Shown piece by piece: positions 1 through 44,102 of a stretch of DNA of 44,102 nt. This stretch comes from a virus. A model generated the notes under the pieces. That model did not search any database. It was given only the letters and a program-made list of their open reading frames with translations, and was not told the DNA's origin. A program made the position numbers and the translations under genes. The stretch lies in UHGV virus genome UHGV-0016039, one strand, 5' to 3'. Positions within the stretch are counted from its first letter, which is position 1. Each line of letters begins with the position of its first letter.

Positions 1-20
1 TTTTTTTTTGAAATTAGTTG

Positions 21-50
21 TTGACACCCATCCTGCAACCAATCTATCAT
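21..50 (+). promoter_or_regulatory. sigma70-like promoter (TTGACA-18bp-TATCAT); spacer contains TGCAACCAAT motif
   Basis: TTGACA at 21-26, TATCAT at 45-50, 18 bp spacer; upstream T9 run at 1-9. Confidence 0.5.
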
Positions 51-246
51 TCACTCCGTCGACAGGATGCAGGACGCAAACTGGAGAGGGGCAACGCAGG
101 GGCCGGATCGAAGTGTAAGGATTCCCAACCGTGATTATATAACCAGGTCCACTACCCGAACGGGGGAACGCGTAACCTGGCAATATGTTAAGGCCACCGA
201 CGAAGTTAACTGCCGACACCTAAACTTAACCAATCGGAGATATACC

Positions 247-765
247 ATGTTTGAGCAAATCGTAAACCTGATCACTCGCGGCGTAGTAGCACTGGAAACC
301 ATCGCTAAACATTATGAAACCGTCGGCGCTGCCGTTGGTAAGCAGGAAGACAAGAAGCCGTCTAAGTCCAAAAAAGAAGTTGTCGAAGATGACGACGATG
401 ACGCCGAAGACGAAAAACCGGCTAAATCTAAAAAAGCGCCTGCGAAGGGCAAGGCTAAGAAGGAAGTCGTAGAAGATGACGACGATGAAGAAGCCGAAGA
501 CGAAAAACCGGCTAAGTCTAAAAAAGCCCCGGCTAAAGGCAAAGGCAAGAAAGATGCCGATCCGCTGGCGGAGATGCGCGACGAGATCAAACAGTATGCC
601 GCGATTATTGCCGGTGGTGACGACGACGATGCGAACGACGAATTCGACGACCTGCTGGAATCGTTCGAGATCAAATCAATCGCCAAGCTGGAAGATGACG
701 ACGTCGAAGACTTCCACAAAGAGCTAAAAGAAATCGTCGAAACCTATTTCGAACTGGAAGATTAA
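247..765 (+). CDS. acidic, lysine-rich repeat protein (D/E tracts alternating with PAKSKKAPAKGK repeats); candidate early protein
   Basis: ORF track 67..765; ATG at 247 preceded by GGAGA at 236-240 (6 nt spacing); ATG at 67 has no SD; terminator immediately downstream. Confidence 0.55.
   Translation: MFEQIVNLITRGVVALETIAKHYETVGAAVGKQEDKKPSKSKKEVVEDDDDDAEDEKPAKSKKAPAKGKAKKEVVEDDDDEEAEDEKPAKSKKAPAKGKGKKDADPLAEMRDEIKQYAAIIAGGDDDDANDEFDDLLESFEIKSIAKLEDDDVEDFHKELKEIVETYFELED
343..556 (+). repeat. in-frame tandem repeat (~87-90 bp unit, 2 full copies plus a partial) encoding EDDDD-AEDEKPAKSKKAPAKGK
   Basis: near-identical DNA units starting at ~386 and ~473. Confidence 0.7.
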
Positions 766-771
766 TATTAT

Positions 772-800
772 CCGGCCCGCTAATCTGCGGGCCTATTTTT
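772..800 (+). terminator. rho-independent terminator
   Basis: GC stem ccggcccgc/gcgggcc followed by tattttt. Confidence 0.65.
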
Positions 801-813
801 AGAGGACGAGACA

Positions 814-1065
814 ATGGCACGCTTCACGCTAATCGAGGCGGTGGACTCCCGCGACCAGCGCCCATATTATTGGCTATTCGAACGCATCGGCAACTTTCAG
901 TCGCGAGTTGCCGTAATAGATAAACGCCGCAACACACCCGCGCAAATCAAGCGCACCACCTTTACTAATCCCGACTTTTATCTTTGGGCTGATTCCAATC
1001 TGGAATATGTTCGCTTTGCAGTTGCATCCGAAGCAAGAACAATCGACCGCTGGGAGACGAAATAA
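814..1065 (+). CDS. hypothetical protein (83 aa)
   Basis: ORF track; ATG 814 preceded by AGAGGA; TAATG overlap with next gene. Confidence 0.55.
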   Translation: MARFTLIEAVDSRDQRPYYWLFERIGNFQSRVAVIDKRRNTPAQIKRTTFTNPDFYLWADSNLEYVRFAVASEARTIDRWETK

Positions 1066-1247
1066 TGAAATTCTTCGTGCTGGCAACATGCCATAAGACA
1101 AACGACCATTTCTCTTTTCTTGTTATTAACAAGGACGCCTCTATGTGCTGGGTCGATGCGCAGCATGAAGTGCACCGCCGCGTCGAACAGGCGGGAATGG
1201 CTAATATCTGTAAATATGTAATTGTCCAGTTTACAAGGGTGGAATAA
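1065..1247 (+). CDS. hypothetical protein (60 aa)
   Basis: ORF track; TAATG overlaps at both ends (1063-1067, 1245-1249) suggest translational coupling. Confidence 0.45.
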   Translation: MKFFVLATCHKTNDHFSFLVINKDASMCWVDAQHEVHRRVEQAGMANICKYVIVQFTRVE

Positions 1248-2677
1248 TGGCTATTAAACCAAAGCGCAAAACACAATCAGGAAGCAATACAGAACACTCA
1301 TTACTCGGGCCATCGGGATCTAAAAAATGGATGGGGTGTCCCGCCGCCCTGGTGGTCGAAAAAGATATCCCGAACGAATCCGGGCAAGCTGCGATTAACG
1401 GTACGTGTATGCACACTGTATCGGAGGTCGTGCTAAACCGTATTATTGCCGGTGAGAAGCTGATAACCGCGAAGACGTACAAAGGGTGCTACGTCGAGAA
1501 CGAGGGTAAGGGACCAGTAAAGGCCCACCCGAAAGCACCAAAAGGCGGCGTACTGGTCAACGACGATATGGTGAAACAGTGCGATGCGTACATCGACCAC
1601 TGGCGACCACTCCTCGAGGTGGCGGAGTTTGTTCAGCTTGAGATGCGCGCCGATCTGACCCGCGTCCTTCACTCAGGCTACGAGATCGACGGCAACAGGA
1701 TTAAAACGTTCGGTACTGCCGATATGGTCATGGTCATGAAAAAGACCGATGGGACGTACATGCTGATTGTTGGCGACCTGAAGACCGGGCGGCATAAGGT
1801 CGAGGCGAAAGAGAACAAACAGCTTATGTTGTACGCGATCGGACTGCTGCGCAAGCTGCAAACTATGTACGACATTACGACCGTTCGCCTGGTTATCTTC
1901 CAGCCGTATTGCGGCGGGGCGTCGGAGTGGGATATTTCGGTAGAAGCGCTGGAGATATTCGCGAAGTTTGCATCCAAGCGCGCTATTGCCGCACTGGAGG
2001 CGTATTCCCGAGGCAAGAAGGGACTTACCCGTGCCGACTTCCGTCCCAGCGTTGATGCGTGCCAGTGGTGCCGATTTGCGGATCAGTGTAGTGCCCGCGC
2101 TAAGGCCGCAATCGACACGATGACACCTCCAACGGCAACCGACGAAGACCTGGGCGACGACGTGAGCGTGGCGACCGAGGAAGAATGCGCCAATCACGAC
2201 CGCAATATGGTCCGCGAAGCCCGAAAGGCGGCCCGACGTGCGAAGCGTGGCAAGAAAGAAGCTGCCCCCGGCGCTATGAGCGCTGCGGAACTGCGCAAGG
2301 CTTATGAAGGCCTGGACGCAATGCGCCAGCACATCAAAGCTATCGAGTCCGCGGTATTCAAAGCGGTAATGGCGGGCGATGGCGAATCGCTGGGCCTTAA
2401 GATGGTTGCCGGTAAGGAAGGGATCCGTAAGTGGGCGGACGAGAGCGAAGTTATTGAAATCTTCACGAAGGCCCGGATCAAGCGCGATGTGATGTACAAA
2501 GAAACATTGCTCAGCCCTACGGATGCCGAGAAGGTATTGAAGGACGAGAAGCCGAAAGTGTGGGCGAAGCTGTGTGATAAAATCACGCGCGCACCGGCTA
2601 AACCTGTATTAGCACCCATTGACGACCCGCGTCCTGCGTGGTCCGAAGCTACCGACGAGGACTTAAGTAATGAATAA
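1247..2677 (+). CDS. PD-(D/E)XK nuclease, DUF2800/Cas4-like, with C-terminal Cys cluster
   Basis: N-terminal LLGPSGSKKWMGCPAAL, D..K core (IVGDLKTG), CQWCRF..C cluster; position upstream of SSB-like and PolA genes. Confidence 0.75.
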   Translation: MAIKPKRKTQSGSNTEHSLLGPSGSKKWMGCPAALVVEKDIPNESGQAAINGTCMHTVSEVVLNRIIAGEKLITAKTYKGCYVENEGKGPVKAHPKAPKGGVLVNDDMVKQCDAYIDHWRPLLEVAEFVQLEMRADLTRVLHSGYEIDGNRIKTFGTADMVMVMKKTDGTYMLIVGDLKTGRHKVEAKENKQLMLYAIGLLRKLQTMYDITTVRLVIFQPYCGGASEWDISVEALEIFAKFASKRAIAALEAYSRGKKGLTRADFRPSVDACQWCRFADQCSARAKAAIDTMTPPTATDEDLGDDVSVATEEECANHDRNMVREARKAARRAKRGKKEAAPGAMSAAELRKAYEGLDAMRQHIKAIESAVFKAVMAGDGESLGLKMVAGKEGIRKWADESEVIEIFTKARIKRDVMYKETLLSPTDAEKVLKDEKPKVWAKLCDKITRAPAKPVLAPIDDPRPAWSEATDEDLSNE

Positions 2678-2912
2678 AGTATTCGCAATCTTATTGATGT
2701 TTTTGCTCGGCGCGCTGGGCTTTATCCTGCAGTGCGTGCAAGGCGTGTTAATGGTGGCATGGATGATTCGTCATCCAACCAAATGGCTGGATGACGGTTA
2801 TAGCGAAGTTGCCGTCGATTGGGTGGGGAAGAACATCAACCGCCCGCCGTTAAGCTGGATCGAGAACGCTACCAACTACGTGACCAGAAATCTTTTTAAT
2901 GAAAATGCTTGA
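2670..2912 (+). CDS. small membrane protein (80 aa)
   Basis: ORF track; hydrophobic N-terminus AILLMFLLGALGFIL; overlaps stop of upstream gene. Confidence 0.45.
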   Translation: MNKVFAILLMFLLGALGFILQCVQGVLMVAWMIRHPTKWLDDGYSEVAVDWVGKNINRPPLSWIENATNYVTRNLFNENA

Positions 2913-3002
2913 CCGCTTAGGCGCAACCAAGTAGATTAGCAACCAAGCCGAACGGGGTGGCTTCCAATAACCCCGATACATGTGAAAATGAGGAATTGGA
3001 AA

Positions 3003-3791
3003 ATGGCTAAAGTCAACCTGAAAAATGTGCGCGTATGTTTCCTGAAAATTTGGGAACGTGATACCCCTAAACAGGATGGACAAAAACCGGCATACCGCGC
3101 CGTGATTCTTCTTGATAAAGAAGACCCGCAGGTGGACAAAGTGGAGGCGGCAGCGCGCGCAGTGCTCACCGACAAGCTGAAATCCGAGAAGAATGCCGAT
3201 AAGTGGATGGACCGCCACTACGCCCAGGATTCTAAGGAATGTGCAGTTCGCGACGGCGACGAGCGCGATGAAGTAACCGAAGAGTTCGAAGGCATGTTGT
3301 ACATCAACGCCAAATCGTTCAAACAGCCTAACATCCAAACGTCACTGGGCGAGAAGCAGACCGAGCAAGGTCTGACCGTAGACGGCGACGAGATCGAAGG
3401 CCAGGAGATCTACTCCGGTTGTTATTGCAATGTGTCCCTGGATATTTGGGCGTGGAACAATACCAACGGCAAGGGGCTCGGGGCCGGCTTGCTGGGTCTG
3501 CGATTCCGTGAAGACGGCGAAGCCTTCGGGGGTGGCGGGTCTTCATGTTCTGACGAAGACCTGGACAACGATGACGAAGACGAAAGCCCGCGTAAGTCCA
3601 AAAAGTCAAAACGTCGTGATGACGATGACGAAGACGACAAGCCGCGTAAGTCCAAAAAATCCAAGCGCAGCGATGACGATGACGACGACGACGAAGACGA
3701 AAAGCCTCGCAAACGTCGTAAACCACGCGATGACGAAGATGAGGACGACGAAGACGAAGACGAAGCACCACGCAAACGTCGCCGCCGTTAA
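3003..3791 (+). CDS. DUF2815-type phage ssDNA-binding-like protein with C-terminal D/E-rich and PRKSKK repeat tail
   Basis: ATG 3003 preceded by GAGGAA; N-terminal MAKVNLKNVRV..F motif; gene order DUF2800-DUF2815-PolA. Confidence 0.7.
   Translation: MAKVNLKNVRVCFLKIWERDTPKQDGQKPAYRAVILLDKEDPQVDKVEAAARAVLTDKLKSEKNADKWMDRHYAQDSKECAVRDGDERDEVTEEFEGMLYINAKSFKQPNIQTSLGEKQTEQGLTVDGDEIEGQEIYSGCYCNVSLDIWAWNNTNGKGLGAGLLGLRFREDGEAFGGGGSSCSDEDLDNDDEDESPRKSKKSKRRDDDDEDDKPRKSKKSKRSDDDDDDDEDEKPRKRRKPRDDEDEDDEDEDEAPRKRRRR
3556..3788 (+). repeat. in-frame charged tandem repeats (DDDDEDD-KPRKSKKSKR units) at C-terminus of SSB-like protein
   Basis: repeated gacga(t/c)ga.. and ccgcgtaagtccaaaaa units visible in DNA. 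Confidence 0.65.
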
Positions 3792-3809
3792 GGGCAAAGC
3801 CCACTATTC

Positions 3810-3834
3810 AAGCCCGCTTAATGCGGGCTTTTTA
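3810..3834 (+). terminator. rho-independent terminator
   Basis: stem aagcccgc/gcgggctt followed by ttt. Confidence 0.65.
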
Positions 3835-3849
3835 ATAGGACAATGAAAA

Positions 3850-4020
3850 ATGCGTATTAAAGCCAGCGAAGTAAAAGTCGGAATGCAAGTATGGTCCAAA
3901 TTGCTGGGCGAGTATTTCACCGTTGCCGAGATTCGCAACAACGGCGAGGAGATCACCCTTTCCGACGGTATCTCCTCCATGATCGGCAGCGCTGACGCCG
4001 TAGTGAGGATAAAGCAATGA
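3850..4020 (+). CDS. small hypothetical protein (56 aa), stop overlaps PolA start (ATGA)
   Basis: ATG 3850 to TGA 4018-4020 read by hand; below the ORF-track length cutoff. Confidence 0.35.
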   Translation: MRIKASEVKVGMQVWSKLLGEYFTVAEIRNNGEEITLSDGISSMIGSADAVVRIKQ

Positions 4021-6308
4021 AAGACTTCGAACGCCTATTTCTCGACACAGAGACATTCAGCGATGTGGACCTGAAGAAAGTCGGCGCTTACGCCTACGCA
4101 GAACACCCGTCAACCGAGATTATGATTTGCACCTACGCCATCGACGAGGGCCGCGTGCAGACATGGGACGCCACTGAATCCCCCACGATGCCGCGTGAAC
4201 TACGCAAGGCGCTCCGCCATGTAACCCGCAAAAAAGCAAAAATAGTGATGGCGAACGGCCTCCTGTTTGACCGCCTGGTTATCCGTGAAAAGTGGGGCAT
4301 TGACCTGCCGGTAAGCCAGATCGAAGATACCATGATTATGGCCTTCCGACATGCGCTGCCGGGTGGCCTTGATATGCAATGCCAGGTGCTGGGCGTGGAC
4401 GCAGAGCACGCGAAGGATAAGGCGGGCAAGGCGCTGATTAAACGATTCTGTAAGCCTACCCCTAAGACCTACAAAATCCGCCGCTACACGCGCGAGACTC
4501 ACCCGGAAGAATGGGCTAAATTCCTGCGCTATGCCGCGCTGGATACTATCGCAATGCGTGAAGTCTACTGGCGCATACCGGACTGGGGCAACTCCCCGAA
4601 GGAAGACGAAATCCTGCTTATCGACCAGTTGATTAACGACCGCGGTTTCTATGTGGACGTTGACCTAGCTAACGCCGCGATCAAGGCGGTGCAGGTGCAT
4701 AAAGAAGAATTGAAGGAAGAAGCCTGGGAGCGTTTTGGCGGTAAGCTAACCGGCAACGACTTCCTGCCAATCCTGCGTGATATCGCCCCTGCGTTCACTA
4801 TTCACAACGCGCAGAAATCAACGCTGAATGACTTGCTGGAAGACCCAGACTTCCCCGACGAGGGCAAGGTGCTCATTGAGATGCGCCTCGGTGCGTCATC
4901 AACGGCATCGACTAAGTACAATCCGCTCGTCAATGGCCTGTCCGCCGATGGTCGCCGCCGTGGTTGTCTTCAGTATGGTGGGGCAAAGCGCACGCTACGC
5001 TGGGCCGGTAAAGGCTTTCAACCTCAAAACCTGGCGCGTGGCGAGTACAGCGACGACCACGAAGGGAAGATTAAACGCCGCGAGGGTGAAAGCGACGTCT
5101 CGTTTTGGGTCCGGTCGCACATGCTCACCAACGGCATCAACTCCCTGTTACGCGGGACCGCACACTGGGCGTATGACATATCGAAGCTAACGGCATCGAC
5201 CGTTCGCGGGTGCATTATTCCTGCGAAGGGTAAGAAGTTTGTCGTAGCGGACTACTCCAACGTGGAAGGGCGTGGCCTTGCCTGGATCGCTGGCGAGAAA
5301 ACAGCGCTCATGGTGTTTAAGGCCGGTCGCGATATCTATTGTGAGACTGCCGGTAAGATGTTCGGCCTGGACCCGGACTACATTAAAGCCAACCGCAAGG
5401 ACTTACGCCAGATCGGTAAGGCGTGCGAATTGGGACTGGGCTATGGTGGCGGCGTCGCGGCGTTCTTGCAGTTCGCTAAAAACCTGGGCCTCGACCTTTA
5501 CACTATGGCGGACGTGATGAAAGGCACGTTCCCGGATCACATTTGGGCGGCGGCGAAACGTGGTTATGAGTACGCTCGCATTAACGAAGCGAAGCGCCCG
5601 CCGAAGCCGGGCAAGAAGGACGAGCGCCCAACATACATACTGCCGAAAAACGTATGGCTTACTTGTGACGCAATCAAACGTATGTGGCGTGAGGCTCACC
5701 CGAAGACGGTAGCCTTTTGGGCCGAGCTTGAGGACGCTGTGTTGTGTGCAATCCGCAATCCGGGCAAAGCATACTGGGCTGGCGCGAACGTTCGCCCGGA
5801 CGGTAGAAAAGCGCTCAAGATTGTCCGTACGAAGGCGAAGCACGACCCAACCTTTGACGAGGAGCGCGACGACCCGAACGCCGCGGGGTGGTGGTTGAAA
5901 ATTGAGTTGCCGTCGGGGCGCATCATGAGCTACCCCGGCATCGCGCTGTCTGTCACGACCGAGATTGACGAAGACACCGGCAAGAAGCGCACCAGCACAC
6001 GCATTAAATATCAGGGCGAGAATCAGACGACGCGCCAGTGGGGATTCCAGTATACCTACGGCGGCAAACTGACGGAGAACATCGTACAGGCGTTGTGCCG
6101 CGATATTCTCGCATGGTCCATGCCTGGCGTTGAAGCTGCGGGGTATAAAATCGTCCTGTCGGTGCATGATGAATTGATCACAGAAGTGCCGGACACCGAC
6201 GACTACACTACCGAGGAACTTTGCGCGCTGATGTGCGACCTGCCTATTTGGGCGAAGGGCTTCCCACTTGCCGCCGAAGGCGACATCATGTACAGGTACA
6301 GGAAGTAA
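4017..6308 (+). CDS. DNA polymerase, family A, with 3'-5' exonuclease domain
   Basis: N-terminal LFLDTETFS exo motif; RQIGKACELGLGYGGG (motif B K...YG); VHDELITEV (motif C). Confidence 0.92.
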   Translation: MKDFERLFLDTETFSDVDLKKVGAYAYAEHPSTEIMICTYAIDEGRVQTWDATESPTMPRELRKALRHVTRKKAKIVMANGLLFDRLVIREKWGIDLPVSQIEDTMIMAFRHALPGGLDMQCQVLGVDAEHAKDKAGKALIKRFCKPTPKTYKIRRYTRETHPEEWAKFLRYAALDTIAMREVYWRIPDWGNSPKEDEILLIDQLINDRGFYVDVDLANAAIKAVQVHKEELKEEAWERFGGKLTGNDFLPILRDIAPAFTIHNAQKSTLNDLLEDPDFPDEGKVLIEMRLGASSTASTKYNPLVNGLSADGRRRGCLQYGGAKRTLRWAGKGFQPQNLARGEYSDDHEGKIKRREGESDVSFWVRSHMLTNGINSLLRGTAHWAYDISKLTASTVRGCIIPAKGKKFVVADYSNVEGRGLAWIAGEKTALMVFKAGRDIYCETAGKMFGLDPDYIKANRKDLRQIGKACELGLGYGGGVAAFLQFAKNLGLDLYTMADVMKGTFPDHIWAAAKRGYEYARINEAKRPPKPGKKDERPTYILPKNVWLTCDAIKRMWREAHPKTVAFWAELEDAVLCAIRNPGKAYWAGANVRPDGRKALKIVRTKAKHDPTFDEERDDPNAAGWWLKIELPSGRIMSYPGIALSVTTEIDEDTGKKRTSTRIKYQGENQTTRQWGFQYTYGGKLTENIVQALCRDILAWSMPGVEAAGYKIVLSVHDELITEVPDTDDYTTEELCALMCDLPIWAKGFPLAAEGDIMYRYRK

Positions 6309-6586
6309 TGACACCAGAAGGCAAGATTCAAAGTCACCTGATGAAACGGGTGAAAGAGGTCGGCGGATTCTGCCGCAAACTGGCATGGGAGGGACGCGCA
6401 GGTGCGCCCGACCTGATTATCATAATCAACGGCATCATAGTATTCGTCGAAGTGAAGCGCCCCGGAGGAAAACCGAAGCCACACCAGGTACGTGAGCATG
6501 AGCGAATGGTCCGCCGCGGTGCTGACGTTCGCGTCATCGACAACATATCCGACTGCGATTTATTGGTTGCTGAATTGGTCGCATAG
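6308..6586 (+). CDS. VRR-NUC domain nuclease
   Basis: ATG 6308 overlaps PolA stop (TAATG); GAPDLIII..VFVEVKRPGGKPKPHQ motif. Confidence 0.7.
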   Translation: MTPEGKIQSHLMKRVKEVGGFCRKLAWEGRAGAPDLIIIINGIIVFVEVKRPGGKPKPHQVREHERMVRRGADVRVIDNISDCDLLVAELVA

Positions 6587-6626
6587 CGGTATAGTGTGCC
6601 GGTTAGCCATATCGAGGATTTTAGAG

Positions 6627-6800
6627 ATGATTGAAGAAAAACGTTGTAGTAATTGCGGCTGTGTAAAGCCGCTATCCCAGTTCCACAAATACACCGGTAA
6701 GACTGCGCGCAGTCCAGACGGGTATCGGGCAGAGTGCAAATCGTGCCGCAATAAGAAAGAGCGCGAACGGCAGCGCCGCTACCGTGCAGAACAAAAATAA
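6627..6800 (+). CDS. small zinc-ribbon protein (CxxC...CxxC), basic C-terminus
   Basis: ATG 6627 preceded by GAGG; CSNCGC ... CKSCRNKK. Confidence 0.5.
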   Translation: MIEEKRCSNCGCVKPLSQFHKYTGKTARSPDGYRAECKSCRNKKERERQRRYRAEQK

Positions 6801-6807
6801 TTAATAC

Positions 6808-6830
6808 GGCGGGCTTGTCCCGCCCTTTTT
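6808..6830 (+). terminator. rho-independent terminator
   Basis: stem ggcggg/cccgcc followed by ttttt. Confidence 0.65.
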
Positions 6831-6843
6831 GGGAGACATGACG

Positions 6844-7062
6844 ATGAAAGAACATTACCGACTCACCAAGCTGGGCGAATGTAAACCGGGCGATCGCGTA
6901 TGGTTTATCGCGGGCATGAATGATCCGCTGCCGTTGACGGTGTGCTGGCAAAAATTTAAGAGCTTCCGGGCTACCGGTGTGCACATCGGACACGCCACCA
7001 ACTACGACGCTACAAAAAGGAACTGGAACAGTGAGACTGAAGTCTGGAAAAAGGCGGAATAA
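6844..7062 (+). CDS. hypothetical protein (72 aa)
   Basis: ORF track starts at TTG 6829; ATG 6844 is 8 nt after GGGAG. Confidence 0.5.
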   Translation: MKEHYRLTKLGECKPGDRVWFIAGMNDPLPLTVCWQKFKSFRATGVHIGHATNYDATKRNWNSETEVWKKAE

Positions 7063-7066
7063 CGAC

Positions 7067-8491
7067 ATGGCAAGATTCCGACGCCGCGAATATCAGAAGT
7101 TGATAACCGCGTTCATCCTCAAGCATAAGCGATGTAATATCTGGGCGACAATGGGATCCGGTAAAACCGGCGCGACAATGTGGGCGCTGAATAAAATGTT
7201 CCAGACTGGCGTCCTGTCCCATCATGAGGACCGCGTACTGGTGCTGGCCCCGCTGCGTGTTGCGTCGGGTACATGGCCCCCGGAACAGGAGAAATGGCGG
7301 TTCTCATCCCTGCTGGTCGTAGACGGCACCGGACCGGAGAAGGACCGTATTGCCGCGCTTGAGAGCGACGCTAACGTGGTTTGTGTTAACTACGATGTGG
7401 TTGAGTGGCTGGTCGACTATTACGGCGATGCGTGGCCCTTTACGGTCGTTGTTGCCGATGAATCGACTAAGCTGAAAGGCTATCGAAGCAAGCAGGGGAG
7501 CAAGCGCGCCCGCGCACTGGCAGCGATTGCACATAAACACGTCAAGCGCTGGATTAACCTTACCGGCACACCCGCACCCAACGGGCTGAAAGACTTATGG
7601 GGTCAGACGTGGTTTGTCGACGGTGGCGAACGCCTCGGCAGTAGCTATAAGGCATTTACCGACCGCTGGTTTATTAGCAAGCCTGTTAAGCCTGGCAGCT
7701 TCACTATGCAGCACGCCCCGCTCAAGAACTCCGAGAAGGAGATCCAACAACGCCTGTCTGACGTATCCCTTACCGTTGACGCGGCTGAATACTTCGGATG
7801 TGACAAGCCAATCTATACTCCGGTTGTTGTGGACCTGCCGAAGAAAGCCCGCAAGATTTATGACCAGTTCGAAGCGGAGCTATTTGCCGAACTGGAAAGC
7901 GGAACGGTGGAGGCGGCGAACGCGGCTTCGAAGACTATTAAGTGCCTTCAGCTTGCTTCCGGGGCCGTGTATAAAGTCGACGAAGACGGCGAGCGCACCG
8001 ACGAATGGGTGAAAATCCACGACGCTAAACTGGACGCGCTGGAAAGTATCGTGGAGGAGTTGAACGGCGCACCGTTGCTCGTCGCGTACCAGTACAAGCA
8101 TGACCTGGCGCGTCTCAAGAAGAAATTCCCGCACGGCGTAGCGATGGGTAAGGGTAAGCAAGGCAATAAGGACATGGAAGCGTGGAACAGGGGCGAGATC
8201 CCCATCATGTTCGCACACCCGGCATCGGCGGGTCACGGCCTTAACTTGCAGGATGGCGGACACCACCTTGCCATCTTCTCCGACACCTGGAACTATGAGC
8301 ATTTTTCGCAGATTGTGGAGCGTATCGGGCCGGTTCGCCAGATGCAAGCCGGACACCCTCGTCCGGTATTCGTCTACATTATCCAGGCGCGCGGAACACT
8401 GGACGAACTGGTCGCCGAGCGTCGCGACAGTAAGCGAGATATACAGGACGACTTGATGGAATACATGAAAGCTAAAAAGGCGCGCAAATGA
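7067..8491 (+). CDS. SNF2-family (DEAD/DEAH-box) helicase
   Basis: ATG 7067; Walker A ATMGSGKTG, VVADESTKLKG, LTGTPAPNGLKDLW. Confidence 0.88.
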   Translation: MARFRRREYQKLITAFILKHKRCNIWATMGSGKTGATMWALNKMFQTGVLSHHEDRVLVLAPLRVASGTWPPEQEKWRFSSLLVVDGTGPEKDRIAALESDANVVCVNYDVVEWLVDYYGDAWPFTVVVADESTKLKGYRSKQGSKRARALAAIAHKHVKRWINLTGTPAPNGLKDLWGQTWFVDGGERLGSSYKAFTDRWFISKPVKPGSFTMQHAPLKNSEKEIQQRLSDVSLTVDAAEYFGCDKPIYTPVVVDLPKKARKIYDQFEAELFAELESGTVEAANAASKTIKCLQLASGAVYKVDEDGERTDEWVKIHDAKLDALESIVEELNGAPLLVAYQYKHDLARLKKKFPHGVAMGKGKQGNKDMEAWNRGEIPIMFAHPASAGHGLNLQDGGHHLAIFSDTWNYEHFSQIVERIGPVRQMQAGHPRPVFVYIIQARGTLDELVAERRDSKRDIQDDLMEYMKAKKARK

Positions 8492-9183
8492 TTATCTGGT
8501 CATTATTTGACGGCAGCGGATTGATGATCGAGCGTGCTGCCGAGATGGGGCATAAGTGTTATTGCTTCAACTACTCCGAAGCCGATCACGGGTCTTACCT
8601 GGACTACCGGATCTATGGTCGCGGTATCCGATATCGTAATGAGTTTATCGATCTGGACTTTGTAGACCGCGCGATGAATGGCGATTTCGGTACGCCAGAT
8701 ATCATCTACGCATTCCCGCCGTGTACTGATCTGGCGGTGAGCGGTGCGCCAGCTTTCCCGCGCAAACGCGCCCGCGACCCGGCCTTCCAGCTTAAGGCGG
8801 TGCGCACCGCGAAGATCGCAGCTTACCTGGGTGACTTCTTCGAAGTGCCATATATGATTGAGAATCCGCGCAGTGTGCTTTCCACCCAGTGGCGTAAGCC
8901 GGACCACTCGTTTGATCCGTGGGAGTATGGGGGATATCTGCCGGAGGATGACGTACACCCGCTCTTCCCTGAATACATCAACGCCCGCGATTCATATCCG
9001 AAGCTGACCTGCTTATGGGCCGGCAACGGCTTCCGTATGCCGGAGAAGAAACCTGTTTTCGTTGAAAAAGGGTACTCGAAACAGTATAGTCGCCTCGGTG
9101 GTAAATCCGCTCGTACAAAATTAATCCGGTCGCTCACTCCGCGCGGCTTCGCGATAGCGGTTAACGAGGAAAATTTAAAATGA
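8488..9183 (+). CDS. minimal C5-cytosine methyltransferase-like protein (motif I/IV/VI-like, no obvious target-recognition domain)
   Basis: SLFDGSG (FxGxG-like), FPPCTDLAVSG (PC motif), MIENPRS (ENV-like); ATGA overlap with helicase stop. Confidence 0.45.
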   Translation: MIIWSLFDGSGLMIERAAEMGHKCYCFNYSEADHGSYLDYRIYGRGIRYRNEFIDLDFVDRAMNGDFGTPDIIYAFPPCTDLAVSGAPAFPRKRARDPAFQLKAVRTAKIAAYLGDFFEVPYMIENPRSVLSTQWRKPDHSFDPWEYGGYLPEDDVHPLFPEYINARDSYPKLTCLWAGNGFRMPEKKPVFVEKGYSKQYSRLGGKSARTKLIRSLTPRGFAIAVNEENLK

Positions 9184-9503
9184 ATACTACATTCGACGCC
9201 ATCGACTTTTCAGTGGCAATGACCAATCAGCTTTTTTCCTACGACAGTAAGACCGGCGTCATCCGCCTGAAGTCCACCGGACGCAAAATTGGCAACCTTA
9301 ACACTGCCGATGGCGGAACACGTATCGAATGCAACGGCAAGACGCTGTCCGGCGCACGCGTGGCGTGGATTATTGAGACGGGCAATACAATCCCTCCAGG
9401 CTTCGCCGTTGTGTGCCGCCAGCGCACTCCAGGGCACTACGGCAACCGCATGAGCAACCTGTATCTGGTAGACGTTGCGCGCGACCCAAATTTTTATTCG
9501 TAA
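9180..9503 (+). CDS. HNH_3-like domain protein, catalytic motif apparently degenerate
   Basis: ARVAWIIETGNTIPPGFAV..GHYGNRMSNLYLV resembles HNH_3 pattern but lacks a clear DH..N core; ATGA overlap at 9180. Confidence 0.4.
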   Translation: MNTTFDAIDFSVAMTNQLFSYDSKTGVIRLKSTGRKIGNLNTADGGTRIECNGKTLSGARVAWIIETGNTIPPGFAVVCRQRTPGHYGNRMSNLYLVDVARDPNFYS

Positions 9504-9507
9504 ATTG

Positions 9508-9536
9508 GTTGCACAACCATATTGGTTGCATTATAT
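9508..9536 (+). promoter_or_regulatory. sigma70-like promoter TTGCAC-17bp-TATATT with ATTGGTTGCA elements
   Basis: TTGCAC 9508-9513, TATATT 9531-9536; TTGGTTGCA at 9505 and 9521. Confidence 0.5.
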
Positions 9537-9539
9537 TGA

Positions 9540-9565
9540 GGGTGTCCGGTTTGGACGCCCTTTTT
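9540..9565 (+). terminator. hairpin plus T5 run (terminator for upstream operon or attenuator in 5' leader of gene at 9585)
   Basis: gggtgtccgg ttt ggacgccc followed by ttttt, starting about at the predicted TSS. Confidence 0.45.
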
Positions 9566-9584
9566 AATACCTGGAGACAGTGAT

Positions 9585-9827
9585 ATGAAATCATTATTTT
9601 TCGACTACGACGGCGACCTTCGATTTTGGGTGCTCCTCACCCTCATGATTGCCGGCTGTATTGGCATACCTTCGACGGCTATTTACTACACGGAACGCTA
9701 CGAATGCAAGACCGTGTATGCCGAGCAAACCGGACGCAATACCCAATGGCGCTATGGTGTCTGCTGGGTGGAGATGAACGGTAAATTTATCCCACGCAAT
9801 GAAATCCGCACCACGGAGATTAAATAA
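9585..9827 (+). CDS. small membrane protein (80 aa, one TM helix)
   Basis: ATG 9585 preceded by GGAG; FWVLLTLMIAGCIGIPSTAIYY. Confidence 0.5.
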   Translation: MKSLFFDYDGDLRFWVLLTLMIAGCIGIPSTAIYYTERYECKTVYAEQTGRNTQWRYGVCWVEMNGKFIPRNEIRTTEIK

Positions 9828-10286
9828 GTGAAAATTTTACAAGAAGAGAAAAATTACGGGGCCGCGCAATGCCTCGAAGCCCGCGAACAGGCCGAACGCG
9901 CGAACGCGCTGGCGGACACCTACCTGGCGAGCTATGAAGGCGAGGAGAAGGCGCGCAAGGAATTAGAGGAGCGCTTCGATCTGCTGTATGAGTTGATGGG
10001 TATTATGCAGCGCACCGGATACACCACCACCGTCGCGCTAAACCGCATCACTGCCGAAGGTCTGCGCGAGCATTGCAAACGTGCCGAGGCGTACGTGCGC
10101 CCCAAAGGTCACCAGTCTAAGATCGACCGGAAAGACCTGGTGCTTATGGCGTGGCGCGCAAACGGTAGCTACTACTCCGATTGCCGACCGCTTAGCGTCG
10201 AGGGGGGAAAGCGCCTGCAACGCGTTCTAAACAGTGGTAAGAAAATTGCCCTGTACGCGATAGATCAAGACCATGCAGAAGAGTGA
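9828..10286 (+). CDS. hypothetical protein (152 aa), helical/coiled-coil N-terminus
   Basis: ORF track; GTG start directly after upstream stop. Confidence 0.4.
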   Translation: MKILQEEKNYGAAQCLEAREQAERANALADTYLASYEGEEKARKELEERFDLLYELMGIMQRTGYTTTVALNRITAEGLREHCKRAEAYVRPKGHQSKIDRKDLVLMAWRANGSYYSDCRPLSVEGGKRLQRVLNSGKKIALYAIDQDHAEE

Positions 10287-10758
10287 GCAGAAAGATAGCT
10301 GGCGCACACCGCCAGCTTTATTTAAACCGCTGCGCCGTAAGTTCCGATTCCGTTACGATATGGCGGCAAGCGACGCCAATCATCTGCTACCGCGTTACTT
10401 CACGGCAGAGCACAGCGCGCTTGATGTGGACTGGGCAGAGTTGAAAGGGTGGAAATGGTGCAATCCGCCGTATTCCGATCCGCTGCCGTGGGTGGAATGC
10501 GCAGCGCACGGACGGCGGACTGTCATGCTACTGAATCAGGACACGTCGACTAAGTGGGCGAAGTTGGCCCGGAAGACTGCAAACCTGATAATTCTTCTGG
10601 ACTGGCGGATTAGATTCATTCACGCCGTCACCGGCGAAGTCGGTCCGAGCAATAACAAGTGCCAGCAATTGATAATCTTTGACGAAGCGCCACCCCTCGG
10701 CAGCGCACAAATTGAAATAATGAGCGAAGGAGAACTCCTTGAATATCTTAATCGTTGA
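10273..10758 (+). CDS. dam: DNA N6-adenine methyltransferase (phage Dam-type)
   Basis: WRTPPALF N-terminus and NPPY catalytic motif (WCNPPYSDP). Confidence 0.8.
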   Translation: MQKSEQKDSWRTPPALFKPLRRKFRFRYDMAASDANHLLPRYFTAEHSALDVDWAELKGWKWCNPPYSDPLPWVECAAHGRRTVMLLNQDTSTKWAKLARKTANLIILLDWRIRFIHAVTGEVGPSNNKCQQLIIFDEAPPLGSAQIEIMSEGELLEYLNR

Positions 10759-10963
10759 CCGCGACCCTGCGGTCGTAGACCGAATGCAAAAAGACTACGG
10801 CATTGACCCGCGGCGCAATCATGTGGTGCGCGCATCTCATCCCGGACGCATCATGGGCCTTGACCTCAACGGTTGGCTTGTCATGACTCAGCGTTGCCAT
10901 TTCGTATGCAACTCCTTTACTGCGCGAAGCGCCCGACAGACACTTATTGAGAGCTTAAAATGA
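10739..10963 (+). CDS. hypothetical protein (74 aa)
   Basis: TTG start at 10739, 6 nt after AAGGAG; ATGA overlap with next gene. Confidence 0.4.
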   Translation: MNILIVDRDPAVVDRMQKDYGIDPRRNHVVRASHPGRIMGLDLNGWLVMTQRCHFVCNSFTARSARQTLIESLK

Positions 10964-11430
10964 AATTACTGATTTGCGATTTGGATGGCGTTATTAATGG
11001 TTCAAGCGATGCGCGTGCCGACCTGGTTCCGGGCATAAAAACAAAATCCACCTTCTGGGCGAAGTGGCACAAAGCGCACGTCCGCGAAGACCTGAACATG
11101 GATATGCTGCCGCTGTTGCGCATGTACAAAGAGCAAGGCTTCGAGATCGCGTATCTGACAAACCGGCAGCTAGAATGTTGGGACACCACCGCCGAGCAAT
11201 TGGAGGTCTTCCCGGTAGGCAGGTTATTCATGCGCCACATGCTGGACGACACCCCGCCGCCAGAGTTTAAAGCGTGCGCTGTGTTCAAAATGGTCTGCTA
11301 TGCGGACGTATCGGAACTGGTCATCATTGAAGACTGTCCGAAGAACATCGCGGCAATTCGTCGGGCGTGCAGCGATTTAATCCCGAAAATTTACGCAATA
11401 AACGTTGCAAAATTTACTTGCAACCAATAG
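10960..11430 (+). CDS. HAD-superfamily phosphatase-like protein (possible nucleotidase)
   Basis: motif I LICDLDGVI, motif II AYLTNR, acidic motif IIEDC. Confidence 0.6.
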   Translation: MKLLICDLDGVINGSSDARADLVPGIKTKSTFWAKWHKAHVREDLNMDMLPLLRMYKEQGFEIAYLTNRQLECWDTTAEQLEVFPVGRLFMRHMLDDTPPPEFKACAVFKMVCYADVSELVIIEDCPKNIAAIRRACSDLIPKIYAINVAKFTCNQ

Positions 11431-11441
11431 GTTGGTTGCAG
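11418..11441 (+). promoter_or_regulatory. perfect 10-bp inverted repeat TTGCAACCAA-tagg-TTGGTTGCAg (candidate operator/promoter element)
   Basis: palindrome read directly from sequence, 50 bp upstream of ATG 11493. Confidence 0.45.
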
Positions 11442-11492
11442 TATCTTAATCACGTCGGGGGCAATACCGCCTCCACTAAAAAGGAAAACATC

Positions 11493-12014
11493 ATGAAAGC
11501 ATACGAATACTGCAAAAACGCCGCTACCACTATGGAACAGCGCGGGAAAGAAAACGGCTATGACAACGCGAAAGAAGAACGCAGCGCTAAACAGATCGCC
11601 GCCGTGTTTAACGCGCTTACCGGGCGCGACCTTACCGAGCAAGAAGCCTGGACCTTCCTGATCTGTCTGAAGCTGGTGCGCCAGAACCGTAAGCACCAGG
11701 AAGATAACATCGTGGATCTGGTGGCGTATGCCGCCCTGCTGGGCGAGTCTTACATGACCGTGCATGACGAGATTCAGATCGACACAACGGCAGCGCAATA
11801 CGGCAGCCTAAAAGGTTGGCCCATCGCCACCGCAGGGACGTGGCATCCTTCGTCATCGGTGGGTAAGACTGTCAATGCCGAAATTAGCGGTATTGCGGGT
11901 CAAGAATTCCAGCCTATGGTCGTGCTCACCGGCGAAGACGGATCGAAAATCTGCATGACGCAGGAAGATTTCCGTATCATGGAAAAAACACTGGTGACTA
12001 GTGCACTTAAATAA
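11493..12014 (+). CDS. hypothetical protein (173 aa)
   Basis: ATG 11493 preceded by AAGGAA; ORF track frame 11367..12014. Confidence 0.55.
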   Translation: MKAYEYCKNAATTMEQRGKENGYDNAKEERSAKQIAAVFNALTGRDLTEQEAWTFLICLKLVRQNRKHQEDNIVDLVAYAALLGESYMTVHDEIQIDTTAAQYGSLKGWPIATAGTWHPSSSVGKTVNAEISGIAGQEFQPMVVLTGEDGSKICMTQEDFRIMEKTLVTSALK

Positions 12015-12054
12015 TTTAATCGCGGGCTTCGGCCCGCATCAATGAGGACTCATA

Positions 12055-12630
12055 ATGTACGGCGAATATGAAATAACCGGTAAACAATTCCACCTGGCGG
12101 CAATGATAGCAAGCATCGAGTTTGACCAGTGGCGGTATAAGTCCGACGCGTGCAAGCAAAGCAGACTCGTCGGTGTGCTGGGCGAAATGTTTGCAGGCAT
12201 GTACCTCGAAGGGCAGGCGGGCGGGCGTAGCTGTATCCCGCAAGGTTTGCTAATGCGTACCGGCCTGTTTAGCGCTAACACTATCGACCGCGGCGATATT
12301 ATCATGGTCGGTAAGCGCAAGGTTAAGTCCGGTCCCGACTTCCGGGAACACATGATTGATGCCGTATGGACCTACGAGGTAAAAGCCGCCAGCGGCATCC
12401 GTCGCGGACTTGTCGAGGCACGTTGCGCTCGCGAATATCTATCACGTCGCGTTGCCGGTGTTATCCTGGTGGGGGTGTCGTTAGGGCCGCAAAGCGCGCA
12501 CGGCGTGATTGAGGATATTGCGGAACCGTACGTGATTGTGAACGACTGGCCCTTAGTGGAAGTGGAAGGAAAGGAATATTACGAAAGCCAGCTGGTGCGG
12601 CGCAAAATGGACTGGGAAAACTCAAACTAA
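12055..12630 (+). CDS. hypothetical protein (191 aa)
   Basis: ATG 12055 preceded by GAGGA. Confidence 0.55.
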   Translation: MYGEYEITGKQFHLAAMIASIEFDQWRYKSDACKQSRLVGVLGEMFAGMYLEGQAGGRSCIPQGLLMRTGLFSANTIDRGDIIMVGKRKVKSGPDFREHMIDAVWTYEVKAASGIRRGLVEARCAREYLSRRVAGVILVGVSLGPQSAHGVIEDIAEPYVIVNDWPLVEVEGKEYYESQLVRRKMDWENSN

Positions 12631-12652
12631 AAAGGGGCCGTATGGCCCCTTA
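12629..12652. terminator. bidirectional terminator at convergence of + early block and - tail fiber gene
   Basis: aaaa-aggggcc-gtat-ggcccct; T-run on the - strand side. Confidence 0.6.
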
Positions 12653-12655
12653 GCC

Positions 12656-14416
12656 TTATTGCTTCAGCGCCGCGATCTCGGCTTTCAACGCCTCCACCTG
12701 CTTAATCGTATCTTGCAATGCGCGCATAGTATCAAGTAACAGCGGCGTCGGGTCTAATTCTAACTGGTGCACTAGCGGCCCATTTAATTCCTGGTTGTTA
12801 TACACGCGATGCTTCACGTACAGCGGGTCTATTTCTTCCGCTTCCTGCGCAATAATACCGCGACGCTGCCGTTTCTGTTCATCGTTGTTGAATACGAACG
12901 TACGGAACCGCAAAGCCTTGATATTGTCGTAGGCGGTGCGGCTGGCGTCATCTTCAATATCATGTTTCAGGTTGCGATCCGACGCAGGCACTTGCTGGAA
13001 CGACCCCACGCCCAGTGGCCCACTGTAAGAAATCTGCCCCTGGTCGTCAAAGCGGAAGTGCATATACGTAGCCATATTCCCCTCGGAGTCACGGTCAGTT
13101 GTGCCGATCGAAATCTGTGCCCGAGGCCAGGCTTCGCCCCCAGTCGTCATCATCCCGAACGACACGCCGCCTGCGTATCCTATGCTTTGTGTTACACAAG
13201 CACCGGCGATTAACGACTGAAAGTTTTCCGCGTAGGTCTGCGCTATGTACGGGTCCGCGCGCACAACGGCCTCGGACCATAGCTGATTATACCCCATCGG
13301 TCCTTTAGAGGATTTGAACTGATGGCCTAAAATACGTGAGCGCGTTGCCCAAGTGTCACCGCTCTCGTAATACAGCCATTCAGCCGCATATCCGCCGCTG
13401 CCGTTGCTTTTTCGCACATATAAGCCGGGGTCTGAGTTTCCGTCTGGTGATAGGATAGCTATGGACGCAAAAACCCCCTTACTACCCCAGTTTGACCCGT
13501 CCCACGTGTTTCGACCCGCGGAGATACCACGGGACGTCACCAGGTCCCCTAAGTTAAGAGAGTCGTCAGGCCCGATGCCTAAGTGACTGCGAGCTGCCGC
13601 GGGGTCGGCAACGTCGCTAAGGTTGTTGCCCTTTGCCAGAAATTTCGACGGGTCGATCTCATTCTTGAATTGTTCGGCCTCGTTCCGGTATCCCCGTGCG
13701 GCATCACGGGCGGCTTGCGCGTCAGTCTTCGCCGTATTGGCCTCGTCGCGAATAGCACCGGTTTCAGTCTTGATCTGGTTCGTCTGGTCTTTTATAGCCT
13801 GCGTATCAGACTTAATCTGATCGGTTTGCGTTTTGATGGTATTAGTGGCGTCGTGGACCGCCTGCGTATCCGCCTTAATCTGATTGGTGGCATCGCGAAT
13901 ACCAGCCGTCTCGGTCTTGAAGCCTTCGGCCTCATTGCTAAACCCTTGCGCAGCTGCTTCAGATGCGGCGGCTTGTTGTTGCAGGTTGCGCATCTCAACG
14001 GGGTCGATCTGTTTCATCAACTGCGACAGATAGCCCCATGACATCCCCTGCATAACCTGCCCGTTAGGTAGCGTAATGGTGATTTCTTCAGCGTCGCCGA
14101 AGATTGCACGCCAGTTGTTTTCATCTGCAATCATCAAGCGCAATGCTTTCTGCGCCTGTACTGTAATGCCCATCGTCGCCAGCGACATGGTATCGCGCGC
14201 AACGCCATCCCATGCAAGGCCGGTTGCCGTTGGGCCGTCGAACGGCAGCACCAGAGTAAGCGCGGTGTCGCTATCGACGGACGCGATCGCCACAGTGTAA
14301 GGGACTTGCCCTACTACCAGCGATAAGAAGTCGCCAGCCTTGAACGCGGTAAACGTTGTTCCGACGCCGACAACCGCCTTGCTGTTATTCGTTACGGATA
14401 GAGTACCCGCTGCCAT
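12656..14416 (-). CDS. tail fiber protein with internal heptad-like repeats and C-terminal intramolecular chaperone (S74-type) domain
   Basis: repeated TNQIK.DTQAI units; C-terminal SDRNLKHDIED...ALRFRTFVF motif; ATG 14416 with AAGAGGA. Confidence 0.85.
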   Translation of the reverse strand: MAAGTLSVTNNSKAVVGVGTTFTAFKAGDFLSLVVGQVPYTVAIASVDSDTALTLVLPFDGPTATGLAWDGVARDTMSLATMGITVQAQKALRLMIADENNWRAIFGDAEEITITLPNGQVMQGMSWGYLSQLMKQIDPVEMRNLQQQAAASEAAAQGFSNEAEGFKTETAGIRDATNQIKADTQAVHDATNTIKTQTDQIKSDTQAIKDQTNQIKTETGAIRDEANTAKTDAQAARDAARGYRNEAEQFKNEIDPSKFLAKGNNLSDVADPAAARSHLGIGPDDSLNLGDLVTSRGISAGRNTWDGSNWGSKGVFASIAILSPDGNSDPGLYVRKSNGSGGYAAEWLYYESGDTWATRSRILGHQFKSSKGPMGYNQLWSEAVVRADPYIAQTYAENFQSLIAGACVTQSIGYAGGVSFGMMTTGGEAWPRAQISIGTTDRDSEGNMATYMHFRFDDQGQISYSGPLGVGSFQQVPASDRNLKHDIEDDASRTAYDNIKALRFRTFVFNNDEQKRQRRGIIAQEAEEIDPLYVKHRVYNNQELNGPLVHQLELDPTPLLLDTMRALQDTIKQVEALKAEIAALKQ

Positions 14417-14437
14417 AGCTAAATCCTCTTAAATTGG

Positions 14438-14466
14438 TTGCATTCTTGATCGAGCGGTGTAATACT
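14438..14466 (+). promoter_or_regulatory. promoter TTGCAT-17bp-AATACT with ATTGGTTGCA element, driving + strand lipoprotein operon
   Basis: TTGGTTGCA at 14434; -35/-10 spacing 17. Confidence 0.45.
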
Positions 14467-14496
14467 AAAACTCAACCAAATATAGGAGATGATACC

Positions 14497-14727
14497 ATGA
14501 AAACTTTAATCAAATCTGCAATCATTGCCGTGGTGGTGAGTATGGCCGTTGGTTGCTCTTCTGGCCCGCGTCCGGACGGTTGGTGCGCGACACAAGCAAG
14601 CGGCGTATGTGTAGCTAAATGGAAAGGCGGTGTCGTTGTTCCGGCGGGTGAGGTTGATATCCGTTATGACGGTATTAAAGGGCATAGCGGATCGGTTCGT
14701 GATTATGGGTCCAGGGAGTGGAACTAA
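14497..14727 (+). CDS. small lipoprotein (signal peptide plus lipobox AVGC, 4 Cys); candidate Llp/Cor-like superinfection-exclusion protein
   Basis: [22 protein letters not shown]; AGGAG 8 nt upstream of ATG 14497. Confidence 0.7.
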
Positions 14728-15662
14728 TGGCGCAAGGTATCTTCATCGATCTTAACGACGGGCGTAACCCGATGACAATCACCGCAGGTATGCGCGCCTT
14801 GAATTTCGCGGGGAACTTCAATGTTTCAAGTGGTGGATTTAGTAAGACATTTCCAATTCAAGGTAATGAAGGGGCTTCCAGGTTTATTCTCCCTAACAAC
14901 GGCGCATACTCCTTCGAACTGGACCGTGGTGTTGAGGTTTATTATATAACGGGCTTTTCATCAACAGCATCCAGCGGAACAATTTCTATTGGTTATGAGA
15001 ATGGTTATCCAGACCGCATAACGCAGTTCTCCGGAACTGTAGTAGAGGTTCTTAGGGCATCGACAGGTCAGGGGCTTTACGTTGCCGACAGTACGGATTT
15101 CACATCAATAACCACAACTGACAGGTTGCTTGTCTGCAAATTCGCTCAAACTATAACATTCTATGATAGTTACACCCTTCCGATATACGGCATACCGTTC
15201 GGCAGGTGGGATAATTCCGGTGTTTCTGTTGAGTACGACGGTGTTAATCGGTTGATATGCACAAACATAAACACAAATGATACAGGGCACACGCCAGGAA
15301 GTGTTACTATGGATTTGGTTATTTTCCAGATGGTTGCGCCAGTGCCGGGGCCGGGGTTAAACATATTTAACCACAACGGCGCCTGTACCCTTTCAACAGT
15401 TACCAGACCCCTTGTTGTGTCCGGATTTATAAATCTGTCAGGTAGCAATCAGTATATTGGTGATTCTTACTTCCCAATACTAAGGTGTGGGTTCAACACT
15501 CGGGCCATACCGGCATACAAGGAACTAAGAAACAAAGGCGTAGTTATGAGCGGCGGATATGTAAGGTCGGGAACTGGCTCCCGAATTGTAAGGTACGAAA
15601 TCGGCAACAGACCCGATGTTACTATCCCAACTCCGCTGCCGTACCTCCCCAACATGTATTAA
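14727..15662 (+). CDS. hypothetical protein (311 aa), Ser/Thr/Gly/Asn-rich, co-transcribed with lipoprotein
   Basis: ATG 14727 overlaps lipoprotein stop (TAATG), GGGAG 8 nt upstream. Confidence 0.55.
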   Translation: MAQGIFIDLNDGRNPMTITAGMRALNFAGNFNVSSGGFSKTFPIQGNEGASRFILPNNGAYSFELDRGVEVYYITGFSSTASSGTISIGYENGYPDRITQFSGTVVEVLRASTGQGLYVADSTDFTSITTTDRLLVCKFAQTITFYDSYTLPIYGIPFGRWDNSGVSVEYDGVNRLICTNINTNDTGHTPGSVTMDLVIFQMVAPVPGPGLNIFNHNGACTLSTVTRPLVVSGFINLSGSNQYIGDSYFPILRCGFNTRAIPAYKELRNKGVVMSGGYVRSGTGSRIVRYEIGNRPDVTIPTPLPYLPNMY

Positions 15663-15680
15663 AGCCCCTTACGGGGCTTT
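15662..15680. terminator. bidirectional hairpin terminator between convergent genes
   Basis: aagcccc-ttac-ggggctt. Confidence 0.55.
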
Positions 15681-15684
15681 AGCT

Positions 15685-18600
15685 TCAGAATGTACCTACT
15701 ACAACCCGGCCCCCTCCAGGCAGGTTAACCGTGACCCCATTCCCGTTAATCTGCACGGTGTTATTTTGTCCGTTAAAAGCGAACTCACCACTGTTAGCGT
15801 ACAGCCTGCCGCGTACGGTCACATTGTTGAACTCGGCCCCACCATCCTTCCAGATACGCCAGCCGCGCGACCCTGTAACGAAGTTATTTGATTGCAGCGT
15901 GTCCGTGATCTGTGCGAAGTTGATGGACGCGTTCTTGATGCGTGCCGTGTCAATATACACCTGCCCGCCGTCAACGATAAAAGCGGACGACAGCGACCCA
16001 TTCGACGGGTGCATAATGTAGAACTGGTCCGCCTTGAACGCGATACGTGATTTAACCGCGCCACCTTCGGCCACGACGGAAAGCTGCATACCGGCATCAT
16101 AGTAAGTCCCGTTATACGTCACGCCGGCCTTAAGGCTGTATGTGGCGCTTCCGCCAGCATGGTTAAACGAGGACGTCATCTTCTGCTCTATAGCCGCGGA
16201 CTGCTCCCCGAACTGCGCGGCTACTTGGGTCTTGTACTCCGCCAGCGCGCCCGCTACGTCTGCCGTTGCCGTTTGTGCCTGCTGGATGGCGGCTTCCTGT
16301 TCCCCGAACTTAGCGGCAACAGTTTGTTGGTACTGGGCGAACGCTTGTTCGTGCGTGCTTTGCGCGGTCTGCAACGTGTGGATTGACGCCTCCGCATCAT
16401 CAAGTCGTGTGCCGATCAACGTTTCCAGTTGCGCGACGGCCTTGTGGGCGTCTGCCGCCACGTTATACGCCACCTTGATTTCGGCATAAATCCCTTTGTA
16501 CTCGGCGCGGGCGTTGAATAGCTGCTGGGCATCGGTGAGCATTGACTCATAAATGCCTTGCGGGATCGTGTTAATAGCTTCCTGGAAGTGTTTACCATCC
16601 TCGGAAGTCAGGAACTCGTCATCAAGCCCCTTCATGTACTCGTCAACTTTGTCACTCACCTGCCCTTCAAACGGGTCCGACCAGTCCGATAGGTTGCCGA
16701 TTTTATCCGCTACACGGGCGCGCAACTGCTGATAGATCCCGAACTCCAGCGACGTTTGGGCGTACTCCGCCCCCGGATATGGGACGTTTGTAAGAAATTT
16801 CCATTCCGTTTCCCCTGTCTTACGCACCTCAAGCTCGGTGTACGAAATATCCGTCGCGGCGTTGTTGTGGTTCCACTTCCACAAAATCTGATGGAGGCCA
16901 GAAATCGCGTTGGTGATGATAGGTGCGTTAAGCCCGCCGAGACGACCATCCACCGGCGTGATAGCGGACGATACCCACGGGGACGAAATCTCGCCCATAC
17001 CGATTGCGCGGACGCGTGCCTGGTAGTTACCGGAGAACACGTTAGGGATGTGAGCGCCGTTCGATGCCGTGCGGGGGATGTTCACCCAGTCGTTACCCCA
17101 CTGGATTTCCATATTCTGTAAGCTGGTACGTCGCCACTGGATTTCATACACCACGGCATCCTTCACCGGCGGGAATACAATATCCACGTTGGTGATTAGC
17201 TGGCCTTGCGATGAAATCTGCGACGGGGTGATGGTCACGGACTCCGGCCCCTTCATTACGCCGTCAGGAACTTGCGTAAAGATGCCTGGGTCAAGGCGAG
17301 CGCCATTATCGACGGCATCATATTTGCTATCGTTGTACTCGATCCCGCGCACTGAAAAAGTGCTGGTAGAGTCGTCATATTCCAGGTCGGTGATGCGGAA
17401 CTTCTGCAACTGGATATCGTTGCCATCAACGCAAAACGGCTGGTCTGGAATAGGGTCGGCGTCCAGTGCGGTTTTTAGCGTAACCTTGTTGCCGTTGACG
17501 CTGGCGATCTCGCGAGTCTCCACATTACCGCTATCGGTGCGTACCATGAATTTATCACCGGGGCGGAACGTGATTTCGCTGTCTGTGTTAAGCACCGTCC
17601 GCGTGCCCGGATCTGACAACAGACGACCGCCGCGTGTCTCGAAGCCGCCAGAAATGTTTGTATCGGCGATCGCGACTACGCTACCCGGAATAAAGAATAG
17701 TCCTTCCATGCCCACCTTAAAGCTAACTTGCTGGTCAAGCTGGTTGGAGATTAGCGCCCAGTGACCGCGGCGTTGCGCTTCCGATTCACGCGTACAGCCG
17801 ATCGCCGTAATATCAAGACGGTTAATCTTATGGCGGCGTACCAGTTCGACACGTTGCCCCGTTGCGATGGCATCATCATAGTGGTTTTTCGGGTTGCCGT
17901 ATGCGACCGCGAAAGTTGAATAGCGCGTTTTCTGGCTGCCAGATGCGTAGTCGAATCGACCATCAATAACCGAGGCGTTGGTGATAGTGTGTGACACTGC
18001 CGCGACTGGTTGGTCACTGACGATATTCAACATCTGGTTGCCCCACCAGGTCATTCCGGCGAAGATGGCGGCTAAATCCTTAAGCACGGTCCATGCGTCT
18101 GTCTGCGACTGGATGTACATATCATTCTTGAATCGGATTTCCCGTCCGCCGTTGCCGTCGCTGACCAACTGATCGCAGCGCTGCGCAATCTGGTAGAGCG
18201 CGTATCGGTTCAGCATTTGCGGTTTGATACGCCGACCGAGGCCGAATCGCTCAGTAATACAAATATCATACCAGTGCCACGCAGGGTTATCCGTCCATGC
18301 GCGTTTGAATGTGCCGTCCCAGTCCCCAGAATAAGTATGATTAATCGGGTCGTAGTTGTTCGGTATTAGAACTTTGCGGCCTTTGCACTTGATGGACACG
18401 CGCGGGATGTTCTGGAACGCTTTGGCATCGAACTCCACAAACAACAGCGCGGTTAGCGGGTAACGCAGGCGGGCGTCGATAATCTCAGTGATGGACTGCA
18501 CCCGGATATCATTAACCACTTTCGCCGATGTGGAGTCCGCCGTCGTGCGGTGTACCTCAACTCGCCAGCCGGTATTAGCGTTCGGCGGTAACTCGATGCG

Positions 18601-19137
18601 GTGGTCGCGCTCGTACAGCGACATTGTTTTACCGACGGCAGCGAAGGTAAACTCACGCGGATCCGCGTTATCGGTATACACGACGATTTTATAGTCGATT
18701 CGCCCGCCCACCAGGTCGCCATTGTCTTCGTTAGTGTACAGTGCCGGGATTCCGACTCGAATGCGCACGGCGTCAAGACTGGTGTCGTTAATCTGGCGCA
18801 CCCACGGCGTGCCGTTTTCCAGTTTTACACCCACTGTTTGCTCGCTTTCCACTGCGGAAAATCCGTGGATTACATCCTGGTGCTGTGTGCCTGGGCGGAA
18901 CTCCACGCGCGCGCCGGGGAAGTTTTCGGATCGGTCGGCGTTCTGGATCGGTGTTCCGTCCAGGTATACGCGCTGCCGTAATTCGTTAGGGTCGGTAATG
19001 CCTTCGAACTCACCTTCGCCCAGGGCAAGCAAGATGCGGATTTTAGCCAGCGAATGCAGGCTGTCAGGCGTCTCCTGTGGGGTGTGCTGTTTGCCGCCGC
19101 CGCCTTTATGGCCTGTGACGTCGTAGATAATCGTCAT
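15685..19137 (-). CDS. tail tip / host specificity protein, lambda J-like
   Basis: 1150 aa; YSGDWDGTFKRAW..WHWYD..RYALYQIAQRCDQLV block matches the conserved lambda J core; ATGA overlap with upstream gene. Confidence 0.9.
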   Translation of the reverse strand: MTIIYDVTGHKGGGGKQHTPQETPDSLHSLAKIRILLALGEGEFEGITDPNELRQRVYLDGTPIQNADRSENFPGARVEFRPGTQHQDVIHGFSAVESEQTVGVKLENGTPWVRQINDTSLDAVRIRVGIPALYTNEDNGDLVGGRIDYKIVVYTDNADPREFTFAAVGKTMSLYERDHRIELPPNANTGWRVEVHRTTADSTSAKVVNDIRVQSITEIIDARLRYPLTALLFVEFDAKAFQNIPRVSIKCKGRKVLIPNNYDPINHTYSGDWDGTFKRAWTDNPAWHWYDICITERFGLGRRIKPQMLNRYALYQIAQRCDQLVSDGNGGREIRFKNDMYIQSQTDAWTVLKDLAAIFAGMTWWGNQMLNIVSDQPVAAVSHTITNASVIDGRFDYASGSQKTRYSTFAVAYGNPKNHYDDAIATGQRVELVRRHKINRLDITAIGCTRESEAQRRGHWALISNQLDQQVSFKVGMEGLFFIPGSVVAIADTNISGGFETRGGRLLSDPGTRTVLNTDSEITFRPGDKFMVRTDSGNVETREIASVNGNKVTLKTALDADPIPDQPFCVDGNDIQLQKFRITDLEYDDSTSTFSVRGIEYNDSKYDAVDNGARLDPGIFTQVPDGVMKGPESVTITPSQISSQGQLITNVDIVFPPVKDAVVYEIQWRRTSLQNMEIQWGNDWVNIPRTASNGAHIPNVFSGNYQARVRAIGMGEISSPWVSSAITPVDGRLGGLNAPIITNAISGLHQILWKWNHNNAATDISYTELEVRKTGETEWKFLTNVPYPGAEYAQTSLEFGIYQQLRARVADKIGNLSDWSDPFEGQVSDKVDEYMKGLDDEFLTSEDGKHFQEAINTIPQGIYESMLTDAQQLFNARAEYKGIYAEIKVAYNVAADAHKAVAQLETLIGTRLDDAEASIHTLQTAQSTHEQAFAQYQQTVAAKFGEQEAAIQQAQTATADVAGALAEYKTQVAAQFGEQSAAIEQKMTSSFNHAGGSATYSLKAGVTYNGTYYDAGMQLSVVAEGGAVKSRIAFKADQFYIMHPSNGSLSSAFIVDGGQVYIDTARIKNASINFAQITDTLQSNNFVTGSRGWRIWKDGGAEFNNVTVRGRLYANSGEFAFNGQNNTVQINGNGVTVNLPGGGRVVVGTF

Positions 19138-19745
19138 TCGTTCAAGTCCTCGGTTACGATTCCGGCGGAAATAATAGCGCCGCCGATCTCACGCTCACCC
19201 CATAATACACCAAGTGCCGTACCTTGCGCGGTCGTGTTTACCGGTCCGCCGAACGCATAAGACGCCTTGTTATCCACGTCCTGCCGTGTCTGCAATCCTT
19301 TCGGCTGTGGTGACAGCAATTGCATAACGCCACCCAGCGCCATTGACATCCCGAACGAAAACGTTGCCGTACCGATAGCGGCAGCGGTCGCGGCTGAAGC
19401 TCCGAAAGCGGCAGTAGCAAGCCCGCCGGTGTAGAACGACGCCACCACGATGGCTACGCCCGCCAGTAATTGGCCTAGTCCGCGTTTTGCGCCGGTCATA
19501 ACCGGTGCGATGGTCACTACGCGGTCGCCGTGGAACTCTCCTAACTCGTCGTATCCGGTCATTGTGTGATTGCCTTTGCGCACCTTGAACATAATATTTT
19601 CCAGGTGGGCCGACATTAGAAAGTCCTGTAAGCCAGGTAGCTTCACGCATAGGCCTGTGATACCTTCGCCCGGGGTGAAGCAATCCAGCTTGTGCACTTT
19701 ACCAAAACGACGCCCTAAGACGCCGTATAATTTAAATGTGGTCAT
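19134..19745 (-). CDS. tail assembly protein, lambda I-like
   Basis: position between K and J; C-terminal Gly/Ala hydrophobic segment; ATGA overlap with K stop at 19742-19745. Confidence 0.75.
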   Translation of the reverse strand: MTTFKLYGVLGRRFGKVHKLDCFTPGEGITGLCVKLPGLQDFLMSAHLENIMFKVRKGNHTMTGYDELGEFHGDRVVTIAPVMTGAKRGLGQLLAGVAIVVASFYTGGLATAAFGASAATAAAIGTATFSFGMSMALGGVMQLLSPQPKGLQTRQDVDNKASYAFGGPVNTTAQGTALGVLWGEREIGGAIISAGIVTEDLNE

Positions 19746-20482
19746 TGCCATTCTGTGATATCCCACGGTAAATCTTTATGACGTACCCATTTAACCACAT
19801 TGTCGCGGAAAAATCCTGCCCGGAAGGGGATCACGCTCGACAGGCTGCCGTAGATATGGTGTAGTAGTTGGTTGCCCGGAAGGTAGATTCCGGCATGGTT
19901 AGGCACTGGCGCGCTAATCTGCATGATGACCATCGCCCCAGGCGTATTCTCCTCGCATTCCCTGAAGCCTGCACCGTACCAGTTATCCATGTACAGGTTC
20001 TCCCCAGTCTCCCACCAGTTGTACGGCACGCGGAAGTCTGGCAAATTTACTCCCTGCTTTTTGTGCCAGTCCATAACTAGGCCATAACAATCCGTAATTC
20101 CGAGAACAAATCGGCGGCCTACCAGCGGCGGGTCTTCCGGGTCGATCTCGATAAAGTCGCCATATTCGTTAGTGATGGTCCAGACGACGCCGCTGCCGTT
20201 GCAGCCGTTGACGTCACCCAATGACGGGGTTAACTCGCGCTGACCGGGGTGAGAGTGGACTACGCGCACAACGTCGCCCATATCCTCGGCATCCATCCAG
20301 TCCATATCACTAATCGTGAAAGCGTCTTTGCGTGAGCGCACGCCGGTCGGGTCTTCAAACACGTTAAGGCACGGGACGAATACTTGCTTACGGCCCACCA
20401 TGACAACCAGGCCGCAGGCTTCTTCCGGCAGACATGCCGCGACGTGTGCGGCGATATCGCTTTTAACCTTCTTCGTTAACAT
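19742..20482 (-). CDS. tail tip assembly protein, lambda K-like (MPN/JAMM plus NlpC/P60)
   Basis: HSHP JAMM-like motif and DCYG cysteine motif. Confidence 0.8.
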   Translation of the reverse strand: MLTKKVKSDIAAHVAACLPEEACGLVVMVGRKQVFVPCLNVFEDPTGVRSRKDAFTISDMDWMDAEDMGDVVRVVHSHPGQRELTPSLGDVNGCNGSGVVWTITNEYGDFIEIDPEDPPLVGRRFVLGITDCYGLVMDWHKKQGVNLPDFRVPYNWWETGENLYMDNWYGAGFRECEENTPGAMVIMQISAPVPNHAGIYLPGNQLLHHIYGSLSSVIPFRAGFFRDNVVKWVRHKDLPWDITEWQ

Positions 20483-20484
20483 GA

Positions 20485-21273
20485 CTACCCCTTAATTAAT
20501 CTGGACCCCGGAAAGCCGCCGAAGTCCAGCACCGCCGCTTTCGGGTCCGCAAGCCCTTGCCCAAATCTAAGATAACAGTCGGACAAACAGCCGCCGCATC
20601 GGTCCATGTTCATCGCGATGACTTCGTTTCCGCGTTCGTCGTAATACTTGATGCCAGGCTTCGCAAGGTTCCACGTGCAGCCGTCCCCGCTGGCGTACTT
20701 CCCATTTAACGCCCATTCGCACATGTTCATGATCTGGCGGCGGGGAACTACTTGCCCCTCCATATCAGCGGGTGAGGATAATGCGAAGGTTATTTGCTTG
20801 CCCGGATTGCGCCCGACCTGTGAGTCGATGTAATACTCCTGGACACGTTTTTGCGTCGGGTCTGGGTCCGACCCGTTATCCAGGAACTTAGCAAACGTGT
20901 CGATTATTTCAACCTTCGCGCCAAGTAGCTGGTCATGATTCAACGACAGCCGGGTGATAATGCCGCCAATATCGACGATGGTTAGCTGCGGTTCTGCTGC
21001 CGTTGATGTGGAGAAGTTAAGGCCGGATAGATCGAAGGGCCAGAATTCGAATTCCTGCCCGCCGAAGAAGATGGATTTAGGTTTTAGCTTGTCCTCGTCA
21101 CCGCCTGCGGCGGCAATATCCTCGGCAGTGTGCGGGATAAAGCAATAGTGAAAATAGTGATGACCCGCGCCGATCGCGCCGTCGCCTGGTTCCACGTCCT
21201 GCGCGTCAATGTGAATCAGGCGAACGCGTCCCGATGGGTCAAAGCGCGTCGCCTCACGATATAGTTTATTCAT
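20485..21273 (-). CDS. minor tail protein, lambda L-like
   Basis: position; C-terminal Cys cluster CGGCLSDC. Confidence 0.75.
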   Translation of the reverse strand: MNKLYREATRFDPSGRVRLIHIDAQDVEPGDGAIGAGHHYFHYCFIPHTAEDIAAAGGDEDKLKPKSIFFGGQEFEFWPFDLSGLNFSTSTAAEPQLTIVDIGGIITRLSLNHDQLLGAKVEIIDTFAKFLDNGSDPDPTQKRVQEYYIDSQVGRNPGKQITFALSSPADMEGQVVPRRQIMNMCEWALNGKYASGDGCTWNLAKPGIKYYDERGNEVIAMNMDRCGGCLSDCYLRFGQGLADPKAAVLDFGGFPGSRLIKG

Positions 21274-21869
21274 CTTACGAATCCAATAGCAGTCTTAAGG
21301 GTGGCGGACACCGTTGCCGTGTTATGCCCGTTGTCAGTGTACGACAAGCTCGAACGCTCGACCACGAATAAACCTGTTTCGCCATCCGGTGCTGTGACGA
21401 CAAACGGTTTTACGAAGTGCCCGCGAAGGAAGTTGTAAACCAGTTTAGGGTCGCACCATTTGTCAGTAGTCAGTCCGACGAATTGCACGGGGAACTGTTT
21501 CGTTTCTGCGTTCGGGCCGTCAGCGATGTTCTGTCCGTAGCCATTACCGAATTGCAATTCTTCCGACCGGAAAGCTAACTGCACGTCGCCGCCGCCCTGC
21601 AATTGCATGTGCCAGTAATAGGGCCATTCGTTTGACCGCGGGTCGTGTGCTTCGATTAGCTCATATGCCGCACCGGATTTCGTCGGACCGGCCCAGTTAT
21701 CTTTCAGTGTAATGACCGTGTTCGAGTTGAATGCCGCAATTTTGCCGGTGTAGTCGTTGCCGTCGATGCGGACAAGTACGCGGACCTTCCCGATTTCGCT
21801 CAGGAACGCCGTACCCACGCCCGTGACGGTCTTACTTCCTTTAGTTAGTGTGATTGTACCTTGCGCCAT
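21270..21869 (-). CDS. minor tail protein, lambda M-like
   Basis: position between tape measure and L; ATGA overlap with L. Confidence 0.7.
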   Translation of the reverse strand: MAQGTITLTKGSKTVTGVGTAFLSEIGKVRVLVRIDGNDYTGKIAAFNSNTVITLKDNWAGPTKSGAAYELIEAHDPRSNEWPYYWHMQLQGGGDVQLAFRSEELQFGNGYGQNIADGPNAETKQFPVQFVGLTTDKWCDPKLVYNFLRGHFVKPFVVTAPDGETGLFVVERSSLSYTDNGHNTATVSATLKTAIGFVR

Positions 21870-21905
21870 AAAAAAGCCCCCACGATGGATGTGAGGGCCA
21901 TTTTA

Positions 21906-24548
21906 TCATCGTTTGTAAAGTACACCACCCGGTTTCGTCGCTTTCACGATCTCGGCCTTCACCGCTTCGGTGATTTGCTTGCCGAACGCCTGCGCGGTAC
22001 GGGGGTCCGGCCCGCTGACACTGGTATCTGTTTTACCGGACCCCGTGTAAACGTTAGTCGTCACGACCATACCACCGCCTGCGCCAGACGCGGCAACACC
22101 CAGTTTCCCGTCCGGCCCGCGCTTCAGTGGCATGATGGCCTCGGGTCCAGCCTCGCCCATCAATCCCGCGCCCTTAGCGAACGCCTGGACGCCATAACTG
22201 AAAAAGGTAGGCTGACTTACCACTTTCCCCGAATAGGCCGCGAGATTGCCACCTGCGTACGCGCCGCCGTCCGCATTCTTAGTGAGGCCCGAGAAGATAG
22301 CGCCGAACAATCCGTTTTTGCCGCCGTCGCCACCGAAAGCGCTAACGATGGACTTGAATGCCTGCGATGTAGCCAGCTTGATTAATTCGCTCAGGATGGA
22401 CTTAACCATATCCTTTGCGTTCAGCTTGCCAGTCTCAAAAAACTCGTTCATCGTGTCCTGCATAGCGCTGAACGTGAATTTTGTGAGTGACGCCATCTGC
22501 GTATAGCCGTTACCCATTTCATCCACGCTATCCTTAAGCCCACGGCTGAATCCATCCCATAGTGAGGCGTTAGCACCGGTCTGTGCTTCCTGCACTTCGC
22601 GCAGTTTAGACACCGCCAGATCAATATCGGTATCACTAGCGCCCCCCCGCTTCAGGCGGTCAATTAGCTGCAATTCTTCACGCAGGTTTGCCGCTTCGCG
22701 AGTGGAAAGCGCATAGCCCGCCGCGGTGGCTTTTAGCTCGGCGTTCTGGTTCTTAACGAAGGCGTCGATCTGCGCGTGCGCCTTGACCTGCTTCTCTTTC
22801 GCGTCCAGCAATTTGGCTTCTTCGACGATCTGCTCGCGGACTTCCTTCACGCGCCCGAATTCGACCATCTGCTGCTTTTCTGCTGCCGTTAGTGCCCTTT
22901 CTTTGCTTGCTGCGATTAACTGCTCATTATCCGCGATCAGCTTGTTTAGGGCCGCTTGAGCGCGTTGCGTTCGGGTCTGCGTCGAGGCGTTGGCTTCGAT
23001 CTGCTTTCCAGACTCACGAAGCTGTGCCAGTTCGCTTCGCGCGACTTCCAGCATTTTCAGCCCGGCATCGACTCGAACAGCGGCGGCCTTCTTCGGGGCG
23101 GGGTCTTTGTAACGCTCGTTTACCTGCTTCACCGCCTCGGCAAGCTCTTTCTCGTCAATCACGCCGCGCTTATTAAGCAAATTGAGGCGGGCGATCTCGT
23201 CGGCGCGCCTCTTCGCGTTGGTTGCGTACTCCTTCTCAAACGCGGCGCGGTCGCGGGCGGTGCGGTTGGCCTCTTCGTTCGCCTTTGCTGCTTCTTCCGC
23301 GGCGCTGGCGTTGCCCCGCTCGGCACGGTTGCGCAGGGTGAGCGACGCCACCACCTTCTCCTGGGCGACCAGTTCGCTGTAAAGCATGTTAATACGCGCT
23401 TTCTGCGCTTCGGTCATCACACCACCGGCAGCGTTTACCGCTTTCATCTCGGCATAGTAAGCCGTGGTCAGTCGCTGCAATGATTCACGCGCTTTCATCT
23501 CTGACTCATTCGAGGACTGCGCGCGCCCAACATCCAGGATGGCGTCCCACATAGATTTAGCTGCCGATGTGACGACGTTCATCGAACGCTCAAGCGTACC
23601 CATGTTGGACTTAATATCGTTGGTCATAGTGGTAAACGACGCCGCGGCTGTTTTGTTAGCCAGCGCCACCGCTTCGGTTTCGCGACCCATATCCACAAGC
23701 GACTGTACCTGCTGGATCTGCGCTTCGTTTACGACGTGATACTTATCCGCCAATGCCCGTAAGCCGCCTACTGGGTCGGTTGACAGCTTCGCCACCGCCG
23801 CGACCACATCCTCGATCGGCTGGCTGGACACCTTCGCGAAGTCATTAACTACCTTCGCCAGTGCGCCGAAGTCACCACCCGCTTTCACACCCGCCGCCGC
23901 CAGCGCCTGGATTGTGTCACGCGTCTTGCGGAATGATCCGCCCATGCGCTCGGCGTTCTCGGATAGCACCAGGATCTGGTTTGCAGTTAGGCCTGAAATG
24001 TTACCTGACAGCGCCAGCGTCTTGTTAAGCGCTGCGACTTGGTTCTCTGCGCGGGACGTAATTGCTACGCCAACGCCTAACGTTGCCGTTACCGCGGCGA
24101 GGCCGATCCCTACGGGGCCGAGGAAGCCCGCAACAAAACGCAGCGTGTTTCCCAGTCCGCCAAACGCCCCAGTAAGCTGCGGTAACTGCTGAAGCATAAC
24201 GCGGTGTACCGGCATCCCCATCTCAAGCGTAACTGCGATATCCTGTAACTGGAATGCGGCGTTACGCGAGGCAAAGCCCAGGTTTTTAGTCGACATGCCT
24301 AACCTGTTGGCGAGTCGCTCCTGTTTTGTCATGCCGTCGGCGGCGCGCTGCGATTCAGTCGCTAACTTTTCCATTCCGCCAGCGGCGTCACTCGTCACCT
24401 TTTTGGATTTGCCGAGGGTGTCGTTTAATTTCTTAACCTTGTTTTCTGTGTTCTCGGATTTCTGTGCGAAGGAGTCCAGCACAGTATTTGCCGTTCTGAT
24501 TTGTGCAACATCCGCCTTTAGCGTGATGCCTGCTGCCTGATCTGCCAT
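21906..24548 (-). CDS. tail tape measure protein
   Basis: 880 aa, long helical/coiled-coil region, C-terminal Gly-rich segment; position after G/G-T. Confidence 0.85.
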   Translation of the reverse strand: MADQAAGITLKADVAQIRTANTVLDSFAQKSENTENKVKKLNDTLGKSKKVTSDAAGGMEKLATESQRAADGMTKQERLANRLGMSTKNLGFASRNAAFQLQDIAVTLEMGMPVHRVMLQQLPQLTGAFGGLGNTLRFVAGFLGPVGIGLAAVTATLGVGVAITSRAENQVAALNKTLALSGNISGLTANQILVLSENAERMGGSFRKTRDTIQALAAAGVKAGGDFGALAKVVNDFAKVSSQPIEDVVAAVAKLSTDPVGGLRALADKYHVVNEAQIQQVQSLVDMGRETEAVALANKTAAASFTTMTNDIKSNMGTLERSMNVVTSAAKSMWDAILDVGRAQSSNESEMKARESLQRLTTAYYAEMKAVNAAGGVMTEAQKARINMLYSELVAQEKVVASLTLRNRAERGNASAAEEAAKANEEANRTARDRAAFEKEYATNAKRRADEIARLNLLNKRGVIDEKELAEAVKQVNERYKDPAPKKAAAVRVDAGLKMLEVARSELAQLRESGKQIEANASTQTRTQRAQAALNKLIADNEQLIAASKERALTAAEKQQMVEFGRVKEVREQIVEEAKLLDAKEKQVKAHAQIDAFVKNQNAELKATAAGYALSTREAANLREELQLIDRLKRGGASDTDIDLAVSKLREVQEAQTGANASLWDGFSRGLKDSVDEMGNGYTQMASLTKFTFSAMQDTMNEFFETGKLNAKDMVKSILSELIKLATSQAFKSIVSAFGGDGGKNGLFGAIFSGLTKNADGGAYAGGNLAAYSGKVVSQPTFFSYGVQAFAKGAGLMGEAGPEAIMPLKRGPDGKLGVAASGAGGGMVVTTNVYTGSGKTDTSVSGPDPRTAQAFGKQITEAVKAEIVKATKPGGVLYKR

Positions 24549-24617
24549 TATGCAGTCCCCTTTTTTATGCAGTTGCCGATGGATATTGTATCAGCGATTT
24601 CAAAACAAACCTTATTC

Positions 24618-24932
24618 AGTCTCAGACGAGGGGGGCCATTGACCCCCGTCTAGTCTGAAAGACTGGGGTGCTGTCCCGCTGTCCCGATCGGCTAAAAACC
24701 GCGGCAGCACTGGCGGGGACGGGGTGCTGTCCCGCTTTGTCCCGCCCCTTGTTTGTCCCGCTTTTTGTCCCGCTTACTTTATGCAATAAAACTGCATATA
24801 TATGCGTATTTATGGGGTGAGACAAAACGGGGCGTCCCGCCTGTCCCGTTTTGAGTTTATGCAATGAAAGTGATTAGATATGCGGTTTTACAGAGGCGGG
24901 ACAAAACGGGACGTCCCGCCTGTCCCGCTTCA
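24618..24932. repeat. composite repeat copy A: GC hairpin, GTCCCGC/GCGGGAC iterons, TTTATGCA-N-TGCAT palindromes, internal ~75 bp tandem duplication
   Basis: near-identical to 41078-41260; at least 8 GTCCCGC copies. Confidence 0.7.
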
Positions 24933-25609
24933 TTATGCGGGGTTCTGCTGCGCCATTTCATCAAGCGCGATTCGTTCCATTAGCTTGATATCTTTAAACG
25001 CGCGCTGCTCGTTTTCGATACCGTGCATCTTAAATAACCACTCCAACACGCCGTAGTCGATGCCGTATGCGCCACCAAATCCGGTGCGCCATTGCGTGGC
25101 GCAATCTGTAAAGACTGCGACTACCTTCGCGTTGTCGGGCCATAGCGCAACAGGCGGACAAACATCTTCGGGGGCCGCACCCCATAAACTTGCTGCTAAA
25201 TCTTCGGAGGGGGGCGGCGGGCCATAAAAGCGTCGCGCCGCCTCAATTAGTTTTTTTCACGCAACCCCATCAGTTCGAGATAGTACGACGTGTGGAACAC
25301 ACCGAACGCGCGGGGATAGTTGACCACCAGGCGGCGGACGTTCTCCGCGTTAAATTCGTCCGGCAGATTCCAGCCTTCAGCGACGTGCATGATGGCCTCA
25401 ACCATAACGTTAAAGCCGTCCGGGTCATTGTCGTCATATTCCGATAGCTTTCGTTCGGTGTCCTGCATGGTCTGCGAAAACTCGTCGATAGGTCGGTGGC
25501 GGACGGTAAACGTCATCTTGCCCGGTTCGTTCTCGCCAGGGCGCGGGATCTCAATCGGCAGCTTAAAGGTTGGCTTAGGGTCAAGTGTGAAGAGTGGTGC
25601 TTTAGCCAT
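24933..25609 (-). CDS. tail assembly chaperone G-T fusion, product of predicted -1 ribosomal frameshift (105-aa T extension)
   Basis: slippery A_AAA_AAC at 25250-25256 in G frame; -1 frame open for 105 codons to TAA at 24933-24935. Confidence 0.6.
25247..25609 (-). CDS. tail assembly chaperone, lambda G-like (0-frame product)
   Basis: ATG 25609 (ORF track starts at GTG 25657); acidic protein between major tail and tape measure. Confidence 0.75.
   Translation of the reverse strand: MAKAPLFTLDPKPTFKLPIEIPRPGENEPGKMTFTVRHRPIDEFSQTMQDTERKLSEYDDNDPDGFNVMVEAIMHVAEGWNLPDEFNAENVRRLVVNYPRAFGVFHTSYYLELMGLREKN
25250..25256 (-). other. -1 programmed frameshift slippery heptamer A_AAA_AAC
   Basis: seven consecutive A (T on + strand at 25251-25257) ending G ORF as cgt gaa aaa aac taa. 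Confidence 0.65.
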
Positions 25610-25623
25610 CGTAATATTCTCCA

Positions 25624-25647
25624 ATAAAAAGGGGCCGTGCTGGCCCC
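25624..25647 (-). terminator. rho-independent terminator downstream of major tail protein gene
   Basis: ggggcc-gtgct-ggcccc followed by ttttt on - strand. Confidence 0.5.
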
Positions 25648-25677
25648 ATATTATCACTCGCTATTTAAGCCACCAAA

Positions 25678-26403
25678 TCAAGACAATGCCTCGACCAGAT
25701 CCTTACGGTAGATAACCATATCTGACTGCATGGTCAGAGTAGATTGTACCGTTTCCACGTTGTTTACCTCAGCGGACGGAATCTTCTGGAAGGATACCTT
25801 CGCCGGGTAAATACGAATTTCACCTTTGCCACTTGCTGCCGCTGGGTTAGTGAACTTAATCACAGTGGTTTTCTGTGTATCGTCCAGGTCTTCCAGGATT
25901 GGGCGGATCGGGTCTTCTTCGTCGTGGGTGAAGGTGTAAGTCTGGACCAGCGGGTTTTTCGTGGTGTTCAGACTGATCGCGGTGTTCACCTGCAACGGCT
26001 GGAAGGTAGTCGTCTGCTGGTCGCCACCCGACACGGCAACGTTAGTGATAAACGGAAAGTCGATAAAGTTAGACACCTTCACCACTTCGCCCGGAGTGCC
26101 TACGCCGAAAGCACCGGTCGGGTATTTGGTGGCGTCTTGAGTATCGAAGCGCGCCAGCGTCACGTCGTTCCCAGATACTTTACCAACGATGAACGCGCGG
26201 TTCAGCGCACGGACCCACGGGGTTTTAGTGAACATAACAACGTCGCCAACAACCAGACCGTGAGACTCCGCGCAGGTAATTACGCAACCTTGCGTAAGGT
26301 CAGAGATCGACGCAGCGGCGTTGGTGGCTGCCGTAACCGCGATACCATTACCCAGTACGGACCCAATCTGGACGCTGGACCCGTTAGGAAGTTGATAACC
26401 CAT
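25678..26403 (-). CDS. major tail protein (lambda V-like position)
   Basis: 241 aa; synteny immediately upstream of G/G-T; flanking terminator. Confidence 0.75.
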   Translation of the reverse strand: MGYQLPNGSSVQIGSVLGNGIAVTAATNAAASISDLTQGCVITCAESHGLVVGDVVMFTKTPWVRALNRAFIVGKVSGNDVTLARFDTQDATKYPTGAFGVGTPGEVVKVSNFIDFPFITNVAVSGGDQQTTTFQPLQVNTAISLNTTKNPLVQTYTFTHDEEDPIRPILEDLDDTQKTTVIKFTNPAAASGKGEIRIYPAKVSFQKIPSAEVNNVETVQSTLTMQSDMVIYRKDLVEALS

Positions 26404-26464
26404 AATGAACGCTCCTGTTTAAATATACGGTTTAATGATACAGCACGCGCAGAATTGCGCCAAA

Positions 26465-26890
26465 TCAGGCGCAACAGGTGTAGGGGACTGTAACCACGAT
26501 GCGGGCGCGGTCAACGTCCTCGACCACCGAACTGGTATAAGGCGAGTCCTGAAGCTGGAAGGCCGCTCCGGAAATCCTTACGGCCTGCCATTTATCCGAC
26601 GTCGCGATGGCGTCCGCCAGTTCGCTCGCATACTGTGTACCAGTGCCCGCGGGAAACACTACGGCAACCTGATATACGCCAGCATAGATCCGGCCCTTCT
26701 GCTGGAAGCCAACAAACTGGGTCGGGGCCGGTAGCAGGTACGGCTCCAGGTAGACACCGCTGCCGTTTGCATGGTCGCCGCTCACGTTCTCCCAGTTAAC
26801 CCTAATCGGACGCTGGCTTGTGCTCAGGCTTGCCGATAACTCTTCAACCACGCTGTTAAGCGCTTTGCGGATTAGAGTATTGCTCATCAT
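26465..26890 (-). CDS. tail terminator / tail completion protein (U-like position)
   Basis: synteny; ATGA overlap with upstream gene. Confidence 0.55.
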   Translation of the reverse strand: MMSNTLIRKALNSVVEELSASLSTSQRPIRVNWENVSGDHANGSGVYLEPYLLPAPTQFVGFQQKGRIYAGVYQVAVVFPAGTGTQYASELADAIATSDKWQAVRISGAAFQLQDSPYTSSVVEDVDRARIVVTVPYTCCA

Positions 26891-27480
26891 TTCACCTTCG
26901 AATTAATTTCTGCCGCTACGACGCGAACAATCCCCGCGGGCGCTTGTTTACTCCAACCATACTCCAGTCGCTGCGCGTACGGCACATTGTTCGTAAACCA
27001 GATCGACCCGTATTCGCCAGAATCATAATGCGCCAGCACTTCACGCCCTGCGGCTAATGTTGCCGTTCCGGCCTTATCCACGCGGTCGATAGCGCCTACA
27101 GCCGGACGGTCGAACGTAACCTGCCAGTTTCCCCGGAAGCGTCCGCCGGTGTAATTCTTCGCAGCCCAGCCACGCTGTCGGAACGTGACGTTGCCGTTTT
27201 TAGTCTTGAATGATACCAGCACACTGGCGTGTTTCTTCTGCCCGCGCTTCAGTTTGCCGCCATTCTTGCGACGCTGTGCGGCGTTCACCTTGTTCGCGTG
27301 CTGGCGGGCCATTGCATAAGCCTTGTTAATCTTCCACCGGCGAGGGTCGCCCACCGGGGAGATCTCAACAAGGCGTCCGAGTATTTGCATCCCGTACGCC
27401 CGCACCGCCTTATCGTTGTTCTCCTTCGTCTTATCCACCCACGTAGCAATAGTGGCGGCGAATGAGTAGACTTCAGCCAC
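26887..27480 (-). CDS. tail completion / neck protein (Z-like position)
   Basis: synteny; GTG start with GGGG upstream. Confidence 0.55.
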   Translation of the reverse strand: MAEVYSFAATIATWVDKTKENNDKAVRAYGMQILGRLVEISPVGDPRRWKINKAYAMARQHANKVNAAQRRKNGGKLKRGQKKHASVLVSFKTKNGNVTFRQRGWAAKNYTGGRFRGNWQVTFDRPAVGAIDRVDKAGTATLAAGREVLAHYDSGEYGSIWFTNNVPYAQRLEYGWSKQAPAGIVRVVAAEINSKVK

Positions 27481-27481
27481 G

Positions 27482-27835
27482 TCAGCCCCTTAGCTGTAGT
27501 TGAAACAGCATGGTAGTGCCCGCCGGTTGCAGTGGGTTCGGGTTGACGACCCGGTAGTCAGTGCCGTTCAGGTTAACCAGGTCGCCCACCCGCAATTGCT
27601 CAACCGCCCGACATAAAAACTTCACATCACCGGCAACGATACGCGTTCCGTCGATCTCGCTAGGCTTGTACTCCTCGCGAAGACCGATGACGTCAAACGA
27701 CGTTGGAGGGATTACCACTTCGTCGCCGTCTACACGGTCAACCGATCCCGGACGCGTTACCTTAGCGGTCATGCCGAATTTTTTAATCAGCGGATTAACT
27801 TTCCGCTTTAATCCTGCGTAATTAAAGCCCGCCAT
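27482..27835 (-). CDS. head-tail joining (head closure) protein
   Basis: synteny; ATG 27835 preceded by AGGAG (ORF track starts at GTG 27844). Confidence 0.55.
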   Translation of the reverse strand: MAGFNYAGLKRKVNPLIKKFGMTAKVTRPGSVDRVDGDEVVIPPTSFDVIGLREEYKPSEIDGTRIVAGDVKFLCRAVEQLRVGDLVNLNGTDYRVVNPNPLQPAGTTMLFQLQLRG

Positions 27836-27939
27836 CTTCTTCACTCTCCTGTGCCGGTGGTACTGGTTCTGGCTCCGGTTGTTCTGGTTGCCGTTTAGCG
27901 TTGGCGGCGATTATCGCCGCGAGTAATGCAGGATTCATA

Positions 27940-28449
27940 TTACCCCCTGAATACGTCGAAATTGCCTGCGGCGTTACCGCCAGAATCAACCCAGTGCCCT
28001 AACAAGCCATCCCACCACGGGAACGATACCCCGCTACCAATCGACGCCGGGTCATACTCCATCGTGATCGGGCCAACCGTTTCGCGGATAGTCTCCTTAC
28101 CATCGCCGATCGGAGAAATATCAACATTGTCCGCCACCAGCATCGCCAGCCGGTAAACAGCCTGCTCAACGGCAACGGGGATTGATGCAAAGTCTACGAT
28201 CTGCCCTGCGGGCACTACCGCCACAACTTCAGTAAGCGTGTCTCGCACCGGCTTACCGTCCGACGGGTAATTGATGCGGGGCCATGCGTCGATTCCGGTC
28301 TGGTCCGCTTGTTCGCCGATCCAGTTGATGCCGTTAAGGAAGTCATTAACGACGGTAATGTGACGCGTTGCATAGCCCAGCGTAATTTCAACGCCTCGCG
28401 CAGCGGCATAATCAACAAAGGTTTGCGGGTCGCCATACATTTCATTCAC
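27940..28449 (-). CDS. hypothetical structural protein (head-tail adaptor position)
   Basis: ORF track; lies between capsid terminator and connector genes. Confidence 0.5.
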   Translation of the reverse strand: MNEMYGDPQTFVDYAAARGVEITLGYATRHITVVNDFLNGINWIGEQADQTGIDAWPRINYPSDGKPVRDTLTEVVAVVPAGQIVDFASIPVAVEQAVYRLAMLVADNVDISPIGDGKETIRETVGPITMEYDPASIGSGVSFPWWDGLLGHWVDSGGNAAGNFDVFRG

Positions 28450-28452
28450 TCC

Positions 28453-28484
28453 TATAAAAAAAGGGCGGGCATAAGCCCGCCCCT
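28453..28484 (-). terminator. rho-independent terminator downstream of major capsid gene
   Basis: aggggcgggc-ttat-gcccgccct followed by ttttttt on - strand. Confidence 0.65.
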
Positions 28485-28500
28485 TTGGGATGTGCGCCCG

Positions 28501-29595
28501 TTAAGACGCGGTGGTCGCAGTCAGCGTAACCAGTACGCCCGCCGTTTCCTTGATGTTACGGGTAGGCACTGCCTGCGCGGTCTGCGTACGGCGGCGGCCT
28601 TTAGTATCGCTATCGCCACCAACGTCCTGCACGGTTGCCGGTGCGTTGTCTACTTGGCCCTGGTCCAGTTCCCAGTTAGCGGAAGTGGTGATATCGTCCA
28701 GTTTGAACGAGCGAATACCTTCGACCGGAGTACGAGCGGACGCCTTCAGACGATAGCCTTTAACAGCCACGTTGAAGTCGAACTCGCCCTGCCACCAGCG
28801 CTCAATGTTCTCGTTACCGCCTTTTTCCTGCGCCAGCATATCAAGGCCGTTGGTGGTAACTGCAACCGCGCCAGGGACCAAGCCCAGCATTGTACCCGCG
28901 CCCATTGCATCGGCAGCGGCATCGGAGATAATGAAACGGCGGCCCAGGCCATCGCCCATTACCTGCAGATCGCCGATCGCGAATACCTGCTCGGCAGATG
29001 GAAGCGCCTGGTACGCGATGAAGTTGGCCCAGGTAACGCCGTCCATAAACCAGGATTTAATCAAAGACGCCTGATCGCCGAACTTGGAAGCCGCCAGCGG
29101 GAAGTCTGCCAGGGTCGGGAAGGTACGACCGCCAACTCCATCAACGCGCGCCGGTTGGGTGTATTTTGCCGCTGCGTTGCTCTCGATTGCCGCTTTACTT
29201 GCGCCGATACCCGCTTTCAGGTAGTGCAGCATAATCGCTTGAGTAGCCTGTGCCGCAATCTCAGCCGCAACGCTGTTAACGTTGGTTTCGATTTTAGCCA
29301 TCATAGCCTTAGTGATTGCTACCGGACCCACTTTCGCGGACAGGTTAACCGAGTTGGTCAGCATACGCGCCAGCACTTTTGCGGTCGCCGGAGTACCTAC
29401 GGGGGCGTAGGCGTTACGGTCGGTAACGAGGTTGGCGATCAAGCCTACGGACATTTTTTCTACAACGTCCTTCAGCACTTCACCCGTGCCGAGAACAACA
29501 GCGCCGTTAGCGGCAGCGTTGAACACGTTCAGGTTATCGGGAATCATTTGCGTAACCGCGGTGACGAGTTTACGCTGGAACACTGTTAAAGACAT
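28501..29595 (-). CDS. major capsid protein
   Basis: 364 aa; follows scaffold gene, strong terminator downstream; ATG 29595 with AGGA. Confidence 0.75.
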   Translation of the reverse strand: MSLTVFQRKLVTAVTQMIPDNLNVFNAAANGAVVLGTGEVLKDVVEKMSVGLIANLVTDRNAYAPVGTPATAKVLARMLTNSVNLSAKVGPVAITKAMMAKIETNVNSVAAEIAAQATQAIMLHYLKAGIGASKAAIESNAAAKYTQPARVDGVGGRTFPTLADFPLAASKFGDQASLIKSWFMDGVTWANFIAYQALPSAEQVFAIGDLQVMGDGLGRRFIISDAAADAMGAGTMLGLVPGAVAVTTNGLDMLAQEKGGNENIERWWQGEFDFNVAVKGYRLKASARTPVEGIRSFKLDDITTSANWELDQGQVDNAPATVQDVGGDSDTKGRRRTQTAQAVPTRNIKETAGVLVTLTATTAS

Positions 29596-29695
29596 ATCGA
29601 AATCCTTTGAGTTGTGAGCATTCGCCCAGTACCGTTAATGTTACCTTAGATTTACGCGCTCGCAAAATTGCCCGCTTTCGCGGGCAATGTGCTTA

Positions 29696-30394
29696 CTAGT
29701 CGCCCATTTTAGCGATGATTTCACCAGCCTGTTTCGTCAGATCGGTGATGCCGAAGCTGTGGCCCATAGAGATTTTCGACTTCACATCTTCGACGACCTG
29801 CGTCGGTTTGCTCGGCGCACCACCGGCTGGCGTGCCAGCCAGGACAGATGCAAAATCGGCGTTACTACGGAACTCTTTTTCCAGTTCTTCCATAGTAAGG
29901 GCGGACGGTTTGCCATCCTGCAAAACACGCACTTTCAAGCTGCCGTCTTCGCCGTCTTCCAGCGTCAGGCGGTCCATTACGTGGCGTTGCATGATTCCAG
30001 CATTCTTACCAAACAGCTTCGAGGCCAGGTCTTTGGCAGCGCTGCCGATGGTTAGGTCGTGGATCTGCTTGCGGTAGGCTTCGATTTTTCCCGATGTGTC
30101 TGCTTCGTGTTTTGCAAACTTATCTTTCCAGGACTTGTCGATCGCTTCGAGGTCGCCATTTTTGCGCGCAGCGGCTTCCTCTTTCTCTTTCGCAAGTCGC
30201 TCGGCTTCGGCGCGGCGTTCAGCTTCTGCTTTCTTCTCGCTCACCAGCTTCGCGTTGTTGTCTTTCAGACCCTTGATTTCCGCCTGTACTTCTTCTGCGG
30301 TCATGAAAGTTGATTTATACCCGTCGCCATCGGCAACAAAAAGCGCCTTCATACCTTCCGGCAACGCGTCATATTCTGCTTTAGTAAGTTTCAT
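29696..30394 (-). CDS. capsid scaffolding protein (coiled-coil)
   Basis: ATG 30394 preceded by AGGGGGA; charged helical sequence (KAEAERRAEAERLAKEKEEAAAR). Confidence 0.6.
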   Translation of the reverse strand: MKLTKAEYDALPEGMKALFVADGDGYKSTFMTAEEVQAEIKGLKDNNAKLVSEKKAEAERRAEAERLAKEKEEAAARKNGDLEAIDKSWKDKFAKHEADTSGKIEAYRKQIHDLTIGSAAKDLASKLFGKNAGIMQRHVMDRLTLEDGEDGSLKVRVLQDGKPSALTMEELEKEFRSNADFASVLAGTPAGGAPSKPTQVVEDVKSKISMGHSFGITDLTKQAGEIIAKMGD

Positions 30395-30484
30395 GCTATC
30401 CCCCTGGGATTGTGGCAGAGCAGGCCACCCGCTCGACTTCACGCTTCTAATATTATCAGCGATAAAAATAATCGCAAAATTCGC

Positions 30485-30513
30485 TTGCAATCCTCGTATT
30501 GGTTGCATATATT
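30485..30513 (+). promoter_or_regulatory. sigma70-like promoter TTGCAA-17bp-TATATT with two TTGGTTGCA elements
   Basis: TTGCAA 30485-30490, TATATT 30508-30513; TTGGTTGCA at 30499 and 30513. Confidence 0.5.
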
Positions 30514-30542
30514 GGTTGCACACCAACAACGAGGACACCCAA

Positions 30543-31307
30543 ATGAGACTGACTAAAGTCATTAAAAATCAGATTCTGGCTAACATCCTGCGCGACCACG
30601 AAATAGCGACCAAAGCCAAACTAATAATGATGGACTCGCGTGACTTGGCTTATGCCGTTACGATGGACTGTATGCCGGAAGGCATTCGCACGTTCGCAGC
30701 GCTCCGCGAGCATATCAAGACATTCAGCGGCGACCAGTCGCCGATGTACGGCGTCAGCGTCTACACCAACAAGGCAACATATAGATATGACTCAGGCCTC
30801 CCTAAAGGTATAGGCAGCGTTTATGACGCCACTTTCGAAATAAACGCAGGCGGTAATGTTCGTACCCTATCATTGAGTGGTGACGGTCGGAGATTCCGCC
30901 AACACCGCGGATACTGGGAGGACAAGTATATGAATAAGCTCGCACCGGATCTTAGCGATATTGTTCCTGGGTTTGAAGAAGTTTTGCTGGCGTCAGTGTG
31001 CGAAGTGGACGAGGACGGGAAAGCGTTGCCGATATATCTTCCACGCGGTCGCGCAGATTACCCGGCGGACCATGATTTTTGTAAGCGCCTGGACTGTAAC
31101 GATAAGGCCCGCCGGGAGTTGCGTGCTAAGTATGACGCGTTCAAGTTGACCGTTACCGGTGTGCTGGACCTGCACAATACTGACAAGAAGCTGATTAAGG
31201 CATGGCCTGAAGTTGAGCAATTCATCCCTTACCCGGACAAGCCAAAATCCACGGCGGTGGCGCTGGATGTGAAAACTCTCAACGAGATTTGCGGTATTCC
31301 GCGCTAA
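30543..31307 (+). CDS. hypothetical protein (254 aa) encoded opposite to the flanking head genes (moron-like)
   Basis: ATG 30543 preceded by GAGGA; own promoter upstream and terminator downstream. Confidence 0.6.
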   Translation: MRLTKVIKNQILANILRDHEIATKAKLIMMDSRDLAYAVTMDCMPEGIRTFAALREHIKTFSGDQSPMYGVSVYTNKATYRYDSGLPKGIGSVYDATFEINAGGNVRTLSLSGDGRRFRQHRGYWEDKYMNKLAPDLSDIVPGFEEVLLASVCEVDEDGKALPIYLPRGRADYPADHDFCKRLDCNDKARRELRAKYDAFKLTVTGVLDLHNTDKKLIKAWPEVEQFIPYPDKPKSTAVALDVKTLNEICGIPR

Positions 31308-31309
31308 CG

Positions 31310-31335
31310 AAAAAGGGGCCATTACGGCCCCTTAA
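31310..31335. terminator. bidirectional rho-independent terminator
   Basis: aaaa-aggggcc-atta-cggcccct. Confidence 0.6.
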
Positions 31336-31552
31336 TTATTTGCTGCAACTCCAGGACCTGCGCCCTCAGCTTTGCCCCGCATTCCATATTTTTCACGTCA
31401 ACCATCAAATCCTCGTCGGGGTCTGAGGACGGGTTATCGAACTTGCACGGCGGTCGCAGCGCCGACTCCGTTAGCGGCATCAACGGCGCGTTGCTTGATC
31501 CGCACGCGCTCAGCATCAAAACTACAATCAGGGCGGTTAGGGCGCGTAACAT
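31322..31552 (-). CDS. outer-membrane spanin lipoprotein (Rz1-like), overlapped with Rz
   Basis: MLRALTALIVVLMLSACGSS signal peptide/lipobox, Pro-rich, C-terminal Cys; AGAGG upstream of ATG 31552. Confidence 0.6.
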   Translation of the reverse strand: MLRALTALIVVLMLSACGSSNAPLMPLTESALRPPCKFDNPSSDPDEDLMVDVKNMECGAKLRAQVLELQQIIKGP

Positions 31553-31763
31553 ATTTAACAACCTCTTTCGTGATAGTCCGGTATTCTACGTCGCGGGCCT
31601 GTTCGGCCTGCACGGAGCGCTCAACAACTTTAGTTTGCTGCCGTTGGGCTTGGGCTTGGGCTTCTTGCGCCGCCTCCGCCACTACGCCAGCGCGATAGGA
31701 GTCACCCAGCCAGAATCCCACCGCCAGACCGATAACCAGTCCAATCGCTGCATATTTAATCAC
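31434..31763 (-). CDS. inner-membrane spanin (Rz-like), N-terminal TM plus coiled coil
   Basis: YAAIGLVIGLAVGFWLG TM then AQEAQAQAQRQQ coiled coil; GTG start 31763 assumed (ORF track starts at TTG 31793). Confidence 0.55.
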   Translation of the reverse strand: MIKYAAIGLVIGLAVGFWLGDSYRAGVVAEAAQEAQAQAQRQQTKVVERSVQAEQARDVEYRTITKEVVKYVTRPNRPDCSFDAERVRIKQRAVDAANGVGAATAVQVR

Positions 31764-32859
31764 GCCATAACCCCCGGTTTTTAAGCTGTGCAATAGTCAT
31801 CAGTTCGCCAGAATCGGTAAACATCTTCGGCACTTTCACGCCGCGCATAATCTGGTCGGCGCGTTGCACTCCATATAATTCCTCCAGGATATGGCGCGGC
31901 TGGCGCTGTACCCATGAGAAGAAATCCGTCTGCGCGTCGACCTGCTCACTCAGCAATCTGCCTGCGTCGGCCTTCAGTGCCGGACGCTTACCACTGGGCC
32001 AATCTTCCATACCTTTGACTTTCCACGTCTCCGTCGAGCGGCAGCAATAATGTAGCTTGCCCGGACCAGCGCCATATTGTGATCCCGCCACCACTTTTCC
32101 GCCTCGCTTCCCTTTCGTATCGGGAGTAACATCAACCGGATAAAACAGGCGATCGCGTAGCTGGCACATGGGAGAAGTATGCGTGTCCAATGTAGATAAC
32201 CATTGGCGACCTTCGAGAATATCGTCATTTGCTTTTACCATTAGTTCGCGGGCGGTCGCCGCATAGTGGTTGACTGCGGACTTAACAACGCTTGAGATGG
32301 CTTGCGCACTACGACCGCCTAGCGCGCGCCTCACGTCCGCGATAATTTCCATCGTTGGCTTGCCCTGGATGAATCCTGCGCGCACCTGATTGCCGATCTG
32401 CGTCCTGGTCCACTCAGAAAGTGAGTCAGGCCATTGCATCATCGTATTACCCTGGAACGGGTTTTTCATTGCCGTCGCTGCGATCTGCGCACCTGTCACT
32501 ACGCCAACCACCTCGACCGCCGGTACGGCGACCACCGGCTGGATCGCTGCCGTTAATGTGTCGGCGAGATAATCGGCCTCGGTGTCGGCAAACTCCTGAA
32601 GGCTTTCCGCCAGTACCTTAAACTCGGTGCGCAGTTCCGTTTTTACGGTCTTGTCGAGTTGCGTTAACAACGTGGTAAGTGCCTTGTTGTTCATGGACTT
32701 TTTTCCATCAAGTAACTCGGTCAGCTTACCCAGTAACGTGGGCCGGAACTTCTCCCACATAGCCAGCACCCTCCGCGCCTGGTCATTACTCAGGCGCTGG
32801 GTGAAGATGTGACGGCGAATCATTCGATCCGCCATATATTGATTAATTGTCTTCGCCAT
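31756..32859 (-). CDS. head morphogenesis protein (Mu F / SPP1 gp7-like)
   Basis: position directly downstream of portal; 367 aa. Confidence 0.65.
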   Translation of the reverse strand: MAKTINQYMADRMIRRHIFTQRLSNDQARRVLAMWEKFRPTLLGKLTELLDGKKSMNNKALTTLLTQLDKTVKTELRTEFKVLAESLQEFADTEADYLADTLTAAIQPVVAVPAVEVVGVVTGAQIAATAMKNPFQGNTMMQWPDSLSEWTRTQIGNQVRAGFIQGKPTMEIIADVRRALGGRSAQAISSVVKSAVNHYAATARELMVKANDDILEGRQWLSTLDTHTSPMCQLRDRLFYPVDVTPDTKGKRGGKVVAGSQYGAGPGKLHYCCRSTETWKVKGMEDWPSGKRPALKADAGRLLSEQVDAQTDFFSWVQRQPRHILEELYGVQRADQIMRGVKVPKMFTDSGELMTIAQLKNRGLWRD

Positions 32860-34363
32860 TGTCCGCTACCTCGTCCGGGGCTTCTTCGGTCGATTCTACC
32901 GCATCCAGGGACATTTGAGGCAATGGATTCTGATTTCGCAGTTCGTCTTCCACCTGCTCGACGGTTTGCGAGTCATCAATAACACCCTGGGCCATCATCC
33001 ACTTGATAAAGTCCGCCAGACGGACCGTACCGGTCTGCACACCCGCCATCATTGCGGTCATAAGCTGTGCGTCAACCGTGATTTCGGTGTAGAACTTATT
33101 CAGCGTTACGCGTTGATCTGCGGTGTCGCCCGTGAACAGCTTGACGATTTGCAGCGCACGGTTGAAAGCCTTCTCGACGTTACCGGCAATCAGTGACAGG
33201 ATACTGTTATCAGTCTGTGCATCATAGGCCGCCTCGGTTGCCGTCTTAGGTGCGGTCCCCTTCTCGACCAGGGCCGCGCCCAGTTTAGCCATTTGCAATT
33301 CGCGGCGCTCACACAGTGCAACAGACAAGTTGCGCTCCTCCGCCTGAAGCAGTTTGGCGTCCATGTTCTGACCCAGGATAACGCCCTTAGTCGCGCCGAG
33401 AGCAATGCCGCCCTTCAGGTTTTTGTCCGCCCATGATTGAGTCAGGCCCGTAGCAACGAGGGTTGGCTGGCCCACAATGTGCGCGATCTCGGCAACGTCC
33501 GCTTCGGCGTTGTAGTGCTTAATGTTGATGGACGCAATATCCGCCAGCGGAGCGGCGTCAGGAGATGCGTTGTTGTCCACCGCACCGCACCAGCAAAATG
33601 GCAGTTGCGTAAGCGCGCCACCGGCTGCGTCCACCAACGGTACAAGGTCGGTGCGGGTGAAGCCCCGCGGCAAGTCCATTTGCACCTCGGACGTGTCAGC
33701 GTTGTAAAACCAGCGGCGGGCGTGTGCCTTGCCGTCAATCATGCGAAGCTCGGTCCAGATGGTTACTTCGTGGTTTGCGAAGTCGTCCGGGTCTTCGGTG
33801 CTGATTTCGTCCGTTTCCTTCAGCACGATCAGCGTATCGACCCCGTGGGTCTGCCGCCAGTTGATAATCTGCTCCGCCGTGTACAGGCGGATAAGCGGGC
33901 GGTGTGACGCCATCTCAGCGGCTGTCTGCGGCACTACGTTACCCAGTTCATCAAAATGCGCCTGGCGATCGTAGTCCACCATAAAGCCTGCACGACCTGA
34001 TTGCAGCACTTCCGACATAGCACCGCGCAGGAGTTGCGGCAGCGGCATACCACTGCCGTCTACGTCGTCAATCAGGTCAGCCATCGCCCCGGAAAGGTCC
34101 AGACTTACCGGCTTCGCAAAGGCAACGCCTAACAGCGCGTTTAGTGTGCGGGCGGTGGCGTTCAGGAATACAGCGCGTTGCTTATATGCTTTATACCGCG
34201 CCCGCGATTTAGGGTCGGTGTTGTCCCCGCTGGCTGGGTGTGGCAGGTACAATGGCCCGCACGCCTTCACGGCGCGCTCCCCTGCTACGCAGTCACGGAT
34301 CATTTTCCACTCTGGCGCGATGCGCGCATAGAGCGGGTGCTGGTTGTCAACGTTAACGGTCAT
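32843..34363 (-). CDS. portal protein
   Basis: 506 aa, acidic C-terminus; synteny TerL-portal-MuF. Confidence 0.75.
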   Translation of the reverse strand: MTVNVDNQHPLYARIAPEWKMIRDCVAGERAVKACGPLYLPHPASGDNTDPKSRARYKAYKQRAVFLNATARTLNALLGVAFAKPVSLDLSGAMADLIDDVDGSGMPLPQLLRGAMSEVLQSGRAGFMVDYDRQAHFDELGNVVPQTAAEMASHRPLIRLYTAEQIINWRQTHGVDTLIVLKETDEISTEDPDDFANHEVTIWTELRMIDGKAHARRWFYNADTSEVQMDLPRGFTRTDLVPLVDAAGGALTQLPFCWCGAVDNNASPDAAPLADIASINIKHYNAEADVAEIAHIVGQPTLVATGLTQSWADKNLKGGIALGATKGVILGQNMDAKLLQAEERNLSVALCERRELQMAKLGAALVEKGTAPKTATEAAYDAQTDNSILSLIAGNVEKAFNRALQIVKLFTGDTADQRVTLNKFYTEITVDAQLMTAMMAGVQTGTVRLADFIKWMMAQGVIDDSQTVEQVEDELRNQNPLPQMSLDAVESTEEAPDEVADNGEDN

Positions 34364-34374
34364 GGTCGGTTTCC

Positions 34375-35760
34375 TTAGTAGAAGTCTACGGTAGGAACAG
34401 CGGCTATTGGACGAATCACAGGGAACAGGTGCGCAATAGGGTAGCCCGCCGCGTCATTCATGTGGTCCACACCGGCAGTTTTATCCGGTTCGCCTTTCTT
34501 AAGGTCGTACACCTGCTGTTCCAGACATTTCGCTAGTGTAGGGCATTTATCCAGGTTGACAAAATACTGGCGCACGCCCTTCGAGTTGCACATCATCGTA
34601 TTCATCGCGATCAATCGGTCTTTCACAGGTGGGTTAACGCTGTCATATTCCACCTCGAAGCCAGCGTCTTCTAGTTGTGCGATATCGGACGACGACGCGT
34701 TGACCGTCTTGCGGGATTTGCCGCTGCTGTCCGGGTAAACGACAACACGACCGGCAGCGCAATGCTCGGGGTATCGCTCCTCGATCGCTTCAATCATAGC
34801 TGGGGTGTCAAACAGGTCCACAAATTCATCCACTGCGTGAATCTCGTCGCGGAACTCTTTGTTCTCCGTGATGCGCTGCCGTCTTACATACACGACCGCC
34901 GCCATTTTCGTGACGTTAAAGTCCATACCGATAATCAGCGTGTCTTCCGGCTGCACTTCTTCGGTGCTGGCATTCTCCTCGCGATTAAACATCTTGTACA
35001 CCGCGCCCGACGTAAGGTTAACAAACAGGCCGTTCAGGTACGCATCAATCAGGTTAGCCGGGTACTGACTGCGAAGCGTGTCGATAAAGTCTGCCGGTAA
35101 ATGGTGGTTGTCCGTGGTCTTCGCCCGGATCAACCGTTTTTGGTTATCCTTCTCCACTTCGAAAATCTGGTACATCGCCCGGAAGCCTTCAGGCGTGGAC
35201 ACGATGACAAACTGGCGGACCAGGCCCGCACGCAGACGACCGAGCAATTTGTGATATGCCGCCATTGCAACGTCTTGCTTCGTGGTGTCGAACTCGTCGG
35301 CAACAATCCACGCGGCGTTAACCCCGATCAAGCGGGTGTAGTTCTCCATTGACTCACAGATAACGCGTGTCCATTTGCCTTTCACCAGCACACTATAAAT
35401 CTTGTCCTGCTTGTTGAACTTCCACCGGAATCCAGCCTCGTCGAAAGCCTTCTCAAGCTCCGGGTACATGATTTTAACCAGGAGCGGAATGGTCGGTTCT
35501 GTCACGATGCCGTCATGGCCGGGGTTAAGTGTGAGAAGCTGGATGACCTTGCGTGCCGCAACCCACGACTTGCCGCCACCGAAGCCGGAGCAAAGGCCGA
35601 GGATTTTGGTCTTCGTGTCGCGCAGTAGTTCTACCTGGTGCGGGAGACAATCAGGCTGATACAGGCGGACGGCCTGCGCAACGCGTGTAGGGCGTGGCGG
35701 TCGGTTTCGCTTTGCGATCGCGCGTTCAAGTGCGCGGTGTTCTGCCGCATAGTTACGCAT
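34375..35760 (-). CDS. terminase large subunit
   Basis: Walker A LCSGFGGGKS; 461 aa; TAATG overlap with small subunit. Confidence 0.88.
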   Translation of the reverse strand: MRNYAAEHRALERAIAKRNRPPRPTRVAQAVRLYQPDCLPHQVELLRDTKTKILGLCSGFGGGKSWVAARKVIQLLTLNPGHDGIVTEPTIPLLVKIMYPELEKAFDEAGFRWKFNKQDKIYSVLVKGKWTRVICESMENYTRLIGVNAAWIVADEFDTTKQDVAMAAYHKLLGRLRAGLVRQFVIVSTPEGFRAMYQIFEVEKDNQKRLIRAKTTDNHHLPADFIDTLRSQYPANLIDAYLNGLFVNLTSGAVYKMFNREENASTEEVQPEDTLIIGMDFNVTKMAAVVYVRRQRITENKEFRDEIHAVDEFVDLFDTPAMIEAIEERYPEHCAAGRVVVYPDSSGKSRKTVNASSSDIAQLEDAGFEVEYDSVNPPVKDRLIAMNTMMCNSKGVRQYFVNLDKCPTLAKCLEQQVYDLKKGEPDKTAGVDHMNDAAGYPIAHLFPVIRPIAAVPTVDFY

Positions 35761-36311
35761 TACTCACCCTGGCCTTTGCCGGTAGGTTCGACAACGACGT
35801 CGCCGTTATCATCTTCGTCGTCATCCAGCGGAGCATCGTCTCGAATGCCGTGGTTGGCTTTAAGCAGGAACGTAGCGAAGCCCGCCGCGATGGTCACGCC
35901 GCCAGCTTCCATCAGGAAAGTTTTCTGCAACTCCATAGCGTCCGCCATCGCTTCGGCGAACTCCTCATGTGCGCGCGCCCAGCGGTACAGGCAGGCAACG
36001 CCCACGCCAATTTCTGCGGCAAAACGACCAAAGGTCGGCATCTTGTTTCGAGGTATGACTTGCGCAGCGCCCTTGTCGGAGTAGTTGATCTGCCAGGCTA
36101 CGGCATCGGCGAAATAGCGACGAAGCTGGTCGCAATACACGGTGCGGTAGTCGGTCGGGCGTCCACATTTGCCGCCTTTACGGCGCTTGCCGTATTCGAT
36201 CTCAGGTCCGAGATTGGTATGTTCGGTTTGCTCGCCTGGTTTACGGCGCGGGGTAACTGCTACTCGTCCGTCCAGTTTGGCACGACGGCCCTTAACTTTG
36301 ATTTCTGCCAT
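35760..36311 (-). CDS. terminase small subunit (start uncertain: 36311 or 36332)
   Basis: HTH-like segment FGRFAAEIGVGVACLYRWAR, acidic C-terminus; position upstream of TerL. Confidence 0.55.
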   Translation of the reverse strand: MAEIKVKGRRAKLDGRVAVTPRRKPGEQTEHTNLGPEIEYGKRRKGGKCGRPTDYRTVYCDQLRRYFADAVAWQINYSDKGAAQVIPRNKMPTFGRFAAEIGVGVACLYRWARAHEEFAEAMADAMELQKTFLMEAGGVTIAAGFATFLLKANHGIRDDAPLDDDEDDNGDVVVEPTGKGQGE

Positions 36312-36428
36312 GATATAAGCCCTTTTATGCATATGCGCCGACCATCGGCAACATAGGAGACGGCCCAGCCATCTAAGGGGGATTATAACAGGCACAAAAA
36401 AGCCCACCAAATCGGCGGGCTGGGTGGG

Positions 36429-36641
36429 TTAAACGGCGCGACCGTAGTATCTGGTCAACATGCTTTCTACTTCGCTTATAGCGCCTTCTGTGTAGCGTAT
36501 TTGCGATAGTATCTCGATCCGCTCGCTAATAGACATGCCTATTGCCGCTGCCGTTCGCTCGAATCGGCGCAAGCCTTCAAGCTGTTTGCGTAGCTCTTTC
36601 AGGCGGGTGGCCTGCGTGCTCATGAATACTTGTCTGATCAT
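36429..36641 (-). CDS. hypothetical protein (70 aa)
   Basis: ATGA overlap with upstream phosphoesterase gene. Confidence 0.45.
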   Translation of the reverse strand: MIRQVFMSTQATRLKELRKQLEGLRRFERTAAAIGMSISERIEILSQIRYTEGAISEVESMLTRYYGRAV

Positions 36642-37780
36642 TTCAACATTTCCGGGCTAATGGTTAAGCGCGCTACTTCGCCGTAGTTGGCGCTATAGGT
36701 GATGACGTTTGCACTGCGACCGGACATCCAACCGCCACGGCTTGCATATGCATCTTTCGCGGCAAGCGTCCGGTGCTGTTCAACAATCATGTTGCGGGAT
36801 TCAACAATCTTCTGGTGGTGCAAGTGGCCTACGTGCGCGTAGCTGTACTCACTTGACCCGAAAGCCTGTCTGAATTTAGAAATCATGACAGGCTCGATGG
36901 CGTCAAATCGTGCTTTATGTCCGTGGTGGAAGAACAGCGTTGTTTTACCGTGCTGCACCATTTTGTAGACGTCCGGGGATGTGTCCACATCAACGCGCGG
37001 CTCGTTCTCGTACAGGGTATTGAACATCTCAGCCAGCCAAATCATACCGGACTCGTCATGATTACCCTGGACGATTAGTAGTTTGACCTTATGGTGTTTT
37101 TGCAGCGCCAGTTCAACCACGTTTCGCACCATGCGAATCATGTAGCGGACCAACTTCTGGTAGCGGGTATCGGCATCCAGTACGTGACCGCTGGCAGGGG
37201 TAACGGCATCGAGGCTGTCAAAGTGGGCCATATCACCGAGGATATTGATTACGGCAGTGCCCGCGTCCGGCGCGCGTGCGAAGGCTTCGACAAACCAGCG
37301 GTAGAACAGGTCTTCGGCGATTGCCATATCCCAGTCCTCGCCAGTCTCCTCGCCCCATGCCAACATGCCCAGGTGGAAGTCTGACACGGTGTACAGGTTG
37401 AGCAAATCAAGCGCCTGGATCGGTACTGGCGAGGCTTTTACTGGCGCTGCCGGTGTGATTTCGCTGTTCATACCCTCGACAACAGCGCGCATAGCTTCAA
37501 GCTGGCGCTCCTTGTCCTGCTCAGTGATGACCCAGGACATGACCTCTTCGCCATTGCCGCGCACCAGGGCCGATACGCGCTTAACCCCAAAGCCATCGGC
37601 AACTCGCTTGCGGATTACGGCATCGTTGCCGTGTCCAATGCCTTTTTTCGCCAGGCGGGCTTTCCGCATATAGACATTGCGTAGGGCAATCCCGTATTTC
37701 TTCGCAATATCTTTCGAGGTAGTGCCGGATTGTAATTCAGCAATCAATTGCTCGTCTGTGATTTTAGTTTGCGGGTGCAT
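36638..37780 (-). CDS. calcineurin-like metallophosphoesterase (SbcD/Mre11-like motifs) with N-terminal HTH
   Basis: VSDFHLG, GDMAHFD, GNHDE, HHGH motifs; N-terminal TTSKDIAKKYGIALRNVYMRKARL; ATG 37780 with AGGAAG. Confidence 0.7.
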   Translation of the reverse strand: MHPQTKITDEQLIAELQSGTTSKDIAKKYGIALRNVYMRKARLAKKGIGHGNDAVIRKRVADGFGVKRVSALVRGNGEEVMSWVITEQDKERQLEAMRAVVEGMNSEITPAAPVKASPVPIQALDLLNLYTVSDFHLGMLAWGEETGEDWDMAIAEDLFYRWFVEAFARAPDAGTAVINILGDMAHFDSLDAVTPASGHVLDADTRYQKLVRYMIRMVRNVVELALQKHHKVKLLIVQGNHDESGMIWLAEMFNTLYENEPRVDVDTSPDVYKMVQHGKTTLFFHHGHKARFDAIEPVMISKFRQAFGSSEYSYAHVGHLHHQKIVESRNMIVEQHRTLAAKDAYASRGGWMSGRSANVITYSANYGEVARLTISPEMLK

Positions 37781-37813
37781 ATTAATTAACTTCCTGGTTA
37801 TTGGTCCGAGGAC

Positions 37814-37837
37814 AATATACCACGGTCCCAAGTCAAG
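37814..37837 (-). promoter_or_regulatory. possible extended -10 promoter (TGgTATATT) for phosphoesterase gene
   Basis: rc of 37814-37822 is TGGTATATT; TTGACT-like -35 only 11 bp upstream. Confidence 0.3.
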
Positions 37838-37839
37838 AA

Positions 37840-37867
37840 ATAAAAAAGCCCGGAATTAACCGGGCTT
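37840..37867 (-). terminator. rho-independent terminator ending lysis-region transcript
   Basis: agcccgg-aattaa-ccgggct followed by tttttt on - strand. Confidence 0.55.
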
Positions 37868-37873
37868 GTTAGT

Positions 37874-38035
37874 TTACTCTTCTGGCTCTGCAGGCGGTGG
37901 CGGACTCGGCAGCTTCGCGTCAAAGACGCCTGCATGGCTGATAGTGTCCGCGATGATAGCGCGTGCGCCAGGGTCTTCGGTTTTAGCCAGCGCGGCGAGC
38001 GCGTCAGCGTTATGATCAAGAATGCTTTTTAACAT
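37874..38035 (-). CDS. small hypothetical protein (53 aa, Pro-rich C-terminus)
   Basis: ATG 38035 preceded by GAGGT; read by hand, below ORF-track cutoff. Confidence 0.35.
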   Translation of the reverse strand: MLKSILDHNADALAALAKTEDPGARAIIADTISHAGVFDAKLPSPPPPAEPEE

Positions 38036-38051
38036 ACTGTGTTACCTCGTA

Positions 38052-38543
38052 TTATGCTGCGTTACGCCCGATTCGCTCGGCAACGTCCCACTGCTTACCA
38101 TCAAACAACGCCTGTCTGCCGATTGCACGGCGTACAAGACCCTTCAGCACTTCCCCGCCTTGCTTGCGGAACTGCGGCAGAGTAGTACGGACCTTCGCCC
38201 AGTCTCCCAGTCGCACCGCGTCATCGAAATCATTCGCGACGTCATCCGGTACGATCGGGCCAGGACCGGCATTGATTACCAGGTCCACCAGCGCATCGAA
38301 TTGCGCCTGATTGATACTAGGGTGTGCGTACTTGTTCACCCAGTTCTCGGCATATGCCACATCTCGCTTGAGCAGTTCCAGCGCTTCCGCGCGGGTAATG
38401 CTCCGCGGCGGGTTCGTGCCTGTATGCCCATAGCCCCAGGTGTACAGGCCGCGGGCCTGCTCTTTCTTAGTCGCGAAATACGGCACTGGGCTGAATTGCT
38501 CCCATGCTGCCGTAAATCTTAGACCGTTGTCACTGAATCGCAT
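38052..38543 (-). CDS. endolysin, GH24 lysozyme-like
   Basis: N-terminal SDNGL..E.F...PY....GLYTWGYGHTG pattern typical of P22/T4-type lysozymes. Confidence 0.78.
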   Translation of the reverse strand: MRFSDNGLRFTAAWEQFSPVPYFATKKEQARGLYTWGYGHTGTNPPRSITRAEALELLKRDVAYAENWVNKYAHPSINQAQFDALVDLVINAGPGPIVPDDVANDFDDAVRLGDWAKVRTTLPQFRKQGGEVLKGLVRRAIGRQALFDGKQWDVAERIGRNAA

Positions 38544-38775
38544 GTTTTACCCCATTCAAAACAGCATTACGCAGCGTGCGCAATGCAAACAGCCAGATTA
38601 ACGCGGTCCAGGTGGCGTCAGATACGTCTCCCGTTTGCAACAGACCGACAATACAGGTCATTGCCGTTAGCAGATATAACACCCGACCGAAGAAGCCATC
38701 CTGGACGGACGGCGCATACACGTTAAACAGGGACGACGCCCCGATAATCACAAACAACAGGACGGTGATAATCAT
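38530..38775 (-). CDS. small membrane protein (holin/antiholin-like, ~3 TM)
   Basis: hydrophobic segments; ATGA overlap with upstream holin. Confidence 0.5.
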   Translation of the reverse strand: MIITVLLFVIIGASSLFNVYAPSVQDGFFGRVLYLLTAMTCIVGLLQTGDVSDATWTALIWLFALRTLRNAVLNGVKHAIQ

Positions 38776-39062
38776 TTTGCGCCCCCCGGAAGGTGTAGCG
38801 TCGCAATTGTCTCCCGGATCCGGTCAGCGATTGGCATCCAGAAGATGGCAGTTACGAAGCCCAAACCGGCAACAGTGCGCTCACCAGACAAACCAGACCA
38901 CTCGGCAATAGCTGGTGCCCCAAATATGGCACACAGGAAGCCAACAACGACATATAAAACGAAGTTCAACGGCCCTTTCGTTGCCTCGCCATGAATGCGT
39001 GCGCCTACGAATCCACCAGCAAGACACGCAAGGGCGAATAACCACTCGTTAAGCTTATCCAT
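38772..39062 (-). CDS. putative holin (3 TM segments)
   Basis: 96 aa with three hydrophobic helices; immediately upstream of endolysin cassette. Confidence 0.6.
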   Translation of the reverse strand: MDKLNEWLFALACLAGGFVGARIHGEATKGPLNFVLYVVVGFLCAIFGAPAIAEWSGLSGERTVAGLGFVTAIFWMPIADRIRETIATLHLPGGAK

Positions 39063-39096
39063 AAAAAAGTCCCAGTAAGTTTTATCTCACTGGGAC
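39063..39096 (-). terminator. hairpin plus T6 directly 5' of holin start codon
   Basis: perfect 9-bp stem agtcccagt/actgggact; T-run on - strand abuts ATG 39062. Confidence 0.5.
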
Positions 39097-39114
39097 TATA
39101 TCACGCTTGCATAA

Positions 39115-39402
39115 TTAATCGAAAATGGACCACTTGCCGACGCCTTTCCACTCCCACCCGGATGATCGGACGGCTTCGAATGTTCGCCCGCCTATCATAT
39201 CCCGATACCACAGCCACCACATGCGCAACCTGGTCGGGTGCTCCGCGATTCCACGGCGCTTGTATATCTCGAACGTCATGCGGGTAATGCTGGCGGCTTC
39301 CACCGCGGGCCAAATCAGGAAGACCCACACCAACAGCGCCAGCACCGCAACAAAGAGTGACGCGCACCCCAATCCAAACCAATAAATCACATCGTGTAAC
39401 AT
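39115..39402 (-). CDS. membrane protein (95 aa)
   Basis: ATG 39402 preceded by AGAGGGGG; hydrophobic N-terminus. Confidence 0.5.
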   Translation of the reverse strand: MLHDVIYWFGLGCASLFVAVLALLVWVFLIWPAVEAASITRMTFEIYKRRGIAEHPTRLRMWWLWYRDMIGGRTFEAVRSSGWEWKGVGKWSIFD

Positions 39403-39527
39403 CGAATTGCCCCCTCTGGTTTGCCGATATGGCGCGCCCATGCACGCGCCACGAAGTAATTGCGGAACACTCGCCCGCCTATCTCAAAGCGGTTATGCAC
39501 CAACAAATCACGGATAGTTGCGCTCAT
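39387..39527 (-). CDS. small hypothetical protein (46 aa)
   Basis: ATGA overlap with upstream gene stop; read by hand. Confidence 0.3.
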   Translation of the reverse strand: MSATIRDLLVHNRFEIGGRVFRNYFVARAWARHIGKPEGAIRCYTM

Positions 39528-40141
39528 TTCAGTATTACCGATTGCGGGTCGATGGCTGTCATGCTGCCGTCACGTTCGACACGGATGAATCCAACGCCAT
39601 ATTCCTGCGCGTGGCGCTGTGCATTCGTCACGGCATCAAAGCGATTGACTATCTCTCGCGTGGCCTGGCGGATCGGCTCCATCACTTTGCTCGCGTCGTA
39701 GGAGGCATACGCGGGCTGCGACTTGCGGAACTCGACGCGCGTCTTCTGTGCAACCTCACGCGTTACGCGGTTAACGGCGTCCACTATGGCGTTCGCTTGC
39801 TCATGCGGCCGGCGATCACGGAGGCTGTATTTGCGCCCCACGCGCTCGTAGTGGATTAGCCCGAAGTACGACATACCCGCTACGCCATCCTTGCGGTTCT
39901 GCATACGCAGGCCATGAAGCCCGACATACTCGACGACCCACATACTACCGTCGCGAATATCACGCAGCACATCGCCGCGCTCAATATCGTGTGTGAGAAT
40001 ATCGCAGTCTTCATGCAGCTTGTCTTTCTTCGCCCACCACACCCGATTTCCTGCCGCGTTTTGCAAGCGTACGTGTGAATCCAGGGTCTGTATCGGCTTC
40101 AGGATGCGCCCGTCCGATTTGCGGCGGAATAGTAATTTCAT
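39524..40141 (-). CDS. hypothetical protein (205 aa)
   Basis: ATG 40141 preceded by GAGGAG. Confidence 0.6.
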   Translation of the reverse strand: MKLLFRRKSDGRILKPIQTLDSHVRLQNAAGNRVWWAKKDKLHEDCDILTHDIERGDVLRDIRDGSMWVVEYVGLHGLRMQNRKDGVAGMSYFGLIHYERVGRKYSLRDRRPHEQANAIVDAVNRVTREVAQKTRVEFRKSQPAYASYDASKVMEPIRQATREIVNRFDAVTNAQRHAQEYGVGFIRVERDGSMTAIDPQSVILK

Positions 40142-40281
40142 TGCTCAGTCTCCTCAATCTCATCGGCAGTTTTCGTGTCGGCATCGCATACCGTAGCGAT
40201 GCCGTCAATCTCATAATCTGCTAAGCAGGCATCAACAGAAATAAACTTCTGCGAGAATCCTGCCATTAGTGCTGGTGTCAT
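40138..40281 (-). CDS. small acidic hypothetical protein (47 aa)
   Basis: ATGA overlaps at both ends; GGAG upstream. Confidence 0.4.
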   Translation of the reverse strand: MTPALMAGFSQKFISVDACLADYEIDGIATVCDADTKTADEIEETEQ

Positions 40282-40547
40282 TTGCTCAGTCTCCAGTGTT
40301 TGCCTACCCGCTCAACGGCGGGCTTCCGGCGTAATGTAATACGTATTCCCATTGGTTGCAAGGAAGTCCGCACCCTGAAATCGTGTTGTGCTGCGAACTG
40401 GTGCAAGTAGCGAGTCTGCGTCAGTGGCTTTACATCATCGCGATAGCTCCAGTACACAGAATCGCCTTCAGTCGCATTCTTAGCCCATATTCGTATGCAG
40501 TGAAGGGGAATACGCCATGAAAGCTGTTTAGCGCGCCTACGGCTCAT
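40278..40547 (-). CDS. hypothetical basic protein (89 aa)
   Basis: ORF track; ATG 40547 with AAGGG. Confidence 0.5.
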   Translation of the reverse strand: MSRRRAKQLSWRIPLHCIRIWAKNATEGDSVYWSYRDDVKPLTQTRYLHQFAAQHDFRVRTSLQPMGIRITLRRKPAVERVGKHWRLSK

Positions 40548-40555
40548 TTTGGCCC

Positions 40556-40861
40556 TTATTTCGCAAGCTGGGCGAATAGTTCACGCTGGGCTTTAATCCG
40601 GGCGACGTTTGTCACTGCCGTCTCACCGATCCCGAAGCGATACGCCAGGCGCTCACTGGCAAAAGCCATCGCATATTCGCAGATTGCCACGCGCAGCGGT
40701 TCCAGTTCGTCCAGGCTGGCAAACATATCGTCGAACGCGTCCATGATTCCCTGCTGGGCCAGGATAACAACCTGGCGCGCGTCGTCTGCGTTGCCGTTTG
40801 TGTGCTTCGCTTCGTACAGCTTCGCCACCGCCATTGTGTAATTCCAGATTAATGCTCTCAT
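40556..40861 (-). CDS. hypothetical protein (101 aa)
   Basis: ATG 40861 preceded by GAGGAC; conserved promoter upstream. Confidence 0.55.
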   Translation of the reverse strand: MRALIWNYTMAVAKLYEAKHTNGNADDARQVVILAQQGIMDAFDDMFASLDELEPLRVAICEYAMAFASERLAYRFGIGETAVTNVARIKAQRELFAQLAK

Positions 40862-40889
40862 CGTTCAGTCCTCATATTGGTGTGCAACC

Positions 40890-40918
40890 AATATAGCCAG
40901 GTGCCAGGCTGAATGCAA
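40890..40918 (-). promoter_or_regulatory. sigma70-like promoter TTGCAT-17bp-TATATT (- strand) with overlapping palindrome ATTGGT-gtgc-AACCAAT
   Basis: rc of 40913-40918 is TTGCAT, rc of 40890-40895 is TATATT; palindrome 40875-40894. Confidence 0.5.
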
Positions 40919-41077
40919 CCAATATTAATCACGCGTATGAAAAAGTTGATCGCTATCTGCTGAATCTGCAAACCGCATTTTTCACTTTCCATTCTGCAAC
41001 TCGCATTGGTTGCCGAGTTCATCGACGACCGCAATTTGCATCATGTTGCCGTGCGGTATGCAATCCTGGATTTTATG

Positions 41078-41260
41078 CAGTCTCAGACGAGGGGGGTGCC
41101 AGACCCCCCGTCTAGTCTGAAAGACTGGGGTGCCGTCCCGCTGTCCCGCTCCTCTGGAAGCCGCGTCATCCGGGGCGGGACGGGGGTGCTGTCCCGCTTT
41201 GTCCCGCCTCTGGTCTGTCCCGCCTTTTGTCCCGCTTGTTTTATGCAGTAAAATTGCATA
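41078..41260. repeat. composite repeat copy B (hairpin, GTCCCGC iterons, ATGCA-N7-TGCAT palindrome)
   Basis: near-identical to 24618-24800 except for a 35-bp substituted core. Confidence 0.7.
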
Positions 41261-41341
41261 ACTATTCACTATATCCACACTACACGGCAACCAATGCGAC
41301 CGACTAAAAGCACTCAAAATGGCAACCAATGCGCGCAGAAT

Positions 41342-43606
41342 TTAGTCTTTTAAGTCGTCATCGGTCGCAGAAAGCGTGGTGGGTATATTCGTTTTGATGA
41401 CGATATTCGACGACCCATAGATGGCCCCGGTGTGTGGGTCTGTATAAAAGCCGAGTACGCCGCGCTCCACCATATCGTCGATTGCCTTCGTCGATGTGCC
41501 ACCTTTTGCCAATCCCGCCTGGCGGACAATTGCCGATTTACTGAATCCGGTATGGTCCGGGTTATCTTCCATCAGTTTTTCCAGCGCCGCATAAAGCACT
41601 TTCTCTTTTTCGTTGCGCGGGCCTGCGGCGTTCTCGTCCTTAACTGCTGCCTTGCCCGCGGACTTCGCCTGCTCAATGGCGAACGGTGCCAGGGCAACTG
41701 GTACGAGGTAGAGAGTCTCGTCGCGTGGCGTGGATGCGATTGGCTTGACGTCCCAACCGGCAACCACATCGCCGAAGTCCGGCCCGGTGCTGGTGGACTG
41801 GTGGGCTTCGAACGCTTCGGACTTGCGGAGATCCACCTTAACCTTGCACTTGAGCAGGACGAAGCCGCGTGGCGCTTGCTTGATGCCGTTACGTGCCTTT
41901 TCGTGATACAGGTTCAATTGGCCTGGTTGGTTGTCGTCCGGCTGTTCCAGGAAGAACGCGGAATCAACAGCACCATGAAGCGCGCCGGACCCGCGTGGCG
42001 TTCTGCTGCCGTTTGCACCTTTCGCCGGGTGGTGGATGACGCCCGCACTGCCGCCTGTATTTTCCGCAATGGCTTTCAGCGCTTTGACCACTTCACCCAT
42101 ATCGCTGGCGTTGTTCTCGTCAAACGGTTTAGCATCGGCGGACCGCAGCGCAACAGTCTGGTTGAGGGAGTCGAACGCCACCAGGCCCACCGGTTCGCCG
42201 TTAGCGGTGCGGTTGATGAAGCTGATAACTTCACGCAAGCCGGATTTGCTGGTGATATCCCAGCCGCGAGATTGCAGGTCGATAATGTGCAGCTTGTCCA
42301 GGTCGTGCTCATATTTGATCTGCAGTGCTTCCTTACGCTGGTTGGAGGCTTCGCCACCTTCCGCATCGAAATAGAAGTTGTGGCACTGGACGACCTTCGC
42401 CCCGCCAAACGGAATACCGGCAGATACTGACGCCATCTGGCCCAGCACGTAGAACGACTTGCCGATGTTCGACTCACCGGCGAGATACCAGGTCGATTTG
42501 AAGTTGACCAGGCCTTCGATGATCGGGTCGTGCTTACTGAACAGTGCGACCGGCTCGTTGTCCAGGTCTGCATCAGTACACACGCCGTACTCGTCGCCGT
42601 CGCCAACCGCATCAACGATATGTTCATAGCAGGATTCCACTTCCTCGTCGTCCAGTCCCGGAAGGATGGCGGCGATTTGCTTACGTGACATGTTGTGCGG
42701 TTCGACGTTCAGGTGGTCCGGGATCCCGATAAGACGTAGCGCCAGGTGCTGGTGTCTGTTCAGTTCGGAACAGCACTCGTTTCCGGTGTGCATACACTTG
42801 AAACGGATCTCGCCATCCTTGACCATGATAGCGGTGGACCCTTCGCCGCTGTGCAGGTGTTCGTTCGGGCACGGCACTTCATAGCCCCGACCGGACGACA
42901 GCGGTTCGAATCCTGCCTTGAAGCACCAATCCAGAATACCGTCCGCCACGCCGTCATCGCCCTGGGTCAGTTCGCGGCGGACTTCCTCTTTCTCAACTCC
43001 CAGCTTGTCCGCCAGGCGGAGCAGACGGCGGACGCGGGCGCGCTTGCCGTAGTGGCACTTAATAACAGACTGCTGGTGTGGCAGGTACATCAGGCGGTTT
43101 GTGTCTTTCGTGCAGTCGTCGAAGTCCACATCTGACAGGCCCAGTTGGTGTAATAGCGCATACTGGACACGCCCCAGGTCTTCAGCCGGTACAGGCTTGT
43201 CGGTCAACACCAGGAAGCGAGCGCAACGCGTTCCACCTTTCAGTGGGTGACGGTCGCCGGTTGTGGTGTGAAATACGTGTTCCAGACCCGAGTCAATGAA
43301 CGCCTTACGGCAGCGGCGTAGGGTGCGGGTGTCGGTACGGTCAATATCGAAGAACAGGATCGAGCGGTCCACCGCGCTGGTCTTGCGACGTAAGCCGTCA
43401 CTGGTATAAGCCACAATGCCATCGGCCTTACGCTTGCGGCGCGCATACTCCGCTTTATCTTCCGTCTTGTTGATATGCACCGAGGATATTTCTTTCGCAT
43501 CATTAATAAATTCGAAAAACTCATCAGTGGTCATCTGGAAGTTTTCCGCCCTGGCTTTTTCGCCTTTTTTAGCGGGTCTTGTTACTGCGAATTTAATTAA
43601 GCTCAT
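41342..43606 (-). CDS. DNA primase / RecA-like (DnaB/RepA-type) helicase fusion protein
   Basis: Walker A AGESNIGKS, Walker B-like VAFDSLNQ, Cys/His cluster, 754 aa. Confidence 0.8.
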   Translation of the reverse strand: MSLIKFAVTRPAKKGEKARAENFQMTTDEFFEFINDAKEISSVHINKTEDKAEYARRKRKADGIVAYTSDGLRRKTSAVDRSILFFDIDRTDTRTLRRCRKAFIDSGLEHVFHTTTGDRHPLKGGTRCARFLVLTDKPVPAEDLGRVQYALLHQLGLSDVDFDDCTKDTNRLMYLPHQQSVIKCHYGKRARVRRLLRLADKLGVEKEEVRRELTQGDDGVADGILDWCFKAGFEPLSSGRGYEVPCPNEHLHSGEGSTAIMVKDGEIRFKCMHTGNECCSELNRHQHLALRLIGIPDHLNVEPHNMSRKQIAAILPGLDDEEVESCYEHIVDAVGDGDEYGVCTDADLDNEPVALFSKHDPIIEGLVNFKSTWYLAGESNIGKSFYVLGQMASVSAGIPFGGAKVVQCHNFYFDAEGGEASNQRKEALQIKYEHDLDKLHIIDLQSRGWDITSKSGLREVISFINRTANGEPVGLVAFDSLNQTVALRSADAKPFDENNASDMGEVVKALKAIAENTGGSAGVIHHPAKGANGSRTPRGSGALHGAVDSAFFLEQPDDNQPGQLNLYHEKARNGIKQAPRGFVLLKCKVKVDLRKSEAFEAHQSTSTGPDFGDVVAGWDVKPIASTPRDETLYLVPVALAPFAIEQAKSAGKAAVKDENAAGPRNEKEKVLYAALEKLMEDNPDHTGFSKSAIVRQAGLAKGGTSTKAIDDMVERGVLGFYTDPHTGAIYGSSNIVIKTNIPTTLSATDDDLKD

Positions 43607-43616
43607 TGCCGTGGCC

Positions 43617-43946
43617 TTACTTAAAAGTTTTATTATTGCGTACCCAGGAGCGCACTGTGCTCTGATTAATTCCGGTCAACTCGGCAATCATCGCCCACGA
43701 TTTTCCCTCGTCGCGCAAACGTATAACCTGCTTTTTGTATTCTTCCATTTCTTCATTGTGCTTTTGCAGCTTGCTCGCGGCCGTGCCGTTGAGCAATTCC
43801 AGCCTGGCGCGTAATTCTTTCTCGACACTGCGCAGTCGTTCGATTTCAAATAACACCGCCCCCACGGCATCTGTATAAGCCCATGACCGGCTTGTCTCAC
43901 TGCAAACAGTCTTCGTTAACATTTCGATTGCGCCGTTTACATTCAT
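43617..43946 (-). CDS. HTH DNA-binding protein (109 aa)
   Basis: C-terminal HTH-like WAMIAELTGINQSTVRSWVRNN; ATG 43946 with GAGGG. Confidence 0.55.
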   Translation of the reverse strand: MNVNGAIEMLTKTVCSETSRSWAYTDAVGAVLFEIERLRSVEKELRARLELLNGTAASKLQKHNEEMEEYKKQVIRLRDEGKSWAMIAELTGINQSTVRSWVRNNKTFK

Positions 43947-44102
43947 TGCTCTGCCCTCAGTTGGTTAATGACCAACGAAACTACACCCAAAACCGCACGG
44001 TGTCAAATCCTTTGGATATTGAAACGGGCGCGCACGCGTGTAATAATAATTCCCGTCTCATTGTCTCTTATTGGTTAGCGCCGTCGCATTTTGCCTCGGC
44101 GC

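Follow-up and report, generated by a model that had tools for sequence, protein, structure and literature searches.

In phage T5, the periplasm-facing lipoprotein Llp is encoded beside the gene of the receptor-binding protein (RBP) pb5 and blocks the receptor of that RBP, FhuA. A role proposed for Llp is the protection of progeny from the debris of lysed cells, and the same role was reportedly proposed by Wietzorrek in 2006 for Rtp45 of phage Rtp. Rtp45 has been solved by cryo-EM with Shigella LptDE and LptM (PDB 9RPS; Dunbar 2025, PMC12685063). It contacts LptD from the periplasm, between LptE and LptM, and its hairpin runs up the lumen; its residues 30-35 pair with residues 318-323 of LptD in a beta-sheet, and Cys30 and Cys38 form a disulfide (Dunbar 2025, PMC12685063). 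Extracellular loop 4 of LptD is displaced by up to 20 Å, and this conformation is incompatible with RBP binding (Dunbar 2025, PMC12685063). Rtp45 thus displaces a loop physically, while Llp acts by long-range allostery on a TonB-dependent transporter (Dunbar 2025, PMC12685063). We found no assay of exclusion by Rtp45 in vivo in Dunbar 2025 (PMC12685063), and therefore its exclusion phenotype is deduced from the structure, together with the analogy to Llp.

The RBP of phage Oekolampad (RBPOeko) is deeply inserted in LptD from outside, where the two proteins share an interface of ~1,700 Å2 (Dunbar 2025, PMC12685063). Bas14 and Bas18 are among seven phages of one type that are blocked by spontaneous in-frame deletions in lptD (Maffei 2021, PMC8594841). 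The slot beside gpJ is called variable in the literature. Four unrelated protein families at this locus track FhuA, BtuB, LptD, and YncD (2026 preprint, 10.64898/2026.04.02.716166), and the LptD-type family tracked LptD without exception among the phages studied (Maffei 2021, PMC8594841; 10.64898/2026.04.02.716166). The C-terminal tip of GpJ bears a specificity-associated signal (10.64898/2026.04.02.716166).

We analysed a stretch of 44,102 nt (the window) from the virus genome UHGV-0016039, in which a gene for a 76-aa lipoprotein and a gene for a 311-aa protein lie between the lateral tail fibre gene and gpJ. With a probability of about 90%, this locus is an LptD-type host-recognition cassette of small coliphage siphoviruses (Dhillonvirus, Rtp-like Drexlerviridae, and Queuovirinae). 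The module and its mechanism are already known from work published in 2021-2026 (Maffei 2021, Dunbar 2025, 2026 preprint), and the locus holds no new kind of biology.

Layout of the locus in a Dhillonvirus genome

UHGV-0016039 is a near-complete Dhillonvirus genome whose DNA is ~92% identical to those of TheodorHerzl (Bas14) and HK578. Over the first 25 kb, TheodorHerzl is the closest genome (92.8% nucleotide identity, 94% query coverage), and phiEco273, Oekolampad (Bas18), and HK578 are the next-best nucleotide matches, not far behind. The loci of Bas14 (bas14_0025/0026) and HK578, from the same genus, carry the same cassette, with 93-96% protein identity and ~91% nucleotide identity over the locus. 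The lateral tail fibre of Bas14, by contrast, is only 51% identical to that of the window, and thus the primary (glycan) receptor probably differs.

The two genes are on the plus strand and both flanking genes are on the minus strand (Table 1). The first-pass annotation had described them as an operon between the tail fibre and J genes, on the opposite strand and convergent on J, and the coordinates and strands of the ORFs agree. The 76-aa ORF from its ATG is nested in a longer ORF with a TTG start. At the junction of the two genes (GAACTAATGGCG), the TAA stop (14725-14727) and the ATG (14727-14729) have one base in common. The TAATG overlap noted at first pass is thus present at 14725-14729, as it is in Bas14 and Rtp. 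The lipoprotein-then-RBP pair convergent with J is likewise the layout of Rtp (rtp45, rtp44, rtp43), Bas14, and Bas18, although in Bas18 the two genes are separated by a 2-nt gap and do not overlap. To call the operon "inserted", as had been done, is misleading, since all four Dhillonvirus/Rtp loci compared have a cassette here. The neighbouring lateral tail fibre gene lies outside the lipoprotein/RBP module. Scans of the whole window with Rfam (at gathering thresholds) and for tRNA genes gave no matches.

Table 1. Coordinates of the genes and candidate signals at the locus, numbered from the first letter of the window
Feature	Position	Strand	Basis or remark
Lateral tail fibre with C-terminal S74 chaperone domain	12656-14416	-	Pfam Peptidase_S74, E 1.4e-11; PHROG 1980
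9-mer TTGGTTGCA	14434-14442	+	Shares bases with the -35-like hexamer; may serve as operator or -35 element
Candidate sigma-70 promoter	14438-14466	+	TTGCAT 14438-14443, 17-nt spacer, AATACT 14461-14466
Shine-Dalgarno AGGAG	14484-14488	+	8 nt ahead of the lipoprotein ATG
Predicted Rtp45-type lipoprotein, 76 aa	14497-14727	+	Pfam PF24052; PDB 9RPS_D
Predicted receptor-binding protein, 311 aa, DUF6453	14727-15662	+	Pfam DUF6453; PDB 9RPT_C; AF2 model
GC-rich hairpin, candidate bidirectional terminator	15659-15682	both	Folding and conserved position
gpJ last ~50 codons, probable RBP docking site	15685-15840	-	Co-varies with RBP type
gpJ homologue	15685-19137	-	Convergent with the 311-aa gene

The two proteins and their receptor

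The 76-aa protein begins with a lipoprotein signal peptide (residues 1-19) that has K2, K6, and a hydrophobic core and ends in the lipobox AVG, ahead of Cys20 (codon 14554-14556). The lipobox passes a PROSITE-like rule at Cys20, and the residue at +2 is Ser and not Asp, pointing to outer-membrane sorting. The mature part carries Cys30 and Cys38. Cys20 is invariant in the alignment of homologues and the other two cysteines are invariant in seven homologues; the lipobox AVGC and the mature Cys pair seen at first pass are confirmed.

In a Pfam search the protein matched PF24052 ("Phage lipoprotein") over residues 1-75 (E 3e-33, 114 bits against a cut-off of 27), and in the PDB it matched chain D of 9RPS, which is Rtp45 (E 4e-40). 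The identity to Rtp45 is 82.9% overall and 93% in the mature part (53 of 57 residues). The two proteins are alike in their length of 76 aa, in Cys20, Cys30, and Cys38, and in the one-base overlap with the RBP gene, and residues 30-35 (CATQAS) are identical to the Rtp45 strand. They differ in that the window protein has a Dhillonvirus-type signal peptide and four substitutions in the mature part, and the promoter regions of the two phages are unrelated. The identity is 93.4% to the Bas14 orthologue and just 46% to the Bas18 protein. We therefore take the 76-aa protein to be a close orthologue of Rtp45 and a predicted LptD-directed superinfection exclusion protein. The suggestion that the lipoprotein is an exclusion factor that blocks the receptor is supported by this homology, namely the PF24052 match and the 83% identity to LptDE-bound Rtp45.

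The same suggestion had been drawn from T5 Llp and from Cor of T1 and phi80, and the parallel with Llp and with Cor of T1, phi80, and N15 holds as functional analogy but not as sequence relationship. Matches to the lipoprotein in the PDB at E<=1 were Rtp45 and two chance matches, and Llp was not among them, presuming that the FhuA-Llp entry was included. In the Pfam search PF24052 was the sole match at E<=0.1, and the Cor family was not matched. BMA1, a FhuA-type Dhillonvirus, has Cor at the equivalent position, where the upstream region is near-identical and the first five codons, MKTLI, are shared. The identity between its annotated Cor and the lipoprotein is 33% and confined to the signal peptide, and the mature parts are unrelated. 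In BMA1, moreover, Cor stands alone on its strand, and two small genes follow gpJ on the J strand. Membership of the 76-aa protein in the Llp or Cor family is ruled out by these comparisons of sequence.

The 311-aa protein had been described as rich in Ser, Thr, Gly, and Asn, and these residues make up 36.7% of it. It had been left unexplained as the partner of the lipoprotein in an exclusion operon. It matched Pfam DUF6453 over its full length (E 6e-123, 410 bits against a cut-off of 25) and, over residues 1-311, chain C of PDB 9RPT, 9RPW, and 9RQI, which is RBPOeko (E 1.4e-43). Its identity is 95.8% to the HK578 protein, 93.6% to bas14_0025, 78.1% to Rtp44, and 35.4% to RBPOeko (bas18_0025). 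With the RBP of Oekolampad/Bas18 and with Rtp44 it shares a full-length DUF6453 domain, and in all three phages the gene follows the lipoprotein gene and converges on the adjacent gpJ. A structure prediction, which the first-pass annotation had proposed, was run in AlphaFold2 on an alignment of 25 homologues and gave an all-beta model (pLDDT 85.3, pTM 0.86). In a Foldseek search of the PDB, the sole significant match to this model was 9RPT_C (probability 1.00, TM 0.69/0.83, of which 0.83 is target-normalised), and other matches had E values of ~0.3 or worse. Because of the DUF6453 match, the full-length RBPOeko match, and a fold matching only 9RPT_C, the partner is now accounted for: as judged from sequence and model, it is the predicted receptor-binding protein of the phage and not a second exclusion factor.

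Existing labels would suggest a different function. PHROG 1265 is labelled "membrane protein; moron" and several RefSeq records say membrane protein, so that the 311-aa protein might be a host-directed moron that partners the lipoprotein in exclusion. This is extremely improbable. The protein has no signal peptide and no transmembrane segment (maximum 19-residue hydropathy 1.26), its all-beta model matches the Oekolampad RBP alone, and the homologous RBPOeko binds LptD from the cell exterior. Furthermore, the gene is directly after gpJ in the tail operon in 62 of the 80 loci sampled below. The "membrane protein/moron" label is ruled out by hydropathy and fold.

The receptor of this phage is very probably LptD rather than FhuA. 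The RBPOeko that was solved is just 35% identical to the 311-aa protein, and expression of the closer Rtp44 failed in Dunbar 2025 (PMC12685063). Moreover, Bas01, an LptD-type phage, also needs NupG, via its J protein (10.64898/2026.04.02.716166). From the low identity and the case of Bas01 it might be argued that the specificity is no longer that of the homologues studied and that the cassette is directed to an outer-membrane protein other than LptD. We consider this very unlikely, since the RBP is 93.6% identical to that of Bas14, a phage that lptD mutations block, the LptD-contact strand of the lipoprotein is identical to that of Rtp45, and the locus family tracked LptD in every studied phage. 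With LptD as the predicted target, the annotation is settled: LptD, the essential LPS translocon, is almost certainly the terminal receptor of the phage, the "hypothetical/membrane protein" would be the RBP, and the small lipoprotein would be the matching receptor blocker. This is of use for the prediction of host range and for the swapping of receptor cassettes.

Cassette borders and expression signals

Both the 80 nt that precede the lipoprotein gene and its first five codons, MKTLI, have near-identical counterparts in Bas14, Bas18, and BMA1, whereas Rtp has unrelated sequence there. Megablast matches from ~140 other records end at position ~14510 of the window. Together, the shared upstream region, the shared first codons, and the end of these matches place the left border of the cassette inside the signal peptide, and the upstream region and the megablast end indicate that the promoter is part of the Dhillonvirus backbone.

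The right border is, by sequence comparison, inside gpJ, ~50 codons before its end. To Rtp43, J shows 80% identity over its C-terminal 50 aa and 24-50% elsewhere. The opposite is seen with the J protein of the FhuA-type phage BMA1, where an identity of 91-100% falls to 26% over the last 50 aa. In IMG/VR loci, J proteins encoded ahead of a DUF6453 gene end in the motif FAFNG..NNTV.INGNG.TVNL.GGGRVVVG, and so does the J protein of the window. The J C-terminus thus varies with the type of RBP, which supports docking of the RBP at this end, and the C-terminal ~50 residues of gpJ, inherited along with the DUF6453 RBP, are probably its docking site. GC content is 44-48% within the cassette and 53-58% in the flanks. 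The mapped borders, one in the signal peptide and one ~50 codons before the end of gpJ, mark natural swap points.

The first-pass annotation had placed a promoter with a conserved motif ahead of the lipoprotein gene. The motif stood up to analysis. TTGGTTGCA has 11 exact copies in the 44-kb window, mostly upstream of genes, and 26 copies with at most one mismatch, compared with 11.6 +/- 3.7 in shuffled sequences. Several copies are paired or arranged as an inverted repeat. It is a promoter-associated 9-mer found phage-wide. The promoter itself is weak: it matches the consensus at just 7 of 12 positions, with a TG at 14458-14459 (extended -10), and a consensus promoter scan of 14300-15800 did not flag it. 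The TTGCAT/AATACT promoter, read from the sequence, is plausible but unproven; transcription from it would start near 14473.

The stop codons of the RBP gene and gpJ are 22 nt apart, and the hairpin between them overlaps the former and ends 2 nt from the latter. It has a 10-bp stem with the core AAAGCCCC-TTAC-GGGGCTTT, and folding energies on the two strands are -15.5 and -15.9 kcal/mol (z-scores -3.0 and -2.6). A scan of 14300-15800 for terminators did not flag it, because only three T follow the stem on either strand and there is no T-run. A GC-rich hairpin is found at the equivalent place in Bas14, Rtp, and Bas18. In Bas18 the stem sequence is different, and this difference at the same place argues for a function of the hairpin. 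Of the bidirectional terminator claimed earlier, the stable hairpin common to both convergent genes and its conserved position thus stand, but a T-run is lacking and the scan missed it.

Proposed mechanism and alternative layouts

In the mechanism we propose, both genes would be cotranscribed against the direction of the tail genes, from the Dhillonvirus-backbone promoter with TTGGTTGCA. Translation of the RBP would be coupled through TAATG to that of the lipoprotein, and the transcript would end at the hairpin common with gpJ. From this arrangement we infer the use and regulation of the promoter, cotranscription, translational coupling, and timing. The RBP would be made in the cytoplasm and would then join the tail tip by docking on the last ~50 residues of gpJ, probably with one copy per J trimer. 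It may then insert in the extracellular mouth of the barrel of LptD, within the lipopolysaccharide translocon LptDE, and LptD would be the terminal receptor that triggers DNA injection. The stoichiometry of the RBP and its docking on J are predicted here, and LptD dependence and binding of the RBP to LptDE are carried over from experiments on close homologues.

After export via Sec, the 76-aa protein would receive its lipid on Cys20 and, given Ser at +2, would move to the inner leaflet of the outer membrane. By analogy to experiments on its close homologue, it would bind LptDE from the periplasm, at a site on LptD between LptE and LptM. Its beta-hairpin would be pushed up the barrel lumen and displace extracellular loop 4. 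RBP binding would then be blocked for an incoming phage as well as for progeny set free by lysis, and this is the exclusion that we infer in vivo.

The lipoprotein might mainly stop the waste of progeny on LptD in the debris of lysed cells, and not mainly exclude a second phage. Its gene is coupled to that of a virion protein, so that it would be made along with the RBP and not necessarily at the start of infection, and both roles are named in Dunbar 2025 (PMC12685063). The two roles are not exclusive, however, and share one mechanism. We regard progeny protection as the main role as a serious but tentative possibility. With either role the lipoprotein would act as the blocker of LptD in the cassette.

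The order seen in the window is one of two layouts for the DUF6453 RBP family. For the layout counts, 80 IMG/VR loci were sampled with an RBP profile. The RBP gene is directly after J on the same strand in 62 of them, and 15-16 have a coupled lipoprotein gene and a convergent J. In the 62 same-strand loci, no Rtp45-like gene was found within 4 kb of the RBP gene at E<=1e-3, although divergent exclusion proteins could escape the HMM, which was built from close homologues. A lipobox regular expression applied downstream of the RBP gene in these loci gave a single unconvincing ORF. Since 62 of the 80 loci are without a nearby Rtp45-like gene, the RBP family is not strictly dependent on this lipoprotein.

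The inverted, lipoprotein-led order may have a meaning of its own. In the lytic small siphophages, an inversion would have taken the RBP gene from the late tail operon to a place after the exclusion gene, with both on one backbone promoter with TTGGTTGCA. Receptor block and RBP supply would then be tied to each other in timing and quantity, and their schedule would be set by a phage regulator, separately from the other tail genes. As a related idea, Rtp45-type lipoproteins that occur alone, as in phiEco32-like podoviruses, with phi32_106 of phiEco32 as a candidate, might serve as weapons against competitors that use LptD. This proposal is speculative, and we think it rather unlikely to be correct.

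In tblastn searches, the RBP family was found in 334 phage records, with hosts including Escherichia, Klebsiella, Shigella, Salmonella, and Cronobacter, and the lipoprotein family in 292 records. Prophage copies are present in enterobacterial chromosomes. Rtp45-like genes occur in phiEco32-type podoviruses as well.

Borders of the receptor cassette and layout of its genes

The exchangeable receptor cassette has its borders at ~14510 (left) and ~15840 (right), and its GC content is 44-48% versus 53-58% outside. The left border falls within the signal peptide of the lipoprotein, since the promoter and MKTLI are common even to the FhuA/Cor-type Dhillonvirus. On the right, the cassette begins within gpJ, some 50 codons short of the end of that gene.

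Of the 80 IMG/VR loci, which are mostly prophage-like contigs, 62 have the DUF6453 RBP gene immediately after gpJ and in the same orientation, and no Rtp45-like lipoprotein was found within 4 kb in these 62. Their J proteins share the terminal motif FAFNG..NNTV.INGNG.TVNL.GGGRVVVG with the window J. Only the lytic small siphophages seem to have the inverted arrangement that is led by the lipoprotein gene.

Rtp45-type lipoproteins of phiEco32-like podoviruses

Rtp45-type lipoproteins that are about 43-49% identical are encoded by phiEco32-like podoviruses (Gordonclarkvirinae), including phiEco32 (phi32_106), ES17, and Bas88/89/94. These proteins have kept the lipobox Cys together with Cys30 and Cys38, and also the VPxGExDxRY hairpin. 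The phi32_106 gene lies among small early genes and adjoins a tRNA-Arg, and tail genes are not beside it. No phiEco32-like podovirus was among the 60 listed matches of the DUF6453 RBP search. O-antigen is a known receptor of these podoviruses and LPS core is a probable one. Their lipoprotein may be a stand-alone LptD blocker against competitors, or it may hint at an unrecognised use of LptD.

Repeated elements in the window

The 9-mer TTGGTTGCA has 11 exact copies in the 44-kb window, and the majority of them are upstream of genes. Several are in tandem pairs, some in the form TATATTGGTTGCA directly 3' of a -10-like TATATT, and one pair makes the inverted repeat TGCAACCAAtaggTTGGTTGCA. The 9-mer resembles an element that belongs to a phage regulator, either an operator or part of a promoter. 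In phage Rtp, 10 inverted repeats are ascribed to Rtp52. The genes behind the TTGGTTGCA sites belong to PHROGs 18961, 9871, 1965/Nmad5, and 9839, whose function is unknown. The member of PHROG 18961 is an 80-aa ORF (MKSLFFDYDGDLRFWVLLTLMIAGC...) whose N-terminus is unusually acidic and is followed by a lipobox-like LMIAGC; it had no match in a Pfam search, and its product may be another small lipoprotein or membrane protein. The Nmad5 gene, also behind a TTGGTTGCA pair, is a second plus-strand gene within the otherwise minus-strand structural region.

Features in the window and in phiEco32
Feature	Position	Strand	Remark
Acidic/lysine-rich repeats	346-765 and 3550-3790	+	Inside ORFs 67-765 and 2982-3791
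TTGGTTGCA, exact copies	34-42(-), 9505, 9522, 11419(-), 11432, 14434, 30499, 30512, 40352, 40883(-), 40914(-)
80-aa ORF	9585-9827	+	Downstream of tandem TTGGTTGCA pair
Inverted repeat	11419-11440
Regions sharing 161-nt repeat	24612-24930 and 41073-41333		Non-adjacent, 16.4 kb apart
Nmad5 gene	30543-31307	+	Pfam Nmad5 (nucleotide modification associated domain 5), E 4e-56
phi32_106	NC_010324.1 2926-3207		phiEco32 locus (L005)

Two further regions have a 161-nt repeat (84% identity) and shorter repeats in common. Their units include TTATGCAGTCTCAGACGAGGGGGG..., TTTATGCAATAAAA..., and the hairpin-like GGCGGGACAAAACGGGACGTCCCGCC (families D3, D8, D9, and D15). The two regions may have arisen by duplication of regulatory or terminator sequences. 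The two plus-strand ORFs with acidic/lysine-rich repeats contain the same kind of repeat (families D1, D2, D4, D7, and D10), which encodes acidic D/E runs alternating with lysine-rich KPxKSKK units.

Follow-up and report, generated by a model that had tools for sequence, protein, structure and literature searches.

What is a non-coding, repeat-rich element doing in the tail operon of a virulent phage, just ahead of the tape measure protein (TMP) gene? The DNA analysed here (44,102 bp, hereafter the window) is the complete genome of a Dhillonvirus-type siphophage of E. coli. Its minus strand first encodes, between 43.9 and 41.3 kb, a helix-turn-helix (HTH) protein and a primase-helicase; genes for lysis, terminase, head and tail follow, and the series extends to 12.6 kb. 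Within the tail genes, the G frame of the tail assembly chaperone leads into the T frame by a -1 shift at the slippery sequence A_AAA_AAC near position 25250. A preliminary description of this DNA had drawn attention to a non-coding gap of about 385 bp after the chaperone. The gap indeed measures 384 bp, from the G/GT stop at 24933 to the TMP ATG at 24548. A 701-bp query around the element matched 159 phage records, 151 of which spanned at least 80% of the query, and identity to phages mckay, bob and Opt212 was 97%. We consider the element to be probably an iteron-type origin module of the SaPI/P4 type, served by a self-loading helicase, that has been duplicated into the tail operon. The features on which this reading is based are listed in Table 1.

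Table 1 Positions in the window of the element in the tail operon (copy 1), of its second copy and of the genes discussed in the text.
Feature	Position	Strand	Remarks
Whole non-coding element, copy 1	24549-24932		384 bp between G/GT stop and TMP start
Candidate extended -10 promoter TGATACAAT	24585-24593	-	About 40 nt upstream of the TMP ATG
Compound hairpin	24617-24665		GC stem 24624-24635 / 24643-24651, loop 24636-24642, nested with AGTCT / AGTCT-GAA-AGACT
Direct-repeat pair GTCCCGCTGTCCCG	24673-24686	+	
Copy-1-specific spacer	24687-24722		Ends in degenerate inverted repeat GGGGAC (24715-24720)
Four direct (T)GTCCCGC	24729-24773	+	Spacings 10, 16 and 12 bp
AT box 1	24776-24815		72% A+T; TTTATGCA and TGCATATATATGCG palindrome; candidate DNA-unwinding region
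Repeat cluster A	24816-24849		Two degenerate inverted copies and two direct GTCCCG; first unit of the 79-bp tandem
AT box 2	24853-24890		68% A+T; contains TTTATGCAAT
Repeat cluster B, palindromic	24893-24931		CGGGAC, CGGGAC / GTCCCG, GTCCCG
Copy 2 of the core module	41073-41265		Hairpin 41078-41126, seven GTCCCG 41135-41235, AT box from 41238
Tape measure protein (TMP) gene	21906-24548	-	ATG at 24548; downstream neighbour of copy 1
T frame of tail assembly chaperone	24933-25250	-	DUF1799, E 2.9e-21; stop 24933-24935
G of tail assembly chaperone	25247-25657	-	Phage_TAC_4; upstream neighbour of copy 1 in the direction of transcription
Replicative primase-helicase, 754 aa, proposed initiator	41342-43606	-	AAA_25 E 2.4e-19; phrog_3228 'replicative helicase-primase' E 0
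C-terminal winged-helix domain (predicted), proposed repeat reader	41372-41644	-	About residues 655-745, followed by acidic tail DDDLKD
HTH protein, 109 aa	43617-43946		HTH_23 / sigma-70 region 4-like; adjoins primase-helicase gene
Pol I-type phage polymerase	4017-6308		

Copy 1 is built from a short repeat, AT-rich boxes and a hairpin. The heptamer GTCCCGC, at least eight copies of which had been reported in both orientations, occurs exactly nine times between 24673 and 24928 (eight on the plus and one on the minus strand), and its hexamer core GTCCCG occurs 12 times within 255 bp (10 on the plus, two on the minus strand). The tandem duplication noticed earlier is real, with a period of 79 bp instead of the estimated 75 bp (1.9 copies, 24778-24927, 81% matches); each unit consists of an AT-rich TTTATGCA box followed by four hexamers, an inverted pair and a direct pair. 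The TGCAT palindromes of the preliminary description were also found. The repeats face each other across the AT boxes. AT box 1 is bordered by four plus-strand repeats and, across from them, by two minus-strand repeats in most genomes, and AT box 2 lies between two plus-strand repeats (24834 and 24843) and two minus-strand repeats (24897 and 24907). In the window as a whole, 19 of the 29 GTCCCG hexamers are inside the two elements, and outside them the hexamer is depleted (10 copies against roughly 26 expected by chance). GTCCCGC is present 20 times against 9.3 expected, a count reached in none of 100 shuffles, and TTATGCA 16 times against 5.7 expected, four of them within the gap.

The GC hairpin of the preliminary description was located at 24624-24651, where its arms AGACGAGGGGGG and CCCCCGTCT are enclosed by AGTCT...AGACT. 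Folded as single-stranded DNA, the hairpin reaches -14.1 kcal/mol on the plus strand (z -3.6) and -13.4 kcal/mol on the minus strand (z about -3.5 overall), and cluster B reaches -13.9 kcal/mol (z -3.95). Such stable hairpins could belong to a structured non-coding RNA, and a small protein gene might be suspected as well, as some deposited records annotate hypothetical ORFs of 31-55 aa and an 80-aa ORF is open on the minus strand. Both are very improbable. The structured small RNA that had been suggested found no match in Rfam, either at the gathering threshold or at E <= 1, and the central palindrome of the distant loci described below, although still symmetrical, is in many cases not long enough to form an RNA hairpin. 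The ORFs are translated repeats, have no Pfam match and are broken by 1-nt indels between genomes.

A second copy had been placed at 41078-41260. It is present, with a slightly wider extent: the 190-bp core of copy 1 (24612-24803) has an 83-84% identical counterpart at 41073-41265. A stretch of about 75 bp separates copy 2 from the stop of the upstream primase-helicase gene (41342), whereas copy 1, which corresponds to the copy 2 module plus two extra units of an AT box and four repeats, is 16.5 kb from the helicase gene. Copy 2 shows no opposite-facing repeats across its AT box, and its counterpart of the degenerate GGGGAC of copy 1 is CGGGAC. The hairpin, the hexamers and the AT box are nearly identical between the copies; the 28-nt spacer is unrelated between them, yet conserved within each copy type. 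This pattern suggests that the duplication is old and that both copies have been under selection. Since the insert in the tail operon is a second copy of the array beside the primase-helicase gene, it is most likely a second origin or a replication helper site.

Conservation was assessed by aligning 14 distinct Dhillonvirus sequences. The expectation that the element would be kept in relatives was borne out in all 14, in both gap length and motifs. The gap measures 383-396 bp, and 383-386 bp in 13 of the genomes; insertions and deletions of one nucleotide co-occur in the same genomes, so that the total length is preserved. Invariant columns make up 81% of the hexamers, 90% of TTATGCA and 86% of the hairpin stem, as compared with 60% of the other non-coding positions and 43% of the hairpin loop. 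Variants of the loop are shuffled between the two copies across different genomes. Concerted evolution of the copies was considered and rejected, because their identity is the same within a genome (0.82) as between genomes (0.81), indicating patchy exchange only. The apparent third place of the element in some phage records proved to be split BLAST pieces, and phage bob has two clusters only. We also discarded the idea of a satellite or decoy, as no copy of the element was found in 5,426 E. coli genomes or in PLSDB plasmids.

Copy 1 might be bound by the primase-helicase and yet never fire, acting as a titration or handcuffing site, as a roadblock to forks or transcription, or being simply a decaying duplicate of the origin. 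In plasmid iteron systems, extra repeat clusters serve copy control. The distance of copy 1 from the helicase gene would fit this explanation, as would cluster A, whose sequence is partly degenerate in the window and not the same in all genomes. We regard a non-firing array as unlikely, since copy 1 is the more complete origin-like structure of the two, with opposed repeats flanking its AT boxes and 12 hexamers against seven. The constant length and the conserved motifs across the genus further argue against decay.

If the element is an origin read by the phage primase-helicase, the sequence of its repeats can be compared among relatives of that protein. In four related primase-helicase lineages the gene is likewise followed by an array, and each lineage has a repeat different from the GTCCCG of Dhillonvirus. 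Serratia phage Tsm2 (47% identical) has TTCCGCACA four times, direct and inverted, and Salmonella phage SenTO17 (44% identical) has GGGGGAG / CTCCCCC. In the lineage P0004 the repeat is TGTCCG (seven copies), accompanied by TTATGCA boxes and by two hairpins, one of AGTCT..AGACT and one GC-rich, and in P0006 it is AGGGAT, all six copies of which are in the locus. The C-terminal domains of these proteins can be aligned, with differences in the helix-turn-helix stretch. Across the five lineages, the repeat and this domain change together. The TTATGCA box stays similar across lineages, as does a separate operator-like motif (GCAACCAAT in the window, GCAGCCAACAT in the related lineages). In Tsm2, two further exact copies of TTCCGCACA form an inverted pair in a gap of the structural-gene region (20356-20575); by our own estimate, chance would give about 0.3 exact copies per genome. 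Therefore, a second, remote site exists outside Dhillonvirus as well. The two-site layout was seen in Dhillonvirus and Tsm2 only, and each of the distant loci examined has a single cluster. No repeats follow the helicase gene in the homologues of Kagunavirus, Jerseyvirus and Bas70 (32-34% identical), in which a terminator and a convergent HTH gene are found at that place.

GTCCCG arrays are also present in phages unrelated to Dhillonvirus. An exact 18-mer scan of IMG/VR with TGTCCCGCTTTGTCCCGC gave 56 loci, about half of them in Dhillonviruses; 12 of the 56, with two hexamers only, were coding coincidences and were discarded. The remaining loci belong to 12 unrelated non-Dhillonvirus lineages with G+C contents from 42% to 69%. 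In each of them, 5-15 GTCCCG copies, some in either orientation, surround a central palindrome with CGGGAC...GTCCCG on its flanks. In 10 of the 12 lineages, an AAA_25 primase-helicase gene precedes the array, and its stop codon marks the start of the array or is overlapped by it. These distant proteins carry a Prim-Pol module, a zinc-ribbon/Toprim module or no primase module fused to AAA_25, and are 23-26% identical to the window protein. No homology between the C-terminal domains of the Dhillonvirus and the distant GTCCCG-linked helicases was detectable by HMM search (hhalign probability 0.6%). The two exceptions, contigs L035 and L046, have Prim-Pol/DUF5906 (SF3-type) replicases nearby instead of AAA_25. 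In the cultured Roseobacter phage CRP-701, ten GTCCG and a palindrome were found at the primase/helicase stop. As far as our searches show, this family of GTCC(C)G arrays beside primase-helicase genes is undescribed.

Repeat arrays are also typical of pac sites and centromere-like sites, and in L035 the array is located just upstream of a Terminase_2 gene. It is nevertheless very improbable that the small terminase or a ParB-like protein binds the element as a site of packaging or partition. The two copies are at distances of 5 and 10 kb from the terminase genes of the window (about 34.4-36.4 kb), partition genes were not seen, and across lineages the arrays are linked to primase-helicase genes, not to terminases.

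The same comparisons bear on a transcriptional control region, in which GTCCCG would be the binding site of a regulator, such as the 109-aa HTH protein, that divides the long leftward operon, with the hairpin serving as attenuator and a promoter starting transcription anew at TMP. Both copies have the same orientation within the leftward transcription unit and lie at module borders, copy 2 between replication and the lysis/late genes and copy 1 between chaperone and TMP. A regulator-like protein is encoded right beside the primase-helicase, and an extended -10-like sequence, TGATACAAT, is conserved between the hairpin and the TMP ATG: the block ATTGTATCAGC around it is invariant in the 14 genomes and its flanks are variable. 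A simple promoter scan, which demands a -35 hexamer, did not report this candidate and gave chance-level matches only. We consider control of transcription as the main role of the repeats rather unlikely, although the element may in part have such a role. The hairpin is not followed by a T-run on either strand and was not called by a terminator scan. The genome has another, far more dispersed motif of operator type, GCAACCAAT; where 0.5 copies would be expected there are 14, most of them within or close to intergenic gaps. In relatives this motif stays similar, while the repeats change with the helicase lineage. The GTCCCG arrays of unrelated phages track primase-helicase genes, and none of these loci encodes a homologue of the 109-aa HTH protein.

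Which protein, then, would read the repeats of an origin of this kind? The preliminary description had named the products of 43617-43946 and 36638-37780 as possible binders. We propose that the C-terminal domain of the primase-helicase is the better candidate. A comparison of the small HTH proteins fits either these proteins or the C-terminal domain as the repeat reader. The N-terminus of the primase-helicase has weak matches to primase PHROGs over residues 15-177, and no match to Toprim or SF3 was found in the protein. A sequence search of solved structures with the primase-helicase gave nothing of use, RSF1010 RepA being its only relative (E 0.53), and the origin-binding-domain chain of P4 alpha was absent among the matches. 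A single-sequence AlphaFold2 model of the whole protein was useless (pLDDT 36). With an alignment of 10 sequences, AlphaFold2 placed a helix-helix-helix-strand-strand core at residues ~660-735 (pLDDT 64-77) in a C-terminal domain model of moderate confidence (mean pLDDT 55). The top Foldseek matches were all winged-helix regulators, none of them significant (E >= 0.06). The domain is modelled as a putative winged helix, with the Cdc6/ORC origin-binding domains closest to it. The acidic C-terminal tail is also found in homologues.

Relatives of the C-terminal domain are few: two matches, neither of them close, were found in the protein database and five in an exhaustive HMMER scan, including a 2980-aa adhesin-like repeat protein that is probably spurious. 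A profile of the domain also matched the TALE-like protein BurrH with an E-value of 1.5e-23; this value sums about 20 weak matches to GFsxxdIVkIAGxxGG repeats, and we therefore treat it as a curiosity.

The anatomy of the element can be compared with that of known origins. In SaPI origins, rep is directly followed by 6-12 repeats of five or six nucleotides, with an AT-rich centre that has at least two repeats per side in opposite orientation, and the repeats are read by the C-terminal winged helix of the self-loading Rep (PMC9371898). The repeat number is similar here, with 12 GTCCCG in copy 1 and seven in copy 2, and an AT-rich centre between opposed repeats is found in copy 1 but not in copy 2. 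Conversely, the array is next to the replicase in copy 2 and in 10 of the 12 distant lineages, and not in copy 1, 16.5 kb away. As in SaPIs and other PICIs, the repeat sequence varies with the replicase lineage, and the putative initiator is itself a helicase with a predicted C-terminal winged helix. The differences are also clear. The helicase core here is AAA_25 (RepA/RecA-like) instead of SF3 and is fused to a primase, the module has a GC hairpin and a larger second copy 16.5 kb away in a structural operon, and the replicon is a virulent 44-kb phage instead of a satellite. The element may be said to resemble the SaPI/PICI family in its working, by analogy and not as a member by descent.

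The arrangement in two sites recalls satellite P4, in which one of two sites is built from a tandem direct duplication with repeats in each unit. Flensburg & Calendar (1987) and Ziegelin et al. (1993-95) reportedly described ori and crr of P4 as two separated cis sites with the same short repeat. Likewise, the window has two separated sites (24612-24932 and 41073-41265), of which copy 1 contains the 79-bp unit in 1.9 copies. The winged helix of P4 alpha binds the repeats (summarised in PMC4234260). In both cases a single multifunctional primase-helicase is present, with the winged-helix C-terminal domain being a prediction here. However, the window protein has no sequence relation to alpha (Toprim and SF3), the repeat is GTCCCG and unrelated to the TGTTCACC octamers of P4, and the tandemly duplicated site is here the remote one.

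With regard to the helicase, a further comparison is with the IncQ plasmid RSF1010, whose RepA is the founding member of AAA_25 and whose oriV combines repeats, an AT-rich stretch and the ssiA/ssiB hairpins read by the primase. AAA_25, repeats, AT box and hairpin are all present in the phage, with one compound hairpin per copy; in RSF1010, in contrast, the functions are split over three proteins and RepC reads 20-bp repeats. In pRN1 and in BPP-1-type phages, a stem-loop origin is located just downstream of a gene for a primase-helicase-winged-helix protein (PMC4234260). Unlike the present element, the pRN1 origin has no repeats, and its helicase is SF3. Purely by analogy with RSF1010 and pRN1, in which hairpins belong to origins of RepA-type or Prim-Pol replicases, we infer that the hairpin might serve as a priming signal. 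Core origins of SV40 and papillomaviruses are built of pentanucleotide-type sites in inverted pairs around a palindrome beside an AT tract, and a hexameric helicase that loads itself recognises these sites through its origin-binding domain. Helicase superfamily, DNA-binding fold and host domain differ from those of the phage, and the likeness is one of analogy only.

From these comparisons, initiation at the element might proceed as follows. The C-terminal winged-helix domain of the primase-helicase would read the GTCCCG hexamers, and subunits bound to oppositely oriented hexamers on the two sides of a TTTATGCA box would form rings and melt the box. The helicase would thereby load itself, as do SaPI Rep, P4 alpha and SV40 T-antigen. 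The N-terminal primase part would then prime, and the Pol I-type polymerase, perhaps recruited by the acidic C-terminal tail, would extend the primers. The conserved hairpin, either extruded or single-stranded, may signal loading or priming, like the ssi sites of RSF1010 or the stem-loop of pRN1. Copy 1 would be either a second origin or a helper comparable to P4 crr that cooperates with copy 2, and transcription into the TMP gene would start again from the conserved extended -10 downstream of the hairpin. GC skew and cumulative skew track gene orientation and show no inflection at 24.7 or 41.2 kb. This counts against the reading as an origin, as do the undetectable homology between the C-terminal domains of helicases that share GTCCCG, the moderate model of that domain in the window protein, the two arrays with another replicase type, the repeat-free homologues of Kagunavirus, Jerseyvirus and Bas70, the lack of opposed repeats in copy 2 and the two-site layout seen in Dhillonvirus and Tsm2 only. 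The likeness to a replication origin or a multi-site binding array, first proposed in the preliminary description, is supported by computational evidence of a comparative kind, namely the anatomy of the element, its conservation, the linkage of arrays to primase-helicase genes, the lineage-dependent repeats and the winged-helix-like fold.

For most virulent siphophages no replication origin is known, and this holds for the common coliphages of the present group (BASEL Bas14-18, SECphi18 and others), now used in studies of defence systems. Our literature searches brought up nothing about the origin of a Dhillonvirus or the motif GTCCCGC. If our reading is right, it would provide a concrete pair of origin and initiator, together with a simple rule for finding origins in many phage genomes, namely to look for a repeat array where the coding sequence of an AAA_25 primase-helicase stops. 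The related lineages would offer natural pairs of repeat and winged helix with changed specificity for studying how DNA is read. For phage engineering, the gap between chaperone and TMP should not be counted as a neutral insertion site. The tail operon of these phages would then keep a rare origin-like element between genes that normally abut or overlap.

More tentatively, and with a likelihood somewhat below even, Dhillonviruses may possess a two-site system, composed of an origin at the primase-helicase gene and its tandemly expanded twin in the tail operon, which either cooperate like P4 ori and crr or fire independently, and this system may belong to a widespread family of origins with GTCC(C)G around a palindrome. 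If so, the family would serve at least three primase/helicase architectures in phages of Enterobacteria, of alphaproteobacteria (Roseobacter) and of other uncultured hosts, and the two-site system could couple replication to late-gene transcription.

GTCC(C)G hexamer arrays built around a palindrome were found to start at the stop codon of genes for primase-helicases with an AAA_25 helicase core, in IMG/VR contigs and in Roseobacter phage CRP-701. The primase modules of these enzymes differ and the contigs span 47-69% G+C. A W..FY...T.RKAFNRA...L..G motif, which lies outside Pfam coverage, is common to the C-termini of the enzymes. GTCCCGC arrays of this kind also occur in two contigs of lower G+C content (L035 and L046; 42-48%), where the nearby replicase is of the Prim-Pol/DUF5906 (SF3-type) family and not AAA_25. 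L035 has two such arrays, in inverted orientation, one on each side of 300 bp of AT-rich sequence and immediately upstream of a small-terminase gene. One hexamer seems to serve different replicase types (AAA_25 and Prim-Pol/DUF5906).

Serratia phage Tsm2 carries four copies of TTCCGCACA directly after its primase-helicase gene. One gap in its structural-gene region contains an additional inverted TTCCGCACA pair, together with a GC hairpin and short blocks of colinear similarity. With this pair Tsm2, too, has a remote second site, the counterpart of copy 1, the window's GTCCCG repeat/hairpin element between the tail chaperone and tape measure genes.

Coordinates of arrays, motifs and repeats in the window and in the compared loci
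Feature	Sequence	Position	Strand
GTCC(C)G arrays at AAA_25 primase-helicases	IMG/VR L005, L008, L015, L026, L044, L045, L050, L051-53, L054, L055		
GTCC(C)G array	CRP-701 (L072)	3180-3320	
GTCCCGC arrays	L035	5470-5833	
GTCCCGC arrays	L046	3707-3976	
TTCCGCACA sites	Tsm2 (L063)	9590-9649 and 20382-20411	
Hairpin loop, copy 1	Window	24636-24642	
Hairpin loop, copy 2	Window	41097-41103	
GCAACCAAT copies	Window	35, 6562, 9504, 9521, 11420, 14433, 30498, 30511, 40351, 40884, 40915, 41005, 41287, 41322	
Tandem coding repeats	Window	346-553 and 3546-3790	+

The C-terminal domain of the window's own primase-helicase (profile of 41345-41689) matched BurrH, a TALE-like protein, in its repeats, with an E-value of 1.5e-23, a sum over about 20 weak repeat matches (motif GFsxxdIVkIAGxxGG). 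The match probably reflects a helix-loop-helix pattern in common.

Another motif, GCAACCAAT, is dispersed through the window in 14 exact copies, where 0.5 would be expected. Most of them fall within or close to gaps between genes, and many form palindromic pairs. Five copies surround copy 2, the twin of the copy 1 core downstream of the primase-helicase gene, and none lies inside copy 1. The copy at 35 has TTGACA on one side and a -10-like box on the other, and a similar motif, ATGTTGGCTG(C), is present in SenTO17-like relatives. GCAACCAAT has the look of a phage regulator's operator, or of a motif associated with its promoters.

Two further TTATGCA copies are located at the tape measure gene start (24548-24571), one within the 5′ leader and the other, which reads TGCATAATG on the - strand, overlapping the ATG. 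In SenTO17 and in the P0004 and P0006 primase-helicase lineages, TTATGC(A) boxes likewise adjoin the repeats. Separately, tandem repeats that are related to each other lie within the coding sequence of two + strand ORFs, 67-765 and 2982-3791; they are rich in Asp/Glu, with KPxKSKK-type basic stretches following.

Copy 1 and copy 2 are direct repeats 16.5 kb apart. Their hairpin loops exist as variants (CCATTGA, CCACTGA, CCGCTGA and TGCCAGA) across the window and loci L012-L058. Because the allotment of these variants to the two copies changes from genome to genome, and one genome has the same variant patch in both, occasional gene conversion between the copies is suggested. Outside the two elements, GTCCCG occurs 10 times in about 43.7 kb of the window, against about 26 expected by chance, a scarcity consistent with the avoidance of stray binding sites.

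Follow-up and report, generated by a model that had tools for sequence, protein, structure and literature searches.

The tail locus of the virus genome UHGV-0016039 carries, at the end of a short tail assembly chaperone gene, what is very probably a programmed -1 ribosomal frameshift site of the lambda G/G-T type, at which the chaperone G would be extended into a G-T fusion protein. The window, i.e. the whole stretch of DNA that was analysed, is 44,102 nt long, and by its sequence the source phage is an Escherichia coli Dhillonvirus; the 1.95-kb stretch around the site shares 94-95.5% DNA identity with many Escherichia Dhillonvirus phages (Teewinot, Pubbukkers, mckay, bob and others), and 159 phage records match it. 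A lambda-like frameshift had been proposed in a preliminary description made from the letters of this DNA, and the gene order, the protein families, the phase of the heptamer, the coding character of the -1 frame and the conservation of the junction all fit that reading. The features on which the argument depends are the following, in the order in which they are transcribed:

26403 to 25678, minus strand: major tail (tube) protein gene, upstream of G (PF08813, E 3.6e-32; phrog_584).
25609 to 25247, minus strand: G-like tail assembly chaperone gene, 120 codons and TAA, with a product of 13,961 Da (PF08748, Phage_TAC_4).
25259 to 25257, minus strand: TGA of the -1 frame, directly before the heptamer, read from the sequence.
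25256 to 25250, minus strand: slippery heptamer A_AAA_AAC, in X_XXY_YYZ phase relative to G, read from the sequence and invariant in 55 of 55 junctions of relatives.
25249 to 25247, minus strand: zero-frame TAA of G, abutting the heptamer, read from the sequence.
25250 to 24933, minus strand: T extension in the -1 frame, 105 sense codons and TAA (PF08809, DUF1799; phrog_680).
25242 to 25213, minus strand: candidate stimulatory hairpin, GGCGGCG (25242-25236) pairing with CGCCGCC (25219-25213) around a 16-nt loop, from the local fold and comparative data.
24548 to 21906, minus strand: tape measure protein gene, downstream of T, 880 aa (PF06791, E 7e-43; PF09718).

All the genes of the tail locus (major tail, G, T and tape measure) are read from the minus strand. 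Their order, with T between the genes for the major tail and tape measure proteins, had been claimed without recourse to any database and is borne out by the profile matches, where PF08813 is followed by the chaperone and then by PF06791/PF09718 on the one strand. T is separated from the tape measure gene by a gap of 384 nt that is non-coding and rich in repeats. An Rfam search of the entire window at gathering thresholds returned no matches.

When the fused product was searched against the profiles of tail assembly chaperone families, the G part matched PF08748 and the -1 extension matched PF08809. In both cases the profile is covered from end to end: G aligns over its residues 1-120 with positions 1-124 of the 124 in Phage_TAC_4 (E 1.4e-23, 83.9 bits against a cut-off of 21.1), and residues 143-219 of the fusion align with positions 1-80 of the 80 in DUF1799 (E 1.4e-20, 73.7 bits against a cut-off of 26). 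These were the only two families found in a Pfam scan of G and T at E <= 0.01, in which the families of lambda gpG and gpT were not matched, and the fusion had no meaningful sequence match among solved structures (best E 0.84). In PHROGs, G belongs to phrog_569 and T to phrog_680, and both families are labelled 'tail length tape measure protein', which is a mislabel.

The preliminary description had placed the region at 24933-25657, and of these two limits the 3' one stands while the 5' one does not. Position 25657 is merely the mechanical GTG of the open frame, and the real start of G is the ATG at 25609-25607, with a GGAG 9 nt 5' of it. The segment 25657-25610 holds a terminator-like hairpin at 25647-25631 (GGGGCCAGCACGGCCCC, followed by the T-run TTTTTATT). 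This hairpin and T-run, taken together with the ATG at 25609 and its GGAG and with the same coding sequence in relatives, argue that 25657 is not the start of G; this 363-nt G coding sequence is annotated in phages JLBYU37 and Opt212.

At its 3' end, G reads on the minus strand CGT (25261-25259), GAA (25258-25256), AAA (25255-25253), AAC (25252-25250) and TAA (25249-25247), within the longer context ...CTG ATG GGG TTG CGT GAA AAA AAC TAA TTG AGG... as divided in the G frame. The heptamer A_AAA_AAC that had been noticed at 25250-25256 is thus indeed present at the end of G, in the phase of the zero-frame codons. After the TGA at 25259-25257 the -1 frame continues as AAA AAA CTA ATT GAG ..., and the translation of T runs LIEAARRFYGPPPP...DEMAQQNPA, from CTA (25250-25248) to GCA (24938-24936), before the TAA at 24935-24933; translation likewise confirms the open frame of 105 codons that had been claimed. 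Because that TGA sits upstream, the stretch in which a shift could lead from G into T is limited to 10 nt, which is the whole of the overlap between the G and T frames and which contains the heptamer. The run of A at the heptamer is 7 long in this phage (25257-25251).

That T is a protein-coding extension is apparent from the pattern of substitution. Among 17 distinct Dhillonvirus G-T sequences, aligned without indels, the variable sites of T are distributed 22/9/70 over codon positions 1/2/3 of the -1 frame, and the ratio of synonymous to nonsynonymous codon differences is 272:68 in the -1 frame compared with 48:289 in the zero frame and 24:315 in the +1 frame. The region is therefore conserved as protein in related phages, in the -1 frame only, and the other two frames contain 4 and 5 stop codons. 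The assertion that T has no start codon of its own is correct for codons 1-67, which contain no ATG, GTG or TTG, and fails further on, where GTG occurs at codon 68, TTG at 69 and ATG at 75, 91 and 99. Counted over codons 1-67 alone, the ratio is 172:34 for the -1 frame, as opposed to 30:178 and 5:204 for the others, so that the start-less segment of T is a protein on which purifying selection acts in the -1 frame and in no other, and its conservation as such implies that T can be reached only from G. Similarity in tblastn searches begins at the first codon after the slip, even in relatives at 35-43% identity. When 1.84 billion representative proteins were scanned in full with T in HMMER, 1,096 relatives were retrieved, and none of the best 150 of these, which are 38-150 aa long with none above 150 aa, is an in-frame G-T fusion, which argues that T is reached by recoding throughout the family. 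A sequence search with the fused G-T as query gave two 125-aa G homologues and no fusion, an outcome that reflects a word-index effect and not absence.

The junction itself was compared over a sample drawn from two IMG/VR scans and GenBank loci, consisting of 103 loci (the window included) with 55 distinct junctions, in which the identity of G to that of the window ranged over 39-100%. In all 55 distinct junctions AAAAAAC is followed directly by a stop codon and T lies in the -1 frame, the stop being TGA in 30, TAA in 24 and TAG in 1. The open overlap in the -1 frame varies from 10 to 235 nt, and in every case the heptamer forms the final seven bases of G; it is invariant, and wobble positions nearby vary. 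With the arrangement identical in every distinct junction and a -1 frame that bears the substitution signature of protein, the junction is far beyond chance, and the conserved unit, a heptamer in phase, is the signature of tandem tRNA slippage. The T1/Tls-like and other relatives have 6 A only (GTA, GCA or ACA before AAA AAC). Ten further, more distant loci were examined at the junction, where G_GGA_AAC and a stop are found in phages of Ralstonia, Pseudomonas, Vibrio and Xanthomonas, A_AAA_AAC and a stop in BEK3, Snitter, JLBYU07 and cyanophage S-CBS1, CAA AAG and a stop (an A_AAG site) in Pectobacterium phage Pappous, and the non-canonical GCA AAA GTT TAA in Klebsiella phage KL. The stop adjoins the slip site in 9 of these 10 loci, the exception being Klebsiella phage KL, with its stop one codon further on. 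In one IMG/VR locus (L079), a prophage remnant, G is present without T, an integrase-like ORF is next to it, and the motif has decayed to AAAAAAT.

On this basis the following course of events can be envisioned. Most ribosomes would end at the TAA at 25249-25247 and release G, of 120 codons and 14 kDa. A small fraction would slip one base back on the A_AAA_AAC at 25256-25250 in a tandem slip, where peptidyl-tRNA-Lys would move from AAA to AAA and tRNA-Asn from AAC to AAA, so that reading would resume at CTA (CTG where the stop is TGA) and take in 105 codons of the -1 frame. The predicted G-T fusion has 225 aa and 25.6 kDa, with the junction ...GLREKN-LIEAARR...; the mass of ~25 kDa given earlier is correct as a calculation, the exact value being 25,595 Da. 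If the proteins work as in lambda, the tape measure protein would be coated by the G part and the major tail protein brought in by the rare T (DUF1799) part, and neither G nor G-T would be expected to stay in the virion; in lambda itself an excess of G-T is harmful.

Two routes to T that dispense with a ribosomal shift, and one variant of the shift itself, have to be weighed against this reading. RNA polymerase could add one A within the A7 run (25257-25251), in which case the mRNA would itself encode ...REKK-LIEAARR... with no shift by the ribosome. Such transcriptional slippage is a documented alternative route to products of this kind (Atkins review, PMC5009743), and here a single inserted A in the 7-A run would give the identical downstream frame. 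What the relatives keep, however, is the phase and not the length of the run, which is 7 A here, 6 A in the T1/Tls-like phages and 3 A in the members with G_GGA_AAC, and slippage by the ribosome, not by the polymerase, predicts the strict phase with the G frame seen in 55 of 55 junctions. Moreover, the homopolymers on which bacterial RNA polymerase slips productively are usually about 9 or more bases long, of which the run of 7 falls short, and we consider this route highly improbable. Slightly more improbable still is that T is a separate protein, begun at an internal start (the GTG at codon 68 or the ATG at codon 75) or by termination and reinitiation at the stop of G, the heptamer being incidental. 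In favor of it, GenBank contains T as ORFs of 38 aa or 31 aa, the cluster representative (P0006) is a 38-aa call, and in this phage an ATT overlaps the stop codon (TAATT). The 38-aa fragment, though, comprises only about half of the 80-position DUF1799 profile, the internal starts are not preceded by a Shine-Dalgarno sequence, and the 67 codons ahead of the first start-type codon are those shown above to be conserved as -1-frame protein (172:34), with homology that reaches the first post-slip codon in distant relatives; nor would an incidental heptamer be expected to stay invariant while neighbouring wobble positions vary. Reinitiation at the ATT was rejected, since the equivalent codon in relatives is not start-like (ATA, AGG, AAA, ATC, AAG, GAA). 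The GenBank fragments are explained by annotators having used the start-type codons from T codon 68 onward.

The third possibility leaves the product unchanged and concerns the moment of the shift. Here the ribosome would shift after translocation, with the stop codon in an empty A site and the release factor slow to act, so that the P-site tRNA-Asn would move from AAC to AAA with tRNA-Lys in the E site, CUA would be read, and the stop would be an integral part of the signal. The stop adjoins the slip site in all 55 junctions, with all three stop codons represented, and again in 9 of the 10 distant loci, even where the heptamer has changed, and since P/A-site shifting on AAC-ending heptamers is inefficient in E. 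coli (no more than 0.9% even with a strong pseudoknot), an additional stimulator would be sensible. Stop codons 3' of a shift site reportedly modulate -1 shifting in E. coli, as Horsfield et al. are said to have described in 1995, and stop codons drive +1 shifts in structural genes of Listeria phages. Against this, the adjacency of the stop could equally be ancestral and be kept by selection on the length of G and on its ...(K/G)N C-terminus, and in Klebsiella phage KL the stop lies one codon further on (GCA AAA GTT TAA). We regard a post-translocation shift as possible but less likely than not to be how the site works, and the tandem slip on the heptamer, giving the same G-T fusion, is the reading that we carry forward.

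The candidate hairpin downstream of the heptamer has a GC stem of 7 bp and begins at +8, i.e. 7 nt after the heptamer. Its local fold has a predicted energy of -16.6 kcal/mol compared with -9.6 +/- 3.3 in 44-nt control windows of the same locus, 3% of which match it, but a longer fold of 93 nt around the site is no better than that of shuffled sequences (z = +0.73). Synonymous variability over G and T is lowest from the slip site to about +37, where windows of 12 codons have 1 variable third position, compared with 62-67% of third positions variable overall; the controls for this rate were drawn within G and T, the major tail gene being unusable owing to an indel in the intergenic spacer. The stem does not vary among the Dhillonvirus sequences and therefore offers no covariation at the level of the genus. 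In T1/Tls-like phages a stem is found at the same offset with another inner sequence (GGCGGUU...AACCGCC; -16.1 kcal/mol, z about -4). Across 22 lineage representatives, RNAalifold kept four base pairs (columns 15-18 with 41-44) that show compensatory changes. Pair 18:41, for instance, is UA in 9, CG in 7 and GC in 6 and is never broken, and column 15, a wobble position of the T frame, stays G across five codons (GAG, CGG, CAG, GCG and ATG). The 7-bp helix scored above all 500 shuffles and all slid controls in paired cells and covariation score. Over the family as a whole, 4 of the 7 stem pairs hold, with pair 17:42 broken in 5 of 22 and pairs 19-21 failing, and of 21 lineage representatives, 11 have a downstream segment that folds more stably than 90% of control windows, with nothing unusual in the other 10. 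The support for the hairpin thus comes from the shorter local window and from the comparative data, and a function for it is plausible but unproven. An upstream Shine-Dalgarno-like stimulator was also considered and was rejected because the wobble base of the GGN codon varies; the sole G-run, the GGG codon 8 nt upstream, is GGG, GGA or GGC among close relatives and is thus not conserved.

The yield of the shift is probably low. In E. coli reporters (Sharma et al. 2014, PMC4066793, Table S3), A_AAA_AAC shifted at 0.163% with no stimulator, 0.189% with the IS911 stimulators and 0.739% with the IS3 pseudoknot, and G_GGA_AAC behaved alike (0.164%, 0.222% and 0.888%), while the G_GGA_AAG of lambda gave 0.277%, 3.80% and 43.0% in the same three contexts (PMC4066793). 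That A_AAA_AAC is a weak shifter with little response to downstream stimulators counts against the frameshift reading. The PF08748/PF08809 family uses heptamers on which little shifting occurs in E. coli. Either the amount of G-T required is far below 1% of that of G, or the surrounding sequence enhances shifting. The adjacent stop codon and the GC hairpin may raise or tune the level of shifting. A more far-reaching idea, which we offer tentatively and hold to be rather doubtful, is that the signal of this family is a cassette of three parts, consisting of an AAC-ending heptamer, an obligatory adjacent stop and a hairpin at +8, where slow termination would set the ratio of G to G-T. If true, it would explain the preference of the family for heptamers that shift at <1% over the shiftier AAG-ending ones of lambda.

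A literature search found no description of a frameshift in Dhillonvirus and no evidence of a fusion protein there, and DUF1799 was mentioned in one paper only. A joined or slippage coding sequence is absent from all 16 GenBank records that were sampled among Dhillonvirus, Drexlerviridae and other relatives, and T is either missing from them or present as a fragment, a 'hypothetical' or 'DUF1799' ORF of 31-38 aa. Pipelines based on PHROGs give G and T alike the wrong name 'tail length tape measure protein', and the GenBank records carry fragments of T, so the main value of the finding is practical, in that correct annotation would give a complete set of tail assembly genes for Dhillonvirus.

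The lambda G/G-T chaperones (Levin, Hendrix & Casjens 1993; Xu, Hendrix & Duda 2004, 2013, 2014; summarised in PMC5009743) are similar to the pair described here in lying between the major tail and tape measure genes, in consisting of a short ORF followed by a start-less ORF in the -1 frame, and in having the heptamer near the end of G. By expectation the likeness would extend to a fusion of low abundance and, by analogy, to a G that binds the tape measure protein and a T that binds the tail tube protein. The two systems differ in the heptamer, G_GGA_AAG in lambda compared with A_AAA_AAC here, the latter shifting about 5- to 50-fold less in E. coli reporters with stimulators, and, unlike in lambda, the stop here abuts the heptamer and a repeat-rich gap of 384 nt lies between T and the tape measure gene. 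On its sequence, then, the pair is a functional analogue of lambda gpG/gpT and not a member of their sequence family.

True homologues are found in the tape measure chaperones of the T1-like phages (Drexlerviridae), with identities of 39-42% in G and 35-39% in T, for which a conserved frameshift has been described in a genome announcement (PMC4319613). They share A_AAA_AAC with its stop, the -1 relation and a candidate hairpin 7 nt downstream, and differ in having 6 A and not 7, in the inner sequence of the hairpin (GGCGGUU...AACCGCC) and in that T adjoins the tape measure gene with no long repeat gap. In Acinetobacter phage vB_AbaS_Loki, AAAAAAC adjacent to a stop has been proposed for the chaperone gp12/gp13 (PMC5313236); the adjoining stop is as in the present case, the host and the phage lineage are other ones, and the Loki case is itself a prediction. 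Outside phages, A_AAA_AAC (cluster A_AAA_AAC_1) is a proven -1 ribosomal frameshift site in E. coli in insA-insB' of IS1 (PMC4066793). IS1 thus offers the same heptamer in the same host, with low efficiency and no established stimulator, but makes a transposase and not a chaperone. Its zero-frame stop is not known to be directly adjacent to the heptamer. The two AAC-ending heptamers of the PF08748/PF08809 family recur in the g-t tail chaperones of haloarchaeal viruses, A_AAA_AAC in HCTV-2 and G_GGA_AAC in HCTV-1 (PMC5009743), whose hosts are archaeal. Considering these systems together, the kind of frameshift is already thoroughly known, and what is new is an unannotated case of it in Dhillonvirus and nothing categorically new; the residual novelty lies in the family-wide link between a weak AAC-ending heptamer, an adjacent stop and a candidate hairpin at +8, which suggests termination-assisted shifting.

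Junctions departing from the standard form were found at several of the related loci compared. Within the chaperone family, two members are non-standard at this point: the junction of Klebsiella phage KL (MN379832.1, L105:540-580) reads GCA AAA GTT TAA, without a canonical heptamer and with the stop one codon later, and that of Pectobacterium phage Pappous (L110:870-900) reads CGT CAA AAG TAA, which is an A_AAG tetramer site. At a third locus (L079:1201-1600, IMGVR_UViG_3300010279_000018), a G homologue of 43% identity ends GAA AAA AAT TAG, and the T homologue is absent after it, an integrase-like ORF standing in its place. This locus resembles a prophage remnant, and in this single case the loss of T accompanies the decay of the heptamer.

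None of the 16 GenBank records inspected from Dhillonvirus, Drexlerviridae and other relatives (OK272488.1, OL770278.1, NC_019419.2 and 13 others; loci L001, L002, L022, L023 and L103-L114) annotates a ribosomal-slippage CDS, and T is either absent from them or given as a 31-38-aa fragment called 'hypothetical' or 'DUF1799'. In PHROG-derived annotation G, like T, carries the label 'tail length tape measure protein'. Source labels raise a separate matter, since MG065648.1, 'Campylobacter phage A144', is recorded as a Campylobacter jejuni phage and carries at 6255-6569 a T domain 99% identical to that of the window's E. coli Dhillonvirus. This identity, together with a total of 21 matching 'Campylobacter' records in the phage collection search, suggests that the set so labelled includes mislabelled or contaminating coliphage sequences.

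Upstream of G, one further feature probably bears on its expression:

25631-25647, minus strand: hairpin resembling an intrinsic terminator, GGGGCCAGCACGGCCCC then TTTTTATT, located after the major tail gene and before G

It falls within the mechanical GTG-started ORF from which the preliminary description took its 5' limit, 25657, and it probably reduces transcription of the chaperone relative to the tail tube protein.

In the gap downstream of T, and at a second place in the window, the following features were identified:

24549-24932, minus strand: gap of 384 nt from the T stop to the tape measure ATG, non-coding and repeat-rich
24622-24864, minus strand: 80-aa ORF with a TTG start, inside this gap and overlapping the GCGGGACA array
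41075-41258: second location in the window, sharing repeats with the gap

The 80-aa ORF, for which Pfam and PHROG searches returned zero matches, is probably not a gene. Counted over the window, GCGGGACA occurs in 14 copies against 2.1 expected, and these form two clusters, at 24672-24928 and 41142-41235. A module of ~190 nt is present at both locations and consists, in order, of ATGCA(G/A)TTTTAYTGCATAAA, four copies of GCGGGACA spaced by 10-16 nt, two copies of CGGGACAG and an extended GC hairpin, CAGTCTTTCAGACTAGACGGGGG...CCCCCCTCGTCTGAGACTG. Farther 5', GGGACAGGCGGGACGYCCCGTTTTGTC is found twice. In GenBank relatives the gap is annotated as 'terminator x2' or 'repeat_region'. The gap may be a regulator-binding array, or a promoter or terminator module, lying midway through the tail operon. 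T1-like phages also have an intergenic repeat, which is asymmetric and different from that of the window (PMC4319613).

Follow-up and report, generated by a model that had tools for sequence, protein, structure and literature searches.

The nmad5 gene and its identity

The window, i.e., the whole stretch of 44,102 nucleotides analysed here, is a Dhillonvirus genome, that is, the genome of an HK578-like virulent E. coli siphophage. At positions 30543-31307, its plus strand holds an open reading frame (ORF) that translates to 254 aa and ends with the stop codon TAA. The flanking genes are encoded on the minus strand, with the scaffold gene lying divergently upstream and the spanin, MuF and portal genes convergently downstream. 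Annotations of relatives name these neighbours as scaffold, o-/i-spanin, a MuF-type head morphogenesis protein and portal. The antisense arrangement proposed by the initial annotation is borne out.

That annotation recognised no motifs in the protein, which does not hold. A profile search with the 254-aa protein identified the curated Pfam family Nmad5 (PF18757; 190.7 bits at a cut-off of 27, E 4e-56), where residues 1-253 match model positions 1-206 of 206. A match to phrog_1965 (E 3e-58) was found as well. These profiles place the protein over its full length in the Nmad5 family and, given in addition a dN/dS of 0.115 over 13 Dhillonvirus genomes, the ORF is a real gene, referred to as nmad5 in the following. 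NCBIfam yielded only a chance-level sigma-factor match for the 254-aa protein (E 0.11), while the PADLOC defence-system HMMs gave 0 families at E values up to 1.

Longer versions of the frame were rejected, i.e., 403 aa from a GTG at 30096 and 334 aa from an ATG at 30303. This is because the MRLT N-terminus is conserved family-wide, because the promoter and the ribosome-binding site fall within the extension, and because relatives carry other genes inserted in it. An antisense ORF of 109 aa (30993-31322) also overlaps nmad5; purifying selection in the nmad5 frame accounts for this region.

Sequence and position identify the window gene as the orthologue of the nmad5 studied in phages SM_A8 (PP920553, CDS 5047-5811) and SM_S22 (PP627283, CDS0006). 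The SM_A8 protein aligns without gaps over all 254 residues at 86% identity, and the residues HNTDKKLIKAWPEV around K216 are identical; the K216 codon is found at 31188-31190 of the window. In both phages, nmad5 resides between the scaffold and spanin genes in the same strand arrangement and with the same K216 surroundings, and this locus position is also common to Bas84 and YD-2008.s. That is, the window protein shares with the site of the published K-to-E escape from Tmn the locus, a collinear sequence and K216 itself. Two differences were observed. SM_A8 has an extra 104-aa gene between promoter and nmad5, which the window lacks. In SM_S22, the annotated frame has 80 codons too many since it starts at the in-frame ATG corresponding to window position 30303, such that the window protein aligns to residues 81-334 of CDS0006; these extra codons run into the scaffold gene and include the promoter. 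The gene nmad5 is already known from the literature, so no new element was uncovered.

Expression signals and variation of the cassette

A sigma-70 promoter is predicted on the plus strand at 30485-30513, with the -35 hexamer TTGCAA (30485-30490), a 17-nt spacer and the -10 hexamer TATATT (30508-30513). Within 29500-32500, this is the sole sigma-70-like match, which for the scan alone is not above chance (1 found vs. 2.3 expected). In 13/13 compared genomes as well as in SO-1 and HK578, the two hexamers and the GGTTGCACACCAACA that comes after them are kept. Furthermore, the phage-specific motif TATTGGTTGCA occurs here in two direct plus-strand copies (30497-30507 and 30510-30520), one within the promoter spacer and the other overlapping both the -10 hexamer and the start region. 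When up to 1 mismatch is allowed, this 11-mer has 11 sites in the window compared to 0.81 expected and 15 sites in Bas84 compared to 0.79 expected. The conserved-motif promoter of the initial annotation is thus well supported as a prediction. Interpreting the TGG...TTGCA repeats as sigma-54 sites was rejected by hand, given a GG-to-GC spacing of 17 nt instead of 12.

The TATTGGTTGCA sites precede non-structural operons, with sites upstream of the genes for a Lar-like protein, an inferred anti-Tmn homologue and a Cor-like lipoprotein and of the helicase-primase operon. The -35 hexamer of the cassette is found 64 nt before the ATG (counted from 6 nt upstream of TTGCA). This register (63-66 nt) is common to the motif promoters at 6561, 9520, 11430 and 14432, and the upstream motif copy at 40924 has it as well when calculated from its coordinates. 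We infer that TATTGGTTGCA is a putative operator for a phage regulator; candidate regulators are phage helix-turn-helix proteins such as a 109-aa one, annotated as "transposase", whose gene lies upstream of the helicase-primase gene. Since the motif is common to the promoters of non-structural operons, it suggests that nmad5 is expressed early and co-regulated with them; by annotation, the predicted partners have anti-restriction, exclusion and replication functions and include the inferred anti-Tmn homologue.

The strong ribosome-binding site noted before is the Shine-Dalgarno sequence GAGGA (30528-30532, plus strand), placed 7 nt upstream of the start codon and kept in relatives. The 148-bp intergenic region of the cassette promoter also holds a candidate divergent promoter on the minus strand (30450-30477; -35 TTGCGA at 30477-30472, 16-nt spacer, extended -10 TGaTAATAT at 30458-30450). 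It scores 8/12, i.e., below the scan threshold, and the stretch is conserved in relatives; possibly, it serves the scaffold and capsid genes, and it does not belong to the cassette.

Between the convergent nmad5 (plus strand) and o-spanin (minus strand) genes, a hairpin terminator with an 8-bp G+C-rich stem is predicted at 31313-31333, overlapping the o-spanin stop codon (31322-31324). Its free energy is -16.9 kcal/mol for the plus and -15.5 kcal/mol for the minus strand. The stem is conserved among relatives, including a compensatory A-T to G-C change. A canonical U run is present on the minus strand only (UUUUUCGUU), while the plus-strand tail is AAUUAUUU. The claim of a bidirectional terminator is therefore plausible, with the minus direction looking stronger. 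In the HK578 annotation, the gap that separates the cargo gene from the spanin gene carries terminators for each strand. No RNA family was found by Rfam within 30200-31600.

Taken together, the locus is a cassette composed of a conserved, predicted early-type promoter, optional upstream cargo, nmad5 and a predicted hairpin terminator, which is inserted in antisense orientation with the scaffold gene on one side and the spanin genes on the other. Given that both predicted signals are conserved across the genus, the initial view of an autonomous plus-strand unit within the late head cluster is retained.

Next, we compared the cassette among relatives. About 146/157 Dhillonvirus records (~93%) carry a full-length nmad5 at the same position. 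It is missing from HK578, SO-1 and JLBYU27, whose slot holds other cargo, while JL1 keeps a 74-aa remnant. In HK578 and SO-1, the same promoter and terminator as in the window were read directly, and JLBYU27 keeps them too. In the comparison with relatives lacking the gene, as proposed earlier, the signals stay and the cargo changes. Within a sample of 60 of the ~157 genomes, in which the cassette cargo was read, four alternative genes were found in the slot between promoter and nmad5, which is empty in the window; the alternative cargo of the cassette includes a homologue of the beta sliding clamp in truncated form. This slot is the variable moron slot proper. HK578 and SO-1 offer themselves as natural nmad5-minus comparators and the conserved slot as a handy site for phage engineering.

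The own predicted promoter and terminator as well as the presence/absence polymorphism in collinear relatives support the view that the locus behaves as accessory and moron-like. On the other hand, nmad5 itself is not a recent or sporadic insertion because ~146/157 genomes carry the full-length copy in place and because a more distant phage has a 44%-identical homologue at this very location. Nor is its composition foreign; it is near that of the adjoining genes, with a G+C of 0.514 vs. 0.545 for the window and a third-position G+C of 0.59, which equals that of the scaffold gene. The moron interpretation of the initial annotation holds insofar as cargo varies and nmad5 is deletable and genetically linked to Tmn; a recent or sporadic insertion, or an orphan gene, is not supported.

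Family, constraint and published genetics

Iyer et al. are said to have defined the Nmad5 family in 2013, computationally, from phage DNA-modification gene neighbourhoods, and it is named for this association. Among 1.84 billion representative proteins, we find a family size of ~376 clusters at 50% identity. Members occur in Pseudomonas, Vibrio and Bordetella phages as well as in metagenomic phages. Dhillonvirus members are with 254 aa longer than the typical 180-230, where the extra residues reside in the central beta domain. The window protein shows the family signature, i.e., an MxRLT N-terminus, a central GG (hairpin), TTxKKL-x2-WPE and the C-terminal LNxxCG[LI]P.

In a 48-sequence alignment, L217 and N247 are invariant; at least 92% of the sequences share G104, W221, P222, P229, L246 and G251, and 90% share R2 and E223. 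The family-wide invariant positions are mostly structural (L, W, P, G) with a few polar ones. The conserved polar set is R2, T213, K216, E223 and N247 and includes the escape residue. Within the 13 genomes, dN/dS is at most 0.03 for residues 181-240 and reaches up to 0.42 for residues 46-75. The nonsynonymous divergence of nmad5 is 0.059 compared to 0.008-0.014 for the flanking head genes, i.e., 4-8 times higher.

An AlphaFold2 model computed from 48 diverse sequences has a pLDDT of 90 and a pTM of 0.83, compared to a pLDDT of 54 when 9 close homologues were used. The former matches eight predicted viral structures in BFVD (E 1e-28 to 2.5e-5), where the named matches comprise Nmad5 proteins, C130_2 among them, and uncharacterised proteins of phages such as eiAU and PhiJL001. 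The predicted fold is thus shared with other Nmad5 members. Compared to solved structures, the model shows no fold match and no enzyme similarity, and sequence and profile searches of the PDB with the 254-aa protein returned nothing. The search for remote homology advised earlier therefore yields the family and its viral relatives, but no solved fold.

The genomic neighbourhoods of the family vary. Outside Dhillonvirus, the gene is mostly found in early operons for replication, recombination or modification, which counts in favour of early expression. In lambdoid phages, Nmad5 is placed just after N (the pL-operon position) without modification genes nearby. In lambda, genes for anti-restriction and host takeover reside in this region. 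In other phages, Nmad5 adjoins a DNA polymerase, helicase or ParB/methylase gene, and in M6/SN1-like phages it is found within a thymidine-hypermodification cluster. There, the phi_M6 neighbour carries a 5-hmdU DNA kinase helical domain (E 8e-56), followed by a thymidylate-synthase-like gene. MuF, portal or scaffold genes adjoin Nmad5 in three lineages, i.e., in Dhillonvirus and in two metagenomic ones (L007-L009 and L026). We sought a constant neighbour gene, but the neighbours in eight other phages share no homology and belong to differing Pfam families or none.

Experimental results are available for the SM_A8/SM_S22 orthologues, to which the respective phenotypes belong, while the window allele is known from its sequence. 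Phages from which nmad5 was deleted are viable (Yamashita et al. 2025, Commun Biol 8:290; PMC11846954). Cloning of the gene in E. coli failed, which the authors attribute to toxicity (PMC11846954); this indicates toxicity only indirectly. Exchange of K216 for E (numbered K296E in SM_S22 because of its over-extended annotation) leads to escape from Tmn, while phages with nmad5 deleted do not escape and stay sensitive (PMC11846954). The escape phenotype was observed for one Tmn variant and two phages (PMC11846954). The initial annotation suggested an anti-defence function among others; this is not supported, as the wild-type gene gives no protection against Tmn and the K-to-E mutant alone does (PMC11846954). 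Among the passages mentioning SECphi4 in the literature on its escape mutants, none refers to nmad5.

A structural component conserved in all relatives is not what we find, given the phages without the gene, and the virion proteome table of the Dhillonvirus EE09 lysate lists no product from the nmad5 interval (PMC10673088). Together with the viable deletion (PMC11846954), this literature on other phages speaks against a virion structural protein.

Possible roles of Nmad5 and comparison with known systems

Our preferred, though tentative, reading is that Nmad5 is an early partner-binding accessory factor and not a stand-alone enzyme, with K216E being an altered-specificity or dominant-negative form. 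Nmad5 would be made early, alongside the replication and host-interaction operons that have the TATTGGTTGCA promoter motif. It would play an accessory part in DNA metabolism or host takeover, where the working surface may be the strongly constrained module that the MRLT of the N-terminus makes up with residues ~180-254 (R2, T213, K216, L217, W221-P222-E223, N247). Through binding to a partner from host or phage DNA metabolism, for which DnaN, SSB, RecBCD and the phage polymerase or helicase are candidates, it might perturb the cell, which is our proposed cause of the toxicity. Reversal of the K216 charge could produce a protein with altered specificity or a dominant-negative one, and this form may block either the making of the infection cue sensed by Tmn or Tmn itself. 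In this way, we propose, the missense mutant would differ from the null. The missing constant neighbour, the structural nature of the invariant positions, the constraint at residues 181-240 and the published difference between deletion and K-to-E (PMC11846954) count in favour of a non-enzymatic role. As an overall explanation combining the identity of nmad5, its cassette and this mechanism, it is the best we can offer and we lean slightly towards accepting it.

Yamashita et al. 2025 treat Nmad5 as a modification enzyme (PMC11846954), which the family name implies as well. On this view, Nmad5 would be a DNA- or nucleotide-modifying enzyme that marks phage DNA or alters the nucleotide pool, with Tmn sensing the product and K216E changing it. 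The M6/SN1-like gene inside its thymidine-hypermodification cluster, next to the kinase helical domain and the thymidylate-synthase-like gene, fits this view, and R2, T213, K216, E223 and N247 could equally form a small catalytic or nucleotide-binding site, with the escape residue among them. But a deletion that does not lead to escape is hard to square with Tmn sensing the product (PMC11846954), lambdoid phages have the gene without modification genes nearby, and structural similarity to any enzyme was not found. Furthermore, the annotation tables of Bas84, SO-1, SM_A8 and SM_S22 contain no pyrimidine hydroxymethylase, 5-hmdU kinase or aGPT-Pplase, i.e., no 5-hmdU hypermodification pathway, and the annotated methyltransferases are of Dam-type and C5 only. 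We thus consider this role unlikely. The label "DNA modification enzyme" is argued to be unproven for Nmad5 because there is neither a fold match nor a constant partner gene, and because the protein is present in phages without modification genes and its deletion differs from the missense mutation.

Somewhat less likely still is that Nmad5 is specialised for anti-defence in an arms race, where its natural target would be some defence system (Tmn-like or other) and its range would be extended by K216E to the tested Tmn. In favour of this, nmad5 lies in a swap cassette with variable accessory genes, is deletable and naturally missing in some relatives, shows elevated nonsynonymous divergence and a variable patch (46-75), and in lambdoid phages has the position after N. 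However, the wild type does not protect against Tmn, the escape residue is within the most conserved and not the variable part, the family is spread over Pseudomonas, Vibrio, Bordetella and metagenomic phages, and a simple inhibitor would not usually be toxic. That Nmad5 takes part in assembling the head or packaging DNA, as the MuF, portal or scaffold neighbours in three lineages might suggest, is largely refuted and very improbable: the deletion is viable (PMC11846954), HK578 and SO-1 do without the gene, the EE09 table contains no product of it (PMC10673088), it is encoded on the opposite strand from an early-type promoter, and in most other phages it has an early-operon location.

Extending the partner-binding reading, Nmad5 might not be a DNA-modification enzyme at all but a widespread early host-takeover or adaptor protein of unseen fold, whose invariant N-/C-terminal module docks on a conserved DNA-metabolism partner. 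Single substitutions in the module could then re-wire what abortive-infection systems such as Tmn sense, and the cassette would be a regulated plug-in slot under the TATTGGTTGCA operator for replication-directed accessory genes. This is a generalization that we regard as possible but less likely than not; the truncated beta-sliding-clamp homologue among the alternative cargo is consistent with docking on DNA metabolism.

Finally, we relate the locus to known systems. With the Nmad5 family, the window protein shares the full-length HMM match, the signature and the predicted fold. In contrast to the name-giving neighbourhoods, its gene stands alone among late genes without DNA-modification neighbours; this association is contextual, so that family membership stands. 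The C-terminal 80 residues are homologous to Nmad5 of the Pseudomonas phages M6/SN1 (38-40% identity), and we count it as a further likeness that the M6/SN1 homologue is transcribed together with replication genes. Unlike M6, annotated Dhillonvirus genomes list no 5-hmdU DNA kinase or thymidylate-synthase-like hydroxymethylase.

Morons are autonomous promoter-gene-terminator units in late operons of tailed phages. The cassette resembles them in having its own promoter and terminator, in its opposite strand within the head cluster, in the polymorphism of its cargo and of its presence or absence among relatives, and in being dispensable. It differs in that Dhillonviruses are virulent and without prophage expression, that its G+C is not foreign and nmad5 is kept in most of the genus, and that its promoter is the phage's own early-type one and not imported.

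Identity of the plus-strand gene among the head genes

The 3-kb stretch around the plus-strand gene is matched by 159 phage records, nearly all of them Escherichia/Shigella Dhillonvirus (HK578-like siphophages), with phage NHEP3 being closest (95.9% identity). Campylobacter phage A144 (MG065648.1) and one Acinetobacter-labelled record also carry ~89%-identical Dhillonvirus sequence including this gene; these host labels probably reflect contamination or host mis-assignment. In the annotated relatives Bas84 and YD-2008.s, the surrounding minus-strand genes encode the major head protein, scaffold, o-/i-spanin, a MuF-type head morphogenesis protein, portal and terminase, while the plus-strand gene located between those for scaffold and spanin is listed as encoding a 254-aa 'hypothetical protein'.

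The initial annotation had recognised no motifs in this protein. This did not hold: over its full length, the protein belongs to the curated Pfam family PF18757, 'Nucleotide modification associated domain 5' (Nmad5; E 4e-56), with a further match to PHROG 1965, a group of unknown function. The gene is the already published nmad5, which Yamashita et al. 2025 (PMC11846954) investigated in two Dhillonvirus phages, SM_A8 and SM_S22. There, mutants escaping the bacterial defence system Tmn carried K216E (SM_A8) or K296E (SM_S22). Reverting the nmad5 mutation restored Tmn sensitivity and engineering it in produced escape, while nmad5 deletion left the phage viable and still Tmn-sensitive. Cloning of nmad5 was unsuccessful, which the authors attribute to toxicity (PMC11846954).

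The SM_A8 protein (254 aa) aligns with that of the window at 86% identity with zero gaps, and the surroundings of K216 are identical. SM_S22 CDS0006 is annotated with 334 aa, of which residues 81-334 align with the window protein; the extra 80 codons of this gene (PP627283, 5005-6009) correspond to an in-frame ATG at window 30303, and the annotation overlaps the opposite-strand scaffold gene by 206 nt. We rejected the 334-aa start, since the extension overlaps the scaffold gene, spans both promoter and ribosome-binding site, is split by other genes in relatives and goes against the conserved N-terminus of the family (R2 is found in 90% of a diverse alignment). That is, the SM_S22 annotation is 80 codons too long, K296E and K216E are the same escape mutation, and the 254-aa call of the initial annotation is correct.

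Expression signals and the shared promoter motif

That annotation had further described a self-contained cassette, i.e., a reading frame antisense to its neighbours with its own promoter, ribosome-binding site and bidirectional terminator. The cassette is real at the coordinates given there, conserved and autonomous. The frame at 30543-31307 (+) translates into 254 aa, opposes the minus-strand genes around it and is under purifying selection (dN/dS 0.115); a GAGGA ribosome-binding site is read 7 nt upstream of its ATG. The predicted promoter (30485-30513, +; TTGCAA-17-TATATT) is the single sigma-70-like match of a consensus scan of 29500-32500, where one match alone is not above chance. Its support thus comes from cross-genome conservation: the hexamers and the downstream GGTTGCACACCAACA are kept in 13 Dhillonvirus genomes as well as in Sodalis phage SO-1 and in HK578.

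The hairpin at 31313-31333 receives a terminator score for either strand (folding energy -16.9 kcal/mol on the plus and -15.5 kcal/mol on the minus strand), but its U-run is canonical on the minus strand only, which qualifies its bidirectionality. It is kept in the 13 Dhillonvirus genomes and SO-1, with a compensatory A-T to G-C change in the stem. Given the U-run, the hairpin should be no less efficient at terminating the late terminase-to-spanin transcript than that of nmad5. The late terminase-portal-MuF-spanin transcript thus probably ends here, in which case scaffold and capsid expression would depend on a separate promoter, for which a candidate (TTGCGA-16 nt-TGaTAATAT; 30450-30477, -) lies in the 148-bp divergent region. 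The divergent intergenic region is also flanked by a 15-nt inverted repeat (30380-30394 and 30543-30557; 87% complementary). It follows from the scaffold protein beginning with MKLTK and Nmad5 with MRLTK, and may be due to chance or to a shared translation-initiation context.

The nmad5 promoter holds two copies, at 30497 and 30510, of the 11-mer TATTGGTTGCA. With at most one mismatch, we found 11 sites in the window compared to 0.81 expected, and 15 in Bas84. Besides those of nmad5, they are located at 34-44 (-), 6561, 9503/9520, 11419-11440, 14432, 40350 and 40883/40914 (-). The motif is repeated, in direct or inverted orientation, at the promoters of almost every non-structural operon. Sites precede a Lar-like anti-restriction gene and helicase operon, an operon in which a methyltransferase accompanies an inferred anti-Tmn homologue, the gene following that for polynucleotide kinase, a lipoprotein gene ('Cor-like' by position match to SM_A8 'cor'), the helicase-primase operon and the operon that runs into the lysis genes. 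Most of these promoters use the TTGCA of the motif as their -35 hexamer, 63-66 nt upstream of the start codon; the -35 hexamer of nmad5 is in the same register (64 nt). Two promoters, those of nmad5 and at 40893, show a further copy over the -10/start region, which looks like a putative operator arrangement. Judged from these placements, the motif is probably a -35 element and operator for a phage regulator, and we infer that nmad5 is co-regulated with early and middle genes and not with the surrounding late genes.

A near-core gene in a variable cassette

Among 157 phage records with the portal gene, about 150 hold an Nmad5 homologue with at least 60% identity (full length in 146), and a distant relative (44% identity) has its homologue at the same position. 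The G+C content of nmad5 (0.514 vs. 0.545 for the window; third-position 0.59) is not foreign. From this distribution and composition, nmad5 appears as a long-resident, near-core Dhillonvirus gene rather than a recent insertion.

Nevertheless, by comparison the locus acts as an accessory cassette. Downstream of the conserved promoter and ahead of nmad5 lies a variable slot. It is unoccupied in the window, in Bas84 and in about 27/60 sampled records, and is filled by a 104-aa gene (phrog_24635) in about 20/60; some genomes carry a 135-aa gene, a 170-aa beta-sliding-clamp-like protein or a 53-aa gene. The proposed comparison with relatives lacking the insert is provided by natural cases. HK578 has the same promoter with the 135-aa gene as only cargo and no nmad5, and terminators are annotated between this gene and the spanin gene. 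SO-1 shares promoter and terminator but has only the clamp-like gene, and tblastn found no nmad5 anywhere in its genome (best E-value 0.77). JLBYU27 likewise appears to hold the clamp-like gene only, and in JL1 nmad5 is reduced to a 74-aa remnant. The proposal of an autonomous moron with host-interaction function is partly sustained, in that the cassette is modular, dispensable and linked to a defence system, while its novelty and recency were over-stated.

The clamp-like protein (170-172 aa) occurs in this cassette in comparison record L016 (2259-3000), SO-1 (5082-5600), WF5505, 101114BS4 and JLBYU27. It resembles the C-terminal half of a beta sliding clamp, i.e., a truncated one (phrog_947, E 9e-9; Pfam DNA_pol3_beta_2 sub-threshold), with motifs DVRYYLNG, DGHRL, GRFPDWRR and C-terminal MPMRL, and may act as a mimic or decoy of the clamp. 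Some records mislabel it 'RusA-like resolvase'.

Elsewhere in the window, the 152-aa protein at 9828-10286 (+), whose copies in relatives are labelled 'DNA ligase' by pipelines, is 82% identical to SM_S22 CDS0035. Since CDS0035 is the sole gene of its stretch absent from SM_A8, we infer it to be the published anti-Tmn gene (ORF35). An anti-Tmn homologue is thus probably present in this phage; homologues of this kind are often ineffective against the Tmn that was tested (PMC11846954). The small lipoprotein gene at 14497-14727 (+), behind one motif promoter, matches in position the SM_A8 gene annotated as superinfection-exclusion protein Cor. The next gene encodes a membrane protein and bears the label 'moron' in Bas84. 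The two make up a further accessory unit, which diverges from the tail-fibre gene.

Possible role of Nmad5

The identity of nmad5, the architecture of its locus, its dispensability and its genetic link to Tmn are established. The family comprises about 376 clusters (50% identity) among 1.84 billion representative proteins, mostly of 180-230 aa. Based on 48 diverse homologues, AlphaFold2 provides a confident model (pLDDT 90, pTM 0.83) with N-terminal (5-17, 20-42, 51-62) and C-terminal helices (178-209, 214-227, 243-250), which suggests that both sets pack as a bundle with a beta-rich domain (~79-173) inserted between them. Conservation peaks at the N-terminal MxRLT and in the last 80 residues (TTxKKLxxWPE...LNxxCG[LI]P), where K216 directly precedes the invariant L217. 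Within the genus, dN/dS is at most 0.03 for residues 181-240 and up to 0.42 for 46-75; in overall nonsynonymous divergence, nmad5 (0.059) exceeds the scaffold, MuF and capsid genes 4-8-fold.

We tentatively favour, at clearly less than even odds, that Nmad5 is an early accessory factor, which would bind a partner belonging to DNA metabolism or to host takeover and would not be a stand-alone modifying enzyme. This reading is based on the missense mutation in the most constrained module differing from the null, on the lack of an enzyme-like fold and of an obligatory partner enzyme, on the presence of nmad5 in phages without modification genes and on the reported apparent toxicity of the wild-type gene. 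The main rival, a real modification enzyme, for which the conserved R2, T213, K216, E223 and N247 could form an active site, seems rather unlikely to us. We rank a dedicated anti-defence role slightly lower still, and a structural role is very improbable, given that the EE09 lysate (virion) proteome table contains no product of the interval.

In other phages, no homology was found among the immediate neighbours of the gene, i.e., Nmad5 is without a constant partner. There, Nmad5 genes are part of early operons. In lambdoid phages, the gene directly follows antiterminator N; elsewhere it adjoins a DNA polymerase, a helicase, a recombination gene or a ParB-plus-C5-methylase pair, or is found near an integrase. 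M6-like phages carry it inside the thymidine-hypermodification cluster, adjoining the 5-hmdU DNA kinase, and in two metagenomic lineages it is again located beside MuF and portal genes.

Follow-up and report, generated by a model that had tools for sequence, protein, structure and literature searches.

An overlapping gene pair among the head-morphogenesis genes of a Dhillonvirus genome as a probable two-component spanin of the 'Jersey' family

The stretch of DNA analysed here (virus genome UHGV-0016039, 44,102 nt, hereafter the window) carries two overlapping ORFs at 31434-31763 and 31322-31552, the first encoding a protein with an N-terminal transmembrane helix and the second a small lipoprotein precursor. 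The original prediction had read this pair as an Rz/Rz1-like spanin and gave both sets of coordinates exactly; the strand, which it left unstated, is minus for both ORFs. We refer to the two products as the i-spanin and the o-spanin, respectively, and the features of the locus are as follows.

30540-31307, plus strand: gene for a 255 aa Nmad5 protein (Pfam Nmad5, nucleotide modification associated domain 5, E 4e-56; phrog_1965), convergent with the spanin genes
31313-31333, minus strand, also scoring on the plus strand: GC-rich hairpin that overlaps the o-spanin stop codon, is followed by TTTTTCGTT on the minus strand and lies at the 3' end of the Nmad5 gene
31322-31552, minus strand: putative o-spanin gene, 76 aa precursor, ATG start (phrog_5672, phrog_1267)
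31434-31552, minus strand: dual-coding overlap of 119 nt, encoding the C-terminus of the i-spanin and the signal peptide and linker of the o-spanin
31434-31763, minus strand: putative i-spanin gene, 109 aa, GTG start (ORF translation; phrog_2536)
i-spanin residues about 4-20: N-terminal transmembrane helix, followed by the periplasmic domain
31562-31567, minus strand: Shine-Dalgarno site AAGAGG of the o-spanin, 9 nt upstream of its ATG and inside the i-spanin gene
31756-32859, minus strand: MuF-like head-morphogenesis gene (phrog_241, E 1e-116)
31771-31775, minus strand: Shine-Dalgarno site GGGGG of the i-spanin, located within the 3'-terminal part of the MuF-like gene

A 2.5 kb segment that includes the spanin pair matches 158 phage records, almost all of them Escherichia/Shigella Dhillonvirus, with the best match to phage NHEP3 at 95.4% identity and phage EP23 at 92%. 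With lengths of 42.6-45.5 kb, the matching records are similar in size to the window. The segment was not found in the complete E. coli genome collection, and hence not as a prophage there, which fits a virulent phage. The window would thus be the whole genome of a virulent HK578/EP23-like siphovirus of the E. coli/Shigella host group, belonging to Dhillonvirus.

The i-spanin begins with MIKYAAIGLVIGLAVGFWLGDSYR (translation of 31434-31763), and its residues 1-19 (MIKYAAIGLVIGLAVGFWL), with a Kyte-Doolittle mean of 1.90, make up the sole hydrophobic segment of the protein, as expected from the N-terminal transmembrane helix that the original prediction had assigned to it. The remainder, roughly 85 residues, is polar and contains a single cysteine (C80). 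With K3 on the N side of the transmembrane helix, the protein would adopt an N-in/C-out topology. In a PHROG search, the i-spanin matched phrog_2536, 'Rz-like spanin', with an E of 3.6e-36, and other spanin families more weakly. C80 is invariant among the Dhillonvirus i-spanins, and when these are aligned with those of Jerseyvirus FSL SP-101, Kagunavirus phiEc3, Serratia phage Smarc3, and an IMG/VR contig, C80 and its surrounding motif are kept at 33-38% identity. A single-sequence AF2 model of low confidence (pLDDT 59) places a helix at residues 3-72, followed by a C80-containing loop and another helix at residues 84-97.

A periplasmic coiled coil had also been proposed for this protein, and here the proposal is not supported: the region is predicted to be helical, but in the survey of spanins by Kongari et al. 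2018 (Table S3), Pepcoil returned zero coiled-coil segments for the i-spanins of both EP23 and HK578, and the EP23 periplasmic domain is identical to that of the present protein. The same survey counts more than 120 i-spanins that have no coiled coil (PMC6139136). Four Dhillonvirus relatives from IMG/VR have a shorter i-spanin of 102 aa, with the stop 21 nt earlier and an overlap of 98 nt, while the o-spanin is still 76 aa long. These 102 aa versions fit the survey's description of the extreme C-terminus as variable in 'Jersey' i-spanins (PMC6139136).

The o-spanin precursor opens with the lipoprotein signal MLRALTALIVVLMLSA, with CGSS directly after the cleavage site; the signal consists of a basic n-region (R3), a hydrophobic core (KD11 2.99), and the lipobox LSAC, with cleavage before C17. 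The mature part is 60 aa long and contains 7 prolines, two further cysteines (C36 and C58), and a glycine at position +2. The '+2 rule' governs the sorting of lipoproteins to the inner or outer membrane in E. coli, and because the residue at this position is glycine, the o-spanin is predicted to be sorted to the outer membrane. The reading frame of the o-spanin is +1 relative to that of the i-spanin, and the o-spanin gene runs 112 nt past the i-spanin stop. Signal, proline content, and frame, all read directly from the sequence, bear out the earlier description of this ORF as a proline-rich lipoprotein with an LSAC lipobox in another frame.

In the PHROG search, the o-spanin matched two 'Rz-like spanin' families, phrog_5672 over its C-terminal 45 residues (E 2.3e-26) and phrog_1267 over nearly its full length (E 6.8e-12). 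The lipobox is kept in 16 of 16 Dhillonvirus relatives, and across these and more distant relatives it occurs as LSAC, LTAC, MSAC, LSGC, or LCGC. An overlapping lipobox ORF is likewise present in all of the distant relatives that we aligned (Jerseyvirus FSL SP-101, Kagunavirus phiEc3, Serratia phage Smarc3, and an IMG/VR contig), where C17, C36, and C58 are all kept at 36-50% identity. The single-sequence AF2 model of the o-spanin, again of low confidence (pLDDT 57), contains a signal helix, a disordered proline-rich stretch at residues 16-50, and a helix at residues 51-73. Sub-threshold traces in the NCBIfam search connect the o-spanin N-terminus to lipoprotein signal peptides only.

Under the definition of a two-component spanin given by Kongari et al. 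2018, the i-spanin has a single N-terminal transmembrane domain with the rest of the protein periplasmic (type II), and the o-spanin has a lipoprotein signal free of any inner-membrane retention signal. Both arrangements are predicted here from the sequence. The definition further expects adjacent genes of the embedded, overlapped, or separated type, which in the window are overlapped, and periplasmic cysteines for intermolecular disulfides, which the pair has in C80 of the i-spanin and in C36 and C58 of the o-spanin, the disulfides themselves being predicted. The original prediction had named a spanin-specific search for transmembrane segment, lipobox, and periplasmic cysteines as one way to check it, and all three are present in the pair, with the cysteines invariant. 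The overlapped two-component architecture that it proposed is further upheld by the PHROG spanin matches of both proteins and by orthologues in the curated survey.

We consider it about 90% probable that the overlapping pair at 31434-31763 and 31322-31552 is the two-component spanin of this Dhillonvirus and belongs to the 'Jersey' overlapped spanin family. The survey (Kongari et al. 2018, PMC6139136) lists EP23, HK578, JL1, SSL-2009a, and SO-1 as phages with overlapped spanins, their i-spanins and o-spanins both being assigned to 'Jersey' families. Its Table S1 gives EP23p05 and HK578_005 a GTG start, a marked Shine-Dalgarno sequence 'aaaaccGGGGGttatggc', lengths of 109 and 76 aa, and a 119-nt overlap (PMC6139136), and the present pair shares with EP23 and HK578 the GTG start, the GGGGG site, both lengths, and the extent of the overlap. 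EP23p05, a member of the EP23-to-SO-1 subfamily of the 'Jersey' family, is 98% identical to the present i-spanin, with just two differences, both in the transmembrane helix, and an identical periplasmic domain. The survey describes 'Jersey' i-spanins as two helices and a linker and 'Jersey' o-spanins as having two constant cysteines and a conserved C-terminal helix (PMC6139136); the present o-spanin likewise has two constant periplasmic cysteines, the helices in the low-confidence AF2 models of the pair agree with this description, and the genes share the family's position between head-morphogenesis and scaffold genes. The spanin pair of Dhillonvirus is thus already catalogued and annotated, and nothing of substance sets the present copy apart, which is new as a sequence at the level of an isolate. 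Beyond this group, tblastn found homologues of each spanin in about 650 phage records (more than 640), mainly Salmonella Jerseyvirus and Escherichia Kagunavirus.

From this architecture and the lambda and T4 paradigms, a role in outer-membrane disruption at lysis is predicted for both genes. As in the lambda Rz/Rz1 pair, a type II inner-membrane protein and a small proline-rich outer-membrane lipoprotein are encoded in two frames of one DNA, both partners have periplasmic cysteines, and the pair is predicted to complete lysis by disrupting the outer membrane. In contrast to Rz/Rz1, the present genes are overlapped rather than embedded, lie apart from the genes for holin and endolysin, and show no detectable sequence similarity to their lambda counterparts. 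The lambda Rz i-spanin has two periplasmic coiled-coil domains, whereas none is predicted for the present i-spanin, which has a predicted beta element in its linker. The mature o-spanin is 60 aa long here versus 40 aa in lambda and has a predicted C-terminal helix, and the cysteine pattern also differs, the present i-spanin having one and its partner two.

A Pfam search at E up to 1 returned no family for either spanin, an NCBIfam search gave no significant match for either, and a sequence search against PDB chains gave only chance-level matches (ribosomal protein S5 and CcoP, E above 0.05) and no solved relative. The Pfam and NCBIfam results exclude membership in the lambda Rz/Rz1 families and leave spanin function unaffected. 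Accordingly, the label 'Rz/Rz1-like' is apt for function and architecture only, since at the sequence level no Pfam family was matched. The T4 PseT.3/PseT.2 pair resembles the present one in being a two-component spanin whose genes are not linked to those for holin and endolysin (PMC6139136), and differs in its separated architecture, in its sequence family, and in lying outside a head-morphogenesis module.

A six-frame scan of all 44,102 nt found three lipobox-type ORFs, and only the one at 31322-31552 has a transmembrane-anchored partner. The second, at 14497-14727 (plus strand, 76 aa), adjoins the end of a 586 aa minus-strand ORF at 12656-14416 and is possibly an exclusion-type (Cor/Llp-like) lipoprotein; as a spanin it was rejected, having no transmembrane-anchored partner and no evident C-terminal transmembrane domain. 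The third, at 9585-9827, was rejected as a spanin, as it too has no transmembrane-anchored partner; its cysteine lies inside a hydrophobic stretch 25 residues in, and it is more likely a membrane protein than a lipoprotein. A unimolecular spanin of the T1 gp11 type was also rejected, since the o-spanin has no C-terminal hydrophobic segment and none is evident in any of the three lipobox ORFs.

Exclusion is a function that small outer-membrane lipoproteins of phages can have, and the 76 aa lipoprotein might accordingly be a Cor/Llp-like protein for superinfection exclusion or receptor blocking, with the 109 aa protein unrelated to it and the overlap reflecting genome compaction only. The position of the pair outside the lysis cassette would suit such a role, and our literature search found no experiment assigning the function of the pair, nor an experimental test of any member of the 'Jersey' spanin family. 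However, the two genes co-vary and remain neighbours or overlap even in widely diverged phages (the o-spanins being 36-50% identical), invariant cysteines occur in both partners as expected for an interacting pair, and both proteins match spanin families. The window moreover offers another lipobox ORF, that at 14497-14727, next to the tail-fibre region, where exclusion lipoproteins are usually encoded, and without the present pair the phage would have no candidate for outer-membrane disruption. We therefore regard an exclusion function as highly improbable.

The placement of the spanin genes relative to the other lysis genes was then considered, together with the terminator-like hairpins of this part of the minus strand.

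36401-36421, minus strand: GC-rich hairpin with T-run (consensus scan)
37846-37867, minus strand, also scoring on the plus strand: GC-rich hairpin with T-run (consensus scan)
38052-38543, minus strand: endolysin gene, 163 aa (phrog_7, E 1.8e-35; PF00959 Phage_lysozyme, E 1.3e-20)
38530-38775, minus strand: holin 2 gene, 81 aa (phrog_2508 holin, E 4.1e-27)
38772-39062, minus strand: holin 1 gene, 96 aa (phrog_2359 holin, E 9.6e-31)
39068-39097, minus strand: GC-rich hairpin with T-run (consensus scan)

The family matches confirm a holin/endolysin cassette at 38052-39062, where the original prediction had put it. The endolysin is of the lysozyme type and has no obvious N-terminal hydrophobic segment. 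Two consecutive holin-family genes lie upstream of it, and both of their families also occur in a Jerseyvirus (PMC9409062). The cassette had been placed about 6.5 kb from the spanin pair; the separation is real, with 6,289 bp between the stop of the endolysin gene and the start of the i-spanin gene. Similarly, the pair does lie between the MuF and scaffold genes as described, without directly adjoining the scaffold gene, as the convergent Nmad5 gene intervenes. We found no spanin-like gene beside the endolysin and no other spanin candidate in the whole genome. The ORF next after the endolysin, at 37874-38035 (53 aa, phrog_11068), was rejected as a spanin, as it has neither a hydrophobic segment nor a lipobox.

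Spanin genes between head-morphogenesis and scaffold genes are also found in EP23, NHEP3, Jerseyvirus FSL SP-101, Kagunavirus phiEc3, and Serratia phage Smarc3, and the separation of the spanins from the holin and endolysin genes is therefore the norm of this and related phage groups and no oddity of the present genome. For instance, in the genome paper of a Jerseyvirus, the spanins are numbered Gp_009/010 and the holin and endolysin proteins Gp_063-065, all assigned to PHROG families that recur here (PMC9409062). In T4, too, the spanin genes are located away from t and e according to the survey (PMC6139136).

Every gene from the holins through the o-spanin is on the minus strand, and the i-spanin gene, from its GTG start, shares 8 nt with the end of the MuF-like gene, an arrangement suggestive of translational coupling between the two. 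Our terminator and promoter scan consisted of consensus matches whose total is near chance (13 found versus 10.8 expected), and of the terminator-like hairpins found on the minus strand, the strongest four all lie between genes or just upstream of them. Their placement suggests three units on this strand, namely holin-holin-endolysin-orf53, exonuclease-orf70, and terS-terL-portal-MuF-i-spanin-o-spanin, with the hairpin at 31313-31333 as a putative intrinsic terminator closing the last of these. As the last two genes of the terminase-portal-MuF unit, the spanins would probably be expressed with that unit.

Such a position, held between MuF-like and scaffold genes in at least four phage groups and coupled with a start codon that overlaps the MuF stop, could also be taken to mean that the pair serves as an accessory of head assembly or of the virion, for example for membrane anchoring of assembly, rather than a lysis system. 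The signals of the two proteins speak against this, as neither a lipoprotein that is exported nor a type II membrane protein whose domain faces the periplasm would be in the compartment where heads are assembled; nor does unlinking from the holin and endolysin genes set the pair apart from spanins, since the T4 spanins are unlinked as well (PMC6139136). With both proteins homologous to spanin families besides, we give a head-assembly role even less credence than exclusion.

To return to the spanin reading, it requires that both frames of the overlap encode real proteins, and here the diversity among relatives is informative. We compared 17 distinct Dhillonvirus sequences, namely the window and 16 relatives from IMG/VR and GenBank that are 79-98% identical to it over 442 nt in a gap-free alignment. 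In the part coding for the i-spanin only, diversity at i-frame codon positions 1, 2, and 3 is 0.075, 0.040, and 0.215, and in the part coding for the o-spanin only, the corresponding o-frame values are 0.094, 0.027, and 0.226. In the overlap, diversity falls to 0.076 versus 0.11-0.12 in the single-frame parts, and the variation is split across the third positions of both frames. Nei-Gojobori dN/dS against six relatives, calculated in the own frame of each gene, ranges from 0.04 to 0.24 in the i-only part and from 0.04 to 0.26 in the o-only part, versus 1.0-8 for these parts in the frame of the other gene. Because dN/dS is low in the own frame and high in the wrong frame, and because diversity is frame-specific, both proteins are real and under purifying selection. 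The reading of one ORF as a chance frame over a real gene, with a single protein made, is excluded by these diversity and dN/dS data: overlapping ORFs are common in a GC-balanced genome and many public records annotate one gene only or a truncated o-spanin, but third-position variability switches frame at the boundary, the non-overlapping part of each gene has a dN/dS of 0.04-0.26 in its proper frame and of 1 or more in the alternative one, each ORF has a separate Shine-Dalgarno site, the lipobox is kept in every relative examined, and o-spanins are often missed or mis-started by gene callers according to the survey (PMC6139136).

By analogy with lambda Rz/Rz1 (PMC6139136), the 109 aa i-spanin would insert into the inner membrane through its N-terminal helix, N-in/C-out, and the 76 aa o-spanin precursor would be exported, lipidated at Cys17, cleaved, and anchored in the outer membrane. 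The C-terminal parts of the two proteins would then join across the periplasm through the peptidoglycan mesh, and C80 of the i-spanin with C36 and C58 of the o-spanin may stabilise the spanin complexes covalently, giving multimers. Once the two holins (38530-39062) had permeabilised the inner membrane and the lysozyme (38052-38543) had destroyed the murein, the freed spanin complexes would disrupt the outer membrane, probably by fusion of the inner and outer membranes, and lysis would be complete. Because no coiled coil is predicted for the near-identical i-spanins of EP23 and HK578, the lambda-type coiled-coil fusion model may, in detail, not be transferable to the present i-spanin.

A wider proposal, which we put forward tentatively and consider doubtful as a whole, is that in Dhillonvirus, Guernseyvirinae, and their relatives, spanin synthesis is wired to the packaging/head-morphogenesis transcript instead of the holin/endolysin unit (in Dhillonvirus also through translational coupling to the MuF-like gene), and that their helix-beta-helix i-spanin with no predicted coiled coil disrupts the outer membrane in a way that differs in detail from the lambda fusion model.

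The main value of these results lies in correct annotation. In public records, 'Rz-like spanin' is given twice in the RefSeq entry of EP23 and once, for the o-spanin only, in NHEP3, others carry 'putative spanin', and both spanin genes are 'hypothetical protein' in many Dhillonvirus records. The o-spanin of the EP23 RefSeq entry (10516-10674) is a 52 aa version whose start lies downstream of the lipobox, and the match to phrog_5672 is limited to the C-terminal 45 residues probably because of such truncated o-spanin calls. The pair is thus another case in which automatic callers, as they often do, miss o-spanins or truncate their starts, and it also illustrates that spanin genes need not sit in the lysis cassette. 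For the engineering of Dhillonvirus for therapy, the head-gene block holds two overlapping lysis genes, and edits around 31322-31763 would affect both.

The slot between the o-spanin and scaffold genes (30400-31310 of the window) holds variable cargo on the opposite strand. In the Dhillonvirus phage PhiSMA8, the substitution K216E in nmad5 allows escape from Tmn defence, whereas deletion of nmad5 does not (PMC11846954); the Nmad5 protein of the window has a lysine at position 216 in its own numbering. Nmad5 is the only cargo here and in NHEP3, and the slot of EP23 (9144-10502) has an extra gene for a RusA-like resolvase. Several megablast matches are split in two at this slot, where the record is about 360 bp longer than the query.

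Follow-up and report, generated by a model that had tools for sequence, protein, structure and literature searches.

A conserved phage gene that joins a helix-turn-helix to a metallophosphoesterase and may encode a stand-alone, DNA-tethered nuclease

The window analyzed here, the full 44,102 nucleotides of virus genome UHGV-0016039, is a Dhillonvirus genome (HK578-like E. coli siphophage), and on its minus strand, at 36638..37780 with the stop codon at 36638-36640, lies a coding sequence for a 380-residue protein that carries a helix-turn-helix (HTH) in front of a metallophosphoesterase (MPE) domain. The longest form of this reading frame in the list of open reading frames starts from a TTG and spans 36638..37831. 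We accept the shorter form, which starts from an ATG at 37778-37780, since the Shine-Dalgarno sequence AGGAAG (37790-37795, minus strand) stands 9 nt 5' of this ATG and the near-identical database proteins are also 380 residues long, at 100% coverage; a preliminary description made from the sequence alone had thus placed the gene correctly. Many annotated Dhillonvirus isolates and records contain 380-residue proteins of 97 to 99% identity. The product matches phrog_704 at E=4.3e-161, with residues 5-380 aligned to positions 2-390 of the 390-position profile, and the homologue search gave 3600 homologues (best E=2e-247), so that a chance open reading frame is ruled out by the full-length match and the thousands of relatives. 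Among representatives of 50%-identity clusters there were 4632 matches at E<=1e-3, and 2063 of 50,697 phage records (about 4%) contain a relative. This is a real gene that is strongly conserved in phages, in Dhillonvirus, Jerseyvirus, Drexlerviridae, and others, and the copy in UHGV-0016039 is an ordinary, well-conserved member of a catalogued family, full length and with nothing to set it apart from phrog_704. The name of that family, "DNA repair exonuclease," is an annotation and no more than a guess at function. A full-text literature search found no functional study of the HTH-MPE family.

The MPE gene shares its transcription unit with a 70-residue reading frame (36429..36641, minus strand; phrog_20931, E=9e-48) that is specific to the Dhillonvirus lineage and is translationally coupled to it through an ATGA overlap. 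Three terminators punctuate this region of the window. A terminator scan placed one intrinsic terminator, with an 8-bp stem, 6 GC pairs, and a T-run, at the end of the lysis cassette and directly 5' of the MPE promoter (37846..37867, minus strand) and another, with a 9-bp stem, 6 GC pairs, and a T-run, at the end of the two-gene unit (36401..36421, minus strand); both are also annotated in phage WFI. The putative promoter is a conserved block, GGACCGTGGTATATTGTCCTCGGACC (37803..37828, minus strand), that was inferred from the consensus, includes an extended -10, TGgTATATT, at 37822-37814, and may double as an operator. These 26 nt around the -10 are identical in four dhillonviruses, while the upstream DNA and the flanks differ and are rearranged. 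A consensus promoter scan of the MPE region returned no promoter, and a TTGACT in front of the -10 is no functional -35 because it lies just 11 nt away. Of the promoter and terminator first proposed for the gene, the terminators at both ends and the conserved extended -10 are therefore retained, and TTGACT as the -35 is not. The MPE gene and the lineage-specific 70-residue frame form an autonomous cassette that runs from a predicted promoter to a terminator. Antitermination for the downstream late genes is not needed, as the gene for the small terminase subunit (TerS), like the MPE gene, is preceded by an extended -10 promoter of its own, which is a perfect one.

Coupling to a small downstream frame is not confined to Dhillonvirus. 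Among 37 diverged lineages, 13 have a same-strand reading frame that overlaps the MPE gene or starts within 15 nt of its stop, by a 4-nt ATGA overlap in 10 of these 13. A conserved partner encoded there was rejected, the small frames of the different lineages being mutually unrelated; the 70-residue frame has no similarity to the 76-residue frame found 3' of the MPE gene in Jerseyvirus.

The catalytic domain comprises residues 126-380 (36641..37405, minus strand) and reaches the C terminus with no capping domain. The motif set of the calcineurin-like superfamily (DxH, GDxxD/H, GNH[DE], H, and GHxH) is complete in the sequence: SDFHLG (motif I, residues 133-138, 37367..37384), GDMAHFD (motif II, residues 182-188, 37217..37237), GNHDE (motif III, residues 239-243, 37052..37066), HHGH (motif IV, residues 285-288, 36917..36928), and GHLHH (motif V, residues 318-322, 36815..36829), all on the minus strand. 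The first four had already been pointed out, and all four are in the translation; the fifth had not been listed. In an alignment of the query with 264 homologues, D134 and H136 are found in 264 of the 265 rows, the bridging D183 is conserved at 100%, and H186 and D188 are each conserved at 98%. In the later motifs, N240, H241, H286, and G318 reach 100%, H321 reaches 99%, H319 reaches 96%, and H285 and H288 reach 95%. The metal-binding residues are thus 95 to 100% conserved in 264 homologues that have diverged to 35 to 50% identity. Between motifs II and III lies a loop specific to the family, VTPASGHVLDADTR (37163..37204, minus strand), which includes T194 (100% conserved), L201, D202 (98%), D204, and R206 (95%). 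This loop, residues 193-206 with the pattern VTPxSGHxLDxDxR, is mostly unstructured in the AlphaFold model of the 380-residue protein (pLDDT 90.7). The MPE fold is a four-layer alpha/beta sandwich, and the model gave structural matches to solved MPEs; together with the five motifs and the intact active site, these matches uphold the original assignment to the calcineurin-like MPEs. The gathering scores of the Pfam models Metallophos (20.0 bits versus 21.5) and Metallophos_2 (22.1 versus 27) were not reached, and only 13 of 40 family members have E<=0.1 with the Pfam MPE models, for which the family is too diverged.

At the other end of the protein, residues ~9-59 (37604..37756, minus strand) match the LuxR/GerE tetrahelical HTH (sigma-70 region 4-like) in both sequence and fold and include a basic recognition helix, LRNVYMRKARLAKK. 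The N terminus is a genuine predicted DNA-binding HTH, as had been claimed, but it is about 50 residues long and not about 100, with a separate hairpin and helix behind it. That connector, a long beta-hairpin (residues 64-88) followed by a helix (residues 90-107; 37460..37591 for the whole element, minus strand), is specific to the family, its G77 and W83 are nearly invariant, and no structural match was found for residues 64-107. Some lineages have kept the catalytic core without the HTH: matches in Vibrio phages begin at residue 80, and there are cluster representatives of no more than 274 to 311 residues. The catalytic core is therefore the primary part of the family.

The GDxxH form of motif II is common to this protein, Mre11, and PdeM. 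GDMAH aligns with GDLLH of Thermotoga maritima Mre11 and GDFLH of the Pseudomonas putida MPE, and H186 is the equivalent of Mre11 His52. No significant sequence similarity to Mre11/SbcD was detected, however. The top sequence matches, to T. maritima Mre11/SbcD (the best profile match, E=0.13) and the P. putida MPE single-stranded DNA (ssDNA) endonuclease, are nonsignificant (E of 0.1 to 0.6), the NCBIfam SbcD models gave no match, and the structural alignment takes in only ~190 of the 320 to 380 residues of Mre11/SbcD. Both the capping domain and the Rad50/SbcC-binding C-terminal helices of Mre11/SbcD are missing from the HTH-MPE, which in the AlphaFold model stops at residue 380, straight past the last core strands; conversely, its HTH, beta-hairpin connector, and VTPxSGHxLDxDxR loop are not found in Mre11/SbcD proteins, which include T4 gp47 and T5 D13. 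As had been stated, there is no SbcC partner: the ~90%-identical annotated genome Bas83 contains no Rad50/SbcC gene, all window reading frames of at least 400 residues are otherwise assigned, and Pfam searches of the remaining or ambiguous frames were negative. Because it has no capping domain and its genome has no Rad50/SbcC, we do not place the protein in the SbcCD family. The earlier SbcD/Mre11-type label is apt for the GDxxH motif but not for family membership (no cap, no Rad50-binding tail, and E~0.1), yet it is plausible that the protein acts as a DNA-tethered MPE nuclease would.

Other MPEs were compared as well. PdeM, or "Nuclease MPE," of P. putida (PDB 6nvo) is a ligase-associated ssDNA endonuclease of the DNA damage response that stands alone and needs no ATPase partner; its GDFLH and GNHD motifs resemble those of the HTH-MPE, which in a few lineages is encoded near a ligase and a DEAD helicase. 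The PdeM model TIGR04123 scored 12.8 bits, below its cutoff of 150. DP1, the small subunit of archaeal PolD and a 3'-5' proofreading exonuclease, acts together with the large catalytic subunit DP2. Its identity to the HTH-MPE is only 15%, no DP1-like N-terminal domain was detected (beyond the HTH, no known domain was matched), and the annotation of the ~90%-identical Bas83 lists no DP2-type gene. Gp48 of mycobacteriophage cluster A, a phage MPE that has all five motifs as the HTH-MPE does, is a phosphodiesterase that disrupts host DNA integrity and aids phage replication, but it belongs to a separate family, is expressed early, and has no described HTH (PMC12287305). Mycobacterium phages are outside the ten best-represented hosts of our tblastn matches at E<=1e-5, and since Mycobacterium is missing from these ten, we read the cluster A MPEs as nonmatching.

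Nucleases come out on top of the structural ranking, and the signature of the PPP protein phosphatases (GDxHG/GDxVDRG/GNHE) is absent from the HTH-MPE, which has SDFHLG/GDMAHFD/GNHDE in its place. In phage lambda, the gene for an MPE phosphatase (NinI) stands at the end of the nin region beside that for the HTH protein NinH, and the HTH-MPE gene is often found at the end of nin-like regions in the same way. This location would suit a Ser/Thr/Tyr phosphatase acting on host or phage proteins, but the missing PPP signature and a separate small NinI-like MPE that the lambdoid-like contig L091 encodes besides its HTH-MPE make such a role very improbable.

The genomic position of the family varies with the lineage. 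In the window, the gene does lie between the lysis and packaging genes, as first described, but this arrangement is restricted to Dhillonvirus and a small number of other lineages and does not characterize the family, which elsewhere is found at junctions of DNA metabolism genes with lysis or packaging genes. In Drexlerviridae, the gene is persistent (508 of 522 genomes) and lies directly upstream of the holin-endolysin-spanin genes (PMC13164509). It follows a nin-like region and precedes the lysis genes in the lambdoid-like contigs L090 and L091, is directly followed by TerS in L088, UHGV-0016039, and a marine clade, and in Jerseyvirus lies inside the tail module but on the other strand. We reject a constant association with the terminase or packaging, given the Drexlerviridae and Jerseyvirus locations and the variety of terminase types beside the gene elsewhere (Nu1/GpA, Sf6-type, and Terminase_2/3/6).

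Several of these locations, before lysis genes or TerS, correspond to the place of lambda Q, and transcription activators use HTHs of the same LuxR/GerE/sigma region 4 type. The protein might accordingly be a transcription factor that carries an enzyme domain and whose HTH binds operators that include its own promoter block and autoregulates or activates the late (lysis and packaging) genes, and the preservation of that block between rearranged flanks fits such a site. The MPE domain would then provide a regulatory or sensing activity. We consider this explanation unlikely. It is the catalytic residues and not the HTH that are invariant, and some lineages do without an HTH. The gene shares an overlap with the downstream late genes in L088 and L091 and would be cotranscribed with them there, instead of lying upstream of a regulated promoter, and the Jerseyvirus location and the separate TerS promoter do not fit well either. 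No regulon is visible, since the 26-nt block occurs once in the window and has no further copy even with 3 mismatches allowed.

A census of the genes around the MPE gene in the 37 lineages, made by Pfam scans of pooled neighbors with crude calling of reading frames, pointed to DNA metabolism; the neighbors were too diverse to be clustered by BLAST. Upstream are junction resolvases (NinG twice, EndoVII twice, and RusA), SSB, primase, and DNA polymerase, and downstream are a PNKP-type 3'-phosphatase, DNA ligase, DEAD helicase, dGTP diphosphohydrolase, or the lysis and terminase genes. In Jedunavirus, Yersinia phage 526-2, and many Drexlerviridae, a polynucleotide kinase/3'-phosphatase gene, accompanied by a dNMP kinase gene, adjoins the 3' end of the MPE gene and sometimes overlaps it. 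The MPE domain of bacterial Pnkp is a 2',3'-cyclic phosphodiesterase/3'-phosphatase, and the HTH-MPE could likewise heal ends that host nucleases have damaged in tRNA or DNA, working with a phage kinase/phosphatase and a ligase. In the phage of the window, genes for a HAD-type "polynucleotide kinase" and a small "DNA ligase" are present, but on the other arm of the genome, at a distance of ~25 kb. Linkage is confined to a minority of lineages (2 of the 37 metagenomic lineages for the kinase/phosphatase and 2 of 37 for DNA ligase domains), and the HTH suggests double-stranded DNA and not tRNA as the target, so that we regard end healing as quite unlikely.

The frequent nucleotide metabolism neighbors (dNMP kinase, dGTP diphosphohydrolase, NT5C, and HAD phosphatase) are also what would be expected of an enzyme that hydrolyzes a cyclic (oligo)nucleotide signal, as a form of antidefense, or (d)NTPs and (d)NMPs, and not polymeric DNA. 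The autonomous cassette is moron-like, the Jerseyvirus copy is cotranscribed with an Imm-like superinfection immunity gene, and in L090 and L091 a protein with an Acb2/Tad1 hairpin is encoded 1.4 kb downstream. Against this, it is not obvious what such an enzyme would do with a DNA-binding HTH, the structural ranking favors nucleases, and no PADLOC model matched the MPE protein or the 70-residue frame at E<=1. Known signal-degrading phage enzymes have other folds than MPE, namely, 2H for Acb1 and metallo-beta-lactamase for Apyc1. The near-universal persistence in Drexlerviridae (PMC13164509) is more in keeping with a core function than with accessory counterdefense, and overall a small-molecule substrate seems improbable.

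The evidence favors a DNA substrate and disfavors a protein phosphatase; the three roles first proposed (DNA end processing, signal degradation, and a regulatory phosphatase) are inseparable by computation. Our preferred reading, to which we give slightly less than an even chance, is that the gene product is a stand-alone, DNA-tethered MPE nuclease. The C-terminal 255 residues would form a two-metal (Mn2+-type) phosphodiesterase site with D134/H136, D183, N240, H286, and H319/H321 as ligands, H241 as the transition-state histidine, and H186 at the place of the nuclease-specific histidine of Mre11. The LuxR/GerE-type HTH, joined to the core by the family-specific hairpin and helix, would hold the enzyme on DNA in place of a Rad50/SbcC ATPase clamp, and the DNA would be cut or trimmed by ssDNA endonuclease and/or 3'-5' exonuclease activity like that of Mre11, SbcD, PdeM, and DP1. 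The enzyme would be transcribed with the 70-residue frame from its own extended -10 promoter to its own terminator and would serve phage DNA metabolism, either in the breakdown of host DNA for nucleotide salvage or in the trimming of ends and branches before packaging.

Several points count against a nuclease. The core MPE fold does not reveal substrate specificity, the similarity to Mre11/SbcD/PdeM is nonsignificant, and the loop at residues 193-206, which has no counterpart in known nucleases, could form a pocket for another substrate. The fusion of an HTH with an enzyme may also reflect autoregulation instead of substrate tethering, and a nuclease directed at host DNA would have to spare the DNA of the phage. 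The phage of the window also encodes a PD-(D/E)XK exonuclease and a gp2.5-like annealing protein, so that an extra nuclease is not obviously needed for recombination.

A more specific form of the nuclease reading, which we hold to be doubtful, is that a Rad50-independent, self-targeting Mre11-like nuclease is the enzyme with which T1-like, HK578-like, and Jersey-like siphophages degrade the host chromosome and salvage its nucleotides. The LuxR-type HTH would steer or license the cutting, and the enzyme would also be the source of the degradation products, such as methylated dAMP, that certain bacterial immune systems detect. If the protein is indeed a partner-free, DNA-tethered nuclease, a simple HTH would be a phage substitute for the Rad50 clamp, and the finding could put a name to the enzyme behind host DNA breakdown by T1-like phages, with a bearing on nucleotide salvage, transduction frequency, and the defense systems that sense products of DNA degradation. 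The MPE gene is effectively core in Drexlerviridae, Dhillonvirus, and Jerseyvirus, groups on which phage therapy and model collections such as BASEL draw heavily.

The open reading frame (ORF) of the metallophosphoesterase (MPE) gene is real, and the coordinates first proposed for it, 36638..37780 (-), stand: the mechanical ORF (36638..37831) has a TTG start, but an AGGAAG Shine-Dalgarno sequence lies 9 nt before the ATG at 37780, and 380-aa database proteins cover the product fully at 95-97% identity. The four motifs quoted in the preliminary description are all present (SDFHLG, 133-138; GDMAHFD, 182-188; GNHDE, 239-243; HHGH, 285-288), as is a fifth canonical MPE motif, GHLHH (318-322). The protein aligns over its whole length with phrog_704 ("DNA repair exonuclease"; E=4e-161) and scores only below threshold with the Pfam Metallophos models. 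It is already known as an object, belonging over its full length to a catalogued family and being 97-99% identical to proteins annotated in many isolates, and the gene will not surprise a specialist; what it encodes is nevertheless an uncharacterised phage enzyme, core and widespread, and easily tested. By megablast, 159 phage records match 36400-38050 at 90-94% identity, nearly all of them Escherichia/Shigella members of Dhillonvirus, HK578-like siphophages of 44-45 kb, and Escherichia phage Haito_Bas83 (Bas83) is collinear with the whole window at ~90% identity in reverse orientation.

An AlphaFold2 model built from 40 aligned sequences has high confidence (mean pLDDT, 90.7; pTM, 0.74) and shows a helix-turn-helix (HTH) domain (helices 9-17, 22-29, 33-45 and 53-59), a hairpin-helix element (long beta-hairpin 64-73 and 79-88, then helix 90-106), a linker of lower confidence and an MPE core from residue 126 to the C-terminus. 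Since the protein ends with the core, it has neither the capping domain nor the Rad50-binding helices of Mre11-Rad50 and SbcCD. The genome is also devoid of a Rad50/SbcC-like ATPase, in agreement with the preliminary description, and membership in SbcCD or Mre11-Rad50 is rejected on all three counts. The architecture, in which a novel connector joins the HTH to a core that lacks a capping domain and has a conserved extra loop, is without a characterised counterpart; for the hairpin-helix element (64-107), no relative could be recognised. In the BFVD, Foldseek finds many ~400-aa phage proteins with the same fold, some labelled "DNA polymerase II small subunit" (DP1-like).

Structural comparison scored the small-molecule enzymes LpxH, MJ0936, YfcE, GpdQ and Rv0805 at 13.7, 13.6, 12.7, 12.5 and 12.2, 5'-nucleotidases at ~10, PPP protein phosphatases at ~9.4 and the Pseudomonas putida nuclease MPE at 9.3, and this model-based ranking favours a nuclease by a modest margin. 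A small-molecule phosphodiesterase, against which the nuclease-first order speaks, is an unlikely reading. A protein phosphatase is the least likely of the rivals and seems very improbable: the PPP signature is absent from the sequence. The best PDB sequence matches of the catalytic-domain profile, Thermotoga maritima Mre11/SbcD and P. putida MPE, are non-significant (E, 0.13-0.6); these same alignments place the family GDxxH on the GDLLH of Mre11 and the GDFLH of P. putida MPE. The protein is far from PdeM (TIGR04123; 12.8 bits versus a cutoff of 150), and none of the PADLOC models match.

Searched exhaustively, the 50%-identity cluster representatives include 4632 relatives at E<=1e-3, of which 1127 reach E<=1e-30; the majority have the same architecture and a length of 370-420 aa. 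The metal-binding residues, whose loss in homologues the preliminary description had considered damaging to its reading, and the catalytic histidines are retained at 96-100% when the query is aligned with 264 diverged homologues, each >=300 aa long (D134, H136, D183, N240, H241 and H286, 100%; H321, 99%; H319, 96%). Residues specific to the family are similarly conserved (T194, 100%; H186, D188 and D202, 98%; W83 and R262, 96%; R206, 95%). The HTH is genuine, given profile matches of residues 1-118 to GerE (2e-4), VraR (7e-4), sigma-H region 4 (1.6e-3) and NarL (3.5e-3) and Pfam matches of single family members (Sigma70_r4_2, 1.5e-9; GerE, 2.4e-8), but it spans ~50 residues rather than the ~100 first claimed. 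It could make the protein a regulator that carries an enzyme domain, which we consider as unlikely as the small-molecule reading: the HTH varies across the family and is absent in some members while the active site is invariant, which argues that the enzyme activity is the primary function and the HTH accessory.

By tblastn, the protein is found in 2063 of 50,697 phage records, the carriers including Dhillonvirus, Jerseyvirus, Drexlerviridae, Jedunavirus, Vibrio Schitoviridae, Ruegeria Casjensviridae, and Thermus and Flavobacterium phages. The position between lysis and packaging genes holds in the window, but terminase-adjacent placement is not a family property. Tlsvirus has HNH endonuclease, MPE and holin; Jedunavirus has an MPE gene overlapping pseT; Yersinia phage 526-2 has MPE, 3'-phosphatase/kinase, dNMP kinase and portal; and metagenomic contig L088 has holin, lysozyme, MPE, a 55-aa ORF and Nu1/GpA terminase. 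In Jerseyvirus, the order is promoter, Imm-like gene, MPE, 76-aa ORF and terminator, on the opposite strand within the tail module. The Jerseyvirus MPE gene (75% identical) and the gene for a superinfection-immunity membrane protein resembling T4 Imm are predicted to share one transcript in this island, read from a good sigma-70 promoter (TTGCAT-N17-TATTAT; locus in Salmonella phage Shelanagig, L004, 4683-4926). The lambdoid-like contigs L090 and L091 carry DnaB, NinB, a RecA-dependent nuclease, a small NinI-like MPE, HTH-MPE, two small genes and lysozyme. Just after this lysozyme gene, ~1.4 kb downstream of HTH-MPE, they encode a 120-aa protein (9565-9927) containing the hairpin domain of Acb2/Tad1, which sponges up nucleotides used in immune signalling.

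For 37 lineages whose MPE protein differs by >35%, the neighbouring genes were pooled and scanned against Pfam, with crude ORF calling that makes the counts only indicative. Upstream were NinG (twice), endonuclease VII (twice), RusA, SSB, primase and DNA polymerase A. Downstream were lysozymes (three to four), large terminases (five: Terminase_3 twice, Terminase_6N twice, GpA once), small terminases (two) and, twice each, PNKP-type HAD phosphatase, DNA ligase, DEAD helicase, dGTP diphosphohydrolase, DUF3310 and DUF6378. The shared setting is the junction of DNA-metabolism ("nin-like") and late genes, where enzymes acting on nucleotides and DNA ends recur. In Drexlerviridae that lack the SH3 gene, the exonuclease gene is reported to be followed directly most often by polynucleotide kinase and dNMP kinase genes (PMC13164509). 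Such neighbours would suit an end-healing phosphoesterase, which we hold to be less likely still than a regulator. The best-supported mechanism, put forward tentatively, is a partner-free nuclease: the protein would tether to DNA via its own HTH and cut without a partner. This reading draws on the nuclease-first ranking, the Mre11/PdeM-type GDxxH, the fused DNA-binding domain and the DNA-metabolism neighbourhoods. A precedent for a DNA-attacking phage MPE is mycobacteriophage Gp48, of a different family, which acts as a phosphodiesterase and disrupts the DNA of its host (PMC12287305). The T1-like phage Bas12 is a target of a defence system that responds to methylated dAMP set free when phage infection degrades the chromosome (bioRxiv 10.64898/2026.01.15.699771); this finding fits breakdown of host DNA by T1-like phages and does not implicate the MPE gene.

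The minus-strand order in the window is helicase-primase, small genes, two holins, endolysin, small ORF, terminator, MPE gene, 70-aa ORF, terminator, TerS, TerL, portal, and head and tail genes. Both intrinsic terminators (37867-37846 and 36421-36401, both -) are strong and annotated in the related phage WFI. Between the first and the MPE start codon lies the promoter block GGACCGTGGTATATTGTCCTCGGACC (37828-37803, -), identical in four dhillonviruses although the DNA upstream differs, with an extended -10, TGgTATATT. TTGACT cannot serve as its -35, being only 11 nt away, so that element of the promoter first proposed falls. In three other dhillonviruses (L001, L002 and L087), an extra gene of ~40 aa (Bas83_0069), with a TTGACT-N18-CATACT promoter, separates the lysis terminator from the MPE promoter; it is missing from the window, where, in the interval compared (37803-37900), the terminator directly abuts the conserved block. 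TerS has its own perfect extended -10, TGTTATAAT (36390-36382, -), the sole perfect one in the window and missed by a two-hexamer scan, directly after the second terminator and ~70 nt before the start codon at 36311. With the flanking terminators, this makes the MPE gene and the overlapping 70-aa ORF (36429..36641, -; ATGA) a predicted autonomous promoter-genes-terminator unit, as first proposed, and the packaging/late operon probably has its own -35-independent promoter. The mechanical TerS ORF (35760-36410, -) has a TTG start overlapping the terminator before it; translation most likely begins instead at ATG 36311 (MAEIKVKG...), giving 183 aa as annotated in WFI and Bas83. The 70-aa product (phrog_20931) is restricted to the Dhillonvirus lineage. 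In 13 of the 37 diverged lineages, a same-strand ORF overlaps the MPE stop or starts <=15 nt from it (10 with the 4-nt ATGA overlap), and these ORFs are mutually unrelated.

Elsewhere, tRNA and Rfam searches gave no matches across the whole window. Plus-strand genes at 10960-11430, 9828-10286 and 11367-12014 form a group of "polynucleotide kinase" (named from relatives; 156 aa, weak HAD-phosphatase match), "DNA ligase" (152 aa, no Pfam match) and an adjoining 215-aa ORF with DUF6378, a domain also found beside the HTH-MPE gene of other phage lineages. No convincing ORF lies in the ~700 bp (24550-25246) that separate the start of the tape-measure gene (24548) from the tail-chaperone ORF (25247..25657). 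This stretch contains an ~80-bp tandem-like repeat (24766-24848 and 24842-24927, 80% identity) and a direct copy, 191 bp long and 85% identical, of 41073-41260, which lies within early-region ORF 40982..41329. A 109-aa early protein (43617-43946, -), named "transposase" or "Gam" in relatives, ends in an HTH whose Pfam types (HTH_23, HTH_28 and Sigma70_r4_2) are those of the MPE protein N-terminus, and may be an early regulator of the phage.
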